Shown: positions 1-64,000 of the stretch, in pieces
How the letters are laid out: the number at the start of each line of letters is the position of its first letter
Position numbering within the stretch: position 1 is the stretch's first letter
Position numbers and translations under genes: made by a program
Assembly (NCBI RefSeq): GCF_044324785.1
Contig: NZ_CP172128.1
Length of the DNA stretch: 64,000 nucleotides
Reading direction: 5' to 3' (one strand)
Origin: Escherichia coli
GTDB lineage: Bacteria > Pseudomonadota > Gammaproteobacteria > Enterobacterales > Enterobacteriaceae
The notes under the pieces: generated by a model
Told to the model about the DNA's origin: nothing
Databases searched by the model: none
Seen by the model: the letters and a program-made list of their open reading frames with translations, nothing else

Positions 1-78
1 TTTATGAGTACTGACAGTATTCATTATTGTTATCCTCACGGGACTGAGTGCAGGGAGCCGTGACCGGCTCCGGTCCTT

Positions 79-2205
79 TTATGCCAAACGTTCAAGGGCA
101 ATCAGCATGGCGCTTTCCGGATCCAGCACGGGAAGCTGAATACCGGCCTGCGCCAGCCATTCCCCACTGATGTCGGAGGTCTGGTTCATCCAGCCGGGCA
201 GCCTGCGCATGGTATGCCCGCCTTCACCGACCAGCTGAATATCCGGATGGTCAACAACACGAAGCCGGTAACGGGCCTGTGGTGCCAGCCCCGGAAAACG
301 TAGAGCACCCGGCAGGGTGTGATCCGGCATGGCAAGCTGGCTCACCAGGAAGAGCGCCTGCGACTGATCCGGGCTGACCACCCCCTGCACCTGTGTCGCC
401 GCATCCGGCATATCCACCCGCCATAGGGTGCCCGTGTGGATAAGCTGCCGCCATTCTTTGTAGAGCGAGGCATAGCGGCGGTAACCGGCGGATTCCTCTT
501 CTCCGGCCGTTACCGGATCCAGCTCCAGTCCCATATGACCGAACAGGGCCGTCAGACCGCGAAAGGCAATGCTGTGCTGCCGGAAGGTGGCATGGCAGCG
601 ATGATGACCGATGTGTGCCCCCATAACCTCCGGCGGGAAAAAGTAACTCATGCCACGCTGTATGGTGCAGCGCTCCAGGGCGTCATTGTTGTCAGAAGCC
701 CAGAAGCGGTGCGTGCGGGTCAGAACCTCAAAGTCGATACGTCCACCGCCGGAAGCGCAGGACTCAAACTCAACACGGGGAAAACGTTCGCGCAGGAGAT
801 CCAGCAGCCGGTAAAACTGACGGGTCTGCGCGTCCGCCGCCGCCCGACCTTCATGCCCGGCCTGGACCAGCTCGCGGTTCATGTCCCATTTCACATAGTC
901 AACTGGGTGTTCGCCCAGCAGCCATAAACAGCGTTCATAAATGTAAGCAAAGGCCTCAGGAATGTTCAGGTTGAGAACATACTGATGTCTCCCGGTTGGT
1001 TGTGTGTACCCCGGCATTGACAGTACCCAGTCAGGATGGCGGCGAAAGAGGTCAGAGTCCGGGTTAATCATTTCCGGTTCCACCCAGATACCGAACTCCA
1101 TGCCGAGAGATTTCACATGGTTAATCACCGGCATCAGTCCGTCCGGATACTTCTGTTCATCCAGATACCAGTCGCCCAGAGCCGCATGGTCATCATTGCG
1201 CCCCTTAAACCAGCCGTCGTCGATAATGAAACGTTCAACGCCAAGCGCTGCCGCACGTCCGGCCATCTGCATGATGTAGTTCGGGTCGTGGTCAAAATAA
1301 ATACCTTCCCAGGTATTGAGGTGCACCGGACGGGGTTTCTGCTCAGGAAAACGGATGATTTCATCGCGCAGAAAACGGTGGTACTGCTGACTCATACCAT
1401 TGAGCCCCTCCGGGGAATAGCTGGCGTACAGCCACGGCGTGTACACGGTCTCATCCTTCTTCAGGGCTTTTTCTCCGGGCATCCACAGTGCTTCCGCCTG
1501 GAGGTAACGCCGTCCGTCAGTTTTGACCTCACATTTCATGCGATGGTTGCCACTCCAGCCCAGATGTACGGCCCACACCTCGCCCTGCTGTTCTGAGAAA
1601 CCGGGGGCACCGGCAATCAGTGCCGGAAAATGCTCATGGGACGTGCGGCCCCGGCGGTTCTCCAGCACAAAACCGTCATGTGTGAGACGGACCCTGTGCG
1701 GCTGAAACTCACGAGTCCAGCGTCCGTGGAAGGCCATGACTTCCTCTGCCCTTTCAGCCACAGGGAGCGTGATGGCGAAGCGGTTCACCTGCCAGTCCCC
1801 TTCACGGAGGTTCGTCAGGGCATGACGCATCTTCAGCACACCGGACGATGTCAGCACCAGTTCACTGACCATGCGCAGACCCGCCACTGCATCCTCACTG
1901 GTCAGGGTGAGTGATTCTCCGGCCTGTACCACGCTGATGGTACGGAACACAGGGGACGCATCCAGCCCGTTGCGGTGTCCCTCCAGCCCCGGCGAGCCAA
2001 AAAGTCCCGCGCCGTTTTCGGCCATCAGCGTCAGTGGGGTGTCGGTATCCAGACGACCATTCGCAACCGGCCTTTCCAGGCTGATACAGTCATCCGGTGA
2101 AAAGTGTTTCAGGGTGGATCCCCACCAGACAATCTCTGCATACGGGTGGGTTTTAATAATCAGGTCTGAGTGGGGACTGGTCAGCCTGCGGTACATCGGT
2201 TCCAT
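79..2205 (-). CDS. rafA: alpha-galactosidase, GH36 (raffinose operon RafA-like)
   Basis: 708-aa ORF with GH36 melibiase-type blocks (FIIDDGWF, KWDMNRE); lies directly downstream of a LacI-type repressor with operator palindromes, as in plasmid raf operons. Confidence 0.85.
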   Translation of the reverse strand: MEPMYRRLTSPHSDLIIKTHPYAEIVWWGSTLKHFSPDDCISLERPVANGRLDTDTPLTLMAENGAGLFGSPGLEGHRNGLDASPVFRTISVVQAGESLTLTSEDAVAGLRMVSELVLTSSGVLKMRHALTNLREGDWQVNRFAITLPVAERAEEVMAFHGRWTREFQPHRVRLTHDGFVLENRRGRTSHEHFPALIAGAPGFSEQQGEVWAVHLGWSGNHRMKCEVKTDGRRYLQAEALWMPGEKALKKDETVYTPWLYASYSPEGLNGMSQQYHRFLRDEIIRFPEQKPRPVHLNTWEGIYFDHDPNYIMQMAGRAAALGVERFIIDDGWFKGRNDDHAALGDWYLDEQKYPDGLMPVINHVKSLGMEFGIWVEPEMINPDSDLFRRHPDWVLSMPGYTQPTGRHQYVLNLNIPEAFAYIYERCLWLLGEHPVDYVKWDMNRELVQAGHEGRAAADAQTRQFYRLLDLLRERFPRVEFESCASGGGRIDFEVLTRTHRFWASDNNDALERCTIQRGMSYFFPPEVMGAHIGHHRCHATFRQHSIAFRGLTALFGHMGLELDPVTAGEEESAGYRRYASLYKEWRQLIHTGTLWRVDMPDAATQVQGVVSPDQSQALFLVSQLAMPDHTLPGALRFPGLAPQARYRLRVVDHPDIQLVGEGGHTMRRLPGWMNQTSDISGEWLAQAGIQLPVLDPESAMLIALERLA

Positions 2206-2240
2206 AAGACATCTCCGTTTTCGGGTATGCCTTACTGTTG

Positions 2241-2279
2241 ATCCGAATCGTTTCGGATAGCAACCGAAACGATTCGGAT
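2241..2279. promoter_or_regulatory. two operator-like palindromes in rafR-rafA intergenic region
   Basis: ATCCGAATCGTTTCGGAT (2241-2258) and CCGAAACGATTCGG (2263-2279), imperfect palindromes of LacI-family operator type just upstream of rafA start. Confidence 0.5.
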
Positions 2280-2298
2280 TTGTGAGCGGGATTAAAAA

Positions 2299-3309
2299 TC
2301 AGGCGGAGGGAGCAAGCGTTGTCTTGCCAGGATGAAATTCCGGCTGCCAGAGTACTTGTAGCATTTCAGGTGAAACATTCGTGACCAGCTGGCGTATCAT
2401 GTCGGCAACCTGACGACCGACGCGATGTCGTGTTGACTGAAGAACTGCAGCCACATCCTGTTCAATAATACTGTCTTGCGGCAGACCATCATAAACCACA
2501 AGAGAGACGGCATCCTCTCCGGACAGATGACCGGATAACTGCAGCGACATGGCCGCGCCATCACCGATCAGGTCACTGTCGGTAATAATGGCCGTCGGGG
2601 GAAGCGGAAGTGACATTAACTCAGTCACTGCCTGGAAACCTGAGCGTCGGGTGGGAGAGACCCGGCGTAGCCAGGTCTCAGGCAGACCATGTTCACTCAG
2701 GGCATCGCGCCATCCCTGACGTCGTGCAGTGACATAGGTACGGGAGTTGTCCTCACTCAGCAGGGCAATTCGCTGATGGCCCAGGGCAATCAGGTGCTGT
2801 GTGGCCTGCCAGGTTCCTGCATGGTTATCAAAGTCAAACCAGGCACAGGGAAGACCGGACGGCACCTGACCGAGTGCCAGAAACGGAATACCGGCCTCCT
2901 GCAGGTGTGTAAGACGCGGGTCATTATCCAGCGTGTGCGCCACGATAAGGGCATCAACCCGGCGGCTTTCGACCAGACGCATATAGCTGTGGCTGTCAGC
3001 CCGTTCATCATCGGCTATCAGCAGTAAGTCAATATCATGGCGGGCCAGTTCCCGGCTGATACAACTGACCATATCCACAAACACACTACTGCTGAACAGT
3101 ACAGCATGTTCAGGGAAGACCAGGCCGACCGCATCGGTTTTACCGGTTTTGAGACGTCTTGCCAGGGTATTCGGGCGATAACCACGACGCCGAGCTTCCG
3201 CTTCTACACGTGCACGGGTCGAAGCGGAAACGTCCGAAAATCCGCCAAGCGCCCGGCTGACTGTGGTGACAGAGATCCCGAGTTCGGCGGCGATAGCCTT
3301 GAGTGACAT
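2299..3309 (-). CDS. rafR: LacI-family transcriptional repressor (raffinose repressor-like)
   Basis: 336-aa ORF; N-terminal HTH (LKAIAAELGISVTTVSRAL), periplasmic-binding-protein-like C-domain; adjacent to rafA. Confidence 0.75.
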   Translation of the reverse strand: MSLKAIAAELGISVTTVSRALGGFSDVSASTRARVEAEARRRGYRPNTLARRLKTGKTDAVGLVFPEHAVLFSSSVFVDMVSCISRELARHDIDLLLIADDERADSHSYMRLVESRRVDALIVAHTLDNDPRLTHLQEAGIPFLALGQVPSGLPCAWFDFDNHAGTWQATQHLIALGHQRIALLSEDNSRTYVTARRQGWRDALSEHGLPETWLRRVSPTRRSGFQAVTELMSLPLPPTAIITDSDLIGDGAAMSLQLSGHLSGEDAVSLVVYDGLPQDSIIEQDVAAVLQSTRHRVGRQVADMIRQLVTNVSPEMLQVLWQPEFHPGKTTLAPSA

Positions 3310-3643
3310 ATTTTCTCCTGCGGATAACTGAACAGCCCTGTCCCTGATGCGGGTGATCCGGGCAACAAACCTGACAGAGACGCCTGCATAAGTGGTCGCG
3401 CTGTACCAGTATGAGCCTCCATCATCCTGATTTGTGTATTAACTTTCAATACCGGAGGACGATTTGATTACCGGTTGTTAGCAGGAGTGCGAATATTAGA
3501 CCGACGGTGGAGATCTAAGACTCAGTGAGCATAGCGATACACTATATTACTGTAATTAAGCCAGTAAACTTCCTGTTCACTGGCTTAAACGCTAATGATG
3601 TATGCAGTTGAACAAGCTTTTAAACTAATGATTAATTGATATA

Positions 3644-4980
3644 TGAGCTGGCCCCCTGAAACACCAGACAGTAGATGTATCTTAAAATAAGAGGTAGGCT
3701 TGGATATATGTCTAACACTAGTTCTAATTTTGAGATGGCTGGCGTTTTGTTAGGAAAAGAGGTGCGTAAACGTAAAACACCTCAGGAAAAAATCACAATT
3801 ATTCAACAGACTATGGAGCCAGGCATGACGGTGTCTCACGTGGCGCGTTTGCATGGAATTCAGCCCAGCCTGTTGTTTAAGTGGAAAAAACAATACCAGG
3901 AAGGAAGTCTCACTGCTGTGGCTGCGGGTGAAGACGTTGTTCCTGCTTCTGAACTGGCCGCTGCGATAAAGCAGATTAATCAGCTTCAGCGTTTACTGGG
4001 CAAGAAAACAATGGAAGTTGAGCTCCTCAAAGAAGCGGTGGAGTACGCGCAATCGCGAAAATGGATAGCGCATGTGCCCTTGTTACCTTCGGACAAGGAA
4101 TAGCCCCGGTAAGCCGTGTTCTGGGCGTGTCGCGTGCGCAGTTAACATTACGGATGAAGGCATCTGATAACAAGACAGATAAACGGCGTCAGAGACGCGA
4201 TGAGGCTGCGGATGCAGAAGTCTTATCGCGCATCCTGGATATCATTGGCGATATGCCAACATATGGGTATCGCCGTGTCTGGGCGATACCCAGACGGCAG
4301 TCCCGAAATGAAGGCCTGCCGTTCGTGAATGCAAAACGCGTTTACCGGATAATGAGCGAAAACAGCCTGTTGTTGTTGCATGACAAACCATCACGACCTC
4401 AGCGGGCACATAAAGGCCGTGTAGAGGTTAATAAAAGCGACCAGCGTTGGTGTTCCAATGGCTTTGAGTTCGGTTGCGATGATGGCGAAAAAGTCCGGGT
4501 TACGTTCGCCCTGGACTGTTGCGATCGTGAAGCTATCGACTGGGCAGCCAGTACGGGAGGTTACGATAAATCGACAGTGCAGGATGTGATGTTAGGCGCG
4601 ATAGAAAAACGCTTTGGCGATAAAGTGCCGGAACAGTCGATCCAGTGGCTGACAGATAACGATTCAGCGTACAGAGCGCATGAAACACGGCAGTTCGCCA
4701 GAGAGCTGAATCTGGAGCCCTGTACGACGGCAGTCAGCAGTCCTCAGAGTAATGGAATGGCAGAACGGTTCGTGAAAACGATGAAGGAAGACTACATCGC
4801 GTTCATGCCGAAACCGAATGTAAGAACGGCAGTGCATAACCTTGCAGTGGCGATCGAGCATTATAACGAATGGCATCCGCATAGTGCACTGGGTTATCGC
4901 TCGCCACGGGAATATCTGCGGCAGCAGGCCAGTAATGGGTTAAGTGATAACAGGTGTCTGGAAATATAGGGGCAAATCCA
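3644..4980 (+). mobile_element. IS3-family insertion sequence, IS2-like variant (orfA 3675-4103, orfB 4061-4969)
   Basis: overlapping orfA/orfB typical of IS3 family; orfB C-terminus and right end (GGAAATATAGGGGCAAATCCA) identical to IS2; left end TGAGCTGGCCCCCTGAA resembles IS2 IRL; no clear target duplication. Confidence 0.7.
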
Positions 4981-5242
4981 CTGCTGATAATTTAAGTCTG
5001 GCACTAATGATTTTTAGCAATTTTGCGGGTGGGGATGATTTTTTATCCGGAGCAAACCCAATACTTTTCAGATAACAGAGAAGAGCGGCAAAACCAAACC
5101 GGCTGGCAGGTTTACGGTGAACATTGATAATTGCCAGATCCTGTTCACTGAAATACGTCATTCGAGTCAGTGTTAACTCATCGTCTGGTAATGCCAGTAA
5201 TGATTCTTTTTCCGACTGCGAAAGAATCTGCCTCCTTGCCAT
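4981..5242 (-). pseudogene. tnpA: Tn21/Tn3-family transposase TnpA, N-terminal ~87 codons only (truncated by IS2-like element)
   Basis: translation MARRQILSQSEKESLLALPDDEL... matches the conserved N-terminus of Tn21-subfamily TnpA; ORF runs into the IS right end at 4980. Confidence 0.6.
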
Positions 5243-5408
5243 ATAGCCTTCCTTGTAAATTATTTAGTGCGTTATTTTTGATTAAAAAGTTATTGTATAA
5301 GGGTATACCCTGATGCAATAGACAAAACGTGACAGCACTCCAATAATGACATAACCTATATGCGATAGAATAAATGCAATAATCTAAACGCGATAGCGTG
5401 GTAGAAAA
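5243..5408. promoter_or_regulatory. putative res site / divergent promoter region between tnpA and resolvase
   Basis: AT-rich 166-bp divergent intergenic region with repeated GCGATAG motifs; position equivalent to res in Tn3-type modules. Confidence 0.3.
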
Positions 5409-6050
5409 ATGTTCATCAGAGCTTATTTAAGGGCATCGACAGAAGATCAGTTCGCCGATCGGGCAAAAGAGATGCTGGAGCAGTTCGTTCAGGAGCGGGG
5501 GCATAAAATCGCCAGCTACTACCGGGAGAACATCAGCGGCACAAAACTAGACCGCCCGGAACTGGGACGCTTACTGATGGACAGTCATCGCAATGATATC
5601 TTGCTGGTCGAGCAGATAGACCGCCTGACCCGTCTTAGCAACAGTGACTGGATAACGCTGAAAAAGCAGATAGAACAACACGAGTTGCGGATTGTCAGTC
5701 TTGATGTGCCCACATCATGGCAGGCTCTGTCAGATAAAGATCCTTCGCAAGCGGACCCGATCACCCGCACAGTAATAACCGCAATAAATAATATGCTTAT
5801 CGACCTGATGGCTGCAATGTCGCATAAAGACTGGCTGAGTCGTCGTCAACGACAAAAACAGGGAATTGAACGTGCCCATACTTTAGGTAAGTATCGGGGC
5901 AAACAGGCAGATCGGGAACGACATCAGAAAGTAATGTACTACCGGCAGATCAAGAAACTGAGCATCCGTGAAACGGCAGAGGTGACAGGCTATAGTACTT
6001 CCCAAGTTTGTCGCATTCAGGCGCTCTATAAAGAGGTTAAACCTGATTAA
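5409..6050 (+). CDS. serine recombinase (resolvase/invertase family)
   Basis: 213 aa; N-terminal catalytic motif YLRASTEDQ with Ser10; C-terminal HTH region; divergent from tnpA fragment. Confidence 0.7.
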   Translation: MFIRAYLRASTEDQFADRAKEMLEQFVQERGHKIASYYRENISGTKLDRPELGRLLMDSHRNDILLVEQIDRLTRLSNSDWITLKKQIEQHELRIVSLDVPTSWQALSDKDPSQADPITRTVITAINNMLIDLMAAMSHKDWLSRRQRQKQGIERAHTLGKYRGKQADRERHQKVMYYRQIKKLSIRETAEVTGYSTSQVCRIQALYKEVKPD

Positions 6051-6058
6051 AAAATAGC

Positions 6059-6096
6059 CTTAACGTACAATATTTTCCGTTTCCCAAACGGAGCCC
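6059..6096. repeat. Tn21-type 38-bp terminal inverted repeat
   Basis: reverse complement GGGCTCCGTTTGGGAAACGGAAAATATTGTACGTTAAG: GGG outer end, ACGGAAAATA core, TAAG inner end. Confidence 0.55.
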
Positions 6097-6579
6097 AAGA
6101 AGACGGCCGGCGGGCGGAATACGGCACGCTACCTGGGTCGTTATCTGAAGAAGCCACCAATAGCGGCTTCCCGGCTGGCACATTACAACGGAGGGGCGAG
6201 CCTGAGCTTCCGTTACCTGGACCACAAAACGGGAGAGACAGCGACGGAAACGCTGACGCAGCGTGAGCTGGTCGCGAGGATGAAACAGCACATCCCGGAG
6301 AAGTTTTTTAAGATGGTGAGGTACTTCGGGTTCCTTGCCAACCGGGGGTGTGGAGAGAAGCTGCCGCAGGTGTACCGAGCTCTGGGGATGGATAAACCGG
6401 AACCGGTGGCGAAAGTGTGCTATGCACAAATGGTGAAACAGTTCCTGAGTCGTGACCCGTTCGAATGCGTGCTGTGTGGCAGCCGGATGGTATACCGCCG
6501 GGCCCTTGCGGGGCTGAATGTATCAGGGCTGAAGAAAAACGCGCGGGATATCAGTCTGCTGAGGTATGTGCCGGCCTGA
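6097..6579 (+). pseudogene. IS91-family transposase, C-terminal fragment
   Basis: in-frame translation ...YLGRYLKKPPIAASRLAHYNG...VRYFGFLANRG... resembles IS91-family transposase C-termini; 5' part replaced by the Tn21-type IR. Confidence 0.5.
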
Positions 6580-7309
6580 TACAGGGTAAGTGTGTCAGCA
6601 ATCCGGGGAAAGGATAAAAAACCCCATCCGCAGTATAAAAACCGACCACGCAGAGAGAAAAAACACCGGCGTGATGTGAAAAACAGCTTACCGCACGAGG
6701 CATAAGACGCGGACAGTGGTATCGCTTAGTTTTTCAATTTCCTATACGTGAACAGACCAATTTTGCATTCGCCGTCCAGGAGTTTGAGGGGAAAGTAGTC
6801 AGTGTTTTACGCTCAGTCAGGGAAAGTGTGCAATGATAAATGACACGAAAGGAATCGTAGCACATGGGCACCGCGATTCAATATTCAAGGAAAACACAAT
6901 ACAGCAATGTACTTGTTCTGTTTCTATTATTCTAGCGATTTCAATAAAGGCACTTGCTCGCGCTCTGTCATTTTCTGAAACTCTTCATGCTGCATTTCGA
7001 TTTTCCTTCTAAGATCATAACTCGCATACCTGTTCTTTTTATGTATATCCATATCTATTTTTGTGACGAGTTCAAACCACAATGTTCGCACTCCCCATGC
7101 AGCGTTATGAAACATTTCCGCAACGGCTAGTCTGTATTAACTGCTTCGGTCATGTAGTCGCTAATACGTTCAGCGGTAATTTTCGTTATTTCATCGTAAT
7201 TCATTTTATCTCCTACAAGATTATTTAATGGAATGAAAAATATCTGGCCTGATAATAATGTTCCAGAATTAATATCTGCAGGCTATGTTAAGTTGTCCCC
7301 ACACACAAT

Positions 7310-7585
7310 CTACCTGTTTTCTCGTGTGTGCCACAGGCGCAATACATAAATAGTCTGGCCATTAAGTTCGTAACGGATTTCGTACTCGCCAGCAAAAATC
7401 CGTCTGACCTCCCTGGGTTCAAACTGAAACAACTGTTCTCCCATACGTGGATGAGTTAACAGAATGACCGGTGCCTGTGTCAGGGACTGCACCGTTCTGG
7501 CGGCCGCAGGTTTACTGGCCAGCACCAGAAAATCATATAACCGCGCCAAATCAGAAAGCGCCTTACTGGTCCACTTCAGTTCCAT
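7310..7585 (-). CDS. type II toxin, RelE/ParE family
   Basis: 91 aa, RelE/ParE-like size and C-terminal basic residues; start overlaps stop of upstream small RHH-type ORF. Confidence 0.7.
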   Translation of the reverse strand: MELKWTSKALSDLARLYDFLVLASKPAAARTVQSLTQAPVILLTHPRMGEQLFQFEPREVRRIFAGEYEIRYELNGQTIYVLRLWHTRENR

Positions 7586-7869
7586 CAGCGTGGCACCGGT
7601 AACGGATTGTCAGTACTGAGGCTGTCCGCCCAGGCCTGTACAGCCTGATGGTCGATAACCTGTCCGGATTTCACATCGTCCAGGGCTTCCAGCGTCAGGC
7701 GATTACGCTCCTCCTCCTGGGCAAGCCATGCAGAAAGCGCCTGTTTGATAACCCAGCCCCGGGAGCGTTCCAGTCTGGCGGCCATCTGGTCGACTTTATC
7801 AGCCATTGGTAATGGCACATGCGCGGTAATGACTTTTGTTGCCTGTGCGGTATTGTTTTTCATTTGCAT
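7585..7869 (-). CDS. type II antitoxin (ribbon-helix-helix, ParD/CopG-like)
   Basis: 94 aa, directly upstream of and overlapping the toxin gene. Confidence 0.6.
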   Translation of the reverse strand: MQMKNNTAQATKVITAHVPLPMADKVDQMAARLERSRGWVIKQALSAWLAQEEERNRLTLEALDDVKSGQVIDHQAVQAWADSLSTDNPLPVPR

Positions 7870-7925
7870 ACCCGATTAGTTGTTAATCATATTTAATCAT
7901 AGTGATTACTTTCAGACGGAACAAG

Positions 7926-9631
7926 GCAAATAATGCGCGTCAGCGCATGTAAGGCGGCACTCCGTTGTTGCATATGGCACAGGAGTAAAACCGCCGAAGC
8001 CCGGCGTAAGCCGGTACTGACTGATAGATTTCACCTTACCCATCCCCAGCCCTTGTATGTAATAGGACTCGATGGCTAGCTACCATCATATGAAGCAGAG
8101 TGAGCTTGTCCCAGCCCTGAACAGTCAGACTTTGATTAGCAGCAAAAGCCCTCTGCTTCACCTTTCACGCCAGCATTAACATTGAACGGTTGCCAAGAGC
8201 GATGACTCTGCATGTACAAGGGGAATAGGCGTGATGGTTTGGTGAAAGGAGAATATTCATGTTTCAGTTAGGTATTGATGTCAGCAAGAAAACGCTGGAT
8301 TTGTGCCTGCTGCGCGAAGGCGTAAAAGGCAGAGTTAAAACCCGAAAGCTTCAGAATGATATTAATGCTGTCAGCGCGGTAATAGCCTGGCTCAGTAAGC
8401 AACATTGTAAACCTGAAGATGTCCATATCATCATGGAAGCCACTGGTGTTTATCATGAATCACTGGCTTACGGGCTTCACAAAGCCGGGGGCCGGATATC
8501 ACTTGCCAACCCACACAGGGCAAGAGAGTTTGCCCGGGGTATGGGAATGCTGACCAAAAATGACCGGGTTGATGCTTATATGCTGGCTTGCTATGGCGTG
8601 CTTAAAGCACCGGAGCCATGGCTTCCTCCACCGGAAGAAGTCCGCCATCTCAGTGCACTGCTCCGCAGACGTGATGCTCTTGTGGCTGACAGTACTCGCG
8701 AAAAAAACAGGCTGGAAAAATACCTGGCAACAGACACACCTTCTGTTATAGCTGAATCCGTAGAGGCAATGATTGGTCAGTTGAACGCAGAAATTAAACG
8801 TCTGGACAGACTGATCCGTTCACACCTTAACCAGCATCCTGAATTAAAAAAGGATTTTGACCTGCTGACGTCAATAAAATCCGTAGGTTATCAGTTAGGT
8901 CTGAATATGCTTGTCATCCTGCGGAGCCATGATTTCGCCACAGCAGAACAGGTGGCTGCATTTTTAGGTGTCGTTCCCGTTGAAAAATATTCCGGCACCT
9001 CGGTCAGAGGGTGTCCGAAACTGTCAAAAATTGGTCCGCCGGAAATCCGGGCGAAACTGTATCTGGCTTCGTTGTGTGGTCTGAGATTTAACCCATTGAT
9101 GAAAGCGATGTATGAGCGATTATGCCTGAGAGGTAAGGGCAAAATGTGTGCCATTGGTGCGCTGATGAGAAAACTCGTGCACTGGTGCTATGGCGTACTG
9201 AAGACCCAAAAACCGTTTGATGTGGGCTATTTGCCTTCATATGCGCGTAGCGCATGTAAGGCGGCATGATGTAGTTACATATGGTACAGGAGTAAAACCG
9301 CCGAAGCCCGGCGTAAGCCGGTACGTATTGATAGGTTTCACCTATCCCATCCCTGCCCTGCGAGGCCATACGGGCTTTCAGCGATGATGAAGTATAGGTA
9401 AGCCCTTTTAACCCCGTTAGCGCGGCTATGCCGCGCTGTATCGGGGACTTAGTGCTGACAGCTTGCTGGCAGTACTTAGGGGGCTGTACGTCGGAGTTCA
9501 AGCGATTTTTCTTGACAGAACACGGTAGCTGCTAAGCCATACCCGCTTTCAGCCATGAGAGAGCTTCTGTGCGCGGTCGGAGTGGTCCCGACGAGGGTTT
9601 ACCCGAAGTCGGGACGTATCTCCGCGTTAGC
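7926..9631 (+). mobile_element. IS110-family insertion sequence (boundaries uncertain)
   Basis: contains the IS110-type transposase; ~100-bp imperfect direct repeats at 7926-8040 and 9240-9345; highly structured non-coding tail 9270-9631. Confidence 0.4.
8259..9269 (+). CDS. IS110-family transposase (DEDD-type recombinase)
   Basis: 336 aa, N-terminal MFQLGIDVSKKTLDLCLL characteristic of IS110/IS1111 transposases. Confidence 0.8.
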   Translation: MFQLGIDVSKKTLDLCLLREGVKGRVKTRKLQNDINAVSAVIAWLSKQHCKPEDVHIIMEATGVYHESLAYGLHKAGGRISLANPHRAREFARGMGMLTKNDRVDAYMLACYGVLKAPEPWLPPPEEVRHLSALLRRRDALVADSTREKNRLEKYLATDTPSVIAESVEAMIGQLNAEIKRLDRLIRSHLNQHPELKKDFDLLTSIKSVGYQLGLNMLVILRSHDFATAEQVAAFLGVVPVEKYSGTSVRGCPKLSKIGPPEIRAKLYLASLCGLRFNPLMKAMYERLCLRGKGKMCAIGALMRKLVHWCYGVLKTQKPFDVGYLPSYARSACKAA

Positions 9632-9699
9632 GGGGTCAGTTTGGAATTCGGAAAATAAACCATGTTAAGACTATTTTTTAGCCAAAGGGCTTTCAGGAA

Positions 9700-9840
9700 T
9701 CGCCAGAATGGCGGGACAACAGTGGTTTTGGTGTCCGAAATCGACCGGTTTCGGACATTGTTAAACAGATATATCCGAAAGTCAGCGAAATTACTTTCGG
9801 ACATGCATTATAATATGTACACCCATTTCGTACAGAAGAT
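9700..9840. promoter_or_regulatory. res-site-like repeats upstream of tnpR
   Basis: palindromic subsites TGTCCGAAATCGACCGGTTTCGGACA and CCGAAAGTCAGCGAAATTACTTTCGGACA. Confidence 0.45.
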
Positions 9841-9846
9841 CTCACT

Positions 9847-10437
9847 ATGTCTCGAATTTTTGCCTATTGTCGGGTTTCCACTCTGGAACAGACGACCGAA
9901 AATCAACGTCGGGAAATCGAAAGCGCGGGTTTTAACGTCAGACCCCAACGAATAATCGAAGAACAAATTAGTGGATCAGTAGCAGCCAGTGAACGTCCAG
10001 GTTTTAACCGGTTGCTTGATCGTCTGGAAAGTGGCGATGTATTGATAGTCACAAAACTGGATCGCCTCGGTCGTAATGCAATGGATATCAGGAAAACAGT
10101 GGAGCAACTGACCGAATCTGGCATCAGGGTACATTGCCTGGCATTAGGTGGTGTTGATCTGACCAGTCCGGCAGGAAAAATGACAATGCAAGTGATTTCA
10201 GCGGTCGCTGAATTTGAACGAGATCTTTTACTTGAACGAACTTATTCAGGGATAGCAAGAGCACGGGATGCAGGAAAACGTTTTGGTCGCCCACCGGTAT
10301 TAAATGAAGAACAAAAACAGAAGGTACTCGAACACATTAAGTCTGGGGGAAGTATAAGTGCTATTGCCAGGGAATTCCGAACCACACGGCAAACAATTCT
10401 GAGAGTTAGAGCGAAACAGCAAACTGTTACTGTATAG
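9847..10437 (+). CDS. tnpR: serine resolvase TnpR
   Basis: 196 aa; catalytic N-terminus [11 protein letters not shown]; C-terminal HTH; Tn3-family resolvase architecture. Confidence 0.8.
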
Positions 10438-10483
10438 AAAATAGTCTTAGCGTGGGATATTTTCCGTTTTCCAAGCGGACCCC

Positions 10484-10680
10484 AAGGAAGACTACATCGC
10501 GTTCATGCCGAAACCGAATGTAAGAACGGCATTGCATAATCTTGCAGTGGCGATCGAACATTACAATGAAAACCATCCGCACAGTGCGTTGGGTTATCGC
10601 TCTCCGCGAGAATATCGACGTCAGCGGGTAACATTAACTTAAGATACAACCCCTGTCTGGAAATAAGGGGGCAAGAACAC
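10484..10680 (+). pseudogene. 3' fragment of IS2-like orfB transposase with right-end remnant
   Basis: near-identical at nucleotide level to 4785-4980 of the IS2-like element; begins abruptly at the mini-element IR. Confidence 0.55.
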
Positions 10681-10791
10681 ATTGACACTGTAAATATGGC
10701 ATTGTATAAAACCCCGCGATAATAATGAGTTTCATTTGCATTACTCCCATTTGCTGGTCATCCACTCGCCTGTTTACAAGGATAGCGTTTA

Positions 10792-11790
10792 ATGAAGAAG
10801 GTCCTTTGCGCGTTAGGCTTGATGTTCACCGCCGTCAGTTCCGCGCTGGCAACAACCTACCCCCTGACGATTGAAAACTGCGGCTATCAGGAGACCTTCA
10901 CCCGGCCGCCGGAGCGCGTGGTCGCGCTGGGGCAAAATACGGTCGAAATTCTGCTGCTGCTCGGGCTGCAAAAGCAGGTGGTCGCCAGCGCCTTCTGGCC
11001 GACCAGCGTTTTACCGCAGCTGGCTGAGCAAAACGCGAAGATTAAAACCTTGACGGTGGAAATTCCGAGCCTGGAATCGGTGCTGGCGCAAAATCCTGAT
11101 TTCGTTCCCGCCCAGTTGCCGCTGCTGCTGGGGCCGGAAAGCAAAGTCGCCAGGCGTGAAGATCTCGCCACCGTCGGCGTGAACAGCTACGTCTCACCGG
11201 GGGTGTGCGCCACCAAAAAGGCCACCGGCGATATGTACGGCAGCCGGCAAAAGCTGTGGGATATGACCTGGCTGTATCAGGAAATTAGCGATTTTTCCCG
11301 CATTTTCAACGTCGAAGATCGTGGTCAGGCGCTGATTGCCGATTTCAAAAAACGTGAAGCCGACCTGCGCCAGGAGTTTGGTAAAAGCAAAAAGGATCTC
11401 TCCTTCGTCTTCTGGTTCTCCAGCGCCTCACCTTCGGCCGATGCCTATGTCGGCGGCAAAAACAGCGCCTCCGGATTTATCGCCAGCGTGCTGGGCGGAC
11501 ATAATGCGATTACCTCCGAAACCGAGTGGCCCACGGTGAGCTGGGAGAGCATTATTGCCGCCAACCCGGATGTGATCGTGGTCGCCAGCCTGGATCGTAA
11601 CCGCTGGGCGCTGGATAAAGCCGAGGAGAAGATCAAATTCCTCAAAAGCGATCCCGCCGTCAGCCAGCTGGAGGCGGTGAAAAAAGGCCATATCGTGGTC
11701 ATGGACGGTCAGGCGATGAATCCGACCATTCGCACGCTTTACGGAGCGGAGCAGGTGGGCGAGCAGCTGAGAAAAATGGGGCTGAACTGA
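10792..11790 (+). CDS. ABC transporter periplasmic substrate-binding protein (iron/siderophore type)
   Basis: 332 aa with signal peptide; followed by FecCD-type permease and ATPase genes. Confidence 0.7.
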   Translation: MKKVLCALGLMFTAVSSALATTYPLTIENCGYQETFTRPPERVVALGQNTVEILLLLGLQKQVVASAFWPTSVLPQLAEQNAKIKTLTVEIPSLESVLAQNPDFVPAQLPLLLGPESKVARREDLATVGVNSYVSPGVCATKKATGDMYGSRQKLWDMTWLYQEISDFSRIFNVEDRGQALIADFKKREADLRQEFGKSKKDLSFVFWFSSASPSADAYVGGKNSASGFIASVLGGHNAITSETEWPTVSWESIIAANPDVIVVASLDRNRWALDKAEEKIKFLKSDPAVSQLEAVKKGHIVVMDGQAMNPTIRTLYGAEQVGEQLRKMGLN

Positions 11791-12827
11791 TGAGCGTCGG
11801 CGCGATTGAGACGTGCCGCAGCATACTGCTCACCGGCTGGTGTGTACTGGCAGCGATCGTGCTGGCGCTGGTGATCGCTGTGGGCGTCAGCGTTGGCGAG
11901 CTGGCCATCCCGCTGCAGAATGTCTTTTATGCTATCAGCAACAGAACCGGCTTAACCGCTGAGCCGCTCAACCGTATCTATGAGAGCGTTATCTGGGATT
12001 TCCGCCTCAGCCGCGCGCTGGTCGCCGCCTGCTGCGGCGCCGGCCTCGCTATCTGCGGTGTCGTGCTGCAAAGCTTGCTGAAGAATGCCCTCGCCGAACC
12101 CTACGTCCTCGGCGTCTCCGCCGGGGCCTCCACCGGCGCGGTGTCGATCGTGGTGCTGGGCCTTGGCTCTGGCGCAATTTCCCTCTCGGCAGGCGCCTTT
12201 GCCGGGGCCTTCGCCGCCTTCGCCTTTGTCGCCTTGCTGACTAACGGCGCGCGCGGCGGCAATGAGCGTACGATTCTTGCGGGCGTCGCCGCCTCGCAGT
12301 TATTTAACGCCATCACGGCCTATACCATCAGCACCACCGCCAGCGCGCAGCAGGCGCGCGATGTGATGTTCTGGCTGCTGGGCAGCTTCAGCGGCGTCCG
12401 CTGGCCCGAATTCCAGTTGGTCATCGTGGTGGTGCTCGCGGGTCTGGCGGTCTGCCTGTGGTATGCCCGGGCGCTGGACGCGTTCACCTTCGGCGACGAT
12501 GCCGCCGCCTCGCTGGGGATTGCTGTGCCGCGCGTGCGCCTGATCCTCTTCACCACTGCGGCGCTGATCACCGCCACCATCGTCAGCATGGCCGGCTCAA
12601 TCGGCTTTGTTGGCCTGGTGGTGCCGCACGTGATGCGTTTCTTCTTTGGCCCGCTGCACCGAACGTTGCTGATCGCCAGCGCGCTGGCAGGGGCGATATT
12701 GATGGTACTGGCGGACATTGCGTCGCGCCTGCTGATTGCCCCGCAAAGTCTGCCCGTTGGGGTAGTAACCGCCCTGGTTGGGGTGCCTTTCTTTGCCGTG
12801 ATTATCTACCGCTCAAGGAATAAGTGA
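11790..12827 (+). CDS. ABC transporter permease, FecCD family
   Basis: 345 aa, multi-pass hydrophobic, FecCD-like conserved glycine-rich segments; start overlaps upstream stop. Confidence 0.75.
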   Translation: MSVGAIETCRSILLTGWCVLAAIVLALVIAVGVSVGELAIPLQNVFYAISNRTGLTAEPLNRIYESVIWDFRLSRALVAACCGAGLAICGVVLQSLLKNALAEPYVLGVSAGASTGAVSIVVLGLGSGAISLSAGAFAGAFAAFAFVALLTNGARGGNERTILAGVAASQLFNAITAYTISTTASAQQARDVMFWLLGSFSGVRWPEFQLVIVVVLAGLAVCLWYARALDAFTFGDDAAASLGIAVPRVRLILFTTAALITATIVSMAGSIGFVGLVVPHVMRFFFGPLHRTLLIASALAGAILMVLADIASRLLIAPQSLPVGVVTALVGVPFFAVIIYRSRNK

Positions 12828-13588
12828 TGAGTATTTGCGCTGAAAATATCACCTGGAAGGCAGGCAAAAAGGTCATCGTCAATAATGTCTCGCTGCGGGT
12901 GCCGCGCGGAGAAACGGTCGGACTGCTGGGGCCCAACGGCTGCGGCAAATCCTCGCTGCTGCGCGTTCTGGCGGGCCTGCGCCGCCCGGATGCAGGTCGC
13001 GTCACCCTCGACGGCCAGGATATCGCCCGGATGGCGAAAAAGCAGCTCGCCCGCCGCGTGGCTTGCGTCGAGCAACACGGCATGACCGAGGCCAATATGC
13101 GGGTGCGCGACGTCGTGCGCCTGGGACGCATTCCCCACCACTCTCCGTTCTCAAACTGGAGCGCTCAGGATGACGAAGCGATTGCCGCCGCGCTGCAGCG
13201 GGTAGCGATGCTGGAGAAAAGCGAACAGGGATGGTTAAGCCTCTCCGGCGGCGAGCGGCAGCGGGTGCATATCGCCCGCGCGCTGGCGCAGAGCCCGAGC
13301 GAAATCCTGCTGGATGAGCCGACCAACCATCTGGATATACACCATCAGATGCAGTTAATGCAGTTGATCAGCGAGCTGCCGGTAACCAGCATTGTGGCCA
13401 TTCACGATCTTAACCATGCCGCGATGTTCTGCGATTCGCTGATCGTGATGCAGCAGGGGCAGATCCTCGCCAGCGGGACGCCGGAGGAGATTTTGTCCGA
13501 AGCGCTGCTGTGGGACGTTTTCCGGGTGAAAACCAAAATCGAGATCTCCCCTTACCACGGCAAAAAGCACATTCATTTCATCGTTTAG
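12824..13588 (+). CDS. ABC transporter ATP-binding protein
   Basis: Walker A GPNGCGKSS, signature LSGGERQR, Walker B LLDEPT. Confidence 0.85.
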   Translation: MMSICAENITWKAGKKVIVNNVSLRVPRGETVGLLGPNGCGKSSLLRVLAGLRRPDAGRVTLDGQDIARMAKKQLARRVACVEQHGMTEANMRVRDVVRLGRIPHHSPFSNWSAQDDEAIAAALQRVAMLEKSEQGWLSLSGGERQRVHIARALAQSPSEILLDEPTNHLDIHHQMQLMQLISELPVTSIVAIHDLNHAAMFCDSLIVMQQGQILASGTPEEILSEALLWDVFRVKTKIEISPYHGKKHIHFIV

Positions 13589-13599
13589 GTTGGGCGGAT

Positions 13600-14832
13600 A
13601 TGCCTCTTTTCTCCCTGCGCCCTGCGGCAACCCTCTGGCCTCCGGTGTTACTGGGAAGCCAGTTCGTTTTTAATATTGGCTTTTACGCGGTCGTACCTTT
13701 CCTCGCCCTCTTCCTGCGCGACGACATGCTGCTCTCAGGCGGACTTATCGGCCTGATCCTCGGGCTGCGTACCTTCTCCCAACAGGGGATGTTTATCCTC
13801 GGCGGGACGCTGGCCGACCGCTATGGCGCTAAGGCGATCATTCTCGCCGGCTGCGTCGTTCGCGTCGCCGGTTTTCTCCTGCTGGCGTGCGGGGCGTCGC
13901 TGTGGGCCATTATCCTTGGCGCCTGCCTGACCGGCGTCGGCGGCGCCCTGTTCTCCCCGTCGATAGAGGCCCTGCTGGCGCGGGCCGGTACCCACAGCCA
14001 GGCCAACGGGAAACGCAGCCGCGCCGAGTGGTTTGCGCTGTTTGCGGTATGCGGTGAACTGGGAGCGGTGATCGGCCCGGTGGCCGGAGGCGTGCTGAGC
14101 GGGATCGGCTTTCGACATATCGCCCTCGCCGGCGCGGGAATATTTCTTCTGGCGCTGGCGGTGCTCTTTTTCGGTCTGCCCGCCGACGGGCACACGACAA
14201 CAACGCGCAGACGAGTCCCATGGTGGACGCCTTTGCGCCAGCCGCGCTTTGTCGCGTTTATTCTCGCCTACAGCTCATGGCTGTTGAGCTACAACCAACT
14301 CTACCTCGCTCTGCCGGTGGAGATCCAACGTTCCGGCGGCCGCGAGCAGGATCTGGCGCCGCTCTTTATGCTGGCCTCGCTGTTGATTATCACCCTCCAG
14401 CTCCCTCTCGCCCGCTTCGCCCGGCGAATGGGCGCCGTGCGCATCCTGCCGGTGGGCTTTCTGCTGCTGTCGGCTTCCTTTGCCAGCGTGGCGTTATTCG
14501 CCGCCGCCCCACCCGCCGAAAGTTGGCTGCGGTTAATGCCGGCGGCTGGTTTTGTCACGCTGCTCACCCTCGGCCAGATGCTGTTAGTGCCCGCAGCCAA
14601 GGATCTGATCCCGCTGTTCGCCGAGGAGTCGACGCTGGGCGCCCACTACGGAGCGCTCGCCACCGCAGGAGGGTGCGCGGTGTTAGCCGGGAATTTACTG
14701 CTCGGTCATTTACTTGACCAGGCGCTCATTCCGTCGCCGCAGGCGGTTTATCCCTGGCTTCTGCTGGCGCTGTTTCCGCTGTGCAGCGCCGTCGCCCTGC
14801 GGGCGATCTGTCGCCCGCTGGCGGCAACATGA
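13600..14832 (+). CDS. MFS transporter
   Basis: ~410 aa hydrophobic 12-TM-like protein; ATG at 13600 just after ATPase stop preferred over the 13510 ORF-track start, which overlaps the ATPase. Confidence 0.6.
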   Translation: MPLFSLRPAATLWPPVLLGSQFVFNIGFYAVVPFLALFLRDDMLLSGGLIGLILGLRTFSQQGMFILGGTLADRYGAKAIILAGCVVRVAGFLLLACGASLWAIILGACLTGVGGALFSPSIEALLARAGTHSQANGKRSRAEWFALFAVCGELGAVIGPVAGGVLSGIGFRHIALAGAGIFLLALAVLFFGLPADGHTTTTRRRVPWWTPLRQPRFVAFILAYSSWLLSYNQLYLALPVEIQRSGGREQDLAPLFMLASLLIITLQLPLARFARRMGAVRILPVGFLLLSASFASVALFAAAPPAESWLRLMPAAGFVTLLTLGQMLLVPAAKDLIPLFAEESTLGAHYGALATAGGCAVLAGNLLLGHLLDQALIPSPQAVYPWLLLALFPLCSAVALRAICRPLAAT

Positions 14833-14909
14833 CGCAGAGCGGGTAACAGCCCGCTCTGGAAGTGAACAGCTGGTATCCATATTTTCAGCTAATCCTTTAA
14901 CAAAGATCC

Positions 14910-15085
14910 TCAGCCCTGTTTAAACCCCGGCTTGCCGTTTTTGGCTCGCCATTCCTTCACTTCTTTTACGATACCTTCAGGACTGTCCTCACGGTCATCC
15001 CTTGGATAATAAATAAGATCAGAACCATCAGGGTGTTCAGCTAATCGACGAAATTCATCCACTAATTTATCGTCATCAGCCTCAG
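14910..15085 (-). pseudogene. colicin E-type DNase immunity protein (Im family), 3' fragment truncated by IS1
   Basis: minus-strand translation ...[41 protein letters not shown] matches the conserved C-terminus of Im2/Im7/Im9-type proteins; ORF enters IS1 end. Confidence 0.5.
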
Positions 15086-15853
15086 GGTGATGCTGCCAAC
15101 TTACTGATTTAGTATATGATGGTGTTTTTGAGGTGCTCCAGTGGCTTCTGTTTCTATCAGCTGTCCCTCCTGTTCAGCTACTGACGGGGTGGTGCGTAAC
15201 GGCAAAAGCACCGCCGGACATCAGCGCTATCTCTGCTCTCACTGCCGTAAAACATGGCAACTGCAGTTCACTTACACCGCTTCTCAACCCGGTACGCACC
15301 AGAAAATCATTGATATGGCCATGAATGGCGTTGGATGCCGGGCAACAGCCCGCATTATGGGCGTTGTCCTCAACACGATTTTACGTCACTTAAAAAACTC
15401 AGGCCGCAGTCGGTAACCTCGCGCATACAGCCGGGCAGTGACGTCATCGTCTGCGCGGAAATGGACGAACAGTGGGGCTATGTCGGGGCTAAATCGCGCC
15501 AGCGCTGGCTGTTTTACGCGTATGACAGGCTCCGGAAGACGGTTGTTGCGCACGTATTCGGTGAACGCACTATGGCGACGCTGGGGCGTCTTATGAGCCT
15601 GCTGTCACCCTTTGACGTGGTGATATGGATGACGGATGGCTGGCCGCTGTATGAATCCCGCCTGAAGGGAAAGCTGCACGTAATCAGCAAGCGATATACG
15701 CAGCGAATTGAGCGGCATAACCTGAATCTGAGGCAGCACCTGGCACGGCTGGGACGGAAGTCGCTGTCGTTCTCAAAATCGGTGGAGCTGCATGACAAAG
15801 TCATCGGGCATTATCTGAACATAAAACACTATCAATAAGTTGGAGTCATTACC
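15086..15853 (+). mobile_element. insAB: IS1 copy 1 (insA 15141-15416, insB 15335-15838)
   Basis: 768 bp, ends GGTGATGCTGCCAACTTACTG ... GTTGGAGTCATTACC; no flanking 9-bp duplication. Confidence 0.9.
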
Positions 15854-16048
15854 CGAACTAAAGAGGGGATGGCTGTTGCCCGTTCAAAGGGAAAATTGAA
15901 AGGAAAACAGCCTAAATTATCTGAAAAACAACAAAAAGAACTATGCCGTATGCGTGATACTGGCCAGTACTCTATCAGCGATCTAGCGGAACTATTTACC
16001 GTCTCGCGTGCAACGGTTTATCGAACACTTTCACGAGGACAAAAATGA
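15854..16048 (+). pseudogene. serine resolvase, C-terminal HTH fragment
   Basis: in-frame translation ...GKLKGKQPKLSEKQQKELCRMRDTGQYSISDLAELFTVSRATVYRTL... is a resolvase C-terminal domain; begins at IS1 end. Confidence 0.45.
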
Positions 16049-16307
16049 CCGATTTAACTACACAGCAACATCTAGTAAAAATTGTCCATGATTATGCCTG
16101 CCCTCAAAAGGGTCATGGACAGTCCATCAAAGGTTCAAATGGATTACATCTGCATTCAATACCCAGATTACTTCCGCTTTGCTAAATGGATAGAACGGTT
16201 GGCGTAGGGTATTGTTGATGGTGTAATTAAAGTTCCTAAAGATCATTAAAATATCAGATCGGAAATTTAGGCGGTTCCGGCGTAGAACCCAGAACCCCTT
16301 ATCCGAA

Positions 16308-17171
16308 TTATTGTTCAGTTAACTTCATTTCGACAAGTAAAGGTAAATGATCTGAGACAGATGCATATGGCTTACTTTCAGGGGTCGCTCTATCTGACGG
16401 TTTAGGAATATATACATCTTTAATGTCCCATTTTTGAGCATTTGATGTAAGTATATAATCAATTTTCCTGTCTGGATTCCATGATGGTGCCGTGTACTTC
16501 AATTCCTTATCAGTGTCATTGAACCATGCTGTTAAATCCAAGTACTCTGTTGATTGAGGTGGTAAATTAAGATCACCCACTATAATTGGAAGTGCATTTT
16601 TAAACTGCCAAGAAGAGAATTCTGTTTGAAGAGTTCTTACTTGCTCTGCTCGTAATGGCTGCGTAGTGAAGTCCAAATGAGTAGTTACTAACATAACAGG
16701 CGCAGGATAATTAGGGACATCAACTTCTACAGCACAGGCCGCTCTTTGCTCCGCACCTTTGATGTTAGGTAGTTCCATCCTTTTACTCAATTTCAAATCA
16801 TACTTAGACAGTACTGCTGTACCATATTCCCCACCATCATGATCTATAGCCTTGCAGAAGTAATAATTCATTCCCAACTTATTAGCTATATACTCTGCTT
16901 GATTGACTGGGTTAGAACCCTCTTTACTAAAGTTCTTACCAGAACGCCCAGTCATGTTATCAACTTCTTGCAGTCCAATAATATCAACATTCATTTTACG
17001 AATTGCTTCTACAATGGCATCAGTACTCCCCATTCTAGAGGCCATTATGTTATATGACCCAACACGAATACTATCGGTATCTGCTGGACCATCCATGAGG
17101 CGATCAGAAGCTAAAGTTGAAGAGGAAAGAACTATAAACCCTATAACCGCAGCAATGCTTGTTAATTTCAT
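16308..17171 (-). CDS. secreted endonuclease/exonuclease/phosphatase (EEP, DNase I-like fold) family protein
   Basis: 287 aa; N-terminal signal peptide; EEP-type motifs (GLQEV, VGDLN, C-terminal SDHLP); low-GC gene. Confidence 0.6.
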
Positions 17172-17192
17172 TTTTACACCTTGTTATTTTTG

Positions 17193-18523
17193 TAGACTGG
17201 CCCCCTGAATCTCCAGACAACCAATATCACTTAAATAAGTGATAGTCTTAATACTAGTTTTTAGACTAGTCATTGGAGAGCAGATGATTGATGTCTTAGG
17301 ACCGGAGAAACGCAGACGGCGTACTACACAGGAAAAGATCGCTATTGTTCAGCAGAGTTTTGAACCGGGAATGACGGTCTCCCTTGTTGCCCGGCAACAC
17401 GGTGTGGCAGCCAGCCAGTTATTTCTCTGGCGCAAGCAATACCAGGAGGGAAGTCTTACTGCTGTGGCCGCAGGAGAGCAGGTCGTTCCTGCCTCTGAAC
17501 TTGCTGCTGCCATGAAGCAGATTAAAGAACTCCAGCGCCTGCTCGGCAAAAAAACGATGGAAAATGAACTCCTTAAAGAAGCCGTTGAATACGGGCGTGC
17601 AAAAAAGTGGATAGCGCACGCGCCCTTATTGCCCGGGGATGGGGAGTAAGCTTAGTCAGCCGTTGTCTCCGGGTGTCGCGTGCGCAGTTGCACGTAATTC
17701 TCAGACGAACCGATGACTGGAAAGATGGTCGCCGCAGCCGTCACTCAGATGATACGGATGTGCTTCTCCGTATACACCATGTTATCGGAGAGCTGCCCAC
17801 GTATGGTTATCGTCGGGTATGGGCGCTGCTTCGCAGACAGGCCGAACTTGATGGTATGCCTGCGATCAATGCCAAACGTGTTTACCGGATCATGCGCCAG
17901 AATGCGCTGTTGCTTGAGCGAAAAACCGCTGTACCGCCATCGAAACGGGCACATACTGGCAAAGTGGCCGTGAAAGAAAGCAATCAACGATGGTGCTCTG
18001 ACGGGTTCGAGTTCCGCTGTGATAACGGAGAAAAACTGCGAGTCACGTTCGCGCTGGACTGCTGTGACCGTGAGGCACTGCACTGGGCAGTCACTACGGG
18101 CGGCTTCGACAGTGAAACAGTACAGGACGTCATGCTGGGAGCGGTGGAACGCCGCTTCGGCAACGAGCTTCCGGCGTCTCCAGTAGAGTGGCTGACGGAT
18201 AATGGTTCATGCTACCGGGCTAATGAAACACGGCAGTTTGCCCGGATGTTGGGGCTTGAACCGAAGAACACGGCGGTGCGGAGTCCGGAGAGTAACGGCA
18301 TAGCAGAGAGCTTCGTGAAAACGATAAAGCGTGACTACATCAGTATCATGCCTAAACCAGACGGGTTAACGGCAGCAAAGAACCTTGCAGAGGCGTTCGA
18401 GCATTATAACGAATGGCATCCGCATAGTGCACTGGGTTATCGCTCGCCACGGGAATATCTGCGGCAGCAGGCCAGTAATGGGTTAAGTGATAACAGGTGT
18501 CTGGAAATATAGGGGCAAATCCA
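17193..18523 (+). mobile_element. IS2 copy 1 (insC 17284-17649, insD 17607-18512)
   Basis: 1331 bp, IRL TAGACTGGCCCCCTGAATCTCCAGACAACC, right end ...GGGGCAAATCCA; 5-bp target duplication TTTTG on both sides. Confidence 0.9.
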
Positions 18524-18673
18524 TTTTGATAGTAAATTTACATATCAAAATAAATCATAAAATCGCTTTTTTTAGTGATAAAAACCTCAAAAACAAAAAC
18601 AATTAGTGATCAACATCTCATAAGTAGTACATTTATCAACCGTTCCATTAATGTTTCATTCTATCGCGAATTA

Positions 18674-19441
18674 GGTAATGACTCCAACTTATTGATAGTG
18701 TTTTATGTTCAGATAATGCCCGATGACTTTGTCATGCAGCTCCACCGATTTTGAGAACGACAGCGACTTCCGTCCCAGCCGTGCCAGGTGCTGCCTCAGA
18801 TTCAGGTTATGCCGCTCAATTCGCTGCGTATATCGCTTGCTGATTACGTGCAGCTTTCCCTTCAGGCGGGATTCATACAGCGGCCAGCCATCCGTCATCC
18901 ATATCACCACGTCAAAGGGTGACAGCAGGCTCATAAGACGCCCCAGCGTCGCCATAGTGCGTTCACCGAATACGTGCGCAACAACCGTCTTCCGGAGCCT
19001 GTCATACGCGTAAAACAGCCAGCGCTGGCGCGATTTAGCCCCGACATAGCCCCACTGTTCGTCCATTTCCGCGCAGACGATGACGTCACTGCCCGGCTGT
19101 ATGCGCGAGGTTACCGACTGCGGCCTGAGTTTTTTAAGTGACGTAAAATCGTGTTGAGGACAACGCCCATAATGCGGGCTGTTGCCCGGCATCCAACGCC
19201 ATTCATGGCCATATCAATGATTTTCTGGTGCGTACCGGGTTGAGAAGCGGTGTAAGTGAACTGCAGTTGCCATGTTTTACGGCAGTGAGAGCAGAGATAG
19301 CGCTGATGTCCGGCGGTGCTTTTGCCGTTACGCACCACCCCGTCAGTAGCTGAACAGGAGGGACAGCTGATAGAAACAGAAGCCACTGGAGCACCTCAAA
19401 AACACCATCATATACTAAATCAGTAAGTTGGCAGCATCACC
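18674..19441 (-). mobile_element. insAB: IS1 copy 2 (inverted relative to copy 1)
   Basis: 768 bp; insA/insB ORFs identical to copy 1; no flanking duplication. Confidence 0.9.
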
Positions 19442-19616
19442 CAAGGGGCCAGTCTAGCAGATTATGGTGCGCAGTTATACAACAGCAGTAATGAGGAGTC
19501 TACTATTTCTCTTGTTATGCCAGATGCAATTGAATGGAACGGAAAGAATACGCCAAGACGGCAATACATGATAAAATATATTGCCGTATTTAAATATTAA
19601 AATTTATTTTTGTAGA

Positions 19617-20024
19617 TTATCTGAATTTTCGGTGACCTTCAAGTTTTATATCGTTCATTTTATCCAGAGACTCACGTAATGATTCTATATCCCCGTCCTC
19701 AACTTTCTTTTTTGCAATATTGATTTCATGTTGTAGTTTTTTTAACTCTTCCTTATAACTATCTACAGAAACTTTATCATTAACATCTATCTTTTCAGGA
19801 ATAATATTCATAGAAGAATCTACAGATTTATCCATCATTTCAAGAGCATTTAATAGTGATGATTTATCATTGGAAGATTGTAGAATACTCATACTTTTGG
19901 CAAGAGACTGCATGTTTTTATCCAGGCCGGAAGCCAAAGATACGTTGCTGAGAGATAAAAAAATAGCTAGTACAGCACCTGAGAAAAATACCTTTTGTTT
20001 TTTCATTAATATATTCCTGTTCAA
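19617..20024 (-). CDS. cytochrome b562 family protein
   Basis: signal peptide plus four-helix-bundle-sized protein ending ...HRKFR, like the ...HQKYR C-terminus of E. coli cytochrome b562; alternative start at Met7. Confidence 0.55.
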   Translation of the reverse strand: MNRNILMKKQKVFFSGAVLAIFLSLSNVSLASGLDKNMQSLAKSMSILQSSNDKSSLLNALEMMDKSVDSSMNIIPEKIDVNDKVSVDSYKEELKKLQHEINIAKKKVEDGDIESLRESLDKMNDIKLEGHRKFR

Positions 20025-20204
20025 AGTTGATTATAGTTATGTCAATTTAAGTTTATTATTATGATTTTTTATTTTTGTACTATGAATCTCCTGTATGCTT
20101 ATATGTGCAGAAAATCTCATTTTATCAAGAAGAATATCAAATTTTCTCCGATACTTCTACATACTCCATCATTCATGCTCCTTTTATCCGTGCACCGTAA
20201 AACC

Positions 20205-20338
20205 CCGTCCTTCAGCGGGGATATAAGGCGCTGTTTTCCACCTAACCAGGTGTCTGCTGCTATTCAATGTATTGGCGGATGACGGATGCCGCCCGTTGAA
20301 GCAGGAACCCTCGTCCTTAGGGCGTGGAGGATGTCAAA
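20205..20338 (+). repeat. 134-bp direct repeat, copy 1
   Basis: ~97% identical to 28891-29024; contains short hairpins (CCCCG..CGGGG, GGCGG..CCGCC). Confidence 0.7.
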
Positions 20339-20439
20339 ATGAAAACTTGTGGTATGAATCAATCCATTCATCATCCTTTCGGATCATTGCATTCAGTATA
20401 ACGCTGGAAGAGCCTGGCAATATCACTGTATTGATGGTA

Positions 20440-21330
20440 TTACGCCATGAATTGCTTATTTCTTAAATACGACATGCACCACAGACAGGCTTTTCCTATA
20501 CCATCGGAACGAGCGGCAAGAAATAACTTGGTGGCGTGTTTATGTTCGCGCATTGGCTTTTTAAGCAATTTACCTCTGTTCAATAACGGCAATGCCAGAT
20601 GATGTGGAATATAACCAATACCGACGTTTTGTTCTATTAAGCTGATTGCCATGGCGAAGTCAGGAACAAAAATAGGTTTTTGTCCTTCCAACAACCAGGC
20701 TTGCATTGGGGGGAAGTTAACGGAGGTATCCCGGATACAAACCGCAGGATAATGACGCAATTCACTGTTTTCTAATGGATTCCGCTTCACTGCCAGTGGA
20801 TGAAGTGGGCTGACGACAAAATCCCATTCTATTTGTCCGACCGGTTCGCTAATGATGCCTTCACTGCTTGGTACTGCATGAGGAGCACCGTAGACCAGAT
20901 CAGCACGTTTACTGTACAGCGCATCCCAGCAGCCGTTGTATACTTCAATATCTACCGTCAGTGTTGTTGATGTGAATTGCCGTTCAAAATCTTGAATAAA
21001 TGACACCAGAAAATCACCAGGTATAATATTGTTCACCGCAATTGTCAGTTCACGCTCAATACCATCGTGAATCAGCACTGTGTTGCGCTTTAATGCATCC
21101 AGATCGCGGAGAATATTTTTGCTATGTTCGATGAAGTAACTCCCCGCCGGAGATAATTCAATATATCGTCCCTTACGAATGAACAGTTCAACGCCCAGGG
21201 TTTCTTCCGCTTTCTTCAGGGTGTAACTGATAGTAGAAGGGACTTTATTTAACTGTTCGGCTGCGGTGGTGATGTTCTGGTGTCTGGCGACCAGATGAAT
21301 AATTCGAATCGTTTCGTCTGAGATGAACAT
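20440..21330 (-). CDS. LysR-family transcriptional regulator
   Basis: 296 aa; N-terminal HTH (IRIIHLVARHQNITTAAEQLNKVPSTISYTLKKAEE) and LysR substrate-binding domain. Confidence 0.8.
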   Translation of the reverse strand: MFISDETIRIIHLVARHQNITTAAEQLNKVPSTISYTLKKAEETLGVELFIRKGRYIELSPAGSYFIEHSKNILRDLDALKRNTVLIHDGIERELTIAVNNIIPGDFLVSFIQDFERQFTSTTLTVDIEVYNGCWDALYSKRADLVYGAPHAVPSSEGIISEPVGQIEWDFVVSPLHPLAVKRNPLENSELRHYPAVCIRDTSVNFPPMQAWLLEGQKPIFVPDFAMAISLIEQNVGIGYIPHHLALPLLNRGKLLKKPMREHKHATKLFLAARSDGIGKACLWCMSYLRNKQFMA

Positions 21331-21407
21331 AAGGCTCCCTGGTCAGTGGTAAAGTGGCTGAATCTCTCCAGATTCAGCCGTAATCATTGCCTGAGTATAC
21401 CCAGGAA

Positions 21408-22628
21408 TTAGCGGTGTTGACTTGCCCGACTGAGAATCGCATACGCGATACATGCCACCAGAATGGAGTCAACTGAAGGGATCGTCGTCAGGGTGAATAA
21501 GCCTTTTACGGTCATAAAGCCAACCGCTGTGCCTGTGATCCATGCAGCGAATGTCAGTACTTTAACCTGTGACTCCTGAGTTAACACCGACTCTTGATAG
21601 CCATTACGGCGATAAAGGAAAAAGTCAGCGATATAAATTCCGGCAACTGGGGGAGTCGCGATACCCAGGAACAGCAGAAACGGAATAAACCACGCCATAA
21701 TATCCATACTGCCTACGATGGCGGAAAGGATACCCAGCGCAACGGTAATCTGCCATTTGGGAAAGCGGCTAAGCAGTGTGGAAACTACCAACGTCCCCTG
21801 GAACATATTGCCCGCATTACCGGTGACGCAGGCGAATATCAGCAACAGTGCTGCAGGCATAACCGCACCGAATACTGCCATAGCATTCAGTAAAGAGCCC
21901 TGGCCGCTAATGGCACTCGGCGTTGCACCCGCCCAGTATAGCAGAGGGTAGGCAACCAGAAACGTCATACCTGCGGCAATCAGAGCATGTTTTCGGTTAT
22001 GTACAAAACTACCGAAGTCGGGAAGTGTAGCAACCAGAACAATAATAGTGCCAACAACGGTGGAAACGGCGACACCTGTACTCATCTCCGCTATCGCTGC
22101 TGGCGCTGATACTTCGGTATGGGTTGCCACATAGAGTATATAACACAGCACCAGTGCGATAACCGGCACGGCGACCTGGGCAACTTTGCCCAGAATGGAA
22201 AAACCAAAGGCCGTAGAGGCGACAAAAATGACACAACCAGCTGCCACTAACAGTGCCAGTGGCGCTTCAATCCCATTCTGCGCCAGTAAGTCATGCACCG
22301 AATGACCAAACATATTAGCGGTAACGGCAATCCAGCCGAACAGACTTATAGCCATCAAAATATTAATGGCGATGGCCCCTTTTTCGCCAAATGAATATTT
22401 CACAATACCGTATGTTGGCAGGCGGGCTTTTTCTCCCACACTAATGGTGATGGCTGAAAGTAAGGTCAGAATGACGCCGCCTAATAGTACGACGCTAATT
22501 AAACTACCACTGGAAAGTTGATTGCCGAGGCTTGAGGATGACAACAGCACAGGTGTGACGGCAATACCCAGCAAAATCATGGTAATACGCAATCCTGATG
22601 CCGTATTCATATTATCTTCTTTACGCAT
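21408..22628 (-). CDS. NCS1-type (cytosine/purine/allantoin-like) permease, putative
   Basis: 406 aa polytopic membrane protein with a transporter-like profile. Confidence 0.5.
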   Translation of the reverse strand: MRKEDNMNTASGLRITMILLGIAVTPVLLSSSSLGNQLSSGSLISVVLLGGVILTLLSAITISVGEKARLPTYGIVKYSFGEKGAIAINILMAISLFGWIAVTANMFGHSVHDLLAQNGIEAPLALLVAAGCVIFVASTAFGFSILGKVAQVAVPVIALVLCYILYVATHTEVSAPAAIAEMSTGVAVSTVVGTIIVLVATLPDFGSFVHNRKHALIAAGMTFLVAYPLLYWAGATPSAISGQGSLLNAMAVFGAVMPAALLLIFACVTGNAGNMFQGTLVVSTLLSRFPKWQITVALGILSAIVGSMDIMAWFIPFLLFLGIATPPVAGIYIADFFLYRRNGYQESVLTQESQVKVLTFAAWITGTAVGFMTVKGLFTLTTIPSVDSILVACIAYAILSRASQHR

Positions 22629-22653
22629 AATATGTTTCCTTTATAAATGCGCG

Positions 22654-23043
22654 TTACATCGTGTGAAAATTCCCGGTGTATTTGCGCCAGCCCCCCAGTG
22701 CTGTAATCTCCTTCTGGCCTTCAGTCAGCCAGCTTTCTGCCAGTACGCCCAGTACTTCGCTACCATCGGCAAGTTTGATTTTTCCAATGGTCAGGCCTTC
22801 GGGTTCGTTCATTAACAGTTCGGCAAAACTGGCCAGAGGCAGTTGCCAGATTTCTACGTCTACGTGTGCTCCTCCTTCATTCACGCGGATCATTCCGGGA
22901 TGACGATCATTAATACTCCATAACCGGTAATGGGCGTCAGTTCGGTCTTCACGGACAAAAATACCGCCCGCTTTTTGCATATTTGGGTTGAGTTCCAGAC
23001 CGCGCATCAGCGTTCCGTTAACGGCTAAAAGTGTTGTAGTCAT
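22654..23043 (-). CDS. AIG2/gamma-glutamylcyclotransferase-like protein
   Basis: 129 aa with GGCT-like fold signature at the N-terminus; family assignment tentative. Confidence 0.4.
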   Translation of the reverse strand: MTTTLLAVNGTLMRGLELNPNMQKAGGIFVREDRTDAHYRLWSINDRHPGMIRVNEGGAHVDVEIWQLPLASFAELLMNEPEGLTIGKIKLADGSEVLGVLAESWLTEGQKEITALGGWRKYTGNFHTM

Positions 23044-23059
23044 TGTGTTCTCCAGAGAA

Positions 23060-24016
23060 TTAAAGGGTTATCCATGTTCCGCTCTGATGTGCCAGGGCTG
23101 CTTTTATGGTTTGCGGTGAAGTAATCAGTCCGCTGGCCTGTTTGCCTTGTTGCTGGCTGGCATTGATGAAATCAATAATGGCTTCCACTTTGGGTTGCAT
23201 ACTGCCGACACCAAACTGACCTTCCTGCAACAGCGTTTGAGCTTCGTAGACGCTGATAGCGTCGAGCCATTGTTGTTGTGGTGTACCAAAGTTAATCGCC
23301 ACTTTTTCTACACCGGTGGGGATCACCAGCAGATCAGCGCCTAACTGACTGGCGAGCAATGCGGAGGCCAGGTCTTTATCGATCACGGCTTCCACACCTT
23401 TCAGTTGTTGCCCGTCTCGCACCACAGGTATACCGCCGCCGCCGCAGGCTATAACCAGATATCCCTGGCGCACAAGGTGAGCGATGGTGTGGTGCTCAAT
23501 AATTTCCAGTGGCGCAGGAGAGGGAACTGTACGCCGCCAACCACGCCCGGCGTCCTCCATCAGCGTCCAGCCGAGTTGTTGTTGGCATTGTTGTGCTGTT
23601 TCTTCATCAAGAAACGCGCCAATCGGTTTACTGGGGCTGGCGAAAGCATCGTCATATGGGCTGACTCGCGTTTGTGTCACCAGGGTAATTACCGGTTTGT
23701 TTATGCCACGGCGAGCCAATTCGTTATGCAGCGCTTTCTGGAACATGTATCCAATGGCGCCTTGGGTATCACCCACGGCGTAATCCAGAGGAACCGGAGA
23801 AACTTCGTTACTGGCAAGTTCAGAGCGGCGCAGAATAAAGCCTACCTGCGGGCCATTACCGTGGGTTAGCACCAGGTCCCATCCGGCTTCAACCATATCA
23901 ACGATATGCTGCACGCTTTCCATTACTGCAACATATTGATCGGGAATACTATTGCGTTTATCGTCCTGAATGAGCGCATTGCCGCCAACCGCGACGACAG
24001 CCAGTGGCTTAACCAT
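23060..24016 (-). CDS. carbamate kinase-like protein (YahI/YbcF-type)
   Basis: AVVAVGGNAL ... THGNGPQVG amino-acid-kinase motifs; start taken at MVKPLAVVAVGG rather than the upstream ORF-track start. Confidence 0.75.
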   Translation of the reverse strand: MVKPLAVVAVGGNALIQDDKRNSIPDQYVAVMESVQHIVDMVEAGWDLVLTHGNGPQVGFILRRSELASNEVSPVPLDYAVGDTQGAIGYMFQKALHNELARRGINKPVITLVTQTRVSPYDDAFASPSKPIGAFLDEETAQQCQQQLGWTLMEDAGRGWRRTVPSPAPLEIIEHHTIAHLVRQGYLVIACGGGGIPVVRDGQQLKGVEAVIDKDLASALLASQLGADLLVIPTGVEKVAINFGTPQQQWLDAISVYEAQTLLQEGQFGVGSMQPKVEAIIDFINASQQQGKQASGLITSPQTIKAALAHQSGTWITL

Positions 24017-25433
24017 GATGGTTCTCCTTTGCGACGATCTCCGCCAGTTCACGTACAGCAGCGACAAAACAGGCCATCGGTGCAGTGGTGATCCCGGCAC
24101 CAATTTGTCCGACTCCCGCTTGTTTGTGGGCGATACCCGTATTGATGACCGGTAAAATGCCACGATCGGTCACTTTACACGCATCAATACCTGCTGCGGT
24201 GGGGGCAAAATTGAGGGCTGGAAGTGTAAATGCGGGGTTACCGCCGAGGGTGATTGCCTGCATCCGACGGCTGTTATTGGTGGCATCGGCAGGGGTGCCT
24301 CCCACAAATTTAACAATCGCCGGAGATGACGCCATCGCGAAGCCACCCACACCTGCGGTTTCAGTAATTGCGCTATCACCCAGGTCAGCAGCGGCGTCGT
24401 CAACGCCAAATCCGGGGAAGAACAGACCTTCAACTGCATTGGCAGGAGCCTGGAACCAGCGATCGCCAGTACCGGAAAGCCGAATACCAAAATTCACCCC
24501 GTTACGCGCCATCACCGTAACCATTGAACTGAACGGTACATTGGCGGCGGCATCCATCATTGCTTTACAGGCAGCCATCGACAAATTGAGGAAGAAGTGA
24601 TCGTTACCTGTGATAAATGCCACGACGCGCTGGATATGTTCCTGTGGAAGAGAGCAGGCCAGCAATGCCGGGAGCAGGCGCTTAATCAGCAAACCGGTAG
24701 CGGCAGCATTGCGGTTATGAACTTCATCCCCCATATGCAGCGCCTGCGCCATTAATGGCTTGAGTTCCAGCTCGCCGTGTTGTGCGATTGCTGCTTTCAT
24801 GGCCGGCGCCAGTTCATCACGCATCCAGGCCAGACGATTGAGAACTTCATCGTTATTGGCACCAAAACGGAGAACCTTACCCAGACCCTCATTGAAATTG
24901 CTAAAAGTACGATGGCCGTTGGTTTTGTTTTCCACCACCCATAATGGCATAGACGGGCTGATAATGCCTGCCATTGGTCCAACCGCGTGATAATGATGAC
25001 AAGGAGCAAGGTCGATTTCGCCTGCGTTTATCTGGTTTTCTGCGTCTTTCTGGCTTGTAGCCCAGCCTTCGTACAGCATGGCACCAATAATCGCCCCTTT
25101 TACCGGACCACACATATCTTCCCAGGCAATCGGTGGACCAGAGTGTAAAATGCGTTTTTGTTCAGCCATTTCGGGGATGGCTTCTTTAGCGAGCATGACA
25201 TCCACCAACACGGGCTGTGCTTCGAGATAACGTGTCATGGCGATTTGGTTGGCACTTTCTACCAGTGGATGGCGTAGTAATGACGCCAGAACCAAACCGG
25301 TGTCAATATCACCTTGTGCTGGCGGCTGCCAGTTGAGGGATATAGCATGCCCTCCTGCATGTTGAATATTGTCAGCAAAACTGTGTAGTCCCGCGTTCAC
25401 GACCTTCAAAGGCTGATTAAATAAGGTATTCAT
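24009..25433 (-). CDS. DUF1116 protein (YahG/YlbE-like)
   Basis: ~474 aa, conserved partner of FdrA-like and DUF2877 proteins; start taken at MNTLFNQPL. Confidence 0.65.
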   Translation of the reverse strand: MNTLFNQPLKVVNAGLHSFADNIQHAGGHAISLNWQPPAQGDIDTGLVLASLLRHPLVESANQIAMTRYLEAQPVLVDVMLAKEAIPEMAEQKRILHSGPPIAWEDMCGPVKGAIIGAMLYEGWATSQKDAENQINAGEIDLAPCHHYHAVGPMAGIISPSMPLWVVENKTNGHRTFSNFNEGLGKVLRFGANNDEVLNRLAWMRDELAPAMKAAIAQHGELELKPLMAQALHMGDEVHNRNAAATGLLIKRLLPALLACSLPQEHIQRVVAFITGNDHFFLNLSMAACKAMMDAAANVPFSSMVTVMARNGVNFGIRLSGTGDRWFQAPANAVEGLFFPGFGVDDAAADLGDSAITETAGVGGFAMASSPAIVKFVGGTPADATNNSRRMQAITLGGNPAFTLPALNFAPTAAGIDACKVTDRGILPVINTGIAHKQAGVGQIGAGITTAPMACFVAAVRELAEIVAKENHHG

Positions 25434-26989
25434 GCATTTAGCTCCTTTTTCTGCAACTGAGTCTGTGCAACGGTGCTGGCCCATAGCGCCGCCTGTGCAT
25501 TGCTGTTGGCAATGATGACGCCTGCATTTTGTAGTGAGCTTATCTGCTGACTGCGTATTTGCGGATCAGCTTCTGTTCCGCAAACGTGGGCAATCAGCAA
25601 CGGTGCATTATTCATGTCGATGTGTGAAAGTTGGTCCAGTAATTCGCTGACAGGCGTAGCGGAGGTGCCATAACCAAGTACAAGGTCGAATAACACAACG
25701 GCAGTATGTGAGTCGTTGAGTTCGTTGAGCAGACGTTGATTGCGCAGAGTCGGGTCGATCATTGGATGCGGTTTGCCACGGGTGAAATCATCGTCCCCCA
25801 TATCAATCAGTGTATGATCTTCACTTTGCCAGATATTTGCCAGAGCACGATTACCCGCAACTGGCGTATTGGAGGCGGCATGGAATCCCTTTTGTTGGCA
25901 GATAAGCTGAGCTTCGTAACAGAAGGTTCCTCCGGCGAAAACACCGCGTATCGCCTGGCGATGGACTGGCAGACTTTGGCAGGCGTTTTGTAACATTGTG
26001 AGATCGTCGCAGGAAACCTCGTTCTCGACAGCCGGAAGTGGCTGATCATTCAGTAACGCCACAGCGATGTCGGCGGCGCTGGCAAGTGTGGTGGCGGCAG
26101 TGATATTGGGACGTGCCAGATCATGCGGATTCGCCCCGAGGAAATTCACCACCACGGGTTTTCCACAAGCCTCGGCGCGCTCCAGAATAGTCCGGGCAAC
26201 GATCGGTGAAGGCGGTTTTGAAATAAGAACAATCACGTGAGTTTCATCGTCTTGTGCCAGCGCATCTAAAGCAAAGAGCATTGATATTCCACCAATCTCT
26301 TCACTGAGATCATGTCCGCCTGTTCCCAACGCCTGAGAAATACCCGCTCCGAGCTGGTCGATTCGGCAAGTCACTTCCTGTAGCCCGGTGCCTGACGCGC
26401 CAATAACACCAATTGCTCCGCGTTTCACCACATTAGCGAAGCCTAACGGAATGCCGTTAACAATGGCGGTTCCACAGTCAGGTCCCATTACGATACGCTG
26501 ACGTTCTCGGGCAAGCGTTTTGATGTATTTTTCCTGCCCGATACTGACGTTATCGCTGAACATCATCACGTTCATTCCGAGGTTTAACGCTTTAATTGCT
26601 TCGGCGGCGGCGTAGTCTCCCGGTACAGAAATGAGTGCCAGGTTGGCTTCGGGTTCAGCTTCCAGTGCCATTTCCAGGCTGACCTTTTCCGGTGATTTAA
26701 TGCCACAATCCGTTTCATCATCGGGTTTGCTGGTCAGACGTTGCTGGGCCAGTAGCAGTGCTTCATTGCAAATATCTTCTTCACCCATGACTGCAATCAC
26801 TAAATCATTGGGACTGGCGTTGATTTCGTTACCCAGACCCGCATCGCGCAATTGCTCGAGATTATTGGGTGTTCCCATGACGACCGAGGCCTGTTGAATA
26901 CCGGGCAACTTGCTGATTTGCGCGGAAATCTGCATCAGAGAAACTGAGTCCTGATAAAGATTACTGAAAACTTTATATTTAACTTTCAT
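25430..26989 (-). CDS. FdrA-like protein (YahF-type, succinyl-CoA-synthetase-alpha-like fold)
   Basis: ~519 aa, CoA-ligase/NAD-binding Rossmann-like N-domain; start taken at MKVKYKVF. Confidence 0.65.
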   Translation of the reverse strand: MKVKYKVFSNLYQDSVSLMQISAQISKLPGIQQASVVMGTPNNLEQLRDAGLGNEINASPNDLVIAVMGEEDICNEALLLAQQRLTSKPDDETDCGIKSPEKVSLEMALEAEPEANLALISVPGDYAAAEAIKALNLGMNVMMFSDNVSIGQEKYIKTLARERQRIVMGPDCGTAIVNGIPLGFANVVKRGAIGVIGASGTGLQEVTCRIDQLGAGISQALGTGGHDLSEEIGGISMLFALDALAQDDETHVIVLISKPPSPIVARTILERAEACGKPVVVNFLGANPHDLARPNITAATTLASAADIAVALLNDQPLPAVENEVSCDDLTMLQNACQSLPVHRQAIRGVFAGGTFCYEAQLICQQKGFHAASNTPVAGNRALANIWQSEDHTLIDMGDDDFTRGKPHPMIDPTLRNQRLLNELNDSHTAVVLFDLVLGYGTSATPVSELLDQLSHIDMNNAPLLIAHVCGTEADPQIRSQQISSLQNAGVIIANSNAQAALWASTVAQTQLQKKELNA

Positions 26990-27083
26990 GCTGTTACGCC
27001 TGTTCCATTCCGCCCGATAGCAAAATTCGGGCAAAGCATCCCCGTGTAGCCCCATAAACGGGCTACGGGAGAAAAGGTTGAAA

Positions 27084-27944
27084 TCAATTCATGGTGTTCA
27101 GGGTTCGAAATCCATGCAGCATTCCTGCAAGGCAATTTACTCCTGATGTTGCGCCAAATTGCATGATCTGTTCTGTACAGGATGCGATTGTCATTGCCGA
27201 TGCGCTCCCAACCAGTTGTGCGAGTAACCGGCAAATCGGTTCTGAAAAATGTCCCTGAAGCGCACGTTGCAGATAATGACGACTTATATCCGTGGTGTTG
27301 TGTGCATGTTGTTCAATTGCCTTCTGCAACCTGTATTGATGATTGGCAAGTGGTGCAGGGAGTTGCCATAACCAGAGGGCTGCCAGATAGCCCAGCAAAT
27401 AGTCATCTCCATCGGGCGTTAAGCCTTTACCAAAGCCGATCAGTTGGGGTACCTGGCGTTCCAGCGCATCTGGATGTTCCATAATATCTAATCCCTGGTG
27501 CGTGAGACTATCCGGCAGGTGCAATGTGCTTTGAACGTTATGCTCCAGACAAAATAAAAGCCGTTGCGATGCTATCGTGGGGTAGTGCTGGAAAACCAAA
27601 GGCAATGCCTCAAGAGTCAGCATTCCCCCCACAAATGGCGACTGCCAGAGCGTTGCGTTATCGAGCGCCACACAAAATCGAGGTGTCCGCAGTAAGCCTG
27701 GGGTTAACTGAATGGGATCTGAATGGGCAATCTCTCTTCGCCAGTCCCAACATTCAGGTAGCCAGACTCTGGCAGCATCAGGGAGATTCAGATACGTTTG
27801 CGCACACAACAGAGTGATGAATGTTCCCGCGTCTGAATACAGATTTACCGCATGTTTAAAAGCGCTATGTAGACGTAAATCTTGCGTTTCATTCTGCGGG
27901 AAAAGATATCCTAACGACGATGCACAAAGCGTAACCTGTACCAT
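27084..27944 (-). CDS. DUF2877 protein (YahE/YlbF-like)
   Basis: 286 aa; conserved third member of the FdrA/DUF1116/DUF2877 trio. Confidence 0.6.
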   Translation of the reverse strand: MVQVTLCASSLGYLFPQNETQDLRLHSAFKHAVNLYSDAGTFITLLCAQTYLNLPDAARVWLPECWDWRREIAHSDPIQLTPGLLRTPRFCVALDNATLWQSPFVGGMLTLEALPLVFQHYPTIASQRLLFCLEHNVQSTLHLPDSLTHQGLDIMEHPDALERQVPQLIGFGKGLTPDGDDYLLGYLAALWLWQLPAPLANHQYRLQKAIEQHAHNTTDISRHYLQRALQGHFSEPICRLLAQLVGSASAMTIASCTEQIMQFGATSGVNCLAGMLHGFRTLNTMN

Positions 27945-27949
27945 CGGCG

Positions 27950-28618
27950 TTAGCCTTCCAGACCTGCAATAATGGCTTTGGAATCAGTAACCCAACCGAA
28001 AATGGCACCTTGTGCTTTGATCATCTCAAGGGCGTATTTCTGGAATTCCGGGAAATAGGAGCCAACGCAATCTTCCGGTATGATGCATTCATAGCCACGG
28101 TCATTTGCTTCACGCACGGTGGTGGTTACGCAAACTTCGGTAGTCACGCCACAAACAATAAGTGTCTTGATACCACGCTTTTGCAAAATCAGATGTAAGT
28201 CGGTTTGATAAAAAGCGCCTTTACCGGGTTTATCAATCACAGGTTCGCCTGTCACTGGATACAGTTCAGGAATGATGTCATGACCTGCCTCACCCCTGAC
28301 CAGAATGCGTCCCATCGGTCCTGGTTCACCAATAAAGGTTTTTCCGCCGCGCGTCAGTTTGGCTGATGGGCAGTCGCTTAAGTCTTCACGATGGCCTTCA
28401 CGGGTATGAATAACCATAATTCCTTTTTGACGTGCGGCTACCAGAACTTCTTTACATGGTGCGATAGCCGTGCGAACCAGTGAAACATCATTACCCAATG
28501 CTTCTCCAAACCCTCCTGCTTCGACAAAATCACGTTGCATGTCTATCATGATCAGTGCCGTTGTGCACGGATCAAAGGGTAATTCAAAGGGTTGAGCCTG
28601 AAAAATGGATATCGTCAT
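27950..28618 (-). CDS. isochorismatase-family cysteine hydrolase
   Basis: ALIMIDMQRDF ... catalytic-Cys region IVCGVTTEVCV typical of isochorismatase/N-carbamoylsarcosine amidase family; start at MTISIF with GGAG RBS. Confidence 0.75.
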   Translation of the reverse strand: MTISIFQAQPFELPFDPCTTALIMIDMQRDFVEAGGFGEALGNDVSLVRTAIAPCKEVLVAARQKGIMVIHTREGHREDLSDCPSAKLTRGGKTFIGEPGPMGRILVRGEAGHDIIPELYPVTGEPVIDKPGKGAFYQTDLHLILQKRGIKTLIVCGVTTEVCVTTTVREANDRGYECIIPEDCVGSYFPEFQKYALEMIKAQGAIFGWVTDSKAIIAGLEG

Positions 28619-28890
28619 GACAAATCTCCAGTATATATTGTTTACTGGTGACGAGTATTCAATATAAAGGTGACCCACAACAGAAAAAAAAGTTGTTTTA
28701 CAGGAGCGAATATTTTTGAGGTGTCTAAATGTTGTTATGAAAAATGTGATTTATATCAATCTATGACATTCATAAACAACTTTTTTCAAATGTTTATTTG
28801 TTTAATATTAAAAAAATTGTCGATATATTGTGATATTAATCATCCTATTTGGCAGGGATAGTGCTGATTTTTAACAAATACCCCTTACAT

Positions 28891-29024
28891 CCGTCCTTCA
28901 ACGGGGATATAAAGCGCTGTTTTCCACCTAACCAGGTGTCTGCTGCTATTCAATGTATTGGCGGATGACGGATGCCGCCCGTTGAAGCAGGAACCCACGT
29001 CCTTAGGGCGTGGAGGATGTCAAA
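28891..29024 (+). repeat. 134-bp direct repeat, copy 2
   Basis: ~97% identical to 20205-20338, same orientation. Confidence 0.7.
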
Positions 29025-29076
29025 TACCCGCCCTCATTGAGAGAGAAGCTACGAGATTTTCGCTAAGGGACACAGG

Positions 29077-30560
29077 TCATACGGGAGATGGCGGTTCCCA
29101 GCGTTTATCCTGCTCCGGCGGAGGCAGTGATGCGTCATCGTTGCTGTTCGCCGCGATATAATCGCGGTAGTAGCGTTCACTTCCTTCCCGGTGATGATCC
29201 ACATCCGGTCGTGTAATCCTGTAGTCTTCGTGACCGGTACGGCCTGTCACATTATGCCAGGCAACCATTTCAGCAAAGACCTGGTTAAATTGTTTGTCGT
29301 TTCCTTCTGGTTCAAAGCCCATTCTGGGATCACGCTCAAACAATACAGGTGCAATCAAATCCAGTTTATCTGCCAGCGCATTGCGGTCATGGTGATTACG
29401 GAAAACAACCCTGTCACCATAATCCGTACAGACAAACTCTCCCGTCCGACGGTCACGGAAACGAACACTCCCGTTCTTCTGCAAACGGGCCTCGAGATCA
29501 CCGGTATTACCGTATACCGGCGTTCCGCCCGGTTCACAAAGCACGACACAGCGGTCTGTTGTTGTTGTGCGTGACTTGTCTTTACGGCGATCGCGATAAT
29601 CCCAGCCTCTCAACTGCGATACAGCAGCCCTGTCTCCCTGAGCAGCCTGAATTTCGACCCACTGACGGTAAGAGGGTGGATACCACTTCCCGTCAGCAAT
29701 AAGTTTCTGTCGCTCATCCCTGATGTCTTCTTTCAGCCTGATCAACGCCTGCATTCGCTGAACTTCTGCAATGTGATAATGCAGCTTACGTAATGCCGGA
29801 TCATCGTACTGCGCACGAATGTGTGACTTCCGCAGACGGCATGCCTGATGAATTTCCCGACAACGTTCCCCATTACGCAGATCTGGTTTACGCCATTGTT
29901 CACGCCATGCCAGATAGCGGGCACGCAGGTCAGCACGGGCCTCAGCTCTGGCTTCACGTCGCTGCCGGCGCAGCATTGGGTCACGTTTACTGCTGACCCC
30001 GTACCTGTCACTGACAGCCAGCTCCGGGTTATAGCGACTTTCAGGTTGCACCCTGTCAAACAAATCTGCTGGGGCACTCACAAAAGGTCCGGCCTGTGGC
30101 TCTGCACGCCCCAGAGTCAGATCAGGATGAATGCTGCTGGCCTTCACCGGCGTTTGCTCATGATTAAAGGCATCAACGACAACAAGCCCGTGATGTTGTT
30201 TCTGTAGCATCAGTCCCTGTTGTGCAAACAGCTCATGACAACGCTGCCAGGTAAACTCACCCTGTGTGATCATTTCTTCAATCTGAGGGCTACAATGGCT
30301 GATGCTGTATCCCCACAGACTTTCTTTATCAGAAAACAGTTCGCGTTTGATAGCCCCCTGCGGCCCCGTGCCTGTACGCATACGGTGCCATTCTTTATCG
30401 GTCGCAGGACAGCTCTCCATACGACGACCACGGAAGCGTTCTGTTGGCGTAACCTGGCGGAAAATATCTGTTGGTACAGGCTGCCAGCCACCATCGAGTT
30501 GATTCACATTGTCGAGCGTCAGCAGTGACCATACGCTGTCAGCACGAACGGGAGTCTGGT
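29077..30560 (-). pseudogene. NikB-like MOBP relaxase, C-terminal ~490 codons only
   Basis: N-terminal part of the translation (..TPVRADSVWSL..QPVPTDIF..) aligns with the C-terminal region of the nikB at the window end; relaxase catalytic domain absent. Confidence 0.55.
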
Positions 30561-30613
30561 TATGATATTTTTCGGATCCCGGTGAAAAAAGAGAGAAACA
30601 TGCAGATACCATG

Positions 30614-30732
30614 CATATCCATATGTTTGGCATCTGCATATGACAGGCATACGCATATCTCACACATCTGCATATCTATAACATATACATATGTATCACA
30701 TCTGCATATACTAAACATATATAAAAGCCGTC
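30614..30732. repeat. seven tandem 17-bp direct repeats, core CAT(C/A)NNCATAT
   Basis: core motif starts at 30614, 30631, 30648, 30665, 30682, 30699, 30716: exact 17-bp period; directly upstream of vagC. Confidence 0.7.
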
Positions 30733-30748
30733 TTGCCAGGAGGAAGAC

Positions 30749-30979
30749 ATGAGAACCGTATCTATTTTCAAAAATGGCAATAACCGCGCGATCCGTCTGC
30801 CCCGCGATCTGGATTTTGAGGGGGTGAGTGAGCTGGAGATTGTACGGGAAGGGGACAGAATCATTCTGCGTCCCCTCCGCCCGAGCTGGAGCTCATTCCT
30901 GGAGCTAGAAAAGGCCGATCCGGGCTTTATGACGGAACGCGAGGACGTTGTCTGCGACGAAGGACGATTTAACCTGTGA
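30749..30979 (+). CDS. vagC: VagC/VapB antitoxin (AbrB/SpoVT domain)
   Basis: 76 aa, MRTVSIFKNGNNRAIRLPRDL.. swapped-hairpin antitoxin; start/stop overlap with PIN toxin. Confidence 0.85.
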   Translation: MRTVSIFKNGNNRAIRLPRDLDFEGVSELEIVREGDRIILRPLRPSWSSFLELEKADPGFMTEREDVVCDEGRFNL

Positions 30980-31392
30980 ACAAGATCTATATGCTCGACA
31001 CGAACATCTGCTCGTTCATCATGCGCGAGCAGCCTGAAGCAGTGCTTAAGAATCTGGAGCAGGCGGTGCTGCGCGGTCACCGTATAGTGGTCTCGGCCAT
31101 CACCTACTCCGAGATGCGCTTCGGCGCCACCGGTCCAAAGGCATCGCCACGCCACGTGCAGCTGGTTGACGCGTTCTGCGCCCGTCTCGATGCCATCCTG
31201 CCCTGGGATCGCGCTGCGGTGGATGCAACCACGGAGGTTAAGGTGGCGCTGCGCCTCGCCGGCACGCCGATCGGTCCGAACGACACGGCGATCGCCGGGC
31301 ACGCCATCGCCACCGGGGCAATACTGGTGACGAATAATGTGAGAGAGTTTGAGCGGGTGCCTGGACTGGTACTGGAAGACTGGGCAGGATAA
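30976..31392 (+). CDS. vagD: VagD/VapC PIN-domain toxin
   Basis: 138 aa, PIN-domain acidic residues (MLDTNICSF.., ..VTNN..). Confidence 0.85.
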   Translation: MNKIYMLDTNICSFIMREQPEAVLKNLEQAVLRGHRIVVSAITYSEMRFGATGPKASPRHVQLVDAFCARLDAILPWDRAAVDATTEVKVALRLAGTPIGPNDTAIAGHAIATGAILVTNNVREFERVPGLVLEDWAG

Positions 31393-31395
31393 AGG

Positions 31396-31430
31396 AGTAA
31401 GGCCGCCCCCGACGGCCTTACCACTATTTT
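31396..31430 (+). terminator. rho-independent terminator-like hairpin after vagD
   Basis: GTAAGGCCG-CCCCCGAC-GGCCTTAC followed by T-rich tract. Confidence 0.5.
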
Positions 31431-31899
31431 GCGATGTCAGTCGTATTCATTTTCAGCGTTAAAAAAGGGCTCTATACGAATACGTGTATCAGCGTGAGTA
31501 AGTTTCGGCGGCCTGATAAATCCACTATTTCCCAGCTGGACAGCCAGTTGCCACATGGCATCACTACGGGGAATGCTACGATAATTCCTCTCTGTGAGGA
31601 AAGCGGCATAATCCTGATGCCCGAACGTCATGAGCACCTGTCTGATGAACTTGTGTGACCCACCGTCATTTTTAAGACATTGCATCAGCAGTGCCTGCTT
31701 CTGCCGGTCATCGGTTATTTTGGTGGAGAACCTTATCAGGGCTTGCTGGCTGAGAAGTGGTGCCTCAGAGAGCAGGGCTTCATCTTTTTCCCAGAGCCAG
31801 TTCAGGATACTGATACAGACTTCATCTGCAATCTTATCGCCATTCAGAATTAAACGAGTAATCCCCAGGTCAAACTGGTCATCAGCAAATAAAACAAGC

Positions 31900-33208
31900 T
31901 GAACCGCCCCGGGAATCCTGGAGACTAAACTCCCTGAGAAAGAGGTAAACAGAATGACTAAAAATACTCGTTTTTCCCCCGAAGTCCGTCAGAGGGCGAT
32001 TCGTATGGTTCTGGAAAGTCAGGGCGAATATGACTCACAGTGGGCGGCAATTTGTTCCATTGCCCCAAAGATTGGCTGTACACCGGAGACTCTGCGTGTC
32101 TGGGTACGCCAGCATGAGCGGGATACCGGAGGCGGTGATGGCGGGCTCACCACCGCTGAACGTCAGCGTCTGAAAGAGCTGGAACGTGAAAATCGTGAAC
32201 GCGCCGCAGTAACGATATCCTTCGCCAGGCTTCCGCTTATTTTGCGAAGGCGGAGTTCGACCGCCTCTGGAAAAAGTGATGCCACTGCTGGATAAGCTGC
32301 GTAAGCTGTACGGGGTCGGACGGGTATGCAGTGAACTACATATTGCCCCGTCAACGTATTACCACTGTCAGCAACAGCGACATCATCCTGATAAACGCAG
32401 TGCCCGTGCGCAGCGCGATGACTGGCTGAAGAAAGAGATACTGCGCGTATACGATGGGAATCATCAGGTATATGGTGTGCGTAAAGTCTGGCGTCAGTTG
32501 TTACGGGAAGGAATCAGGGTAGCCAGATGTACAGTGGCGCGCCTCATGGCGGTTATGGGACTTGCCGGTGTTCTCCGGGGTAAAAAGGTCCGCACTACCG
32601 TCAGCCGGAAAGCCGTTGCCGCAGGCGACCGCGTAAACCGTCAGTTTGTGGCAGAACGTCCTGACCAGTTGTGGGTGGCTGATTTTACTTACGTCAGCAC
32701 ATGGCAGGGGGTCGTCTATGTGGCGTTCATCATTGATGTGTTTGCCGGATACATCGTGGGGTGGCGGGTCTCATCGTCTATGGAAACGACATTCGTGCTG
32801 GATGCTCTGGAGCAGGCGTTATGGGCCCGTCGACCGTCCGGCACAGTCCATCACAGTGATAAAGGTTCTCAGTATGTATCGCTGGCCTACACACAGCGGC
32901 TTAAGGAAGCCGGATTACTGGCATCAACAGGAAGTACTGGTGACTCGTATGACAACGCGATGGCGGAGAGCATCAATGGCCTTTACAAAGCGGAGGTAAT
33001 ACACCGTAAGAGCTGGAAAAACCGGACAGAAGTGGAGCTGGCCACACTCACGTGGGTGGACTGGTATAACAATCGACGATTGCTGGAAAGGCTGGGCCAT
33101 ATCCCACCGGCAGAAGCAGAAAAAGCTTATTATGCTTCCATCGGAAACGATGATCTGGCAGCCTGAGTTCACAGATAAAACACTCTCCAGGAAACCCGGG
33201 GCGGTTCA
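31900..33208 (+). mobile_element. IS3-family insertion sequence (orfA 31954-32295, orfB 32276-33166)
   Basis: terminal inverted repeats TGAACCGCCCCGGGAATCCTGG / CCAGGAAACCCGGGGCGGTTCA; orfB with DDE-type transposase hallmarks; orfA/orfB overlap. Confidence 0.8.
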
Positions 33209-33556
33209 AACACCCTTTCTTCATCCATCCTGCGCGCTCCATCTGATAATGTTCTGACAGGTAAAAATCAAATTCTGTATGATTTTTGTGTTATCGATTT
33301 ATGATAATATCAGATATTTTTTCATTACTTATGATTAAAATCATATCTAATATGAATTTATGTGTATTGCTTAATTATCATATCACCTGCCCGTTTCCCG
33401 CCGCGCAGATCCGGTTTCCGGCTGAAGTGGATCCAGACCTGATTTGTTGCTGAGTATCGGTAAAAGTGCGGCTTATAAGCTATTCTGAAACATGGCAACT
33501 GAATCTGGGCTGTATAATTCCGGCAAGTGTCATCTGTATTTAAAGGACGTGTGAGT

Positions 33557-34009
33557 ATGAAATTTATGGAATGTGCTGTCCGGGATGTGATTTATGGGAC
33601 CAATGTCCGTCTTGTCAAACCGGTCAACATTTATGAATGTGAACTCGGGGACAATGTGTTTGTCGGCCCCTTCGTTGAGATACAGAAAGGCTGTGTCATT
33701 GGTAGTGGAAGTCGGATACAGTCGCACACGTTTATTTGTGAGAACGTAACACTGGGGGAGAAGTGCTTCATTGGTCATAACGTGACGTTCGCCAACGATC
33801 TGTTTCGTTCAGGAGCACCAGATCCGTCACCGGATAACTGGATCAGCATTACCCTGGGGGATTCGGTTACTGTTGGCAGTGGAGCCATTATTCTGTCTCC
33901 GTATATATGCAGCGGAGCTGTTATTGGTGCGGGTTCAGTTGTGGTAAAACCGATTGAGAACAAAGGCATTTATGCAGGAAACCCGGCAAGACTGCTCAGA
34001 ATATTATGA
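33557..34009 (+). CDS. hexapeptide-repeat (left-handed beta-helix) acetyltransferase
   Basis: repeated [LIV]G-x4 hexapeptides (IGSGSRIQ, IGHNVTFAND, VGSGAIILSP, IGAGSVVVKP). Confidence 0.65.
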   Translation: MKFMECAVRDVIYGTNVRLVKPVNIYECELGDNVFVGPFVEIQKGCVIGSGSRIQSHTFICENVTLGEKCFIGHNVTFANDLFRSGAPDPSPDNWISITLGDSVTVGSGAIILSPYICSGAVIGAGSVVVKPIENKGIYAGNPARLLRIL

Positions 34010-34013
34010 AAAA

Positions 34014-34042
34014 GAAAAGGGCCGTTACTGGCCCTTTTTATC
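34014..34042 (+). terminator. rho-independent terminator
   Basis: AAAAGGGCCGTTACTGGCCCTTTTTATC. Confidence 0.6.
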
Positions 34043-34277
34043 AGAGGTAGGTCTGTGAATACGGCAGGTGTACAGAAATCGACTGCCGGGGATCGATTTC
34101 CAGGGCCGCCCGGTATTCTGCGTCAGTGATATCACCTTTTTTCGGTAAATAACCGAGAGCATCGTTTCCCAGCCCTGACAGTATGCGTATTCTGGCGATC
34201 CGGAAATCAAACAGGCTGTCCATCATACCATGCTCCGGAAATGCGGGAGGAGTGGCCAGATAGGCAGGTTTGACCAT

Positions 34278-34405
34278 TGTCCTAAAGTGCCTTCAGGAAG
34301 AGATAATCGGGAAGCGCCTTCACTGATCGAAAGTTGATTTTCAAGAACCGTTCTGACAGCTTCGGCTTTGAACTCTTTAGAGTAACGTTGGGTTTTTCTG
34401 CTCAT
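34278..34405 (-). pseudogene. IS3-family orfA-like N-terminal remnant
   Basis: MSRKTQRYSKEFKAEAVRTVLENQLSISEGASRL.. fits the IS3-family orfA N-terminal pattern; no intact downstream transposase. Confidence 0.3.
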
Positions 34406-34763
34406 TATTAGCTCCTTCTGATGCCATTCTATTTCAGGAAGGAGTGTCCGTTAAACCCAGGCTACCTCATAGTTCATTTTCTGTTGATGCGCTGAAGATC
34501 ATTTCATTCAAAATACTGACATCTTTCATAAAGACCTCCATTTTATGTCGGGGAAAAATAAAGCACAGATAAACTATATTTTCACATTTAATTTACAAAT
34601 TGGTGGTATCAGTCACAAATAACTTACAGGTCCGGTAATATCGGTCTGTTAGTGATATTTACTGAAAATGATGGAAAGATATTGATAACGTGGTTGCCAT
34701 AACCAATGCTTCAGGGAAGCCGATATGGTTAATGTCATTACAATCGTCGCCACAGTTGCCTGT

Positions 34764-36094
34764 TAGACTGGCCCCCTGAATCTCCAGACAACCAATATCA
34801 CTTAAATAAGTGATAGTCTTAATACTAGTTTTTAGACTAGTCATTGGAGAGCAGATGATTGATGTCTTAGGACCGGAGAAACGCAGACGGCGTACTACAC
34901 AGGAAAAGATCGCTATTGTTCAGCAGAGTTTTGAACCGGGAATGACGGTCTCCCTTGTTGCCCGGCAACACGGTGTGGCAGCCAGCCAGTTATTTCTCTG
35001 GCGCAAGCAATACCAGGAGGGAAGTCTTACTGCTGTGGCCGCAGGAGAGCAGGTCGTTCCTGCCTCTGAACTTGCTGCTGCCATGAAGCAGATTAAAGAA
35101 CTCCAGCGCCTGCTCGGCAAAAAAACGATGGAAAATGAACTCCTTAAAGAAGCCGTTGAATACGGGCGTGCAAAAAAGTGGATAGCGCACGCGCCCTTAT
35201 TGCCCGGGGATGGGGAGTAAGCTTAGTCAGCCGTTGTCTCCGGGTGTCGCGTGCGCAGTTGCACGTAATTCTCAGACGAACCGATGACTGGAAAGATGGT
35301 CGCCGCAGCCGTCACTCAGATGATACGGATGTGCTTCTCCGTATACACCATGTTATCGGAGAGCTGCCCACGTATGGTTATCGTCGGGTATGGGCGCTGC
35401 TTCGCAGACAGGCCGAACTTGATGGTATGCCTGCGATCAATGCCAAACGTGTTTACCGGATCATGCGCCAGAATGCGCTGTTGCTTGAGCGAAAAACCGC
35501 TGTACCGCCATCGAAACGGGCACATACTGGCAAAGTGGCCGTGAAAGAAAGCAATCAACGATGGTGCTCTGACGGGTTCGAGTTCCGCTGTGATAACGGA
35601 GAAAAACTGCGAGTCACGTTCGCGCTGGACTGCTGTGACCGTGAGGCACTGCACTGGGCAGTCACTACGGGCGGCTTCGACAGTGAAACAGTACAGGACG
35701 TCATGCTGGGAGCGGTGGAACGCCGCTTCGGCAACGAGCTTCCGGCGTCTCCAGTAGAGTGGCTGACGGATAATGGTTCATGCTACCGGGCTAATGAAAC
35801 ACGGCAGTTTGCCCGGATGTTGGGGCTTGAACCGAAGAACACGGCGGTGCGGAGTCCGGAGAGTAACGGCATAGCAGAGAGCTTCGTGAAAACGATAAAG
35901 CGTGACTACATCAGTATCATGCCTAAACCAGACGGGTTAACGGCAGCAAAGAACCTTGCAGAGGCGTTCGAGCATTATAACGAATGGCATCCGCATAGTG
36001 CACTGGGTTATCGCTCGCCACGGGAATATCTGCGGCAGCAGGCCAGTAATGGGTTAAGTGATAACAGGTGTCTGGAAATATAGGGGCAAATCCA
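34764..36094 (+). mobile_element. IS2 copy 2
   Basis: ORFs identical to copy 1; 5-bp target duplication CCTGT on both sides. Confidence 0.9.
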
Positions 36095-36722
36095 CCTGTG
36101 TATCCGGATATTTGAAATGGATCTTCCAGAAGCGGACTCGGGTAGTATCTTCATGGTTTGGCTTTCAGCAGATCTGTGACTCTGCTATTTATTGATGAAT
36201 ATGACCTTTACAATTCCAGTTATTGTTCTGATTGCAATAATCACTTCATCACAATAATCCACCATTTTTTGTGATTATCTGGCAATAATTTTCTTTTCTG
36301 CTCCAGAGATCCGAAAACTCCTGGTTCCGGATCCGCGGATCCTTCGCTGCCGCCCGCTGGTCCGCTTTCACAGGATGTGGTGTCCCGCTCCGCTGACATG
36401 ACACTGTATGTTGTGTTTCTTCCCGTGTTCCCGAGCCAGTCATCAGCGGCAGAAAAGATCGCTTCGCTTATTCACTGATCCTGATTCACTTCCGGAAAAT
36501 CCTGAATCCGATAAAAATCGGATCATAGAAAAACAGTCATCCTGTAATTTATCATAGTTACTACATTGCAGGTTATTATTGTCATGATTACTTTTCAGGT
36601 CAGTTATTGATGGTGGTGTTAATAATAGCTGGATAACAATATTCCGTTGCCGGAGGCATGTTATAGCGTAATACTGGTGTATACTTAATGGTGTACAGAG
36701 AGTATGTAAGATGAGGTGCATT

Positions 36723-37248
<526 letters not shown>

Positions 37249-38058
37249 ATGTCAGGCTCCGTTATACACAGCCAGTCTGCAGCCATGGTACCGGCAGTGT
37301 ATTCTGCCGGACAGTCTGCACAACTTCCTGTTGCCATTGATTATCCGGCAGCTCTGGCACTCCGCCAGATGTCGATGGTTCATGATGAACTGCCGAAATA
37401 TCTGCTGGCTCCCGAGGTGAGTGCCCTGCTTCATTATGTCCCGGATCTGCGCCGCAAGATGCTGCTGGCCACTCTGTGGAACACCGGCGCGCGTATTAAT
37501 GAAGCACTAGCGCTGACGCGGGGGGATTTTTCGCTCACGCCTCCGTATCCGTTTGTGCAGCTGGCCACTCTGAAGCAGCGGACAGAAAAAGCCGCCAGGA
37601 GGGCAGGAAGGATGCCCGCCGGTCAGCAGACTCACCGTCTGGTTCCGCTCTCCGACGCCTGGTACGTCAGCCAGCTGCAGACGATGGTGGCCACACTGAA
37701 AATCCCCATGGAACGGCGTAATAAACGAACAGGCAGGACAGAGAAAGCGCGGATCTGGGAAGTGACGGACAGAACGGTCAGGACCTGGATTGGGGAGGCG
37801 GTTGCCGCCGCTGCTGCTGACGGTGTGACGTTCTCTGTTCCGGTCACACCACATACGTTCCGCCATTCCTATGCGATGCACATGCTGTATGCCGGTATAC
37901 CGCTGAAAGTTCTGCAAAGCCTGATGGGACATAAGTCCATCAGTTCAACGGAAGTCTACACGAAGGTTTTTGCGCTGGATGTGGCTGCCCGGCACCGGGT
38001 GCAGTTTGCGATGCCTGAGTCCGATGCGGTCACAATGCTGAAAAACAGACATGTATAA
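37249..38058 (+). CDS. resD: ResD tyrosine site-specific recombinase (F-plasmid D protein type)
   Basis: 269 aa; tyrosine recombinase C-terminal motifs (HTFRHSYAMHML, GHKSISSTEVYTKV); immediately downstream of ccdB as in F. Confidence 0.8.
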   Translation: MSGSVIHSQSAAMVPAVYSAGQSAQLPVAIDYPAALALRQMSMVHDELPKYLLAPEVSALLHYVPDLRRKMLLATLWNTGARINEALALTRGDFSLTPPYPFVQLATLKQRTEKAARRAGRMPAGQQTHRLVPLSDAWYVSQLQTMVATLKIPMERRNKRTGRTEKARIWEVTDRTVRTWIGEAVAAAAADGVTFSVPVTPHTFRHSYAMHMLYAGIPLKVLQSLMGHKSISSTEVYTKVFALDVAARHRVQFAMPESDAVTMLKNRHV

Positions 38059-38230
38059 TAAGTCACAATTATGAATTGTGATTTCTTCTATAAAAAAGAG
38101 ACCACTGCAATATGTGATCTCTTGTATTATTTCATAATTGTTAAAGCCACTTCACATTATGCTCACATTGTACGGATATATTCGTAATGTTTTTTTATAT
38201 CGAATGAACGACAGAAGTTGTGGAGATTTT

Positions 38231-38584
38231 ATGAAAGTAATTAGCATGAAATTTATTTTTATTTTAACGATTATTGCTCTTGCTGCTGTTTTTTTCTGGT
38301 CTGAAGATAAAGGTCCGGCATGCTATCAGGTCAGCGATGAACAGGCCAGAACGTTTGTAAAAAATGATTACCTGCAAAGAATGAAACGCTGGGACAACGA
38401 TGTACAACTTCTTGGTACAGAAATCCCGAAAATTACATGGGAAAAGATTGAGAGAAGTTTAACAGATGTTGAAGATGAAAAAACACTTCTTGTCCCATTT
38501 AAAGCTGAAGGCCCGGAGGGTAAGAGAATGTATTATGGCATGTACCATTGTGAGGAGGGATATGTTGAATATGCGAATGACTAA
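38231..38584 (+). CDS. cmi: colicin M immunity protein
   Basis: 117 aa with N-terminal membrane anchor; convergent with and adjacent to cma. Confidence 0.7.
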   Translation: MKVISMKFIFILTIIALAAVFFWSEDKGPACYQVSDEQARTFVKNDYLQRMKRWDNDVQLLGTEIPKITWEKIERSLTDVEDEKTLLVPFKAEGPEGKRMYYGMYHCEEGYVEYAND

Positions 38585-38633
38585 TACACTGTTATAAAGG
38601 CTGCATAAAAATGCCGGAACCCCGGCCCTTATA

Positions 38634-39449
38634 TTATCGCTTACCACTTTCTTTAATGTGAATTTCACCAGGAAGCAGTATCTGGTACTCTTTACCAGAA
38701 AACATCGCCCCGAGCCTTGTGAGCGACTCTCCGATAATGCCACGGTGAGTGCTGGCGTTAAAATCATATTTATCATCATATGAACGAACAACGCCATTGT
38801 AAATCCAGGAGCCATTGGCAGAGATAGTTAAAGTACCTTCTGTTTTCAGTGTGATATTACCAAGATATGCACCGGTAATAACATTATAATCACCAGTGGC
38901 ATGTGTGAACTTTGTAGAAACAGGGAATGTACCTACTACACCAGATTTTATAATGTCTTTTATCTGATTAATTTTCATAGGGGAAATTTTAAGACCAATG
39001 TTGGCGATATTAACGCTCCTTTCAGCGCCATTACCCCATAAATAGTGAGCAAGCGCCACAATTGGTGTAGTGACATTACCGCTCATTTGTTTCATATTCA
39101 TTGAGCGATAGTCATATTGACTTGGCGCTGGTTTTGCGAAGTGGTAAGCGTCATAAACGCTTATTCCAGGGTGAAGAACCAGATTTCGGTCGGCGTTACA
39201 GAAGTAACCAATATTTGTCGATATGATCTGCAATGTGAGAGGGTTGCTGGCCCCATGTTTTTTGATGTAATCCTCAAGTTGAGTTAAAGCCTGAAGACAC
39301 ATGTTTGGACTCTGGAAAAAACTATAAACAACCTGGACTAAAAGAGGGCCAGCACCAGGCACATGTGGTGCTGAAAGAGAAAATGCACCATTGCCATAAC
39401 TTGGTAAGTTAGTTGATGGTGATGGTGCATGAACAGTTAAGGTTTCCAT
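38634..39449 (-). CDS. cma: colicin M (lipid II-cleaving bacteriocin)
   Basis: 271 aa from METLTVHAPSPSTNLPSYGNGAFSL.. to ..EIHIKESGKR matches colicin M. Confidence 0.85.
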   Translation of the reverse strand: METLTVHAPSPSTNLPSYGNGAFSLSAPHVPGAGPLLVQVVYSFFQSPNMCLQALTQLEDYIKKHGASNPLTLQIISTNIGYFCNADRNLVLHPGISVYDAYHFAKPAPSQYDYRSMNMKQMSGNVTTPIVALAHYLWGNGAERSVNIANIGLKISPMKINQIKDIIKSGVVGTFPVSTKFTHATGDYNVITGAYLGNITLKTEGTLTISANGSWIYNGVVRSYDDKYDFNASTHRGIIGESLTRLGAMFSGKEYQILLPGEIHIKESGKR

Positions 39450-39690
39450 ACATAACTCCTTATAAGTTAACAAGATAACAGAGTTCGCCGCTGGCTAACG
39501 CCTCCGCCGGCGAACAAACCCCATGAGAGAGGCTCCCCATAACATTGTTTGCCTGATATGCCGTTAAAAATGGTAGGGCAGCTCCTGAACTACCATATAT
39601 AAGATATATATCTGTACACTCCATTAAATACTGGAAATATATTGAGAACTCTGATATATAATCTATATATAAAATACAAAAGGTATATAT

Positions 39691-40218
39691 ATGACCAGCA
39701 ATAAAGATAAGAACAAGAAAGCAAACGAAATATTATATGCATTTTTCATAATCGGGATTATTCCATTAATGGCTATATTAATACTTCGAATAAATGATCC
39801 ATATTCTCAAGTACTGTACTACTTATATAATAAGGTGGCATTTCTCCCTTCTATTACATCATTGCATGATCCCGTCATGACAACACTTATGTCAAACTAC
39901 AACAAGACAGCACCAGTTATGGGTATTCTCGTTTTTCTTTGCACATATAAGACAAGAGAAATCATAAAGCCAGTAACAAGAAAACTTGTTGTGCAATCCT
40001 GTTTCTGGGGGCCCGTTTTTTATGCCATTCTGATTTATATCACACTGTTCTATAATCTGGAACTAACAACAGCAGGTGGTTTTTTTAAATTATTATCTCA
40101 TAATGTCATCACTCTGTTTATTTTATATTGCTCCATTTACTTTACTGTTTTAACCATGACATATGCGATTTTACTGATGCCATTGCTTGTCATTAAATAT
40201 TTTAAAGGGAGGCAGTAA
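39691..40218 (+). CDS. cbi: colicin B immunity protein
   Basis: 175-aa polytopic membrane protein located between cba and cma on the opposite strand. Confidence 0.7.
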   Translation: MTSNKDKNKKANEILYAFFIIGIIPLMAILILRINDPYSQVLYYLYNKVAFLPSITSLHDPVMTTLMSNYNKTAPVMGILVFLCTYKTREIIKPVTRKLVVQSCFWGPVFYAILIYITLFYNLELTTAGGFFKLLSHNVITLFILYCSIYFTVLTMTYAILLMPLLVIKYFKGRQ

Positions 40219-40235
40219 CACTGCCTTCCTTTTAA

Positions 40236-40891
40236 TTATTTTATGATCTTGTGATTCAGCTCATCAACAAATTTATCATCGATAAATGCACCAATAGCAC
40301 CTGCAATAACTACGCCAACAAAACCAACAACTGTGGCCGAAAGACCAAAGGCTATAAGGGCCGAGCCTAATGTCAAAGAAAACAAACTAAGAGCTACAGC
40401 AGATGCCATCCCACTGATAACCCAGGACTCGACTTCCAGCATTAATGGCCCCCAGTTACCAGTCTGGTAACCCTCAATACTCTTCTCCCTGATGTTGTTT
40501 GCCTTTATTGCATAATCTGCTGCTTTGAACGTTTTACCCAACGCAGCAAATTTATTCCCCATATCCTCAGCATTAAATGCTTTCCACGCATTCACAATGG
40601 CTTCTTTGTCCGTTGCATTTATTTTAAGGCTGGGGTTAGCCATTAACTTATTAATGGAAGACATTGCATCATCATAACTACGAATCGTTTTTCCCTGAAA
40701 ATTATTTATATTCTCTGCAATTTCACGGGAAAGCGCCTTGTATTTATCTCCAAGATATTCCCCGACTTTGTCACCGACACTAATGATGACCTCGCTGGTT
40801 TTTGTCAGGACCGTCTTCTCGTCATTTTCTTGTTCTTTCTTGACTCTGAAGTCATCCTTTGCGTTATTTTCGGCTTCCTGGCGCTGGCTTA
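40236..40891 (-). pseudogene. cba: colicin B, C-terminal pore-forming part (gene split by IS1)
   Basis: hydrophobic helical hairpin of pore-forming colicins; reading frame continues upstream to the IS1 end. Confidence 0.8.
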
Positions 40892-40900
40892 AACTATTAC

Positions 40901-41668
40901 GGTGATGCTGCCAACTTACTGATTTAGTGTATGATGGTGTTTTTGAGGTGCTCCAGTGGCTTCTGTTTCTATCAGCTGTCCCTCCTGTTCAGCTACTGAC
41001 GGGGTGGTGCGTAACGGCAAAAGCACCGCCGGACATCAGCGCTATCTCTGCTCTCACTGCCGTAAAACATGGCAACTGCAGTTCACTTACACCGCTTCTC
41101 AACCCGGTACGCACCAGAAAATCATTGATATGGCCATGAATGGCGTTGGATGCCGGGCAACAGCCCGCATTATGGGCGTTGGCCTCAACACGATTTTACG
41201 TCACTTAAAAAACTCAGGCCGCAGTCGGTAACCTCGCGCATACAGCCGGGCAGTGACGTCATCGTCTGCGCGGAAATGGACGAACAGTGGGGCTATGTCG
41301 GGGCTAAATCGCGCCAGCGCTGGCTGTTTTACGCGTATGACAGGCTCCGGAAGACGGTTGTTGCGCACGTATTCGGTGAACGCACTATGGCGACGCTGGG
41401 GCGTCTTATGAGCCTGCTGTCACCCTTTGACGTGGTGATATGGATGACGGATGGCTGGCCGCTGTATGAATCCCGCCTGAAGGGAAAGCTGCACGTAATC
41501 AGCAAGCGATATACGCAGCGAATTGAGCGGCATAACCTGAATCTGAGGCAGCACCTGGCACGGCTGGGACGGAAGTCGCTGTCGTTCTCAAAATCGGTGG
41601 AGCTGCATGACAAAGTCATCGGGCATTATCTGAACATAAAACACTATCAATAAGTTGGAGTCATTACC
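40901..41668 (+). mobile_element. insAB: IS1 copy 3, inserted in cba
   Basis: 768 bp; 9-bp target duplication AACTATTAC (40892-40900 and 41669-41677); minor aa differences from copies 1/2. Confidence 0.9.
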
Positions 41669-42548
41669 AACTATTACTGTCCAGAATCTCCACGGCTGAA
41701 ATATATAGCGGAGAAACTCCACTGCCTTCAGGAAAACGGACAATGACATCATGATTATTACTGGACATCGTATAACCAGCCTCAACATAATTCCCTGTCT
41801 CAGAAATAACGCCATCTTCCTGGATTTCGGGATTAGACCGAACTGGAGTATTCATCTGACCCACACTTAATACCAGGTCCGGTAGATTTGGTGATACAGG
41901 GGCACTGTAAACATCTTTAATATTGGTTCCCGGACGACTCCGGTCCGGAACTGGAACGGCATCCACTACTGGCACTGTCATCGGAATACCTCCGATAATA
42001 GCCATATATTGTGTACCATTCTGCATAAGGTCCGTCAGACGATATTTTACCGGTACATTATTACCCGCTGCTGGTAACTGGCTGGCAGGGATATCCGTTA
42101 CCTGCTCCAGTTGCTGTGTAACCATAAGACGAATAATTTTTTGCTCATTTCCGGAAGCAGGCTCCAGACGGGCAAAAGAAACAGCAGCCGGGCGAGACGG
42201 TTCTGGCAAACCACCACGTAAACCATTTTCAAGAACTGTTCGTGCAGCGGAAACTTTCTCGTTTCCCCAGGGGCTATGCACACTGACAGACCATCCCGAC
42301 CAGTCTCCCTCTTCAAGTTCCTTATCAAGAATAATCCGGCGAATAATTCCAGGAAAAAGAACACTTTGTACAAGTGCGATACCTTGTGGGCTGTAATCCC
42401 CCCATCCCGGAGGCATGGATGGAGCGAGACCTGATGAGCCTCCGGGTTTCACATCACCGCCCGGAATTCGTCCTGTTGACGGCCACACAACCATTGTGTC
42501 CCCGTAATCAATACCTTCTGTCGGTACACTACCTTCATTATCACTCAT
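41669..42548 (-). pseudogene. cba: colicin B, N-terminal translocation/receptor part (gene split by IS1)
   Basis: MSDNEGSVPTEGIDYGDTMVVWPSTGRIPGG..; the two parts minus one duplication copy sum to 1536 bp (511 codons + stop). Confidence 0.8.
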
Positions 42549-42592
42549 AGAAAACCTCTTTGACTTTAAAAACAATCAATTAAAATTAAATA

Positions 42593-42622
42593 CTGTACAT
42601 ATAACCACTGGTTTTATGTACA
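42593..42622. promoter_or_regulatory. overlapping dual LexA (SOS) operator of colicin promoter
   Basis: CTGTACATATAACCACTGGTTTTATGTACAG, the tandem-overlapping SOS-box architecture of colicin promoters, ~45-75 bp upstream of cba start. Confidence 0.7.
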
Positions 42623-42759
42623 GATCAAAAATTACGCCGCTGTGTTTTCTCTGTCAAGACTGTGGATTTCAATTTTTGTGAAAACGATCAAAAAACAGGC
42701 ACTCACACCACGTGCTATTCTCGCCTGATACCACAAAAAACTGCACAAGCATTACTGGT

Positions 42760-43222
42760 CAGGACGGCAGGAAGAATGCCCGCCGGCCAGCAGACTCACC
42801 GGCTGGTTCCGCTCTCGGACTCCTGGTACGTCAGCCAGCTGCAGACGATAGTGGCCACACTGAAAATCCCCATGGAACGGCGTAATAAACGAACAGGCAG
42901 GACAGAGAAAGCGCGGATCTGGGAAGTGACGGACAGAACGGTCAGTACCTGGATTGGGGAAGCGGTTGCCGCCGCTGCCGCTGATGGTGTGACGTTCTCT
43001 GCCCCGGTCACGCCACATACGTTCCGCCATTCCTATACGATGCACATGCTGTATGCCGGTATACCGCTGAAGGTCCTGCAGAGCCTGATGGGGCATAAGT
43101 CCATCAGCTCAACGGAAGTCTACACGAAGGTGTTTGCGCTGGATGTGGCTGCCCGGCACCGGGTGCAGTTTTCGATGCCTGAGTCCGATGCGGTCACAAT
43201 GCTGAAAAACAGACACGCATAA
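42760..43222 (+). pseudogene. resD paralog, 3' fragment (~155 codons)
   Basis: ~90% identical to 37590-38058 including downstream 70 bp; 5' part absent. Confidence 0.65.
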
Positions 43223-43358
43223 TTCATAAATCATAATTATGAATTGTGATTTATTCTGTAAAAAAGAGACCACTGCAATATGTGATCTCTTGTATGCAAG
43301 GGGGCTTAAACAGTATGAATTCACAAGTGTGATTTCATAAGTAATAACTTTTTGATTA

Positions 43359-43634
43359 TTATGTTAGTGTTTTTAAGTATTGCTCAAGGGCTACTCTGAC
43401 GATGGCACTTACATTTTTTGGATCTTTACCATTGCGTTTATTCCTCAATGCCAGATCTTCTATTGTGACAAGCATGCTTTCACCAAGAGAGATTGTCGTC
43501 CGACATTGTTTTTCTGGTTCGGTTTTTTCCGGCGCGCCGTATGGTTTATCCGCAAGGCGCTGAGCCAGAGCCTCTGCTTGTTCTACCGTAACTGCAGCTC
43601 TGTTTAATGCTTGCTGGCTGGGTTTCTTCACCAT
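43359..43634 (-). CDS. ParG-like RHH partition/centromere-binding protein
   Basis: 91 aa with C-terminal ribbon-helix-helix-like segment; immediately downstream of ParA-type ATPase. Confidence 0.5.
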   Translation of the reverse strand: MVKKPSQQALNRAAVTVEQAEALAQRLADKPYGAPEKTEPEKQCRTTISLGESMLVTIEDLALRNKRNGKDPKNVSAIVRVALEQYLKTLT

Positions 43635-44272
43635 GGGCCAAATACCTCATTCATTAAATGTTCAATTTCTGCTTTGGCTGCTGTATTGTTCGTTTCTACT
43701 ACACCGGTGCCGTTGCTCATGCAATCGCGATAGACTTTTCTGAAACAAATAACTGAATCCAGAACTTGAATTGTTGGGAATTCTTCAAGATATTCAAGGA
43801 ATTCTTTTCTCTCATTTCCCCTCAAAACCGGATTGGTTGTTGCCATACTTTGTAAACAATAAACCTTAAGTTCCGGGTTAAGGTTACGCATTGCGTCTAT
43901 CTGTTGTTCTAGTTCTGTAAGAGTATCCAGGTCTGGTTGAGAACACTGTAGTGGCGCAATTATTTGATGTGCGACAACTCCACTCGTTATGAATTCCTTT
44001 GAGTTTCTTCCTGCGACATCCACTATTACATCATCGAACTTTTCATTCAGAGCCTGTAGTGTTTGTGTCAGATTATCAAATTTCTCAACAAGAGTTATTG
44101 CTGGTAAAAGTCCTGCAGCTTCTCGTTCCGCATGATGTTTTGCGGCTGTTCGTTGTAGATCTCCGTTTAACAGGCAGACTTCCCTTCCTTTATTTGCGAG
44201 AGCAATAGCCAGGTTTGATGCAATGGTAGTTTTCCCTGAACCACCTTTGTTCCCACCAACTACAGTAATCAT
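43628..44272 (-). CDS. small ParA/ParF-type partition ATPase
   Basis: 214 aa, deviant Walker A GGNKGGSGKTT; type Ib size. Confidence 0.7.
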   Translation of the reverse strand: MITVVGGNKGGSGKTTIASNLAIALANKGREVCLLNGDLQRTAAKHHAEREAAGLLPAITLVEKFDNLTQTLQALNEKFDDVIVDVAGRNSKEFITSGVVAHQIIAPLQCSQPDLDTLTELEQQIDAMRNLNPELKVYCLQSMATTNPVLRGNERKEFLEYLEEFPTIQVLDSVICFRKVYRDCMSNGTGVVETNNTAAKAEIEHLMNEVFGPW

Positions 44273-44500
44273 TGCAACCTCATAAATGTGATGTGTGAAG
44301 TATGATGATATTTTGACACGGTAACCTGAGGTGTCAATATGCGTTCATATTTATGAAGTATGAAACATGAAGTGTTTCATATGATGTAATAAATAATACT
44401 TGTGTTTTGTGATTTCATAACTATGATAGTACTCAAATTGAGTATTACCTTGCAACCAGAAACAGTGATTTACTCAGATTGAGTATTTAAGGGGCTATAG
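44273..44500. promoter_or_regulatory. shared divergent promoter / candidate centromere region
   Basis: AT-rich; direct repeats ACTCA(A/G)ATTGAGTATT x2 and TGAAGTATGA-type repeats between the two divergent partition operons. Confidence 0.45.
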
Positions 44501-45472
44501 ATGAACGTATACTGCGATGATGGTTCAACAACAATCAAGTTGGCATGGAATGACAATGGGAAAATCAGTAAGTCGTTGTCGCAAAACTCATTTCGTCATG
44601 GATGGAAGGTTGACGGGTTAGGGATTCGCCAGACATTTAACTATGAACTGGATGGTAAAAAATACACGTATGATGAAGTTAGCAACCAATCTATTCTTAC
44701 GACTCATATTGAGTATCAATATACGGATGTTAACCTGTTAGCTGTGCATCACGCTTTACTGAATAGTGGATTAGTGCCTCAGCCTGTATCATTGACTGTG
44801 ACTTTGCCTATCAGTGAGTTCTACACGAAAGAGTGTCAAAAAAATGAACTCAACATTCAGCGTAAAATTGAGAATTTAATGAGGCCGATTCGTCTTAATA
44901 AAGGCGATGTTTTCACCATTGAACACGTTGATGTGATGCCTGAATCATTGCCAGCTGTGTTTTCTCGTCTGGTCATGGATAAAGTTGGTCAGTTCGAAAA
45001 ATCGCTGGTAGTTGATATTGGCGGCACTACGCTTGATGTTGGTGTTATCGTTGGTCAATTTGACTCTGTAAGTGCCATTCATGGTAATTCTGGCATTGGT
45101 GTGTCTTCAGTTACGAAAGCTGCAATGAGTGCATTGCGCATGGCATCCAGTGATACCAGTTTCCTCGTTGCAGATGAATTGATTAAACGTCGTAATGACC
45201 CGGACTTTGTTCGGCAGGTTATAAATGACGAAACAAAAACTGATCTGGTCCTTAATACCATTGAGGGGGCTATTGCCAGTCTGGGGGAGCAAGTAGTCAA
45301 TGAGCTCGGTGATTTTCATCATGTGAATCGTGTTTATGTTGTCGGTGGTGGGGCACCGTTGATCTATGATTCGATAAAAACGGCATGGCACCATCTTGGG
45401 CAAAAAGTAGTGATGATGGAGTCGCCACAGACAGCACTGGTTGAAGCTATCGCGGCTTTCAAAGAGGAGTAA
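44501..45472 (+). CDS. stbA: StbA/ParM actin-like partition ATPase
   Basis: 323 aa, ParM-like N-terminus (VYCDDGSTTIKLAW) and actin-fold phosphate motifs (DIGGTTLD). Confidence 0.8.
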   Translation: MNVYCDDGSTTIKLAWNDNGKISKSLSQNSFRHGWKVDGLGIRQTFNYELDGKKYTYDEVSNQSILTTHIEYQYTDVNLLAVHHALLNSGLVPQPVSLTVTLPISEFYTKECQKNELNIQRKIENLMRPIRLNKGDVFTIEHVDVMPESLPAVFSRLVMDKVGQFEKSLVVDIGGTTLDVGVIVGQFDSVSAIHGNSGIGVSSVTKAAMSALRMASSDTSFLVADELIKRRNDPDFVRQVINDETKTDLVLNTIEGAIASLGEQVVNELGDFHHVNRVYVVGGGAPLIYDSIKTAWHHLGQKVVMMESPQTALVEAIAAFKEE

Positions 45473-45476
45473 TATT

Positions 45477-45869
45477 GTGGACGATGAACGGAAAAGGAAA
45501 AAATTCACACTTTATCTGCATCCGGAAAAAGCTGCAGACTTTCAAACTTTGGAAGCGATAGAGTCCGTTCCGCGTTCTGAGCGTGGTGAGCTGTTCCGGA
45601 ATGCATTTATTTCTGGAATGGCGTTACACCAACTTGATCCTCGCCTGCCTGTATTGCTGACTGCCATTTTGAGCGAGGAGTTTTCAGCAGATCAGGTTGT
45701 AACCTTACTCAGTCAGACGACTGGATGGAAGCCTTCTCAGGCCGATATCAGAGCTGTGTTGACTGAACTCGGTGCTTCGCAATCTGCTGAAAAAATGCCT
45801 CCTTCTGCTACTGATTCGGTGCAGGAGGCAATGAATGATGTGCGCCTTAAAATGCAAAAATTATTCTGA
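45477..45869 (+). CDS. stbB: StbB/ParR-like partition adaptor
   Basis: small ORF after stbA; GTG start at 45477 proposed (ORF-track ATG at 45441 overlaps stbA). Confidence 0.55.
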   Translation: MDDERKRKKFTLYLHPEKAADFQTLEAIESVPRSERGELFRNAFISGMALHQLDPRLPVLLTAILSEEFSADQVVTLLSQTTGWKPSQADIRAVLTELGASQSAEKMPPSATDSVQEAMNDVRLKMQKLF

Positions 45870-45873
45870 TATA

Positions 45874-47145
45874 TCAGAATGAAGCAATGGGGATCTCAGT
45901 CCATTGTGTTGTATACGAAGGCGAGAGCATTTCCCGTTTCATTTGCCATTCAGGGGCGGTTCCTCGCCCCGCAAACCACACTTTCCCTTTTCCCGACTGG
46001 TTCAGTTCATCGAGTGTTTTCATTAACTTTTCACTGTTTTTACGGGGCTGGATTTCATCAAATAATCCCGGCTGCGCTATACCCGATGGTGTGAAATCAG
46101 CCAGCATGACTCCTGCCTTCATATAGCGGTACCCTTCACGCCAGACATGGTTTAAGGCTCTGCATGCGGCGGCAATAATGTCCCGGCTGTCCTGTGTGGG
46201 CAATGGAAGCTTTTCCACAGCGGCATTGCTGTAACAGGGTTCTTTTACTGCAAAGGGGGATGTCCGTACAAATGTCGTCACCTGCCGGCAATACTGACGC
46301 TCCCCACGTAGTTTCTCTGCGGCCCGCTCTGCATACTGAACAACAGCCTGGTGCATGGCATCTTTGTCTGTGATTCGTTCACCAAAACTGCGACTACAGA
46401 CAATCTGCTGTTTTGCCGGTGGTGCTTCTTCCAGGGATATGCAGGACTCGCCGTTGAGTTCGCGTACCGTACGCTCAAGAATGACGCTGAAGTTTTTCCG
46501 GATGAATGCCGTGTTAGCCTGCGCCAGCTGCAGTGCTGTGTTAATACCCAGCGCATTCAGCTTTTCCGTCAGTCTGCGTCCTACTCCCCAGACCTCACCA
46601 ACTGGCTGCAGTCCCAGTAGCTTCAAGATCCGATTACGGTTTTCTGCCGTCAGCGCGACCACACCGGAAAACTGTGGCCATTGCTTTGTTGCCCACTGTG
46701 CACTTTTAGCCAGCGTTTTTGTAGGCGCAATGCCCACCCCCATGGTGAGTCCTGTCCAGCTCTTTACCTGTTCCCTGAGCTGATGACCAAAAAACTCCGG
46801 AGAGATGCAATGATTTATCCCCCGCAAATCAATAAACATTTCATCAATTGAGTAGGGCTCAACTGCGGGAGAAAGCGACTCCAGAACAGCCATGACCCGT
46901 TGGCTCATGCTGTGGTACAGCGCATAATTGCTGGAAAATACATGTATTTTCTTCTCCAGGCGCATCTGTCTCACCTGAAACCAGGGCTGCCCCATTCTGA
47001 TGCCAAGGGCTTTTGCCTCCGGGCTGCGCGCGATCACACAGCCATCGTTATTGCTGAGTACGATGACCGGTTCGTTGCGAAGGTCCGGGCGGAAAACTTT
47101 TTCACATGAGGCGTAGAAACTGTTGATATCAGCCAGTGCAAACAT
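45874..47145 (-). CDS. impB: translesion DNA polymerase V catalytic subunit (UmuC/ImpB family)
   Basis: 423 aa Y-family polymerase (MFALADINSFYASCE..., SIDEMF). Confidence 0.85.
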   Translation of the reverse strand: MFALADINSFYASCEKVFRPDLRNEPVIVLSNNDGCVIARSPEAKALGIRMGQPWFQVRQMRLEKKIHVFSSNYALYHSMSQRVMAVLESLSPAVEPYSIDEMFIDLRGINHCISPEFFGHQLREQVKSWTGLTMGVGIAPTKTLAKSAQWATKQWPQFSGVVALTAENRNRILKLLGLQPVGEVWGVGRRLTEKLNALGINTALQLAQANTAFIRKNFSVILERTVRELNGESCISLEEAPPAKQQIVCSRSFGERITDKDAMHQAVVQYAERAAEKLRGERQYCRQVTTFVRTSPFAVKEPCYSNAAVEKLPLPTQDSRDIIAAACRALNHVWREGYRYMKAGVMLADFTPSGIAQPGLFDEIQPRKNSEKLMKTLDELNQSGKGKVWFAGRGTAPEWQMKREMLSPSYTTQWTEIPIASF

Positions 47146-47582
47146 CAGCGTAACTCCCGCGTCCTGTGTATCACGTGAGTGACAACACCAAAAATACAGA
47201 TGTTTTCCGGATACAGTGTGCGGAACTCCGGGCTGTCTGAAACCGGCTCCAGTGCCGGGCGTGGGCGCAACAGCAGTCGTTTGACGGTGAACTCACCGTC
47301 GATCTCAGCGATAACGATGTCCCCGTGTTGTGGTTTTTCGGCCCTGTCCACTACCAGCAGATCACCATTCTGCACGCCAGCCTGGTTCATCGATTCACCG
47401 CTGGCGCGCAGAAAGAAGGTGGCTGCAGGTCTGCTGATGCAATAGCTGTTCAGATCCAGTTCCTGCTCAGCATAATCAGTGGCAGGCGAAGGAAAACCGG
47501 CCTGGCAACGATCGGCAAACAACGGTCGCACGTAACTGTCATCGCCTGAAGGGTCAGCCGGACGGTGATAAACGGTACTCAT
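47145..47582 (-). CDS. impA: UmuD/ImpA-like self-cleaving SOS protein
   Basis: 145 aa, S24 peptidase (LexA-like) domain with Ser/Lys dyad region (ASGESM ... FTVKRL). Confidence 0.8.
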   Translation of the reverse strand: MSTVYHRPADPSGDDSYVRPLFADRCQAGFPSPATDYAEQELDLNSYCISRPAATFFLRASGESMNQAGVQNGDLLVVDRAEKPQHGDIVIAEIDGEFTVKRLLLRPRPALEPVSDSPEFRTLYPENICIFGVVTHVIHRTRELR

Positions 47583-47826
47583 GCTGCAGGCAGCCAGCTG
47601 TCGTCCTGCCAGATTTCTTCCAGCAGAGACAGGATACGTTCTTTATCCTTGTCGTTGCGGGCTCCTGTGACAGATACAGACGGGGCGCTGCCCTGGTCTA
47701 TACGCAGCCAGATTTCCGGGTAGTGTGGTTTCAGACGTTGTTCGATTTCATTCTGTAGCGCCTGAAGTGTGCCTGATTTGAGGTTTTTGTGCTCTGGCGG
47801 TCGAAAAGAATTTCAATGCGGATCAT
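47579..47826 (-). pseudogene. impC: impC-like small ORF with apparent frameshift
   Basis: ATG at 47826 encodes MIRIEILFDRQSTK then stops; a second frame continues to a stop overlapping impA start; frames join at an A/T5 homopolymer near 47783-47787. Confidence 0.45.
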
Positions 47827-47848
47827 GTTCTCATCTCCCTTTTCTATT

Positions 47849-47866
47849 GCTGTATGTATATACAGT
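47849..47866. promoter_or_regulatory. LexA (SOS) box upstream of impCAB
   Basis: GCTGTATGTATATACAGTA, perfect CTGT-N8-ACAG. Confidence 0.75.
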
Positions 47867-48219
47867 ATTCTAATAACTGAATCCACACACAGTCAAATGT
47901 CATTATTGTGACTAAAAAACGCTCAATTCTCTGAGGGTGTGGCTGTATGCCTGCTGTGGAGTGCTGTGTCCAGCTTATCCACAGCATTTTGTGCACGGTT
48001 CTGTGGACAAAATACCTGGTTACCCAGGCCGTGCCGGCACGTTAACCGGGCTGCATCCGATGCAAGTATGTCGCTGTCGCCGGCCTCCTCACCCGGTCAC
48101 GTTTCGTCGTTCCTCCTCCACGCGCTGCGGCTTCGGGGCCGCACCTGCATTCGTATGCGGTCGCCCGGTAACAGGTGCGGCACGGCCTGATGGAGGCCGC
48201 ATGTGAGAGGAGAATTCCC

Positions 48220-49146
48220 ATGCCAAACTGGTGCTCGAATCGTATGTATTTTTCTGGTGAACCGGCACAGATCGCTGAGATTAAACGACTGGCCAGTGGT
48301 GCAGTCACACCGCTTTATCGCCGCGCCACAAATGAAGGTATTCAGCTGTTTCTGGCCGGAAGTGCCGGACTTCTGCAGACCACTGAAGATGTGCGGTTTG
48401 AACCATGCCCCGGACTGACGGCTGCCGGACGTGGTGTTGTATCTCCGGAGAATATAGCGTTCACCCGCTGGCTGACACACCTGCAGAACGGTGTACTGCT
48501 GGATGAGCAAAACTGCCTGATGCTGCATGAACTCTGGCTGCAGAGCGGTACTGGACAGCGTCGCTGGGAAGGATTACCGGACGATGTCAGGGATACCATC
48601 ACCGCACTTTTCACCGCAAAAAGAGGTGACTGGTGTGGCTTCTGGAGTAACGAGGATGTATCGGTGTGGTGGAACCGTCTGTGTGACAATGTACTGCCGG
48701 AAAAAACCATGCCGTTTGACCTGCTGACGGTTCTGCCGACCCGCCTTGATGTTGAAGTGAATGGCTTCAACGGTGGTGTTCTGAACGGTGTTCCTTCTGC
48801 ATATCACTGGTATACAGAACTGTATGGTGTGAAGTGGCCTTGTGGGTATGACCTGAATATCAGCAGTCAGGGGGAAAACTTCATTCAGGTGGATTTCGAC
48901 ACGCCGTGGTGTCAGCCGGAAAGCGACGTTATTGCAGCATTAAGCCGCCGTTTCAGCTGCACGCTGGAGCACTGGTATGCCGAACAGGGCTGTGATTTCT
49001 GTGGCTGGCAGTTGTATGAGCGCGGAGAGCTTGTTGATGTGCTGTGGGGGGAACTGGAATGGTCTTCCCCGACAGATGACGATGAGCTGCCGGAAGTCAC
49101 CGGACCTGCGTGGATAGTCGACAATGTGGCGCATTATGGCGGATGA
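48220..49146 (+). CDS. hypothetical leading-region protein (Cys/Trp-rich, ~308 aa)
   Basis: long ORF with GAGGAG RBS before ATG at 48220; not recognised. Confidence 0.5.
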   Translation: MPNWCSNRMYFSGEPAQIAEIKRLASGAVTPLYRRATNEGIQLFLAGSAGLLQTTEDVRFEPCPGLTAAGRGVVSPENIAFTRWLTHLQNGVLLDEQNCLMLHELWLQSGTGQRRWEGLPDDVRDTITALFTAKRGDWCGFWSNEDVSVWWNRLCDNVLPEKTMPFDLLTVLPTRLDVEVNGFNGGVLNGVPSAYHWYTELYGVKWPCGYDLNISSQGENFIQVDFDTPWCQPESDVIAALSRRFSCTLEHWYAEQGCDFCGWQLYERGELVDVLWGELEWSSPTDDDELPEVTGPAWIVDNVAHYGG

Positions 49147-49194
49147 AGTATGACGGAGACGGGCGGGAAACCGCCCGTTTCTTTTCCGACAAAG

Positions 49195-49551
49195 GATGTC
49201 GCCGGCGGCTCCGCTTTACCCGGCCATGCGGGGCATGGCCTTGTGGGTTTTCAACTCTGTAGCCTCAGCGTCGTGTGCGGGCTGTGCCGTGCCTCCATCG
49301 TAGCCGGGCTTCTGCGGGCGGGTTGCAAGGTAAGGTGAACCGCTGCGGTCACCCGGTCCCTCCTTCCCGTCTGCCGTGATTTTCCGGTCGTTCACCCGCT
49401 CAGATTTCGCGGTCTCACCCTCCAACTCCCGTCAGCCGTGTGCGTCAGGCTGCGGCTTCCCTTGCGCCCTTGCAACCCTGCAGGCCCGGCAAAGATGGAG
49501 GCACGGCACCGCCCGGTGTCGCGGAATATGTGAACAACGGAGGAAAACATC
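49195..49551 (+). repeat. GC-rich structured leading-region repeat, type B copy 1 (Frpo/ssi-like)
   Basis: ~360 bp nearly identical to 56148-56507; ends at klcA start. Confidence 0.6.
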
Positions 49552-49977
49552 ATGCAATATGCGAAACCTGTCACTCTGAATGTTGAAGAGTGCGACCGTC
49601 TCTCCTTTCTGCCTTACCTGTTTGGCAACGATTTTCTGTATGCCGAGGCGTATGTGTACGCGCTGGCGCAAAAAATGATGCCGGAATATCAGGGAGGCTT
49701 CTGGCACTTCATCCGCCTGCCGGACGGTGGCGGTTACATGATGCCGGATGGCGACCGTTTCCACATGGTGAACGGTGCAAACTGGTTTGACCGTACCGTG
49801 AGTGCTGATGCCTGCGGCATCATTCTGACTTCCCTTGTGATTAACCGCCAGTTGTGGCTGTACCACGACAGCGGGGATGCGGGACTGACACACCTTTACC
49901 GGATGCGCGATGCGCAGTTGTGGAGCCACATCGAATTTCACCCCGAATGCAATGCGATTTACGCGGCACTGGACTGA
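49552..49977 (+). CDS. klcA: KlcA/ArdB-family antirestriction protein
   Basis: 141 aa, size and sequence character of KlcA/ArdB. Confidence 0.65.
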
Positions 49978-50023
49978 TTAACGGACGGGGCGGCGATGCC
50001 GCCCCTGTAAAGGAGACGAGAAC

Positions 50024-50443
50024 ATGTACTGTACTGTTAAAGAAATTATCCGCGAAGTGCTGGATACAGACGTGCCGGACAGTGAATGCGTTTTTGCTGT
50101 GGTGCTGACCCGTGGGGATGTACGTCACATAGCCCGGGACTGGAACCTGACAGACGATGAGCTGGAAACCGTCATGCAGCGGCTGGACGATGCCTTTGAG
50201 CATGGTGCTGATGTCAGCATTGTTCACGACGTTGTTCGTGAACTGATGGAGGAAAAGCGCGTAAACCGTCTTGTAACAGTCCCTGCGGTGCTGCTGGAAA
50301 AAGTGATGGTGATGGCTGGTAGTGAAATTTATCGCCTCCATGCTGTAGGGAGCGAGAACGGGGGCGACGGTGACGCATTTGTCAGGGAAGAACGTGAGAT
50401 TATGCGGTTGATGCGTCAGGCGCTGGACGGGGAGAACGGGTAA
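50024..50443 (+). CDS. hypothetical leading-region protein
   Basis: 139-aa ORF, acidic; not recognised. Confidence 0.45.
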   Translation: MYCTVKEIIREVLDTDVPDSECVFAVVLTRGDVRHIARDWNLTDDELETVMQRLDDAFEHGADVSIVHDVVRELMEEKRVNRLVTVPAVLLEKVMVMAGSEIYRLHAVGSENGGDGDAFVREEREIMRLMRQALDGENG

Positions 50444-50634
50444 TGAATATCAGCACAGAAACCCGCGAAATTCTGCGCAATTACAAAGCCGTGATTAATG
50501 CACGACGTCGTGAGATGGGGCAGAAACCGCTCACCACCGCGCAGATTGTTGATGAAATCTGCGATTTTGTGGCAAATCAGCAGGCTGTTTTCCTCGGCGG
50601 TCACTACATCCTTCAGGGCAGCAGAAACAGGTGA
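50443..50634 (+). CDS. hypothetical small protein
   Basis: 63-aa ORF with start overlapping upstream stop. Confidence 0.35.
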   Translation: MNISTETREILRNYKAVINARRREMGQKPLTTAQIVDEICDFVANQQAVFLGGHYILQGSRNR

Positions 50635-50835
50635 TACAGGGCAGGCGGTGGAGGCCGCCTGTCAGCCCGCGCGAAAACCCCTGGCAGGCTGACGCCTGCC
50701 GGAAATGCGGGGTGCAGCGCCTGCGGCGCTGCCGGCCCGGCTTTCCGGTCAGAAGATAGTGTATGGCTGTATGCCAGGAACAGGTGCGATATTCCGTGAC
50801 ACTGTCACTGTTTCTGGCTGTCTTTTATTGCGCCC

Positions 50836-51403
50836 ACTTCGGCTCCCGGCTGCCTGGCGGCATCCGGTCGTCAGGCCCGACTACGACAGGCAGCTGCTTG
50901 CGCACCCGCCAGTCTCCGCCGAACCCGCTGGCGCGGTTTCGGGCTGTCGCTACGGTCCGATGCGTGAAAAACCGGGCTTGCAGCGACCGTTCCGGTCGCG
51001 CCGCCTCTGTCGCGCCGTGACCTGCGCTCCCTGCACACCTGACGGTGTGTGAGGAAACTGCGCCTGATGGCGCAGCAGTCTTCCCTCCTGCCGCCACCTC
51101 TGCGGCCTGTTTCCCGCTGTGGACTTTCCGGGGGGCAGACGTAACCCCCTCCCGTTCCATCTGTCCAGGGTGAGATGCACCGGCCACAAAATTTTTAGCC
51201 ATGAACCCGGCTAAAAATTTTGCGTCCGCCCCCGGACAGCTGTCCCGTGAGGCGGTAAACGGGCCCCCATCGGAAAGGTCCACTGCGGGGAGAAACCCCT
51301 GTGAAGTGGACGGCAGGAGGAGCTTTCGCTCCTCTGAAGGGGCACATGAACGTCCCGTCGCCGGTATCCGGTTTATCTCACATCTTTCAGTCAGGAGGTT
51401 CTT
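50836..51403 (+). repeat. GC-rich structured leading-region repeat, type A copy 1 (Frpo/ssi-like)
   Basis: homologous to 57192-57739 and 60527-60897; ends at ssb start. Confidence 0.6.
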
Positions 51404-51931
51404 ATGAGTGCACGTGGTATCAACAAGGTCATCCTCGTCGGGCGTCTGGGCAATGATCCGGAAGTCCGTTACATCCCCAACGGGGGCGCAGTGGCAAACC
51501 TGCAGGTGGCCACGTCAGAAAGCTGGCGCGACAAACAGACGGGGGAGATGCGGGAGCAGACGGAATGGCACCGCGTGGTGCTGTTCGGCAAGCTCGCGGA
51601 AGTGGCAGGTGAATATCTGCGCAAGGGCGCGCAGGTCTACATCGAGGGGCAACTCCGTACCCGTAGCTGGGAAGATAACGGTATCACCCGTTACGTCACT
51701 GAAATTCTTGTTAAGACCACGGGCACCATGCAGATGCTGGGGAGTGCACCACAGCAGAACGCTCAGGCGCAACCGAAGCCTCAGCAGAATGGGCAGCCAC
51801 AGAGTGCTGACGCGACGAAAAAAGGTGGCGCGAAAACGAAAGGCCGTGGACGTAAGGCCGCGCAGCCCGAGTCTCAGCCGCAACCGCCGGAGGGGGAGGA
51901 TTACGGGTTTTCAGACGATATCCCGTTCTGA
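51404..51931 (+). CDS. ssb: plasmid single-stranded DNA-binding protein
   Basis: OB-fold N-terminus [23 protein letters not shown].., Gly/Gln-rich linker, acidic tail DDIPF. Confidence 0.9.
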
Positions 51932-51949
51932 CTGGCCTGACTGTGATAA

Positions 51950-52222
<273 letters not shown>

Positions 52223-52285
52223 GAGAGGTGCCGGACGGGAACGCGTCCGGCAGACATACAACCATCCCGGTCAAAGGAGAAATAT

Positions 52286-54244
52286 ATGTCAGTTACAGAG
52301 TCTAAGACAAAAACGGAGCGTAAATCCAGCCGTAAACCTGCAAAAACGCAGGAAACTGCACTGTCTGCCCTGCTGGCGCAGACGGAGGAAGTGAGCGTGC
52401 CGCTGGATTCACTGATTAAATCACCGCTGAATGTGCGCACGGTGCCGTATTCTGCGGAGTCCGTCAGTGAACTGGCTGATTCCATTAAGGGAGTCGGCCT
52501 GCTGCAGAATCTGGTTGTTCATGCCCTGCCAGGTGACCGTTACGGTGTCGCCGCAGGTGGTCGCCGACTGGCAGCACTCAACATGCTGGCAGAGCGTGAC
52601 ATCATTCAGGCTGACTGGCCTGTCCGCGTGAAAATTATTCCGCAGGAGCTGGCGACGGCTGCATCGATGACCGAGAACGGTCATCGTCGGGATATGCACC
52701 CTGCCGAACAGATTGCCGGATTCCGCGCAATGGCGCAGGAAGGCAAAACACCTGCGCAAATCGGTGATTTGCTGGGCTATTCACCCCGCCATGTCCAGCG
52801 AATGCTGAAACTGGCTGACCTTGCGCCTGTCATCCTCGATGCGCTGGCAGAAGACCGCATCACCACCGAACACTGTCAGGCGCTGGCGCTGGAGAACGAC
52901 ACCGCGCGTCAGGTGCAGGTGTTTGAAGCCGCCTGCCAGTCAGGATGGGGTGGAAAACCGGATGTGCGGGTTATCCGCAACCTGATTACGGAAAGTGAAG
53001 TGGCGGTGAAGGACAACACTAAATTTCGCTTTGTGGGGGCTGATGCTTTCTCGCCTGACGAACTGCGCACCGATTTGTTCAGCGATGACGGGGACGGTTA
53101 TGTCGACCGCGTGGCGCTCGATGCCGCCCTGCTGGAAAAACTCCAGGTTGTTGCAGAGTCCCTTCGGGAAGCAGAAGGCTGGGAATGGTGCGCCGGGCGC
53201 ATGGAGCCAGTCGGTGAGTGCCGTGAGGATGCCGGAACATACCGCTGTCTGCCGGAGCCGGAAGCGGTGCTGACGGAGGCGGAAGAAGAACGCCTGAACG
53301 AACTGATGACGCGTTACGACGCGCTGGAAAACCAGTGTGAGGAATCCGACCTGCTGGAAGCAGAAATGAAGCTGATGCGCTGCATGGCGAAGGTCAGAGC
53401 GTGGACGCCGGAGATACGTGCCGGAAGCGGTGTGGTGGTGTCCTGGCGTTATGGCAACGTATGTGTCCAGCGTGGTGTGCAGTTGCGCAGTGAAGATGAC
53501 GCGACTGACGACGCTGACCGCACGGAACAGGTGCAGGAGAAAGCGTCAGTGGAGGAAATCAGTCTGCCACTGCTGACGAAAATGTCTTCCGAACGCACGC
53601 TGGCAGTCCAGGCGGCACTGATGCAGCAACCGGACAAATCCCTGACACTGCTGGCATGGACGCTCTGCCTGAATGTGTTTGGCAGCGGAGCGTACAGTAA
53701 ACCAGCACAAATCAGCCTGGAATGTAAACATTATTCGCTGACCAGCGATGCGCCGTCAGGGAAGGAAGGTGCCGCATTCATGGCGCTGATGGCAGAAAAA
53801 GCCCGTCTTGCGGCCCTGTTACCGGAGGGATGGTCACGGGACATGACGACATTCCTTTCACTCAGTCAGGAGGTGCTGTTATCCCTGCTCAGTTTCTGCA
53901 CCGCGTGCAGCATCCACGGCGTTCAGACCCGCGAGTGTGGTCACACGTCACGCAGCCCGCTGGACACGCTGGAGAGCGCCATCGGTTTTCACATGCGCGA
54001 CTGGTGGCAGCCGACAAAAGCAAACTTCTTCGGACACCTGAAAAAGCCGCAGATTATCGCAGCCCTGAATGAGGCAGGACTGTCCGGTGCCGCACGGGAC
54101 GCGGAGAAGATGAAGAAAGGCGATGCGGCTGAACATGCAGAGTTCCATATGAAAGACAACCGCTGGGTGCCTGGCTGGATGTGTGCACCACGTCCACAGA
54201 CGGATACCACTGAACGCACTGATAACCTGGCTGATGCCGCCTGA
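52286..54244 (+). CDS. ParB-like nuclease domain protein
   Basis: 652 aa; N-terminal ParB/Srx-like segment (..LLQNLVVHALPGDRYGVAAGGRRLAAL..). Confidence 0.7.
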   Translation: MSVTESKTKTERKSSRKPAKTQETALSALLAQTEEVSVPLDSLIKSPLNVRTVPYSAESVSELADSIKGVGLLQNLVVHALPGDRYGVAAGGRRLAALNMLAERDIIQADWPVRVKIIPQELATAASMTENGHRRDMHPAEQIAGFRAMAQEGKTPAQIGDLLGYSPRHVQRMLKLADLAPVILDALAEDRITTEHCQALALENDTARQVQVFEAACQSGWGGKPDVRVIRNLITESEVAVKDNTKFRFVGADAFSPDELRTDLFSDDGDGYVDRVALDAALLEKLQVVAESLREAEGWEWCAGRMEPVGECREDAGTYRCLPEPEAVLTEAEEERLNELMTRYDALENQCEESDLLEAEMKLMRCMAKVRAWTPEIRAGSGVVVSWRYGNVCVQRGVQLRSEDDATDDADRTEQVQEKASVEEISLPLLTKMSSERTLAVQAALMQQPDKSLTLLAWTLCLNVFGSGAYSKPAQISLECKHYSLTSDAPSGKEGAAFMALMAEKARLAALLPEGWSRDMTTFLSLSQEVLLSLLSFCTACSIHGVQTRECGHTSRSPLDTLESAIGFHMRDWWQPTKANFFGHLKKPQIIAALNEAGLSGAARDAEKMKKGDAAEHAEFHMKDNRWVPGWMCAPRPQTDTTERTDNLADAA

Positions 54245-54298
54245 TGAACAACCACACCGCCCCGCCGGAGACGGGGCGGCAGCAAGGGAGATACCGTG

Positions 54299-54733
54299 AT
54301 GAAAACTGAACTGACCCTGAATGTCCTGCAGACCATGAACGCACAGGAATATGAAGATATCCGTGCTGCGGGAAGCGATATGCGCCGTAATCTCACTCAC
54401 GAGGTGATGCGTAAAGTGGACGCACCGGCTAACTGGATGATGAATGGCGAGTATGGCAGTGAGTTCGGGGGCTTTTTCCCCGTCCAGGTTCGTTTCACGC
54501 CAGCCCACGAACGTTTCCACCTGGCATTATGTTCGCCGGGAGACGTCTCTCAACTCTGGATGCTGGTTCTGGTGAATGGTGGTGGACAGCCTTTCGCCGT
54601 CGTTCAGGTGCAACATATCTTCACGCCTGTCGCGATCAGTCACACGCTGGCGCTCGCCGCGACACTTGATGCGCAGGGATACAGTGTTAACGACATCATT
54701 CATATTTTGATGGCAGAAGGAGGTCAGGCATGA
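54299..54733 (+). CDS. psiB: PsiB, plasmid SOS-inhibition protein B
   Basis: [27 protein letters not shown].. matches PsiB. Confidence 0.85.
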
Positions 54734-55449
54734 GCGCACGTTCACGGGCACTGATCCCCCTCAGCGCAGAACAACAGGCCGCCATGCAGGCTGTGGCTGT
54801 CACCGAACAACGTCGTCGTCAGGGACGCACACTTTCAGCATGGCCTTATGCCAGCGCTTTCTTTCGCTGCCTGAATGGCAGTCGCCGGATTTCGCTGACC
54901 GATCTCCGCTTTTTTGCCCCTGCGCTGACGAAGGAGGAATTTCATGGCAACCGTCTCCTGTGGCTGGCTGCCGTGGATAAACTGATTGAAAGTTTTGGTG
55001 AAGTCTGTGTTCTTCCCCTGCCATCCGATGCGGGGCATCGTCTGTTCCCGTCTGTTCCTTTTCGTGAAGGTGAGCGTCGTCGTCAGAAAACCACGCTGAC
55101 AGAGCAGAAATACAGCCGCCAGCGGGAACGTGAGGCAGAACGACGGGAACTGGAATACCAGACATGTTTTGCTCAGGCGCAGATTGACCTTGCGTTTCAT
55201 ACTCCCGCCACGGTCGGAAGCTGGTTGTCCCGCTGGTCTGGTGTTGTTGAGGAGCATGATCTGGAAACGATTTTCTGGGGGTGGTGCGGGCGTTTTCCGT
55301 CACTGTCATCATTTGACCGGTTTTTCTGGCAGGAGGGACCACTCTGGCGGCTGATTTTTGAAGCCGGTGAGGCCGGTCGTGGTGCACCGGTACAGGTACG
55401 TGCACTTGAGCAGTGGATGATCCCGAACAAGCTGGAGAACGTAATATGA
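54730..55449 (+). CDS. psiA: PsiA
   Basis: 239-aa ORF overlapping psiB stop, PsiA-like. Confidence 0.75.
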
Positions 55450-56042
55450 TGAAATCAGACGAAAAATATCAGGTTCCCGTGTGGATGCGACCTCTGTTGC
55501 CGTTGCTCTGCAACACCGGGGGGAACGATCCGGAAGAACTGCTGAATGATACAGCAACCACTGTCAGTGCGAATGTTGTCCGTTATGTACTGATAGTTGC
55601 TGTGCGGTCGCAGGTTGATCTGCTGCAGATTCTGTACAGGAAAGGGCTGTTGCGCACAGAGATACCAGGTGGCTTTTCACCGGAAGAAGCGCAGGCACTC
55701 CTGGATAATCTGGTGCGCAGCCATATCAGCAGGGCGCTGTCGGGTGAGCGAATGGCAGCCCGTGACAGAAATGCCGATCTGGCCTGGATTCGACAGCAAC
55801 TGGTCGATGCCGCCTGGTTTGTCCGTGCCACACTGGAGGCGCATGGGATGGGCGTCGGAAATGAGAGTCCCCCTGCTCAGCCGGAGACAATGCCGGACAT
55901 ACAGACACGGGAACTGGTGATGTTGATCAAGCGACTGGCATCATCGCTGAAAGCGGTGAAACCGGACAGTTGTGTGGTGCGTGAAGCGCAGGACTGGCTG
56001 CGCGACAGAAAACTTGTGAGCATCACGGATGTTCTTCGGTGA
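55446..56042 (+). CDS. hypothetical leading-region protein
   Basis: ~198-aa ORF overlapping psiA stop. Confidence 0.45.
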   Translation: MMKSDEKYQVPVWMRPLLPLLCNTGGNDPEELLNDTATTVSANVVRYVLIVAVRSQVDLLQILYRKGLLRTEIPGGFSPEEAQALLDNLVRSHISRALSGERMAARDRNADLAWIRQQLVDAAWFVRATLEAHGMGVGNESPPAQPETMPDIQTRELVMLIKRLASSLKAVKPDSCVVREAQDWLRDRKLVSITDVLR

Positions 56043-56147
56043 ACCAGTGGAGGTATGCTTGAGGGGCAGGGACATGCCGGTCATGATCGTTTCGTTCCAG
56101 GGGTGGTCTGGAGATCATGCGGTGTGCTCCCTGCTCTCGCCGGAATA

Positions 56148-56507
56148 AGGACGTCGCCGGCGGCTCCGCTTTTACCCGGCCATGCGGGGCATGGCCTTGT
56201 GGGTTTTCAGGTATGAAGCCATCGTGTCGTGTGCGGGCTGTGCCGTGCCTCCATCGTAGCCGGGCTTCTGCGGGCGGGATGCAAAGGTACGCTTCGCCGC
56301 TGCGGTCACCCGGTCCCTCCTTCCCGTCTGCCGTGATTTTCCGGTCGTTCACCCGCTCAGATTTCGCGGTCTCACCCTCCAACTCCCGTCAGCCGTGCGC
56401 GTCGGGCTGCGGCTTTCCTTGCGCCCTTGCATCCCTGCAGGCCCGGCAAGGATGGAGGCACGGCACCGCCCGGTGCCGCAGAACATGTGACTATGGAGGA
56501 TTCGGGA
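56148..56507 (+). repeat. GC-rich structured leading-region repeat, type B copy 2 (Frpo/ssi-like)
   Basis: nearly identical to 49195-49551; ends at ardA start. Confidence 0.6.
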
Positions 56508-57008
56508 ATGTCTGTTGTTGCACCTGCTGTATACGTTGGAACCTGGCACAAATACAACTGCGGAAGCATCGCCGGACGCTGGTTTGACCTGACCACGTTT
56601 GATGATGAACGCGATTTTTTCGCCGCCTGCCGTGCCCTTCACCAGGATGAAACCGATCCGGAACTGATGTTTCAGGATTATGAGGGATTCCCGGGGAATA
56701 TGGCCTCTGAATGTCATATCAACTGGGCCTGGGTTGAAGGCTTCCGCCGGGCGCGGGATGAAGGCTGCGAAGAGGCTTATCGTCTCTGGGTGGATGATAC
56801 CGGTGAGACGGATTTTGACACCTTCCGCGATGCCTGGTGGGGCGAGGCTGACAGTGAGGAGGCTTTTGCGGTTGAGTTCGCCAGTGATACCGGCCTGCTG
56901 GCTGGCGTGCCGGAGACGGTGGCGCTCTATTTTGACTATGAGGCGTATGCGCGGGATTTATTCCTGGACTCCTTCACCTTTATTGACGGTCATGTGTTCC
57001 GTCGGTGA
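56508..57008 (+). CDS. ardA: ArdA antirestriction protein (DNA mimic)
   Basis: 166 aa from MSVVAPAVYVGTWHKYNCGSIAGRWFDL.., highly acidic. Confidence 0.85.
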   Translation: MSVVAPAVYVGTWHKYNCGSIAGRWFDLTTFDDERDFFAACRALHQDETDPELMFQDYEGFPGNMASECHINWAWVEGFRRARDEGCEEAYRLWVDDTGETDFDTFRDAWWGEADSEEAFAVEFASDTGLLAGVPETVALYFDYEAYARDLFLDSFTFIDGHVFRR

Positions 57009-57191
57009 TTTACTCCCCCGCTCCGGCGGGGGTATGGCCTGCCGGGCCGCCGGAAAACCCTGGCAGGCTTACGCCTGCCTGAAATGCAGGAGGGCCGCGC
57101 CTGCGGCGCTGCCCTTCCTGCCCGTCATGGTGTGAGGCATTTTTCTGTTATGTCGTTTCTGTTGTTCTGATTTCCGGAGGCGGGGACACCC

Positions 57192-57739
57192 TTCGGCTCC
57201 CGGCTGCCTGGCGGCATCCGGTCGTCAGGCCCGACTCCGACAGGCAGCTGCTGGCGCACCCGCCAGTCTCCGCCGAACCCGCTGGCGCGGTTTCGGGCTG
57301 CCGCTACGGTCCGATGTCTGAAAAACCAGGCCTGCAGCGACCGTTCCGGTCGCGCCGCCCCTGTCGCGCCGGAAACGGCGCTCCCTGCACACCTGACGGT
57401 GTGTAAGGCCACTGCGCCTGATGGCGCAGTTGTCTGCCCTTCCGCCGCCACCCCTGCGGCCTGTTTCCCGCTGTGGACTTTCCGGGGGCTGAAGCGGCCA
57501 CAACACGTTTCAGCCGTCCAGGGGAGAGATGTACCAGCCACAAAACTTTTTGCCGCAGGCGTCAAAAACTTTTGCGTCTGCCCCCGGACAACTGCCCCGT
57601 GCCGTGGCAGTCGCTGCCCCATCGGAAAGGTCCACTGCGGGGAGAAACCCCGAAGAAGTGGACGGCAGAAGGGGCTTTCGCCCCTCCGGGGAATAACCGG
57701 TCGGCCCGGCGACCTGATTCAGCAGAAGGAGACTTTTTC
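57192..57739 (+). repeat. GC-rich structured leading-region repeat, type A copy 2 (Frpo/ssi-like)
   Basis: homologous to 50836-51403 and 60527-60897. Confidence 0.6.
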
Positions 57740-58174
57740 ATGACAGTCAGCAGCACGATTTCCGTTTTTTGCCGCGACGGGGTGTTCCGTACCGTTTACT
57801 GCCACCTGCACGGTGAGCCGGCCCGGAACGGTCGCATCCTGCATACCCACTATGCCACCGGTCAGCAGGCCGAAGCCCTAGTTGAACACGGTGATATCCG
57901 TTGCCTCGGTCCCCGTTGCGACAAACCCGCCGGGCATACGCTTCAGAACCCGGTGGACGGTGTGACGGCTTATTACGGACGTGACAGTGGTTTCCGGATG
58001 GACAGTGAAGCGCGTGAGTACCGCTCTTTCAGGGAGGCTATTGCCACTGAAAGCACAGAAGAGGTGCGCTTCCATTATGTGTTCATCGACGGCTACTGGA
58101 AGGTGATGTACCGCACGCCGGAAGGCTGGAAGATGAAAGCGCTCGCGCTGGCACTGCGTCGCTGTCCGGAATGA
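57740..58174 (+). CDS. hypothetical leading-region protein (144 aa)
   Basis: AAGGAG RBS 8 bp before ATG at 57740; Cys/His-containing; not recognised. Confidence 0.5.
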   Translation: MTVSSTISVFCRDGVFRTVYCHLHGEPARNGRILHTHYATGQQAEALVEHGDIRCLGPRCDKPAGHTLQNPVDGVTAYYGRDSGFRMDSEAREYRSFREAIATESTEEVRFHYVFIDGYWKVMYRTPEGWKMKALALALRRCPE

Positions 58175-58266
58175 AAAAAAGCAGGGCGATAACCCCTGCC
58201 TTTCTCCGCCGGCGCTTCCCCGTACGGAAGTCCGGCATCTCATTCACTAACTATGGAGATTATGCC

Positions 58267-58533
58267 ATGAGACCATCAATTATCTTCGCAACCGCCGAGT
58301 ATGTAAAGCGTCTGCGTGAAGAGTGCCGGCGGGAGAACAAACCCCTGCACCGCCATACCCGCTTCAGACGCCAGGAACTGGCACCGGATGAGATTAACCC
58401 GGACGTCCTGGCGATGGGCGGTCATATCGCCAGACGCTGCAGTGAGCGGAAGCGGGTGCGTATCCCCGCCATGAAAGTCAGCGAATGGGGCCACCTGCTC
58501 CGCGCGCTTGAAATTGAACGGGTCTGCCACTGA
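58267..58533 (+). CDS. hypothetical small basic protein
   Basis: 88-aa ORF; weak support. Confidence 0.3.
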   Translation: MRPSIIFATAEYVKRLREECRRENKPLHRHTRFRRQELAPDEINPDVLAMGGHIARRCSERKRVRIPAMKVSEWGHLLRALEIERVCH

Positions 58534-58597
58534 TTACCCCTTGCCGTCTGCCTGTGCAGGCGGCAGGATACGTTCAGACATCTCACCAGGAGGAACC

Positions 58598-59560
58598 GTG
58601 AGTAAGAAGAAAAACACCACAACGCCCACGCCGCATGATGCTGCGTTCCGGTCGTTCCTGGCGAATCCCGACGTCGCCAGAGATTTTCTGGAACTGCATC
58701 TTCCGGCGGAGTACCGGCAGTTGTGCGACCTGTCCACGCTGAAGCTGGAACCCGCCACCTTTGTTGAGCCGGACCTGCATCAGTACGCCAGCGATATCCT
58801 CTGGAGTGTGAAAACCACCGGGGGTGAAGACGGCTATGTTTATACGCTCATCGAGCACCAGAGCACCGAAAATCTGTACATGCCTTTCCGCATGATACGT
58901 TACAGTGTGGCGGCGATGCAGAGACATCTGGAGCAGCACAAAACATTGCCACTGGTGATTCCGGTGCTGTTCTATCATGGTGAGCGCAGCCCGTACCCGT
59001 ACAGCATGAACTGGCTGGACTGTTTTGAGGATCCGGCGCTTGCGGCTAAAATATACACAAAGCCGTTTCCGCTGGTTGATATCACTGTCGTTGATGACAA
59101 TGAAATCATGAACCATCGCCGGATGGCCGCACTGACGCTGCTGATGAAGCATATCCGCCATCGTGACATGATGGAGCTGCTGGACAAACTCCCGCAGGTC
59201 ATGGTGGAAATTTCAGACGAGCAGGTGCGTGTTCTGATTCATTACATCGTTAACGCAGGGGACTCTGTATCACCGGAATTTATGCGGGCGCTGGCTGAGC
59301 GTCTGCCGCAGCATGAGGATAAACTGATGACTATTGCCGAACGTCTTGAGCAGCAAGGAATACAGAAAGGAATACAGCAGGGAATACAGCAGGGAATACA
59401 GCAGGGAATACAGCAGGGAATACAGCAGGGAATACAGAAAGGCCGCATGGAGGAGAAGCAGGATATTGCGCGTCAGCTTCAGAAAACGGGAATGCCATCT
59501 GCACAAATCTGTCAGATCACCGGACTTTCCGAAGCTGAACTGAAGAACATCACTCACTGA
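58598..59560 (+). CDS. Rpn-family (YhgA-like) recombination-promoting nuclease / putative transposase
   Basis: GTG start after AGGAGG RBS; N-terminus ..TPHDAAFRSFLANPDVARDFLELHLP.. and ..YTLIEHQS.. typical of Rpn/YhgA PD-(D/E)XK proteins; C-terminal (GIQQ)x7 repeat. Confidence 0.7.
   Translation: MSKKKNTTTPTPHDAAFRSFLANPDVARDFLELHLPAEYRQLCDLSTLKLEPATFVEPDLHQYASDILWSVKTTGGEDGYVYTLIEHQSTENLYMPFRMIRYSVAAMQRHLEQHKTLPLVIPVLFYHGERSPYPYSMNWLDCFEDPALAAKIYTKPFPLVDITVVDDNEIMNHRRMAALTLLMKHIRHRDMMELLDKLPQVMVEISDEQVRVLIHYIVNAGDSVSPEFMRALAERLPQHEDKLMTIAERLEQQGIQKGIQQGIQQGIQQGIQQGIQQGIQKGRMEEKQDIARQLQKTGMPSAQICQITGLSEAELKNITH
59357..59440 (+). repeat. in-frame 12-bp tandem repeat x7 (GGAATACAGCAG) encoding (GIQQ)n inside rpn-like gene
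   Basis: perfect tandem copies visible directly. Confidence 0.85.
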
Positions 59561-59571
59561 TGAGAACCACA

Positions 59572-59598
59572 AAGCCCGGCAAAATGCCGGGTTTTTTT
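59572..59598 (+). terminator. rho-independent terminator-like hairpin
   Basis: AAAGCCCGGCAAAATGCCGGGTTTTTTTG. Confidence 0.6.
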
Positions 59599-59622
59599 GT
59601 CAGCAGGAGCAGAGCAAACAGC

Positions 59623-59784
59623 ATGACGATTGCAGAACGTCTTGAGCAAAAAGGTCGCCAGGAAGGAGCGCTTGAAAAAGCCCTGGCCATTGCGTGCCAG
59701 CTTCAGAAAATGGGGATGACGCCGGAGCAGATTAAGCAGGCTACCGGACTGTCCGAAGCTGAACTGAAAAAAATCATTCACTGA
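59623..59784 (+). CDS. stand-alone Rpn C-terminal-domain paralog (53 aa)
   Basis: MTIAERLEQKG..GLSEAELKKIIH parallels the C-terminus of the upstream Rpn-like protein. Confidence 0.45.
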   Translation: MTIAERLEQKGRQEGALEKALAIACQLQKMGMTPEQIKQATGLSEAELKKIIH

Positions 59785-59794
59785 TGAGAGCATC

Positions 59795-59822
59795 ACAGCC
59801 CGGCAGAATGCCGGGCTTTTTT
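59795..59822 (+). terminator. rho-independent terminator-like hairpin
   Basis: CAGCCCGGCAGAATGCCGGGCTTTTTTG. Confidence 0.6.
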
Positions 59823-59842
59823 GCCAGCAGGGGCAGAGCAGT

Positions 59843-60037
59843 ATGACTATTGCAGAACGTCTTATACAGAAAGGTTTCGACGAGGGTTTTAAACAAGGTT
59901 TTAAACAAGGGGCTCTTGAAGTGGCGCGGGAAATAGCCTGCCGGCTGCGGGATATAGGCTGGCCGCCGGAACGGATTCAGGAGGTCACGGGACTTTCCGG
60001 TGAAGAACTGAAAAAGCTGTTTCCTGATGAGCAGTAG
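59843..60037 (+). CDS. stand-alone Rpn C-terminal-domain paralog (64 aa)
   Basis: MTIAERLIQKG..GLSGEELKKLF parallels the same domain. Confidence 0.45.
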   Translation: MTIAERLIQKGFDEGFKQGFKQGALEVAREIACRLRDIGWPPERIQEVTGLSGEELKKLFPDEQ

Positions 60038-60068
60038 CCTGGCATTCAGCCAGGCTGTGAATCACCGC

Positions 60069-60320
60069 TCACACATCCTCTGCCGTTTCCCCCAGTTCAT
60101 TTTCCAGTCGCCTGATGATATCTGCCTTACGCATCCCCTGCATGTGAGGCAGCAGGTCACGGACTGAAAGAGCCTGGGTGGTCCTCCAGACGGTGACGTC
60201 CACCTGTTCCGCATTTTCCCAGGCGTGCCATGTTCTCTGCGTCACGCCAAATTCTCTGGCCGCTTTTTCGCGTGACCAGAGCATGCTTTTTCGCCAGATT
60301 CGCAGTTCCCAGCCGGTCAT
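60069..60320 (-). CDS. small HTH-type DNA-binding protein, putative
   Basis: 83-aa ORF; inverted repeat AAAGTGAAAAAACTTCACTTT just upstream of its start. Confidence 0.4.
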   Translation of the reverse strand: MTGWELRIWRKSMLWSREKAAREFGVTQRTWHAWENAEQVDVTVWRTTQALSVRDLLPHMQGMRKADIIRRLENELGETAEDV

Positions 60321-60526
60321 AAAACACCTTTGAAAAAGTGAAAAAACTTCACTTTATTTTATCATCATAATCATCAAATCAGCGCGATAAATAAGTGTAA
60401 AAAAATGAAGAAATTTCACTTTTTTTTGCTTGTAAATGTCGTGCGGTTTTCTCTGTTTTCACCTGTGCGGGAGTGGTGTGCCAGTGACCACCACATGCCA
60501 TTGTTGTGCCGTCGTTTTTCTTCAGT

Positions 60527-60897
60527 CGCGCCGTATGCGGCGCTCCCTGCACACCTTACGGTGTGTAAGGCCACTGCGCCTGATGGCGCAGCTGTCTCTG
60601 CCTGTCTGCCGCCGCACTGCGGCCTGTTCTCCGCAGACGGACTTTCCGGGGGTACATACATGACCACATCCCGTTTCAGTCGTCCAGGGGAGAGATGTAC
60701 CAGCCACAAAACTTTTTGCCGCAGGCGTCAAAAACTTTTGCGTCTGCCCCCGGACAACTGCCCCGTGACGTGGTGAGCGTCCCCCGTCGGAAAGGTCCAC
60801 TGCGGGGAAATCCCCGAAGACCCGGACGGCAGAAGGAGCTTCGCTCCTCCGGGAAATGACCTGGCTGACCCGGCAGTCGTGACGATGAGGAGACAAT
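60527..60897 (+). repeat. GC-rich structured leading-region repeat, type A copy 3 (Frpo/ssi-like)
   Basis: homologous to the 3' ~370 bp of the other type A copies. Confidence 0.6.
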
Positions 60898-60900
60898 GTG

Positions 60901-61749
60901 ATGAATCAGACTTTACCCACTGCTGACCTGAATACTGCCGGCACGACAGATGTTATTCCGTCTGTGGCTATCGACCGCATCATCGCGCAGCGTAACGAAG
61001 GTATTGCACTGTTCATGCAGGCGATGGAATGCCTGGCGACAGCGCGCAAGATTCTGCTCGATGCGTCAGGTGATATTTTTCTTTACGGGTTTGAAGACTG
61101 CGTGACTGATTCCGTTCGTCGCATAGATAAACCGGAAGAAGCGAAAAGGAATATCACCCGTCTTGCCGACCGGAAAATCTGGGAGCGCCTGATGACAGAT
61201 ACGGGCATGTACACCTTCATGAGTTCATGCCAGCGTGATGAGTGGAACAGCCAGCTGATGAGCGACACCTGTCCTGAAATCACCCTGGACAATGTACTGG
61301 CAACATTCCGCCATCTGAATGCCTGCAAGATGCAGACATTTGAACAGGGACTGATTGATGTCTACCGGAAATTGTCATGGGATTACAGAACCAATAATCC
61401 CTGCCGTCTGGGTAAGAAAATCATTATTGAAAACCTGCTGTACCGCTGGAGTAACGGGCGTGTGACGCTGGACTGCAGCGGACGGGAGGCACTGGATGAC
61501 CTGGTACGTCCGTTTTATCTGCTGGAGGGGCGCAACGTTCCTGACTTCAGGAACAGCATCGGGGCGCAGTATGGTGAATTTCTCGGGAACGGCGACAATG
61601 TCGGTAAGCTGTTAGAAGGGGAATATTTTACGGTGCGTGGCTACCAGAAAGGGACCGTACACATTGTCTTTAATCGTTCTGACCTTGTTGAAAAACTGAA
61701 TGATATTATTGCACGGCATTATCCAGGTGTATTGCCGCCACGAGTCTGA
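60901..61749 (+). CDS. hypothetical leading-region protein (282 aa)
   Basis: GAGGAG RBS; long ORF ending at a strong terminator; not recognised. Confidence 0.5.
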   Translation: MNQTLPTADLNTAGTTDVIPSVAIDRIIAQRNEGIALFMQAMECLATARKILLDASGDIFLYGFEDCVTDSVRRIDKPEEAKRNITRLADRKIWERLMTDTGMYTFMSSCQRDEWNSQLMSDTCPEITLDNVLATFRHLNACKMQTFEQGLIDVYRKLSWDYRTNNPCRLGKKIIIENLLYRWSNGRVTLDCSGREALDDLVRPFYLLEGRNVPDFRNSIGAQYGEFLGNGDNVGKLLEGEYFTVRGYQKGTVHIVFNRSDLVEKLNDIIARHYPGVLPPRV

Positions 61750-61758
61750 TTAAACAGA

Positions 61759-61790
61759 AAAGCCCTGGTATTTATGCCGGGGCTTTTTTT
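61759..61790 (+). terminator. rho-independent terminator
   Basis: AAAAGCCCTGGTATTTATGCCGGGGCTTTTTTTTC. Confidence 0.65.
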
Positions 61791-61834
61791 TCTGTAATCA
61801 TCATAATCTCAGAACACGATGTGACATTGTCACA

Positions 61835-62176
61835 TCAATTGTTGTTCATATCGATGCCATCTTTCCTGCCTGAATCTGTCTTTTTAGGTGCTGTTTTAGA
61901 GGAAGAACGGCGGGATGGTTTTTTCGATTCTGCTTCCCGAATAATGTCACGAAGTGCCTTCTCTCCTACTTCATACCCTGCATTTTTGAGCGTGTCACGA
62001 ACATCTGCCAGTGTATAACCCTTTGTCCTTATCAGGACAATAATGTCATCACGAATGGCATCAAGAAAATCACGCAATGTTTTCCGTTGAGCGGTGAGAT
62101 CTGGCAATTCCGATAAAGCAGCTTTTGCCAGCTGGATGTCATCATCTGAGTAAAATTTTTTAGAAGCCATTGGCAC
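61835..62176 (-). CDS. hypothetical protein, divergent from nikA
   Basis: 113-aa ORF with Lys/Ser-rich basic tail. Confidence 0.4.
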   Translation of the reverse strand: MPMASKKFYSDDDIQLAKAALSELPDLTAQRKTLRDFLDAIRDDIIVLIRTKGYTLADVRDTLKNAGYEVGEKALRDIIREAESKKPSRRSSSKTAPKKTDSGRKDGIDMNNN

Positions 62177-62289
62177 TTTCTCTCCGTTTCATGTTGAAGT
62201 CTGATTTTATCATCAAAAACTGACTCCTGGCAGGGCTGCGCCCTGCCTCTGCCGTCTGCATAAGACTATGATGCACAAAAATAACAGGC

Positions 62290-62390
62290 TATAATGGCCT
62301 GAAAAACGGGACAGGATGTGTAATCGTATAACCGCGCACACACGGCTATACGATTACCACCTGGTCAGGGCTTAGCCCCGACACCCCGGT
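62290..62390 (+). promoter_or_regulatory. oriT region (putative nic site and NikA binding repeats) with nikA promoter
   Basis: inverted repeats CGTATAACC..GGCTATACG and GGGCTTAGCCC directly upstream of nikA, the expected oriT position in IncI-type transfer modules. Confidence 0.5.
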
Positions 62391-62402
62391 AAGGAGCAGA
62401 CC

Positions 62403-62735
62403 ATGAGTGAGAAGAAAACCCGAAGTGGCAGTGAGAAACGGCAAAAGAATGTCCTCATTGCTGTTCGTTTTTCACCAGAAGAGGCTGAGATTGTTAAAGA
62501 AAAGGCAGAAAAAAACGGACTGACAGTTTCAACTCTGATAAGAAAAACTGTGCTGGGAAAACAGATAAATGCCCGCATTGATGAAGATTTTTTGAAAGAG
62601 CTGATGCGTCTTGGTCGCCTGCAGAAGCATCTGTTTGTGGAAGGAAAACGCACGGGAGATAAAGAGTATGCAGAGGTTCTCGTTGCTATTACAGAGCTTG
62701 CTAATACTCTGCGAAGAGATTTAATGGGACGCTGA
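62403..62735 (+). CDS. nikA: NikA relaxosome accessory protein (RHH)
   Basis: 110-aa ORF (size of IncI1 NikA) immediately upstream of the relaxase. Confidence 0.75.
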   Translation: MSEKKTRSGSEKRQKNVLIAVRFSPEEAEIVKEKAEKNGLTVSTLIRKTVLGKQINARIDEDFLKELMRLGRLQKHLFVEGKRTGDKEYAEVLVAITELANTLRRDLMGR

Positions 62736-62746
62736 GATAATCGCTG

Positions 62747-64000
62747 ATGAATGCCATCATTCCGAAAAAAAGACGCGACGGAAAGTCTTCTTTTGAAGAC
62801 CTGATTGCGTACACCTCAGTGCGGGATGATGTGCCGGAAGATGAACTCAGGCCAGACACGGAAATGAAAGCTGAGATTCCGCACCGGAACCGCTTCAGAC
62901 GTCTTGTTGATTATGCAACACGTCTGCGTAATGAAAAATTTGTTTCCCTGATTGATGTGATGAAAGACGGCAGTCAGTGGGTGAATTTCTATGGTGTGAC
63001 CTGCTTTCATAACTGTTTGTCTCTTGAATCTGCGGCTGAAGAAATGCAGAAAGCAGCAGACCTTGCTCATTTTTCCAAAGATGATACAGATCCTGTTTTT
63101 CACTATATTCTCTCCTGGCCTGCGCACGAAAGTCCGCGTTCTGAGCAGCTTTTTGACTGTGTGCGTCACACCCTGAAATCCCTTGAGCTGTCAAAACATC
63201 AGTATGTGGCAGCCGTTCATACAGACACGGATAACCTGCATGTACATGTTGCAGTGAATCGTGTCCACCCTGAAACCGGCTATATCAATTGCCTTCCGTG
63301 GAGCCAGGAAAAACTCAGCCGTGCATGTCGTGAACTTGAACTTAAGCACGGATTCGCGCCTGATAATGGCTGCTTTGTGCATGCACCCGGCAACCGTATT
63401 GTGCGCAAAACAGCGCTGGTACGTGAGCGCCGTAATGCCTGGCGACGCGGGAAAAAGCAGACGTTCAGGGAATATATTGCGCAGATGTCGATTGCCGGTC
63501 TGCGTGAAGAGCCCGCACAGGACTGGTTATCTTTGCATAAACGGCTGGCCAGTGATGGTCTGTATATCACGATGCAGGAAGGGGAACTGGTGGTGAAGGA
63601 TGGCTGGGACAGAGCGCGGGAAGGTGTTGCACTCAGTTCGTTCGGACCGTCATGGACAGCTGAAAAACTGGGGCGGAAACTGGGGGAATATCAGCCTGTA
63701 CCGACAGATATTTTCAGTCAGGTGGGGGCACCCGGTCGTTATGATCCGGAAGCCATTAACGTGGATATCCGGCCGGAAAAAGTGGCAGAAACGGAGAGTC
63801 TGAAACAGTACGCCTGTCGTCACTTTGCTGAACGCTTACCGAAAATGGCGCGAAATGGTGAACTGAAAAGTTGCCTGGCTGTACACCGTACTCTGGCAGA
63901 GGCGGGATTATGGATGGGGATTCAGCACGGGCATCTGGTACTGCATGATGGATTTGAACCACAGCAGACGCCGGTTCGTGCAGACAGTATATGGCCGTTG
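62747..64000 (+). CDS. nikB: NikB MOBP relaxase, 5' part (runs off window end)
   Basis: open frame from ATG 62747 to window end; relaxase motifs VFHYILSW and HTDTDNLHVHVAVNRV. Confidence 0.8.
   Translation, partial: MNAIIPKKRRDGKSSFEDLIAYTSVRDDVPEDELRPDTEMKAEIPHRNRFRRLVDYATRLRNEKFVSLIDVMKDGSQWVNFYGVTCFHNCLSLESAAEEMQKAADLAHFSKDDTDPVFHYILSWPAHESPRSEQLFDCVRHTLKSLELSKHQYVAAVHTDTDNLHVHVAVNRVHPETGYINCLPWSQEKLSRACRELELKHGFAPDNGCFVHAPGNRIVRKTALVRERRNAWRRGKKQTFREYIAQMSIAGLREEPAQDWLSLHKRLASDGLYITMQEGELVVKDGWDRAREGVALSSFGPSWTAEKLGRKLGEYQPVPTDIFSQVGAPGRYDPEAINVDIRPEKVAETESLKQYACRHFAERLPKMARNGELKSCLAVHRTLAEAGLWMGIQHGHLVLHDGFEPQQTPVRADSIWPL

Follow-up and report, generated by a model that had tools for sequence, protein, structure and literature searches.

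A DUF4942 gene beside oriT in I-complex plasmids: a single-gene leading-region unit with a possible role in plasmid establishment

We analysed a stretch of 64,000 nucleotides of Escherichia coli DNA (hereafter the window), in which an open reading frame encodes a protein of 282 aa when read from the ATG chosen by PGAP. An alternative GTG start lies one codon upstream (60898..61749, 283 aa). The coordinates of the frame and of the features around it are collected in Table 1. The initial annotation had described a GAGGAG ribosome-binding site before the frame and a strong terminator behind it, and both were found: the former can be read directly from the sequence and the latter is a hairpin of -25.2 kcal/mol (z = -5.7), a stability reached by 0 of 200 shuffled sequences. 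A simple consensus scan overlooked this terminator. The same scan gave no convincing sigma-70 promoter for double-stranded DNA between the upstream element and the frame, and a search of 56.5-62.8 kb with Rfam gave no RNA family. The locus is a one-gene unit composed of an ssDNA-promoter element, a ribosome-binding site, a coding sequence of the DUF4942 family and a terminator, at about 0.6 kb from oriT.

Table 1. Positions of the DUF4942 gene and of the associated features in the window.
Feature	Position	Strand	Basis or remark
DUF4942 family CDS (ygfB / 'ydiA' / pESBL Hp22 / pMS7163B_00760 ortholog)	60901..61749	+	Pfam PF13708 and orthologs
Shine-Dalgarno GAGGAG	60887-60892	+	8 nt before the ATG of the DUF4942 ORF; direct sequence reading
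Intrinsic terminator, GC-rich hairpin then U8	~61758-61792	+	RNA fold
Frpo/ssi-type (class 1) element, copy 3	60522..60874	-	Upstream of the DUF4942 ORF; long imperfect hairpin of the transferred strand
Frpo/ssi element, copy 2	57363..57710	-	Precedes the 57740 ORF; 85.6% identical to copy 3
Frpo/ssi element, copy 1	51006..51334	-	Upstream of ssb; 79.9% identical to copy 3
oriT, approximate	62305..62390		Homology to the pESBL oriT region, 98% identity; its 3' 35 nt = 62353-62387

The region is 100% identical to the E. coli plasmid pLH10-b-1-A (IncK2/Z, MOBP, MPF_I). Many IncI1 and I-complex plasmids match it with an identity of at least 99%, and at the DNA level it is present in 2,249 plasmid records. 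The genes are arranged in the order ardA, a 144-aa gene, an 88-aa gene, Rpn, an HTH gene on the - strand, the element, the DUF4942 ORF, a mobC-like gene (yggA) on the - strand, nikA and nikB. From the HTH gene to nikA, this arrangement is common to pLH10-b-1-A, pSTM709, pESBL and pMS7163B. The oriT of pESBL is annotated at 70354-70436 (Table 2, PMC4288162). The description of the frame as the closest large gene to oriT was borne out, as the sole gene in between is the 113-aa yggA/mobC-like one, which has the opposite orientation. The DUF4942 gene has the same orientation as ssb, psiB and ardA, and is directed towards oriT and nikA on the leading side of oriT. Because the leading-region genes all face oriT, the transferred strand is the - strand, which is their template. 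Divergent homologs on Salmonella and Pantoea plasmids also occur within leading-region gene sets, co-oriented with them and downstream of partial Frpo-type segments, at 6-8 kb from the relaxase gene in one Salmonella plasmid and in the middle of the leading region in one Pantoea plasmid. Distant metagenomic homologs lay on contigs too short to reveal their gene neighbourhood.

The element upstream of the gene belongs to a family of repeats of 330-350 nt with three copies in the window. All three copies were 16-19 kcal/mol more stable when folded as the - strand, i.e. the T-strand, than as the + strand (-109 kcal/mol, z -8.1, versus -89.6 kcal/mol, z -4.5, for copy 3; -123.8 versus -107.9 kcal/mol for copy 2; and -121.4 versus -103.1 kcal/mol for copy 1). 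No such strand bias was present in two CDS controls, and both Frpo regions of plasmid F displayed a bias of 6-12 kcal/mol in the same direction. The similarity of the copies to these two F regions is partial and is confined to shared segments of 73-96% identity. In pESBL, the same three copies are present; the sequence directly upstream of Hp22 (68546-68946) is 99.3% identical to copy 3 over 401 nt, and the copy before ssb is 99.3% identical to copy 1. These results confirmed the earlier description of a third Frpo-like element at this position. We take the three pESBL copies to be the class-1 ssDNA promoters ssi1-3. Inspection of the copy 3 hairpin by eye for -35 and -10 hexamers gave no convincing placement.

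A 2025 NAR study on pESBL (PMC12672017), a plasmid nearly identical in this region, reports that six operons are induced up to about 500-fold (15 min of conjugation), that a hairpin precedes each of these early operons, with transcription starts confirmed by 5' RACE, and that the Frpo-like hairpins ssi1-3 form class 1, the strongest class. The pESBL copy nearest oriT is followed by Hp22 alone, before a terminator and an opposing gene. Because copy 3 is almost identical to this pESBL element and Hp22 is the only gene downstream of it, we strongly infer an early and transient expression of the DUF4942 gene from ssDNA, in analogy to Hp22, whose own induction we took from the operon-level text of that study. 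By the same analogy, the element would fold into a promoter-like hairpin as the T-strand enters the recipient, the host RNA polymerase would transcribe the DUF4942 gene within minutes, and transcription would fade once the complementary strand has been made.

The frame had been regarded as unknown and not recognised, which was not borne out. The profile search proposed at that time returned Pfam DUF4942 (PF13708) with an i-Evalue of 1.2e-49 and a score of 169, aligning residues 90-275 to positions 5-189 of the 190 in the model, and the RefSeq name of the identical protein is 'DUF4942 domain-containing protein'. The same gene occurs as Hp22 in pESBL-EA11 (O3K_25947, also O3K_RS26015; 68947-69795), as 'YgfB' in R64-type plasmids, as 'ydiA' in pSTM709 and as pMS7163B_00760, with a protein identity of 97.9-100%. 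Six of the 282 residues differ in the pESBL Hp22 protein, corresponding to the lower figure, and the pSTM709 gene, which is annotated as 'ydiA, putative methyltransferase_27', has 0 nucleotide differences from that in the window. Synteny, the ssi/Frpo element and the distance to oriT are also as in the window, and we found no difference of substance between these loci. The reasoning of the initial annotation on position and expression holds: the gene lies on the leading side of oriT, the T-strand serves as its template and a class-1 element precedes it. The 'unknown' gene, however, turned out to be a catalogued one. Two points had been named beforehand as able to overturn that reasoning, and neither applied, as we found no clear homology to a known non-defence-related protein of the leading region and no indication that expression is absent.

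DUF4942 is among the 25 largest gene families enriched in leading regions. In Samuel et al. (2024), family 24 comprises 2,171 members, is enriched in the leading region (FDR p = 0), has a median position of 1 from oriT and lies in an orientation that permits expression from the T-strand. Families 24 and 76 of that study, both labelled 'Uncharacterized; DUF4942; Methyltransferase', belong to the same Pfam family as the window gene and share its leading-region enrichment and T-strand-compatible orientation. The entity is already known, as a catalogued leading-region gene of I-complex plasmids. We searched the literature for DUF4942, PF13708/Methyltransf_27 and ydiA/ygfB, and found no functional study; the mentions of DUF4942 were incidental. 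Taken jointly, the identity, the anatomy and the early expression of the gene are conclusions that we hold with high confidence.

A relative of the protein is encoded in at least 5,000 plasmid records, and 4,615 of the 5,000 that were counted (92%) are predicted to be conjugative. In a representative library of 1.8 billion proteins, the family forms 1,925 clusters at 50% identity (E <= 0.001), and most of the members listed there are standalone proteins of about 260-290 aa. Among diverged standalone homologs with roughly 50% identity, a pair whose dS was not saturated gave a dN/dS of 0.21, and pairs at greater distances gave 0.15-0.19. Such purifying selection on the standalone gene indicates that it is not a decaying remnant.

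The names given to this family in databases suggest a methyltransferase ('methyltransferase_27' and the UniProt names), and the label used by Samuel et al. (2024) derives from database names and from Foldseek matches to proteins so named. We rejected this identity for the standalone protein. Motif I (LEPSAGxG) is absent from it, and motif IV, (D/N)PP(Y/F/W), is absent from all ORFs of at least 150 aa in the window, the DUF4942 ORF included. At E <= 10, Pfam gave DUF4942 alone and no methyltransferase family, NCBIfam gave nothing relevant, and the alternating beta/alpha pattern of a Rossmann-like fold was not found in the protein. A split enzyme, with the catalytic part encoded elsewhere in the 64-kb window, was also rejected: phmmer searches with the C-terminal halves of two fusion proteins (E <= 10) and the motif search gave no candidate.

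The N-terminal half of PHROG 6263 ('DNA methyltransferase', 548 positions) matches the DUF4942 protein, and an N-terminal DUF4942 occurs in fusions of 460-561 aa in temperate phages of Pseudomonas, Marinomonas, Aeromonas and Rhizobium, and in one phage-plasmid of E. coli. The whole DUF4942 module is common to the window protein and these fusions (for example phiPSA1 AHZ95053, Marinomonas P12026_32 and Aeromonas 2_D05 gp33), which add a C-terminal part of 170-190 aa with the hallmarks of a gamma-type core: LEPSAGxG, then NPPF/Y about 55 residues further on, and then only about 70 residues. The window protein has neither motif. With so few residues left after NPPF/Y, there is no room for a separate recognition domain in the fusions. 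The reversed order is found in the Riemerella phage protein CRP6_000051 and in PHROG 32703, with motif I at residue 32, NPPF at residue 94 and DUF4942 at the C-terminus. In fusions of either order, the W, D, H and N residues conserved in DUF4942 are shared with the window protein. Among relatives of at least 400 aa in the fused branch, 26 of 34 have NPP[FY], whereas it is found in 4 of 263 proteins of the standalone branch, all four being fusions themselves. At least two of the fused-branch proteins lacking NPP[FY] are visibly truncated just after motif I.

DUF4942 thus recurs as the partner of a minimal gamma-type N6-adenine methyltransferase core, and its fusion to one type of enzyme in both orders argues well for a joint action of the two. 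The simplest reading is that it would serve this core as a module for substrate recognition or DNA binding. This tight association with orphan adenine methyltransferases of phages and plasmids is the only functional lead for DUF4942. The same small core also occurs in multi-domain proteins of giant phages that are annotated as DNA methyltransferases, and as a standalone gene of 187 aa (WP_015059007) that immediately precedes ssb in an IncFII leading region, beside a DUF3560 gene. DUF3560 was considered as a remote homolog of DUF4942 and was rejected (hhalign probability 0.2%). A second homolog search for further fusion partners gave PF13708 only in the precomputed Pfam column, and thus no other type of partner.

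An AlphaFold2 model built on an alignment of 103 sequences reached a pLDDT of 90.6 and a pTM of 0.80. In this model, residues 24-159 are helical and are followed by two alpha-beta-beta-beta-alpha units (143-273). A structure search had also been proposed earlier, and it returned no solved relative: the Foldseek matches in AFDB50 were confined to the DUF4942 family itself, and profile and sequence searches of PDB sequences found no relative of the protein. Weak structural matches were obtained with the tRNA-binding domain of TilS and with five LAGLIDADG endonucleases (2.7-3.2 Å over about 75 residues). The only theme that recurs among them is the nucleic-acid-binding alpha/beta saddle, which for the modelled protein may be taken as a lead rather than as evidence. 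Most of the conservation falls in short polar motifs, namely LSWDYKTNxP..GK, LDDLxR, PEPDHR and GxxHxxFxRxDLVxxxNxIIAKHYPxALP. Residues W94, L158, D200, H254 and N267 are invariant, and the invariant or nearly invariant polar positions comprise D90, W94, S159-W160, N165, D200, R203, D215, R217, H254 and N267.

The searches of Pfam, NCBIfam and PDB sequences gave no match to known anti-restriction or anti-defence families (ArdA, ArdB/KlcA, Ocr, Dar, Acr and others), and Samuel et al. (2024) obtained no DIAMOND match to anti-CRISPR and anti-restriction sets for any of the 2,171 members of family 24. Membership in a defence system was examined with PADLOC and dismissed; the sole match covered 35 residues of a 2TM effector model (E 0.0036) and was judged spurious. 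ArdA and KlcA/ArdB have the same regulatory logic and neighbourhood as the DUF4942 gene, with no sequence similarity to it. M.EcoGIX (of pESBL; YfbB of R64 and YfeA of F) is a leading-region adenine methyltransferase specific for ssDNA. It is also expressed early from an ssDNA promoter and is also dispensable in standard matings, and it protects against restriction in the recipient. However, it is an unrelated protein, annotated as a 'DNA methylase', that is a true enzyme and is expressed from a class-3 promoter. We searched for M.EcoGIX in the window and did not find it; its operon is deleted in this plasmid.

Gamma-class adenine methyltransferases depend for recognition on modules such as HsdS in type I systems and the C-terminal domain of M.TaqI. 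By analogy, DUF4942 would be a non-catalytic module needed by a gamma-type core that has no recognition domain of its own, and the Riemerella order, with the core preceding DUF4942, mirrors the canonical gamma order. On the other hand, there is no detectable similarity in sequence or fold between DUF4942 and the solved recognition domains. Target-recognition domains are usually variable, and the conservation of DUF4942 goes far beyond that of typical specificity domains. Because W94, D200, H254 and N267 are invariant, unlike residues in the usual recognition domains, a conserved partner-binding or catalytic site would fit as well.

Genetic screens of related plasmids are informative on the phenotype. 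In a transposon screen of pESBL, Hp22 scored 1.00 as non-essential, 0.00 for maintenance and 0.00 for transfer, compared to 0/0/1.00 for NikA and 1.00/0/0 for ArdA in the same three categories. NikB, like NikA, scored 1.00 as required for transfer, and M.EcoGIX was likewise dispensable. In pMS7163B, gene 760 (69857-70705, DUF4942) had a LogFC of +1.02, where a value of -2 or lower defines a required gene; this value came from a cross of TOP10 to J53, which crosses an EcoKI barrier. In matings of laboratory E. coli strains, the DUF4942 gene is needed neither for transfer nor for maintenance. The recipients in these Tn-seq experiments either had no matched restriction barrier or received ArdA and ArdB as well, and ArdA, too, could be dispensed with in the pESBL screen, which involved no matching restriction barrier. 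Dispensability in laboratory matings fits a conditional role, although it is not positive evidence for one. We also considered whether DUF4942 is the toxic pMS7163B gene '810'. It is not, as 810 is the 88-aa YgdA-type gene (58267-58533 in the window) and DUF4942 is '760'.

As the best explanation of the locus as a whole, we suggest that an early-expressed one-gene unit delivers a recognition module with a role in establishment or anti-restriction, and we put its probability at roughly 0.5, a figure that blends the high confidence in identity, anatomy and early expression with the low one in the mechanism. According to the domain architecture, the module would act here without a catalytic core (LEPSAGxG ... 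NPPF/Y). What the protein binds may be the plasmid DNA that enters, or a resident methyltransferase or restriction complex; the protein itself would not methylate DNA. It would be of conditional use, as an aid to establishment or a relief from restriction in some recipients only. The dispensability in laboratory matings, a behaviour also seen for ArdA and M.EcoGIX in the screen of pESBL, was counted in favour of this explanation, and the negative outcome of both Tn-seq screens and the invariant polar residues of DUF4942 were counted against it. For the biochemical mechanism taken separately, i.e. a transient and recipient-dependent establishment or anti-restriction factor that works through its recognition module, the sequences and architectures allow a tentative proposal that is possible but less than probable. 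A bolder form of the idea is that the standalone DUF4942 protein forms a new class among the anti-restriction or establishment proteins, in which a recognition module has been freed from its catalytic core. This seems rather doubtful to us. It would imply a burst of protein from the first kilobase of the entering ssDNA, which might occlude the DNA or serve restriction complexes as a decoy, or might capture a resident methyltransferase core and so accelerate modification of the incoming DNA, as in the alleviation by Ral but with an unrelated fold.

The protein might instead serve establishment in a way that has nothing to do with defence, by helping to process the incoming strand. It could, for example, take part in making the complementary strand, protect or recircularise the ssDNA, or provide a coupling to Pol I or SSB. 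It is encoded by the first gene to enter on the T-strand; in F an element of this kind also primes DNA synthesis, according to Masai and Arai as cited in later work; the Pantoea plasmid homolog lies between the DUF1380 and DUF905 genes, which is the place of ssb in pESBL and in the window; and a cooperation with Pol I on the entering strand has been proposed for M.EcoGIX. However, two saturating transposon screens found the gene dispensable for transfer, the domain is also present in temperate phages and chromosomal islands, which do not enter as ssDNA, and its consistent partner is a methyltransferase and not a replication protein. We regard this reading as unlikely. Somewhat less credible still is that DUF4942 is an enzyme itself, i.e. 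a nuclease, hydrolase or nucleic-acid modifier that acts early on host or plasmid nucleic acid and that would form, in the fusions, a second catalytic domain beside the methyltransferase, as in type IIG-like proteins with two activities. The clustering of the invariant and nearly invariant polar residues in short motifs, conserved in both standalone and fused forms, is consistent with a catalytic site, and one phage homolog is annotated as 'RE endonuclease'.

We consider the remaining two alternatives highly improbable. An accessory protein of the relaxosome or oriT that acts in the donor would agree with the location of the gene within 0.6 kb of oriT in I-complex plasmids, adjoining oriT and nikAB, and with the median position of the family. 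But the gene is not required for transfer, as nikA and nikB are; an oppositely oriented gene and its own terminator separate it from oriT; and its place is variable in the Salmonella and Pantoea plasmids described above, besides its occurrence in phages. Alternatively, the gene could be what is left of a methyltransferase gene that was once fused, carried along without a function in a conserved backbone, a view with which the lack of a phenotype in two screens and the absence of the core from the window would agree. This is contrary to the intact ORFs in at least 5,000 plasmids, to the mostly standalone state of the 1,925 clusters, to the dN/dS of about 0.15-0.21 across homologs of about 50% identity, and to the possession of its own strong promoter element, ribosome-binding site and terminator.

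Among the major vehicles of ESBL and other resistance genes are the I-complex and related conjugative plasmids. Whether their transfer succeeds is decided in part by the proteins that are made first in a new host, and in IncI-type plasmids DUF4942 is the first expressible gene to enter. A function for it would thus fill a gap in the map of plasmid establishment. The domain looks like an obligate partner of a minimal adenine methyltransferase core, yet it is kept without that core on thousands of conjugative plasmids, and its gene is a good candidate for an anti-defence assay. As an entity, the gene is a rediscovery. The present analysis adds that 'methyltransferase' is a misnomer for the standalone form, that fusions in two orders tie DUF4942 to a minimal gamma-type adenine methyltransferase core, and that no solved structural relative was found, and it brings two negative genetic screens together. 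Outside plasmids, a copy on the Salmonella chromosome lies in SPI-3 (rhuM region), where it is annotated as two separate ORFs.

The minimal gamma-type adenine methyltransferase core that is joined to DUF4942 in phage and plasmid fusion proteins also occurs with another partner. On the IncFII plasmid pHNAH968-2, a DUF3560 gene (453 aa) is directly followed by a 187-aa minimal methyltransferase of the same core type, with ssb just downstream. This pairing suggests a modular system, in which one small methyltransferase core is combined with interchangeable accessory proteins. The chromosomal DUF4942 homolog of Salmonella Infantis adjoins rhuM in SPI-3; the annotation splits it into two separate ORFs, and therefore it may be a pseudogene in the strain examined.

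Compared to the related plasmid pESBL, the plasmid of the window lacks about 2.55 kb (pESBL 54456-57008; junction near window 49190-49205), and this missing segment carries the operon of the ssDNA methyltransferase M.EcoGIX. A tblastn search with M.EcoGIX gave zero matches in the whole window.

Features in the window and in the comparison segments
Feature	Location	Strand	Remark
144-aa gene	window 57740-58174	+	98.6% identity to pMS7163B_00820
88-aa YgdA-type gene	window 58267-58533	+	97.8% identity to pMS7163B_00810
Rpn-family gene and two small ORFs	window 58508-60037	+	sequence pattern; small ORFs at 59560-59784 and 59843-60037
'ygfA' (pSTM709 annotation)	window 60405-60776	+	overlaps long hairpin of Frpo/ssi element
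'hypothetical protein' (pESBL annotation)	pESBL 68401-68598	-	overlaps long hairpin of Frpo/ssi element
19-nt near-perfect palindrome	window 61818-61836		GATGTGACATTGTCACATC
yggA, 113 aa	window 61835-62176	-	adjoins oriT
DUF3560 gene and minimal methyltransferase	pHNAH968-2 (L025) 12440-14411		IncF leading region
DUF4942 homolog	Salmonella Infantis chromosome (L012) 8914-9798		SPI-3; 34% identity

The 144-aa gene, which the initial annotation had listed as the 57740 ORF, precedes the 88-aa YgdA-type gene, and the second copy of the ssDNA-promoter-type Frpo/ssi element lies upstream of both. Overexpression of pMS7163B_00810 caused a severe growth defect (PMC10286972). The Rpn-family gene, which has a tandem repeat of QGIQ, is followed by the two small ORFs, both of which start with a similar MTIAERL(E/I)QKG motif; this motif is found again close to the Rpn C-terminus. 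The small ORFs also have the sequence pattern of the Rpn C-terminus.

The two ORFs annotated within the Frpo/ssi element are probably not real genes but artefacts of annotation. The palindrome lies between the DUF4942 gene and oriT, with the DUF4942 terminator on one side and, on the other, the stop codon of the opposite-strand, mobC-like yggA; it could serve as an operator or belong to a bidirectional terminator. PGAP named yggA 'molybdopterin-guanine dinucleotide biosynthesis protein MobC'; this name appears to be wrong, and the product to be a plasmid MobC-like or relaxosome-adjacent protein. The TnSeq screen of pESBL gave yggA a non-essential score of 0.99.

Follow-up and report, generated by a model that had tools for sequence, protein, structure and literature searches.

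A predicted IncB/O/K/Z-type origin of transfer upstream of nikAB on an I-complex plasmid of Escherichia coli

Near the right-hand end of the stretch of Escherichia coli DNA analysed here (64,000 nucleotides, hereafter the window), an intergenic region separates a yggA-like ORF from the genes nikA and nikB. An initial annotation had placed an origin of transfer (oriT) in this region. The genes and signals that frame it are the following:

61835-62176, minus strand: yggA-like ORF, divergent from the oriT
62177-62402: intergenic region carrying the proposed oriT, between the yggA-like ORF and nikA
62391-62396, plus strand: AAGGAG, Shine-Dalgarno sequence of nikA, 6 nt before the ATG at 62403
62403-62735, plus strand: nikA, 110 aa, ribbon-helix-helix (RHH) relaxosome accessory protein
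62747-64000, plus strand: 5' part of nikB, MOBP relaxase, cut by the end of the window

The gene order, i.e., a DUF4942 gene, yggA, the intergenic region, nikA and nikB, is identical in plasmid R64 (NC_005014.1), and the AAGGAG, which was read directly from the sequence, is kept in conjugative relatives. The proposed oriT is immediately upstream of the nikA-nikB operon, is co-oriented with it and adjoins the leading region, with the same neighbours as in R64. The leading-region genes ardA, psiAB and ssb lie to its left on the plus strand, and the predicted nicked strand is their template. In RefSeq relatives, the yggA-like ORF bears the name ‘molybdopterin-guanine dinucleotide biosynthesis protein MobC’. 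This looks like an annotation artefact because the ORF matched no Pfam or NCBIfam family, and the idea that it could be a relaxosome component was set aside on the same grounds. A 42-aa ORF on the minus strand (62213-62341), which spans the nick region, was treated as spurious. Between the yggA-like ORF and the convergent DUF4942 gene there is a perfect 8-bp hairpin (GATGTGAC-ATT-GTCACATC, 61818-61836), called terminator-like, which is kept in all I-complex relatives examined.

The two genes following the intergenic region encode a cognate RHH protein and a relaxase with its catalytic Tyr and histidine triad. NikA matches the Pfam NikA-like profile (4.9e-22) and the NCBIfam profiles MobA (2.3e-32) and TraJ (9.5e-9), as well as the RHH structure of R64 NikA(1-51) (PDB 2BA3, 4.4e-8). 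The nikB product matches the Pfam Relaxase family (MobA/VirD2 domain, 6.3e-29) and NCBIfam TraI_MobP_relax (7e-71); it is 74% identical to R64 NikB over 416 aa, and its translation contains Tyr22 and the histidine motif HTDTDNLHVHV.

Within the intergenic region the following elements can be distinguished, where a slash inside a sequence marks the predicted point of cleavage:

62229-62247: upstream stem-loop GGCAGGGC-TGC-GCCCTGCC, a perfect 8-bp repeat, 65-83 nt on the leading side of nic
62290-62295, plus strand: TATAAT, candidate -10 element of a nikAB promoter, inside a small repeat (CAGGC and GCCTG, 62285-62301)
62307-62386: conserved minimal oriT block (nick region, long repeat and 8-bp repeat)
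62308-62320: nick region GGGACAGGATGTG, minus strand 5'-CACATCCTGTCCC-3', identical to R64
62312/62311, minus strand: predicted nic, between 62312 (G complement) and 62311 (T complement), within 5'-CATCCTG/T-3', from R64 homology and the MOBP consensus
62320-62334: nic-proximal arm of the long inverted repeat (‘repeat A’, predicted NikA binding site), GTAATCGTATAACCG, at the R64 repeat A offset
62343-62357: distal arm, CGGCTATACGATTAC, complementary to 62320-62334 at 14/15 positions
62364-62382: 8-bp inverted repeat GTCAGGGC-TTA-GCCCCGAC, complementary at 7/8 positions

A similar sequence is present in 2,176 (near) to 3,569 (distant) plasmids of PLSDB. Twenty loci spanning this range of matches were collected and 17 distinct origins were aligned. 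All 17 of them share the nick-region core CAGGATGTG without change; the full 13-mer is exact in 12/17 and carries one substitution within its first four bases in the other 5/17. Read on the minus strand, this region is 5'-CACATCCTG/TCCC-3' and thus contains the MOBP core 5'-YATCCTG/Y-3', the published consensus being 5'-(C/T)ATCCTG(C/T)-3' (PMC3772185). The predicted nic is 8 nt from the long inverted repeat, a spacing identical to that of R64. While the initial annotation considered that nic could not be assigned by eye, homology with R64 does place it, as a prediction, at 62312/62311 on the minus strand. The nic of R64 was reportedly mapped by Furuya and Komano in 1991, at what we take to be the position equivalent to minus-strand 62312/62311, and the same authors are said to have given figures of 44 bp for the core and 92 bp for the minimal oriT of R64.

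Both of the inverted-repeat motifs that the initial annotation had seen between 62177 and 62402 are present. Two of the sequences, CGTATAACC (62325-62333) and GGCTATACG (62344-62352), are complementary at 8/9 positions and form the inner part of the long inverted repeat, while GGGCTTAGCCC (62368-62378) is the centre of the 8-bp repeat. The long repeat, of the ~17-bp class and with a loop of 8 nt, starts 8 nt from the predicted nic and lies 5' of it on the nicked strand. Three loci of the 64-kb window have 15-nt arms with <=1 mismatch and a loop of 3-12 nt, compared with a mean of 0.06 in shuffles that keep the dinucleotide content approximately. Folded as single-stranded DNA, the minus strand from 62300 to 62392 reaches -27.1 kcal/mol (z = -6.95) and pairs both stems completely. 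In all 17 oriTs the long repeat starts at one constant base, and its sequence varies by lineage with both arms changing together. Compensatory changes on both sides were found for 8/15 stem pairs across these 17 related sequences, the covariation score was reached by 0/500 shuffles, and pairing, at 85.6% of the long-repeat cells, drops to 30-39% once the partner is shifted by 1-3 columns. The long inverted repeat is far beyond chance.

The 8-bp repeat, which corresponds to the second, distal repeat of R64 and differs from it by a single loop base, has to be judged on other grounds. Comparable short repeats number 71 in the 64-kb window versus 26 in shuffles, and the 8-bp repeat alone is not significant. 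It is, however, nearly invariant in the 17 oriTs, which come from unrelated replicons, and its weight comes from this conservation and not from repeat statistics. Moreover, in 17/17 sequences it contains one plus-strand A.C position that turns into a G.T wobble on the minus strand. Over both stems, the non-Watson-Crick positions comprise 36 of the plus-strand A.C type (minus-strand G.T), 3 of the plus-strand G.T type and 20 that are mismatched on both strands. The asymmetry of the 8-bp repeat counts as one inherited character, so that it is mostly the long repeat, with 18 A.C versus 3 of the reverse type at several columns, that provides independent evidence. In the window itself, the mismatches 62331/62346 and 62367/62379 are both of the plus-strand A.C type. 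This asymmetry fits and suggests hairpins selected on the nicked, transferred strand.

Two further elements lie on the leading side of the nick region. The TATAAT at 62290-62295, a candidate for the -10 element of nikAB, shows no variation among 8 conjugative plasmids, one of which is the divergent pB72B of Citrobacter; in a consensus scan neither a plus-strand sigma-70 site for nikA nor a terminator at either repeat was called, and no good -35 was found for the TATAAT. The upstream stem-loop (62229-62247) shows compensatory changes in p22C057LT4 and pB72B and resembles the 8-bp oriT repeat. It is outside the block shared with orphan oriTs, and a weak promoter-like site for the yggA-like ORF, on the minus strand, overlaps with it. 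It might serve, at the leading end, as a further cis element not described so far.

Other parts of the window contain repeats and ORFs that deserve mention in their own right. A strong inverted repeat (ACAAAATTTTTAGCC and GGCTAAAAATTTTGC, 51186-51223) is located in the leading region just upstream of ssb and may be part of a single-strand promoter of the Frpo/ssi type, which has been mentioned for IncI plasmids (PMC3817090). In the cargo region, near genes for an alpha-galactosidase and a transporter, a perfect 16-bp inverted repeat (ATCCGAATCGTTTCGG and CCGAAACGATTCGGAT, 2241-2279) may be an operator. An ORF for an Rpn-family nuclease (58508-59560, plus strand) has tandem QQGI repeats near its C-terminus, and two short ORFs that come after it (59560-59784 and 59843-60037) repeat its C-terminal ‘MTIAERL...GLSEAELKK’ module.

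The region can be aligned position by position with the experimentally defined oriT of R64, which is flanked by the same genes. Alignment with R64 had been proposed as a check, and it gives an identical nick region, both inverted repeats at matching offsets and 92% identity overall. Over the 25 nt that close with the nick region, a single base differs, and it is upstream of that region; R64/ColIb-P9 and the window also agree in the 8-nt gap before the long repeat, in the 8-bp repeat and in the placement of the origin upstream of nikAB. The degree of identity to R64 nevertheless changes sharply along the locus:

62150-62319, from the yggA 5' end to the penultimate base of the nick region: 98.8% identity
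62320-62357, long repeat and loop: 67.5% identity
62358-62392, block of the 8-bp repeat: 91.4% identity
62403-62440, nikA 5' end: 52.6% identity

On a larger scale, identity to R64 amounts to 96-100% from 62319 leftwards to 60800, apart from a single 100-nt bin at 93%, and to 54-80% from 62400 rightwards. As located by these alignments, the mosaic breakpoint (boundary 62302-62320) falls within the invariant nick region that holds the predicted nic. Such a boundary would fit a relaxase-mediated or a homologous exchange at oriT.

The elements expected to determine specificity differ from those of R64. R64 has 17-nt arms in its long repeat versus 15-nt arms in the window, and both arms have changed; repeat A itself differs at 4/15 positions (GCAATTGTAATACCG in R64, GTAATCGTATAACCG in the window). 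This change is paralleled by the divergence of NikA, which is 67% identical to R64 NikA as a whole, with 28/55 identical residues (51%) over positions 1-55 and 44/55 (80%) over positions 56-110. In the beta-strand region, the window has KNVLIAVRFS where R64 has KTVVRTLRFS. Three further plasmids illustrate the range of these pairs:

pPK8275: NikA beta-strand IVKFTARFT, repeat A GGGAATGTCGGACCG
pB72B: NikA beta-strand TVIKTLRFT, repeat A GCATTTGTAATACCG
pYLPM22b: NikA beta-strand TILRAVRFS, repeat A GCAATTGTATAACCG

Nine protein/site pairs of this sort suggest that the DNA-binding half of NikA and repeat A vary together. An IncI1 origin would be expected to combine repeat A GCAATTGTAATACCGTC with an R64-type NikA RHH domain; the window has GTAATCGTATAACCG instead, together with NikA WP_001291056.1, as in the IncB/O/K/Z (pO26-CRL-like) subtype. 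Because both repeat A and the DNA-binding half of NikA differ from R64, the specificity of the window oriT is predicted to be IncB/O/K/Z rather than IncI1. The label ‘IncI-type’ in the initial annotation was thus right as regards the expected oriT site of a nikAB module, but it does not extend to an R64/ColIb-P9 (IncI1) specificity. Cross-recognition by the NikA of R64 appears doubtful, since the long repeat, NikA residues 1-55 and NikB all diverge from their R64 counterparts, and the data on R64 NikA contacts are not directly transferable because of the 4/15 differences in repeat A.

The closest well-described relative is pO26-CRL (NC_013728.1; IncZ/IncB-type), whose NikA is 100% identical to that of the window and whose gene order is shared. 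In its oriT, one base of the long-repeat loop differs (G versus A in the window), and the two plasmids differ in cargo, that of the window having an IncK2/Z backbone of the poultry type. The IncZ plasmids pO26-CRL125 and pO111-CRL115 were described as having a 17-bp oriT repeat that differs from R64 and an identical 8-bp repeat, the divergence of the long repeat being ascribed to a different NikA, and p3521 was grouped with pO26-CRL, pO26-CRL125 and pO111-CRL115 as having an IncZ/IncB-type oriT (PMC3817090). The direct comparison with the window was made with pO26-CRL, and the likeness to pO26-CRL125 and pO111-CRL115 follows from that published description. The best full-length matches to the window, with 99.8-100% identity, are IncK2/Z plasmids of poultry E. 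coli. Since the closest complete relatives are typed with several MOBP relaxases, further origins may coexist on the source plasmid.

The resemblance to RP4 (IncP) is more remote. It consists of the nick core ATCCTG/Y, an inverted repeat on the nicked strand, close to nic on its 5' side, and the combination of an RHH accessory protein (TraJ) with a MOBP relaxase (TraI) that has Tyr22 (PMC3772185). Beyond the nick core there is no sequence similarity, RP4 is without the second 8-bp repeat, and its mating-pair formation system is MPF_T versus the MPF_I of the window type.

How far the origin extends can be read from its orphan copies. Orphan oriTs on a 1.5-kb Col(MG828) plasmid and on an IncF plasmid are homologous to the window from 62307 to about 62386, and because the homology starts and stops there the segment 62307-62386 is, as judged from the alignments, an 80-bp autonomous module. 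This block corresponds to the 85-93 bp to which the R64-type oriT has been delimited (PMC3817090, PMC4743918). An 88-bp oriT of the window type occurs in 343 plasmids, 128 of them conjugative and 214 typed as mobilizable; among the matches listed, the mobilizable carriers are mostly 1.5-7.5 kb in size. About 200 small plasmids have the 80-bp origin with the window-type repeat A only and carry neither nikA nor nikB. Examples of orphan oriTs are found on the Col-type plasmid pG-09EL50 of E. coli O104:H4 (NC_018652.1; 1,549-bp Col(MG828); positions 1444-1529 of locus L023), which has the 80-bp block with the repeat A of the window, and at positions 389-481 of locus L004. Another group (pCERC7/NTP16/pU302S) has a window-like architecture with its own NikA and its own repeat variant, and is without nikB (PMC9282650). 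The orphan and nikA-only plasmids would be helper-dependent because nikB is missing, as is nikA in the orphans. In some of these copies the distal arm and the 8-bp repeat are slightly degraded.

A few of the sampled loci depart from this picture. The IncI1 plasmid pU15A_A (L013, 609-700) encodes a NikA identical to that of R64 and has an altered repeat A with a degenerate distal arm (3/17 mismatches); the 6.6-kb plasmid p727A3-6K (L018, 306-400) carries an orphan oriT copy identical to that of pU15A_A. CP027674.1 (L005) contains on the minus strand, at about position 5101 of the reverse complement of the locus, a second site where the nick region GGGACAGGATGTG recurs unchanged and leads into a perfect but unrelated palindrome of ~19-22 bp (GGCCATTAATGCTAATGTATGC...). 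This site may represent another oriT family that shares the nick motif.

Taken together, these observations make it highly probable (about 0.93 in our estimate, on comparative grounds) that the region is the functional oriT of an I-complex conjugative plasmid with an IncK2/Z-type backbone (MOBP/MPF_I). Several other readings of the repeats have to be weighed against this assignment. They might be an operator or leader only, serving NikA autorepression or forming an attenuator hairpin in the nikA mRNA, with no role as a transfer origin. Indeed, they are located between the invariant TATAAT and the nikA start, a bound RHH protein could block transcription from there, and the NikA-related TraJ is annotated as a regulator. 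However, the 80-bp block is also found in the ~200 small plasmids without nikA, in which there is nothing to regulate; it includes an invariant MOBP nick motif at the canonical 8-nt distance, and no terminator-like T run follows either hairpin in the consensus scan. A purely regulatory function is therefore very unlikely. In any case, autoregulation does not preclude origin function, and the two are known to coexist in RP4-type origins. A structured-RNA reading was dropped as no Rfam family overlaps 62177-62402 at E <= 1.

The sharp break in identity to R64 at the origin, with 96-100% on the left and 54-80% on the right, and the one mismatch in each inverted repeat could also be seen as the marks of a decayed oriT, left non-functional after recombination of an IncI1-like leading region with a foreign nikAB module. 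This is hard to reconcile with the presence of the same oriT/NikA pair in 128 conjugative plasmids, or with a NikA that is 100% identical in pO26-CRL. The arm changes are of the compensatory, not the random, kind; on the nicked strand the mismatches become G.T wobbles; and R64, too, has imperfect repeats (PMC3817090). All of this leaves little probability for a mere remnant. Finally, the view that the palindromes arose by chance between two genes can draw on the abundance of 8-bp repeats with one mismatch (71 versus 26, as given above), but this argument fails for a 15-nt repeat expected 0.06 times per window and for a fold with z = -6.95, and both repeats keep their position across 17 replicons. 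The odds of a chance origin are next to negligible.

For the preferred reading, i.e., a functional oriT, the course of transfer can be outlined from work on related systems. The core of the R64 oriT consists of the nick region and repeat A (PMC4743918), and in R64 the inner arm is required for initiation while the whole repeat is required for termination (PMC5863519, summarising Furuya & Komano 2000). In an IncB/O/Z-type plasmid, nikB was found to be essential for transfer by mutation and complementation, and a transposon screen placed nikAB among the genes required for conjugation (PMC10286972). By analogy with R64, NikA would bind the nic-proximal arm (62320-62334) and place the relaxase NikB on the conserved nick region next to it. 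Tyr22 of NikB would then cleave the minus strand at 5'-CATCCTG/T-3' (62312/62311) and stay on the 5' end, as extrapolated from R64 and RP4. On the same two models, the minus strand would be transferred 5'->3' toward lower coordinates, and with this polarity the leading region (yggA-like ORF, ardA, psiAB and ssb) would be expected to enter the recipient first and nikAB last. On the return of the origin, both repeats, being just 5' of nic on the displaced strand, would fold as hairpins, and their recognition by NikB would allow the rejoining that terminates transfer, again as in R64 and RP4.

This class of oriT has already been described, and the feature is real and was correctly interpreted at the outset; its identification by itself opens no new biological question. 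A broader idea, which we put forward only tentatively and hold to be rather doubtful, is that the oriT of the I-complex is made of two parts: a specificity half (repeat A and the NikA RHH domain) that has split into orthogonal classes, and a nick region that acts as a recombination junction. Relaxase-mediated oriT-oriT exchange between co-resident plasmids would yield precisely a near-identical left side and a right side with 54-80% identity to R64. If this two-part arrangement were true, the ~200 mini-plasmids with orphan oriTs would be mobilised by helpers of the IncB/O/K/Z type and not by IncI1 helpers, because they carry the window-type repeat A.

As an annotation, the assignment sets the origin, the nicked strand, the direction of transfer and the IncB/O/K/Z relaxosome subtype of the source plasmid, each at the level of a prediction. 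The subtype in turn predicts which helpers would serve the small plasmids that carry the 80-bp origin, and this would help to follow how resistance and virulence plasmids spread.
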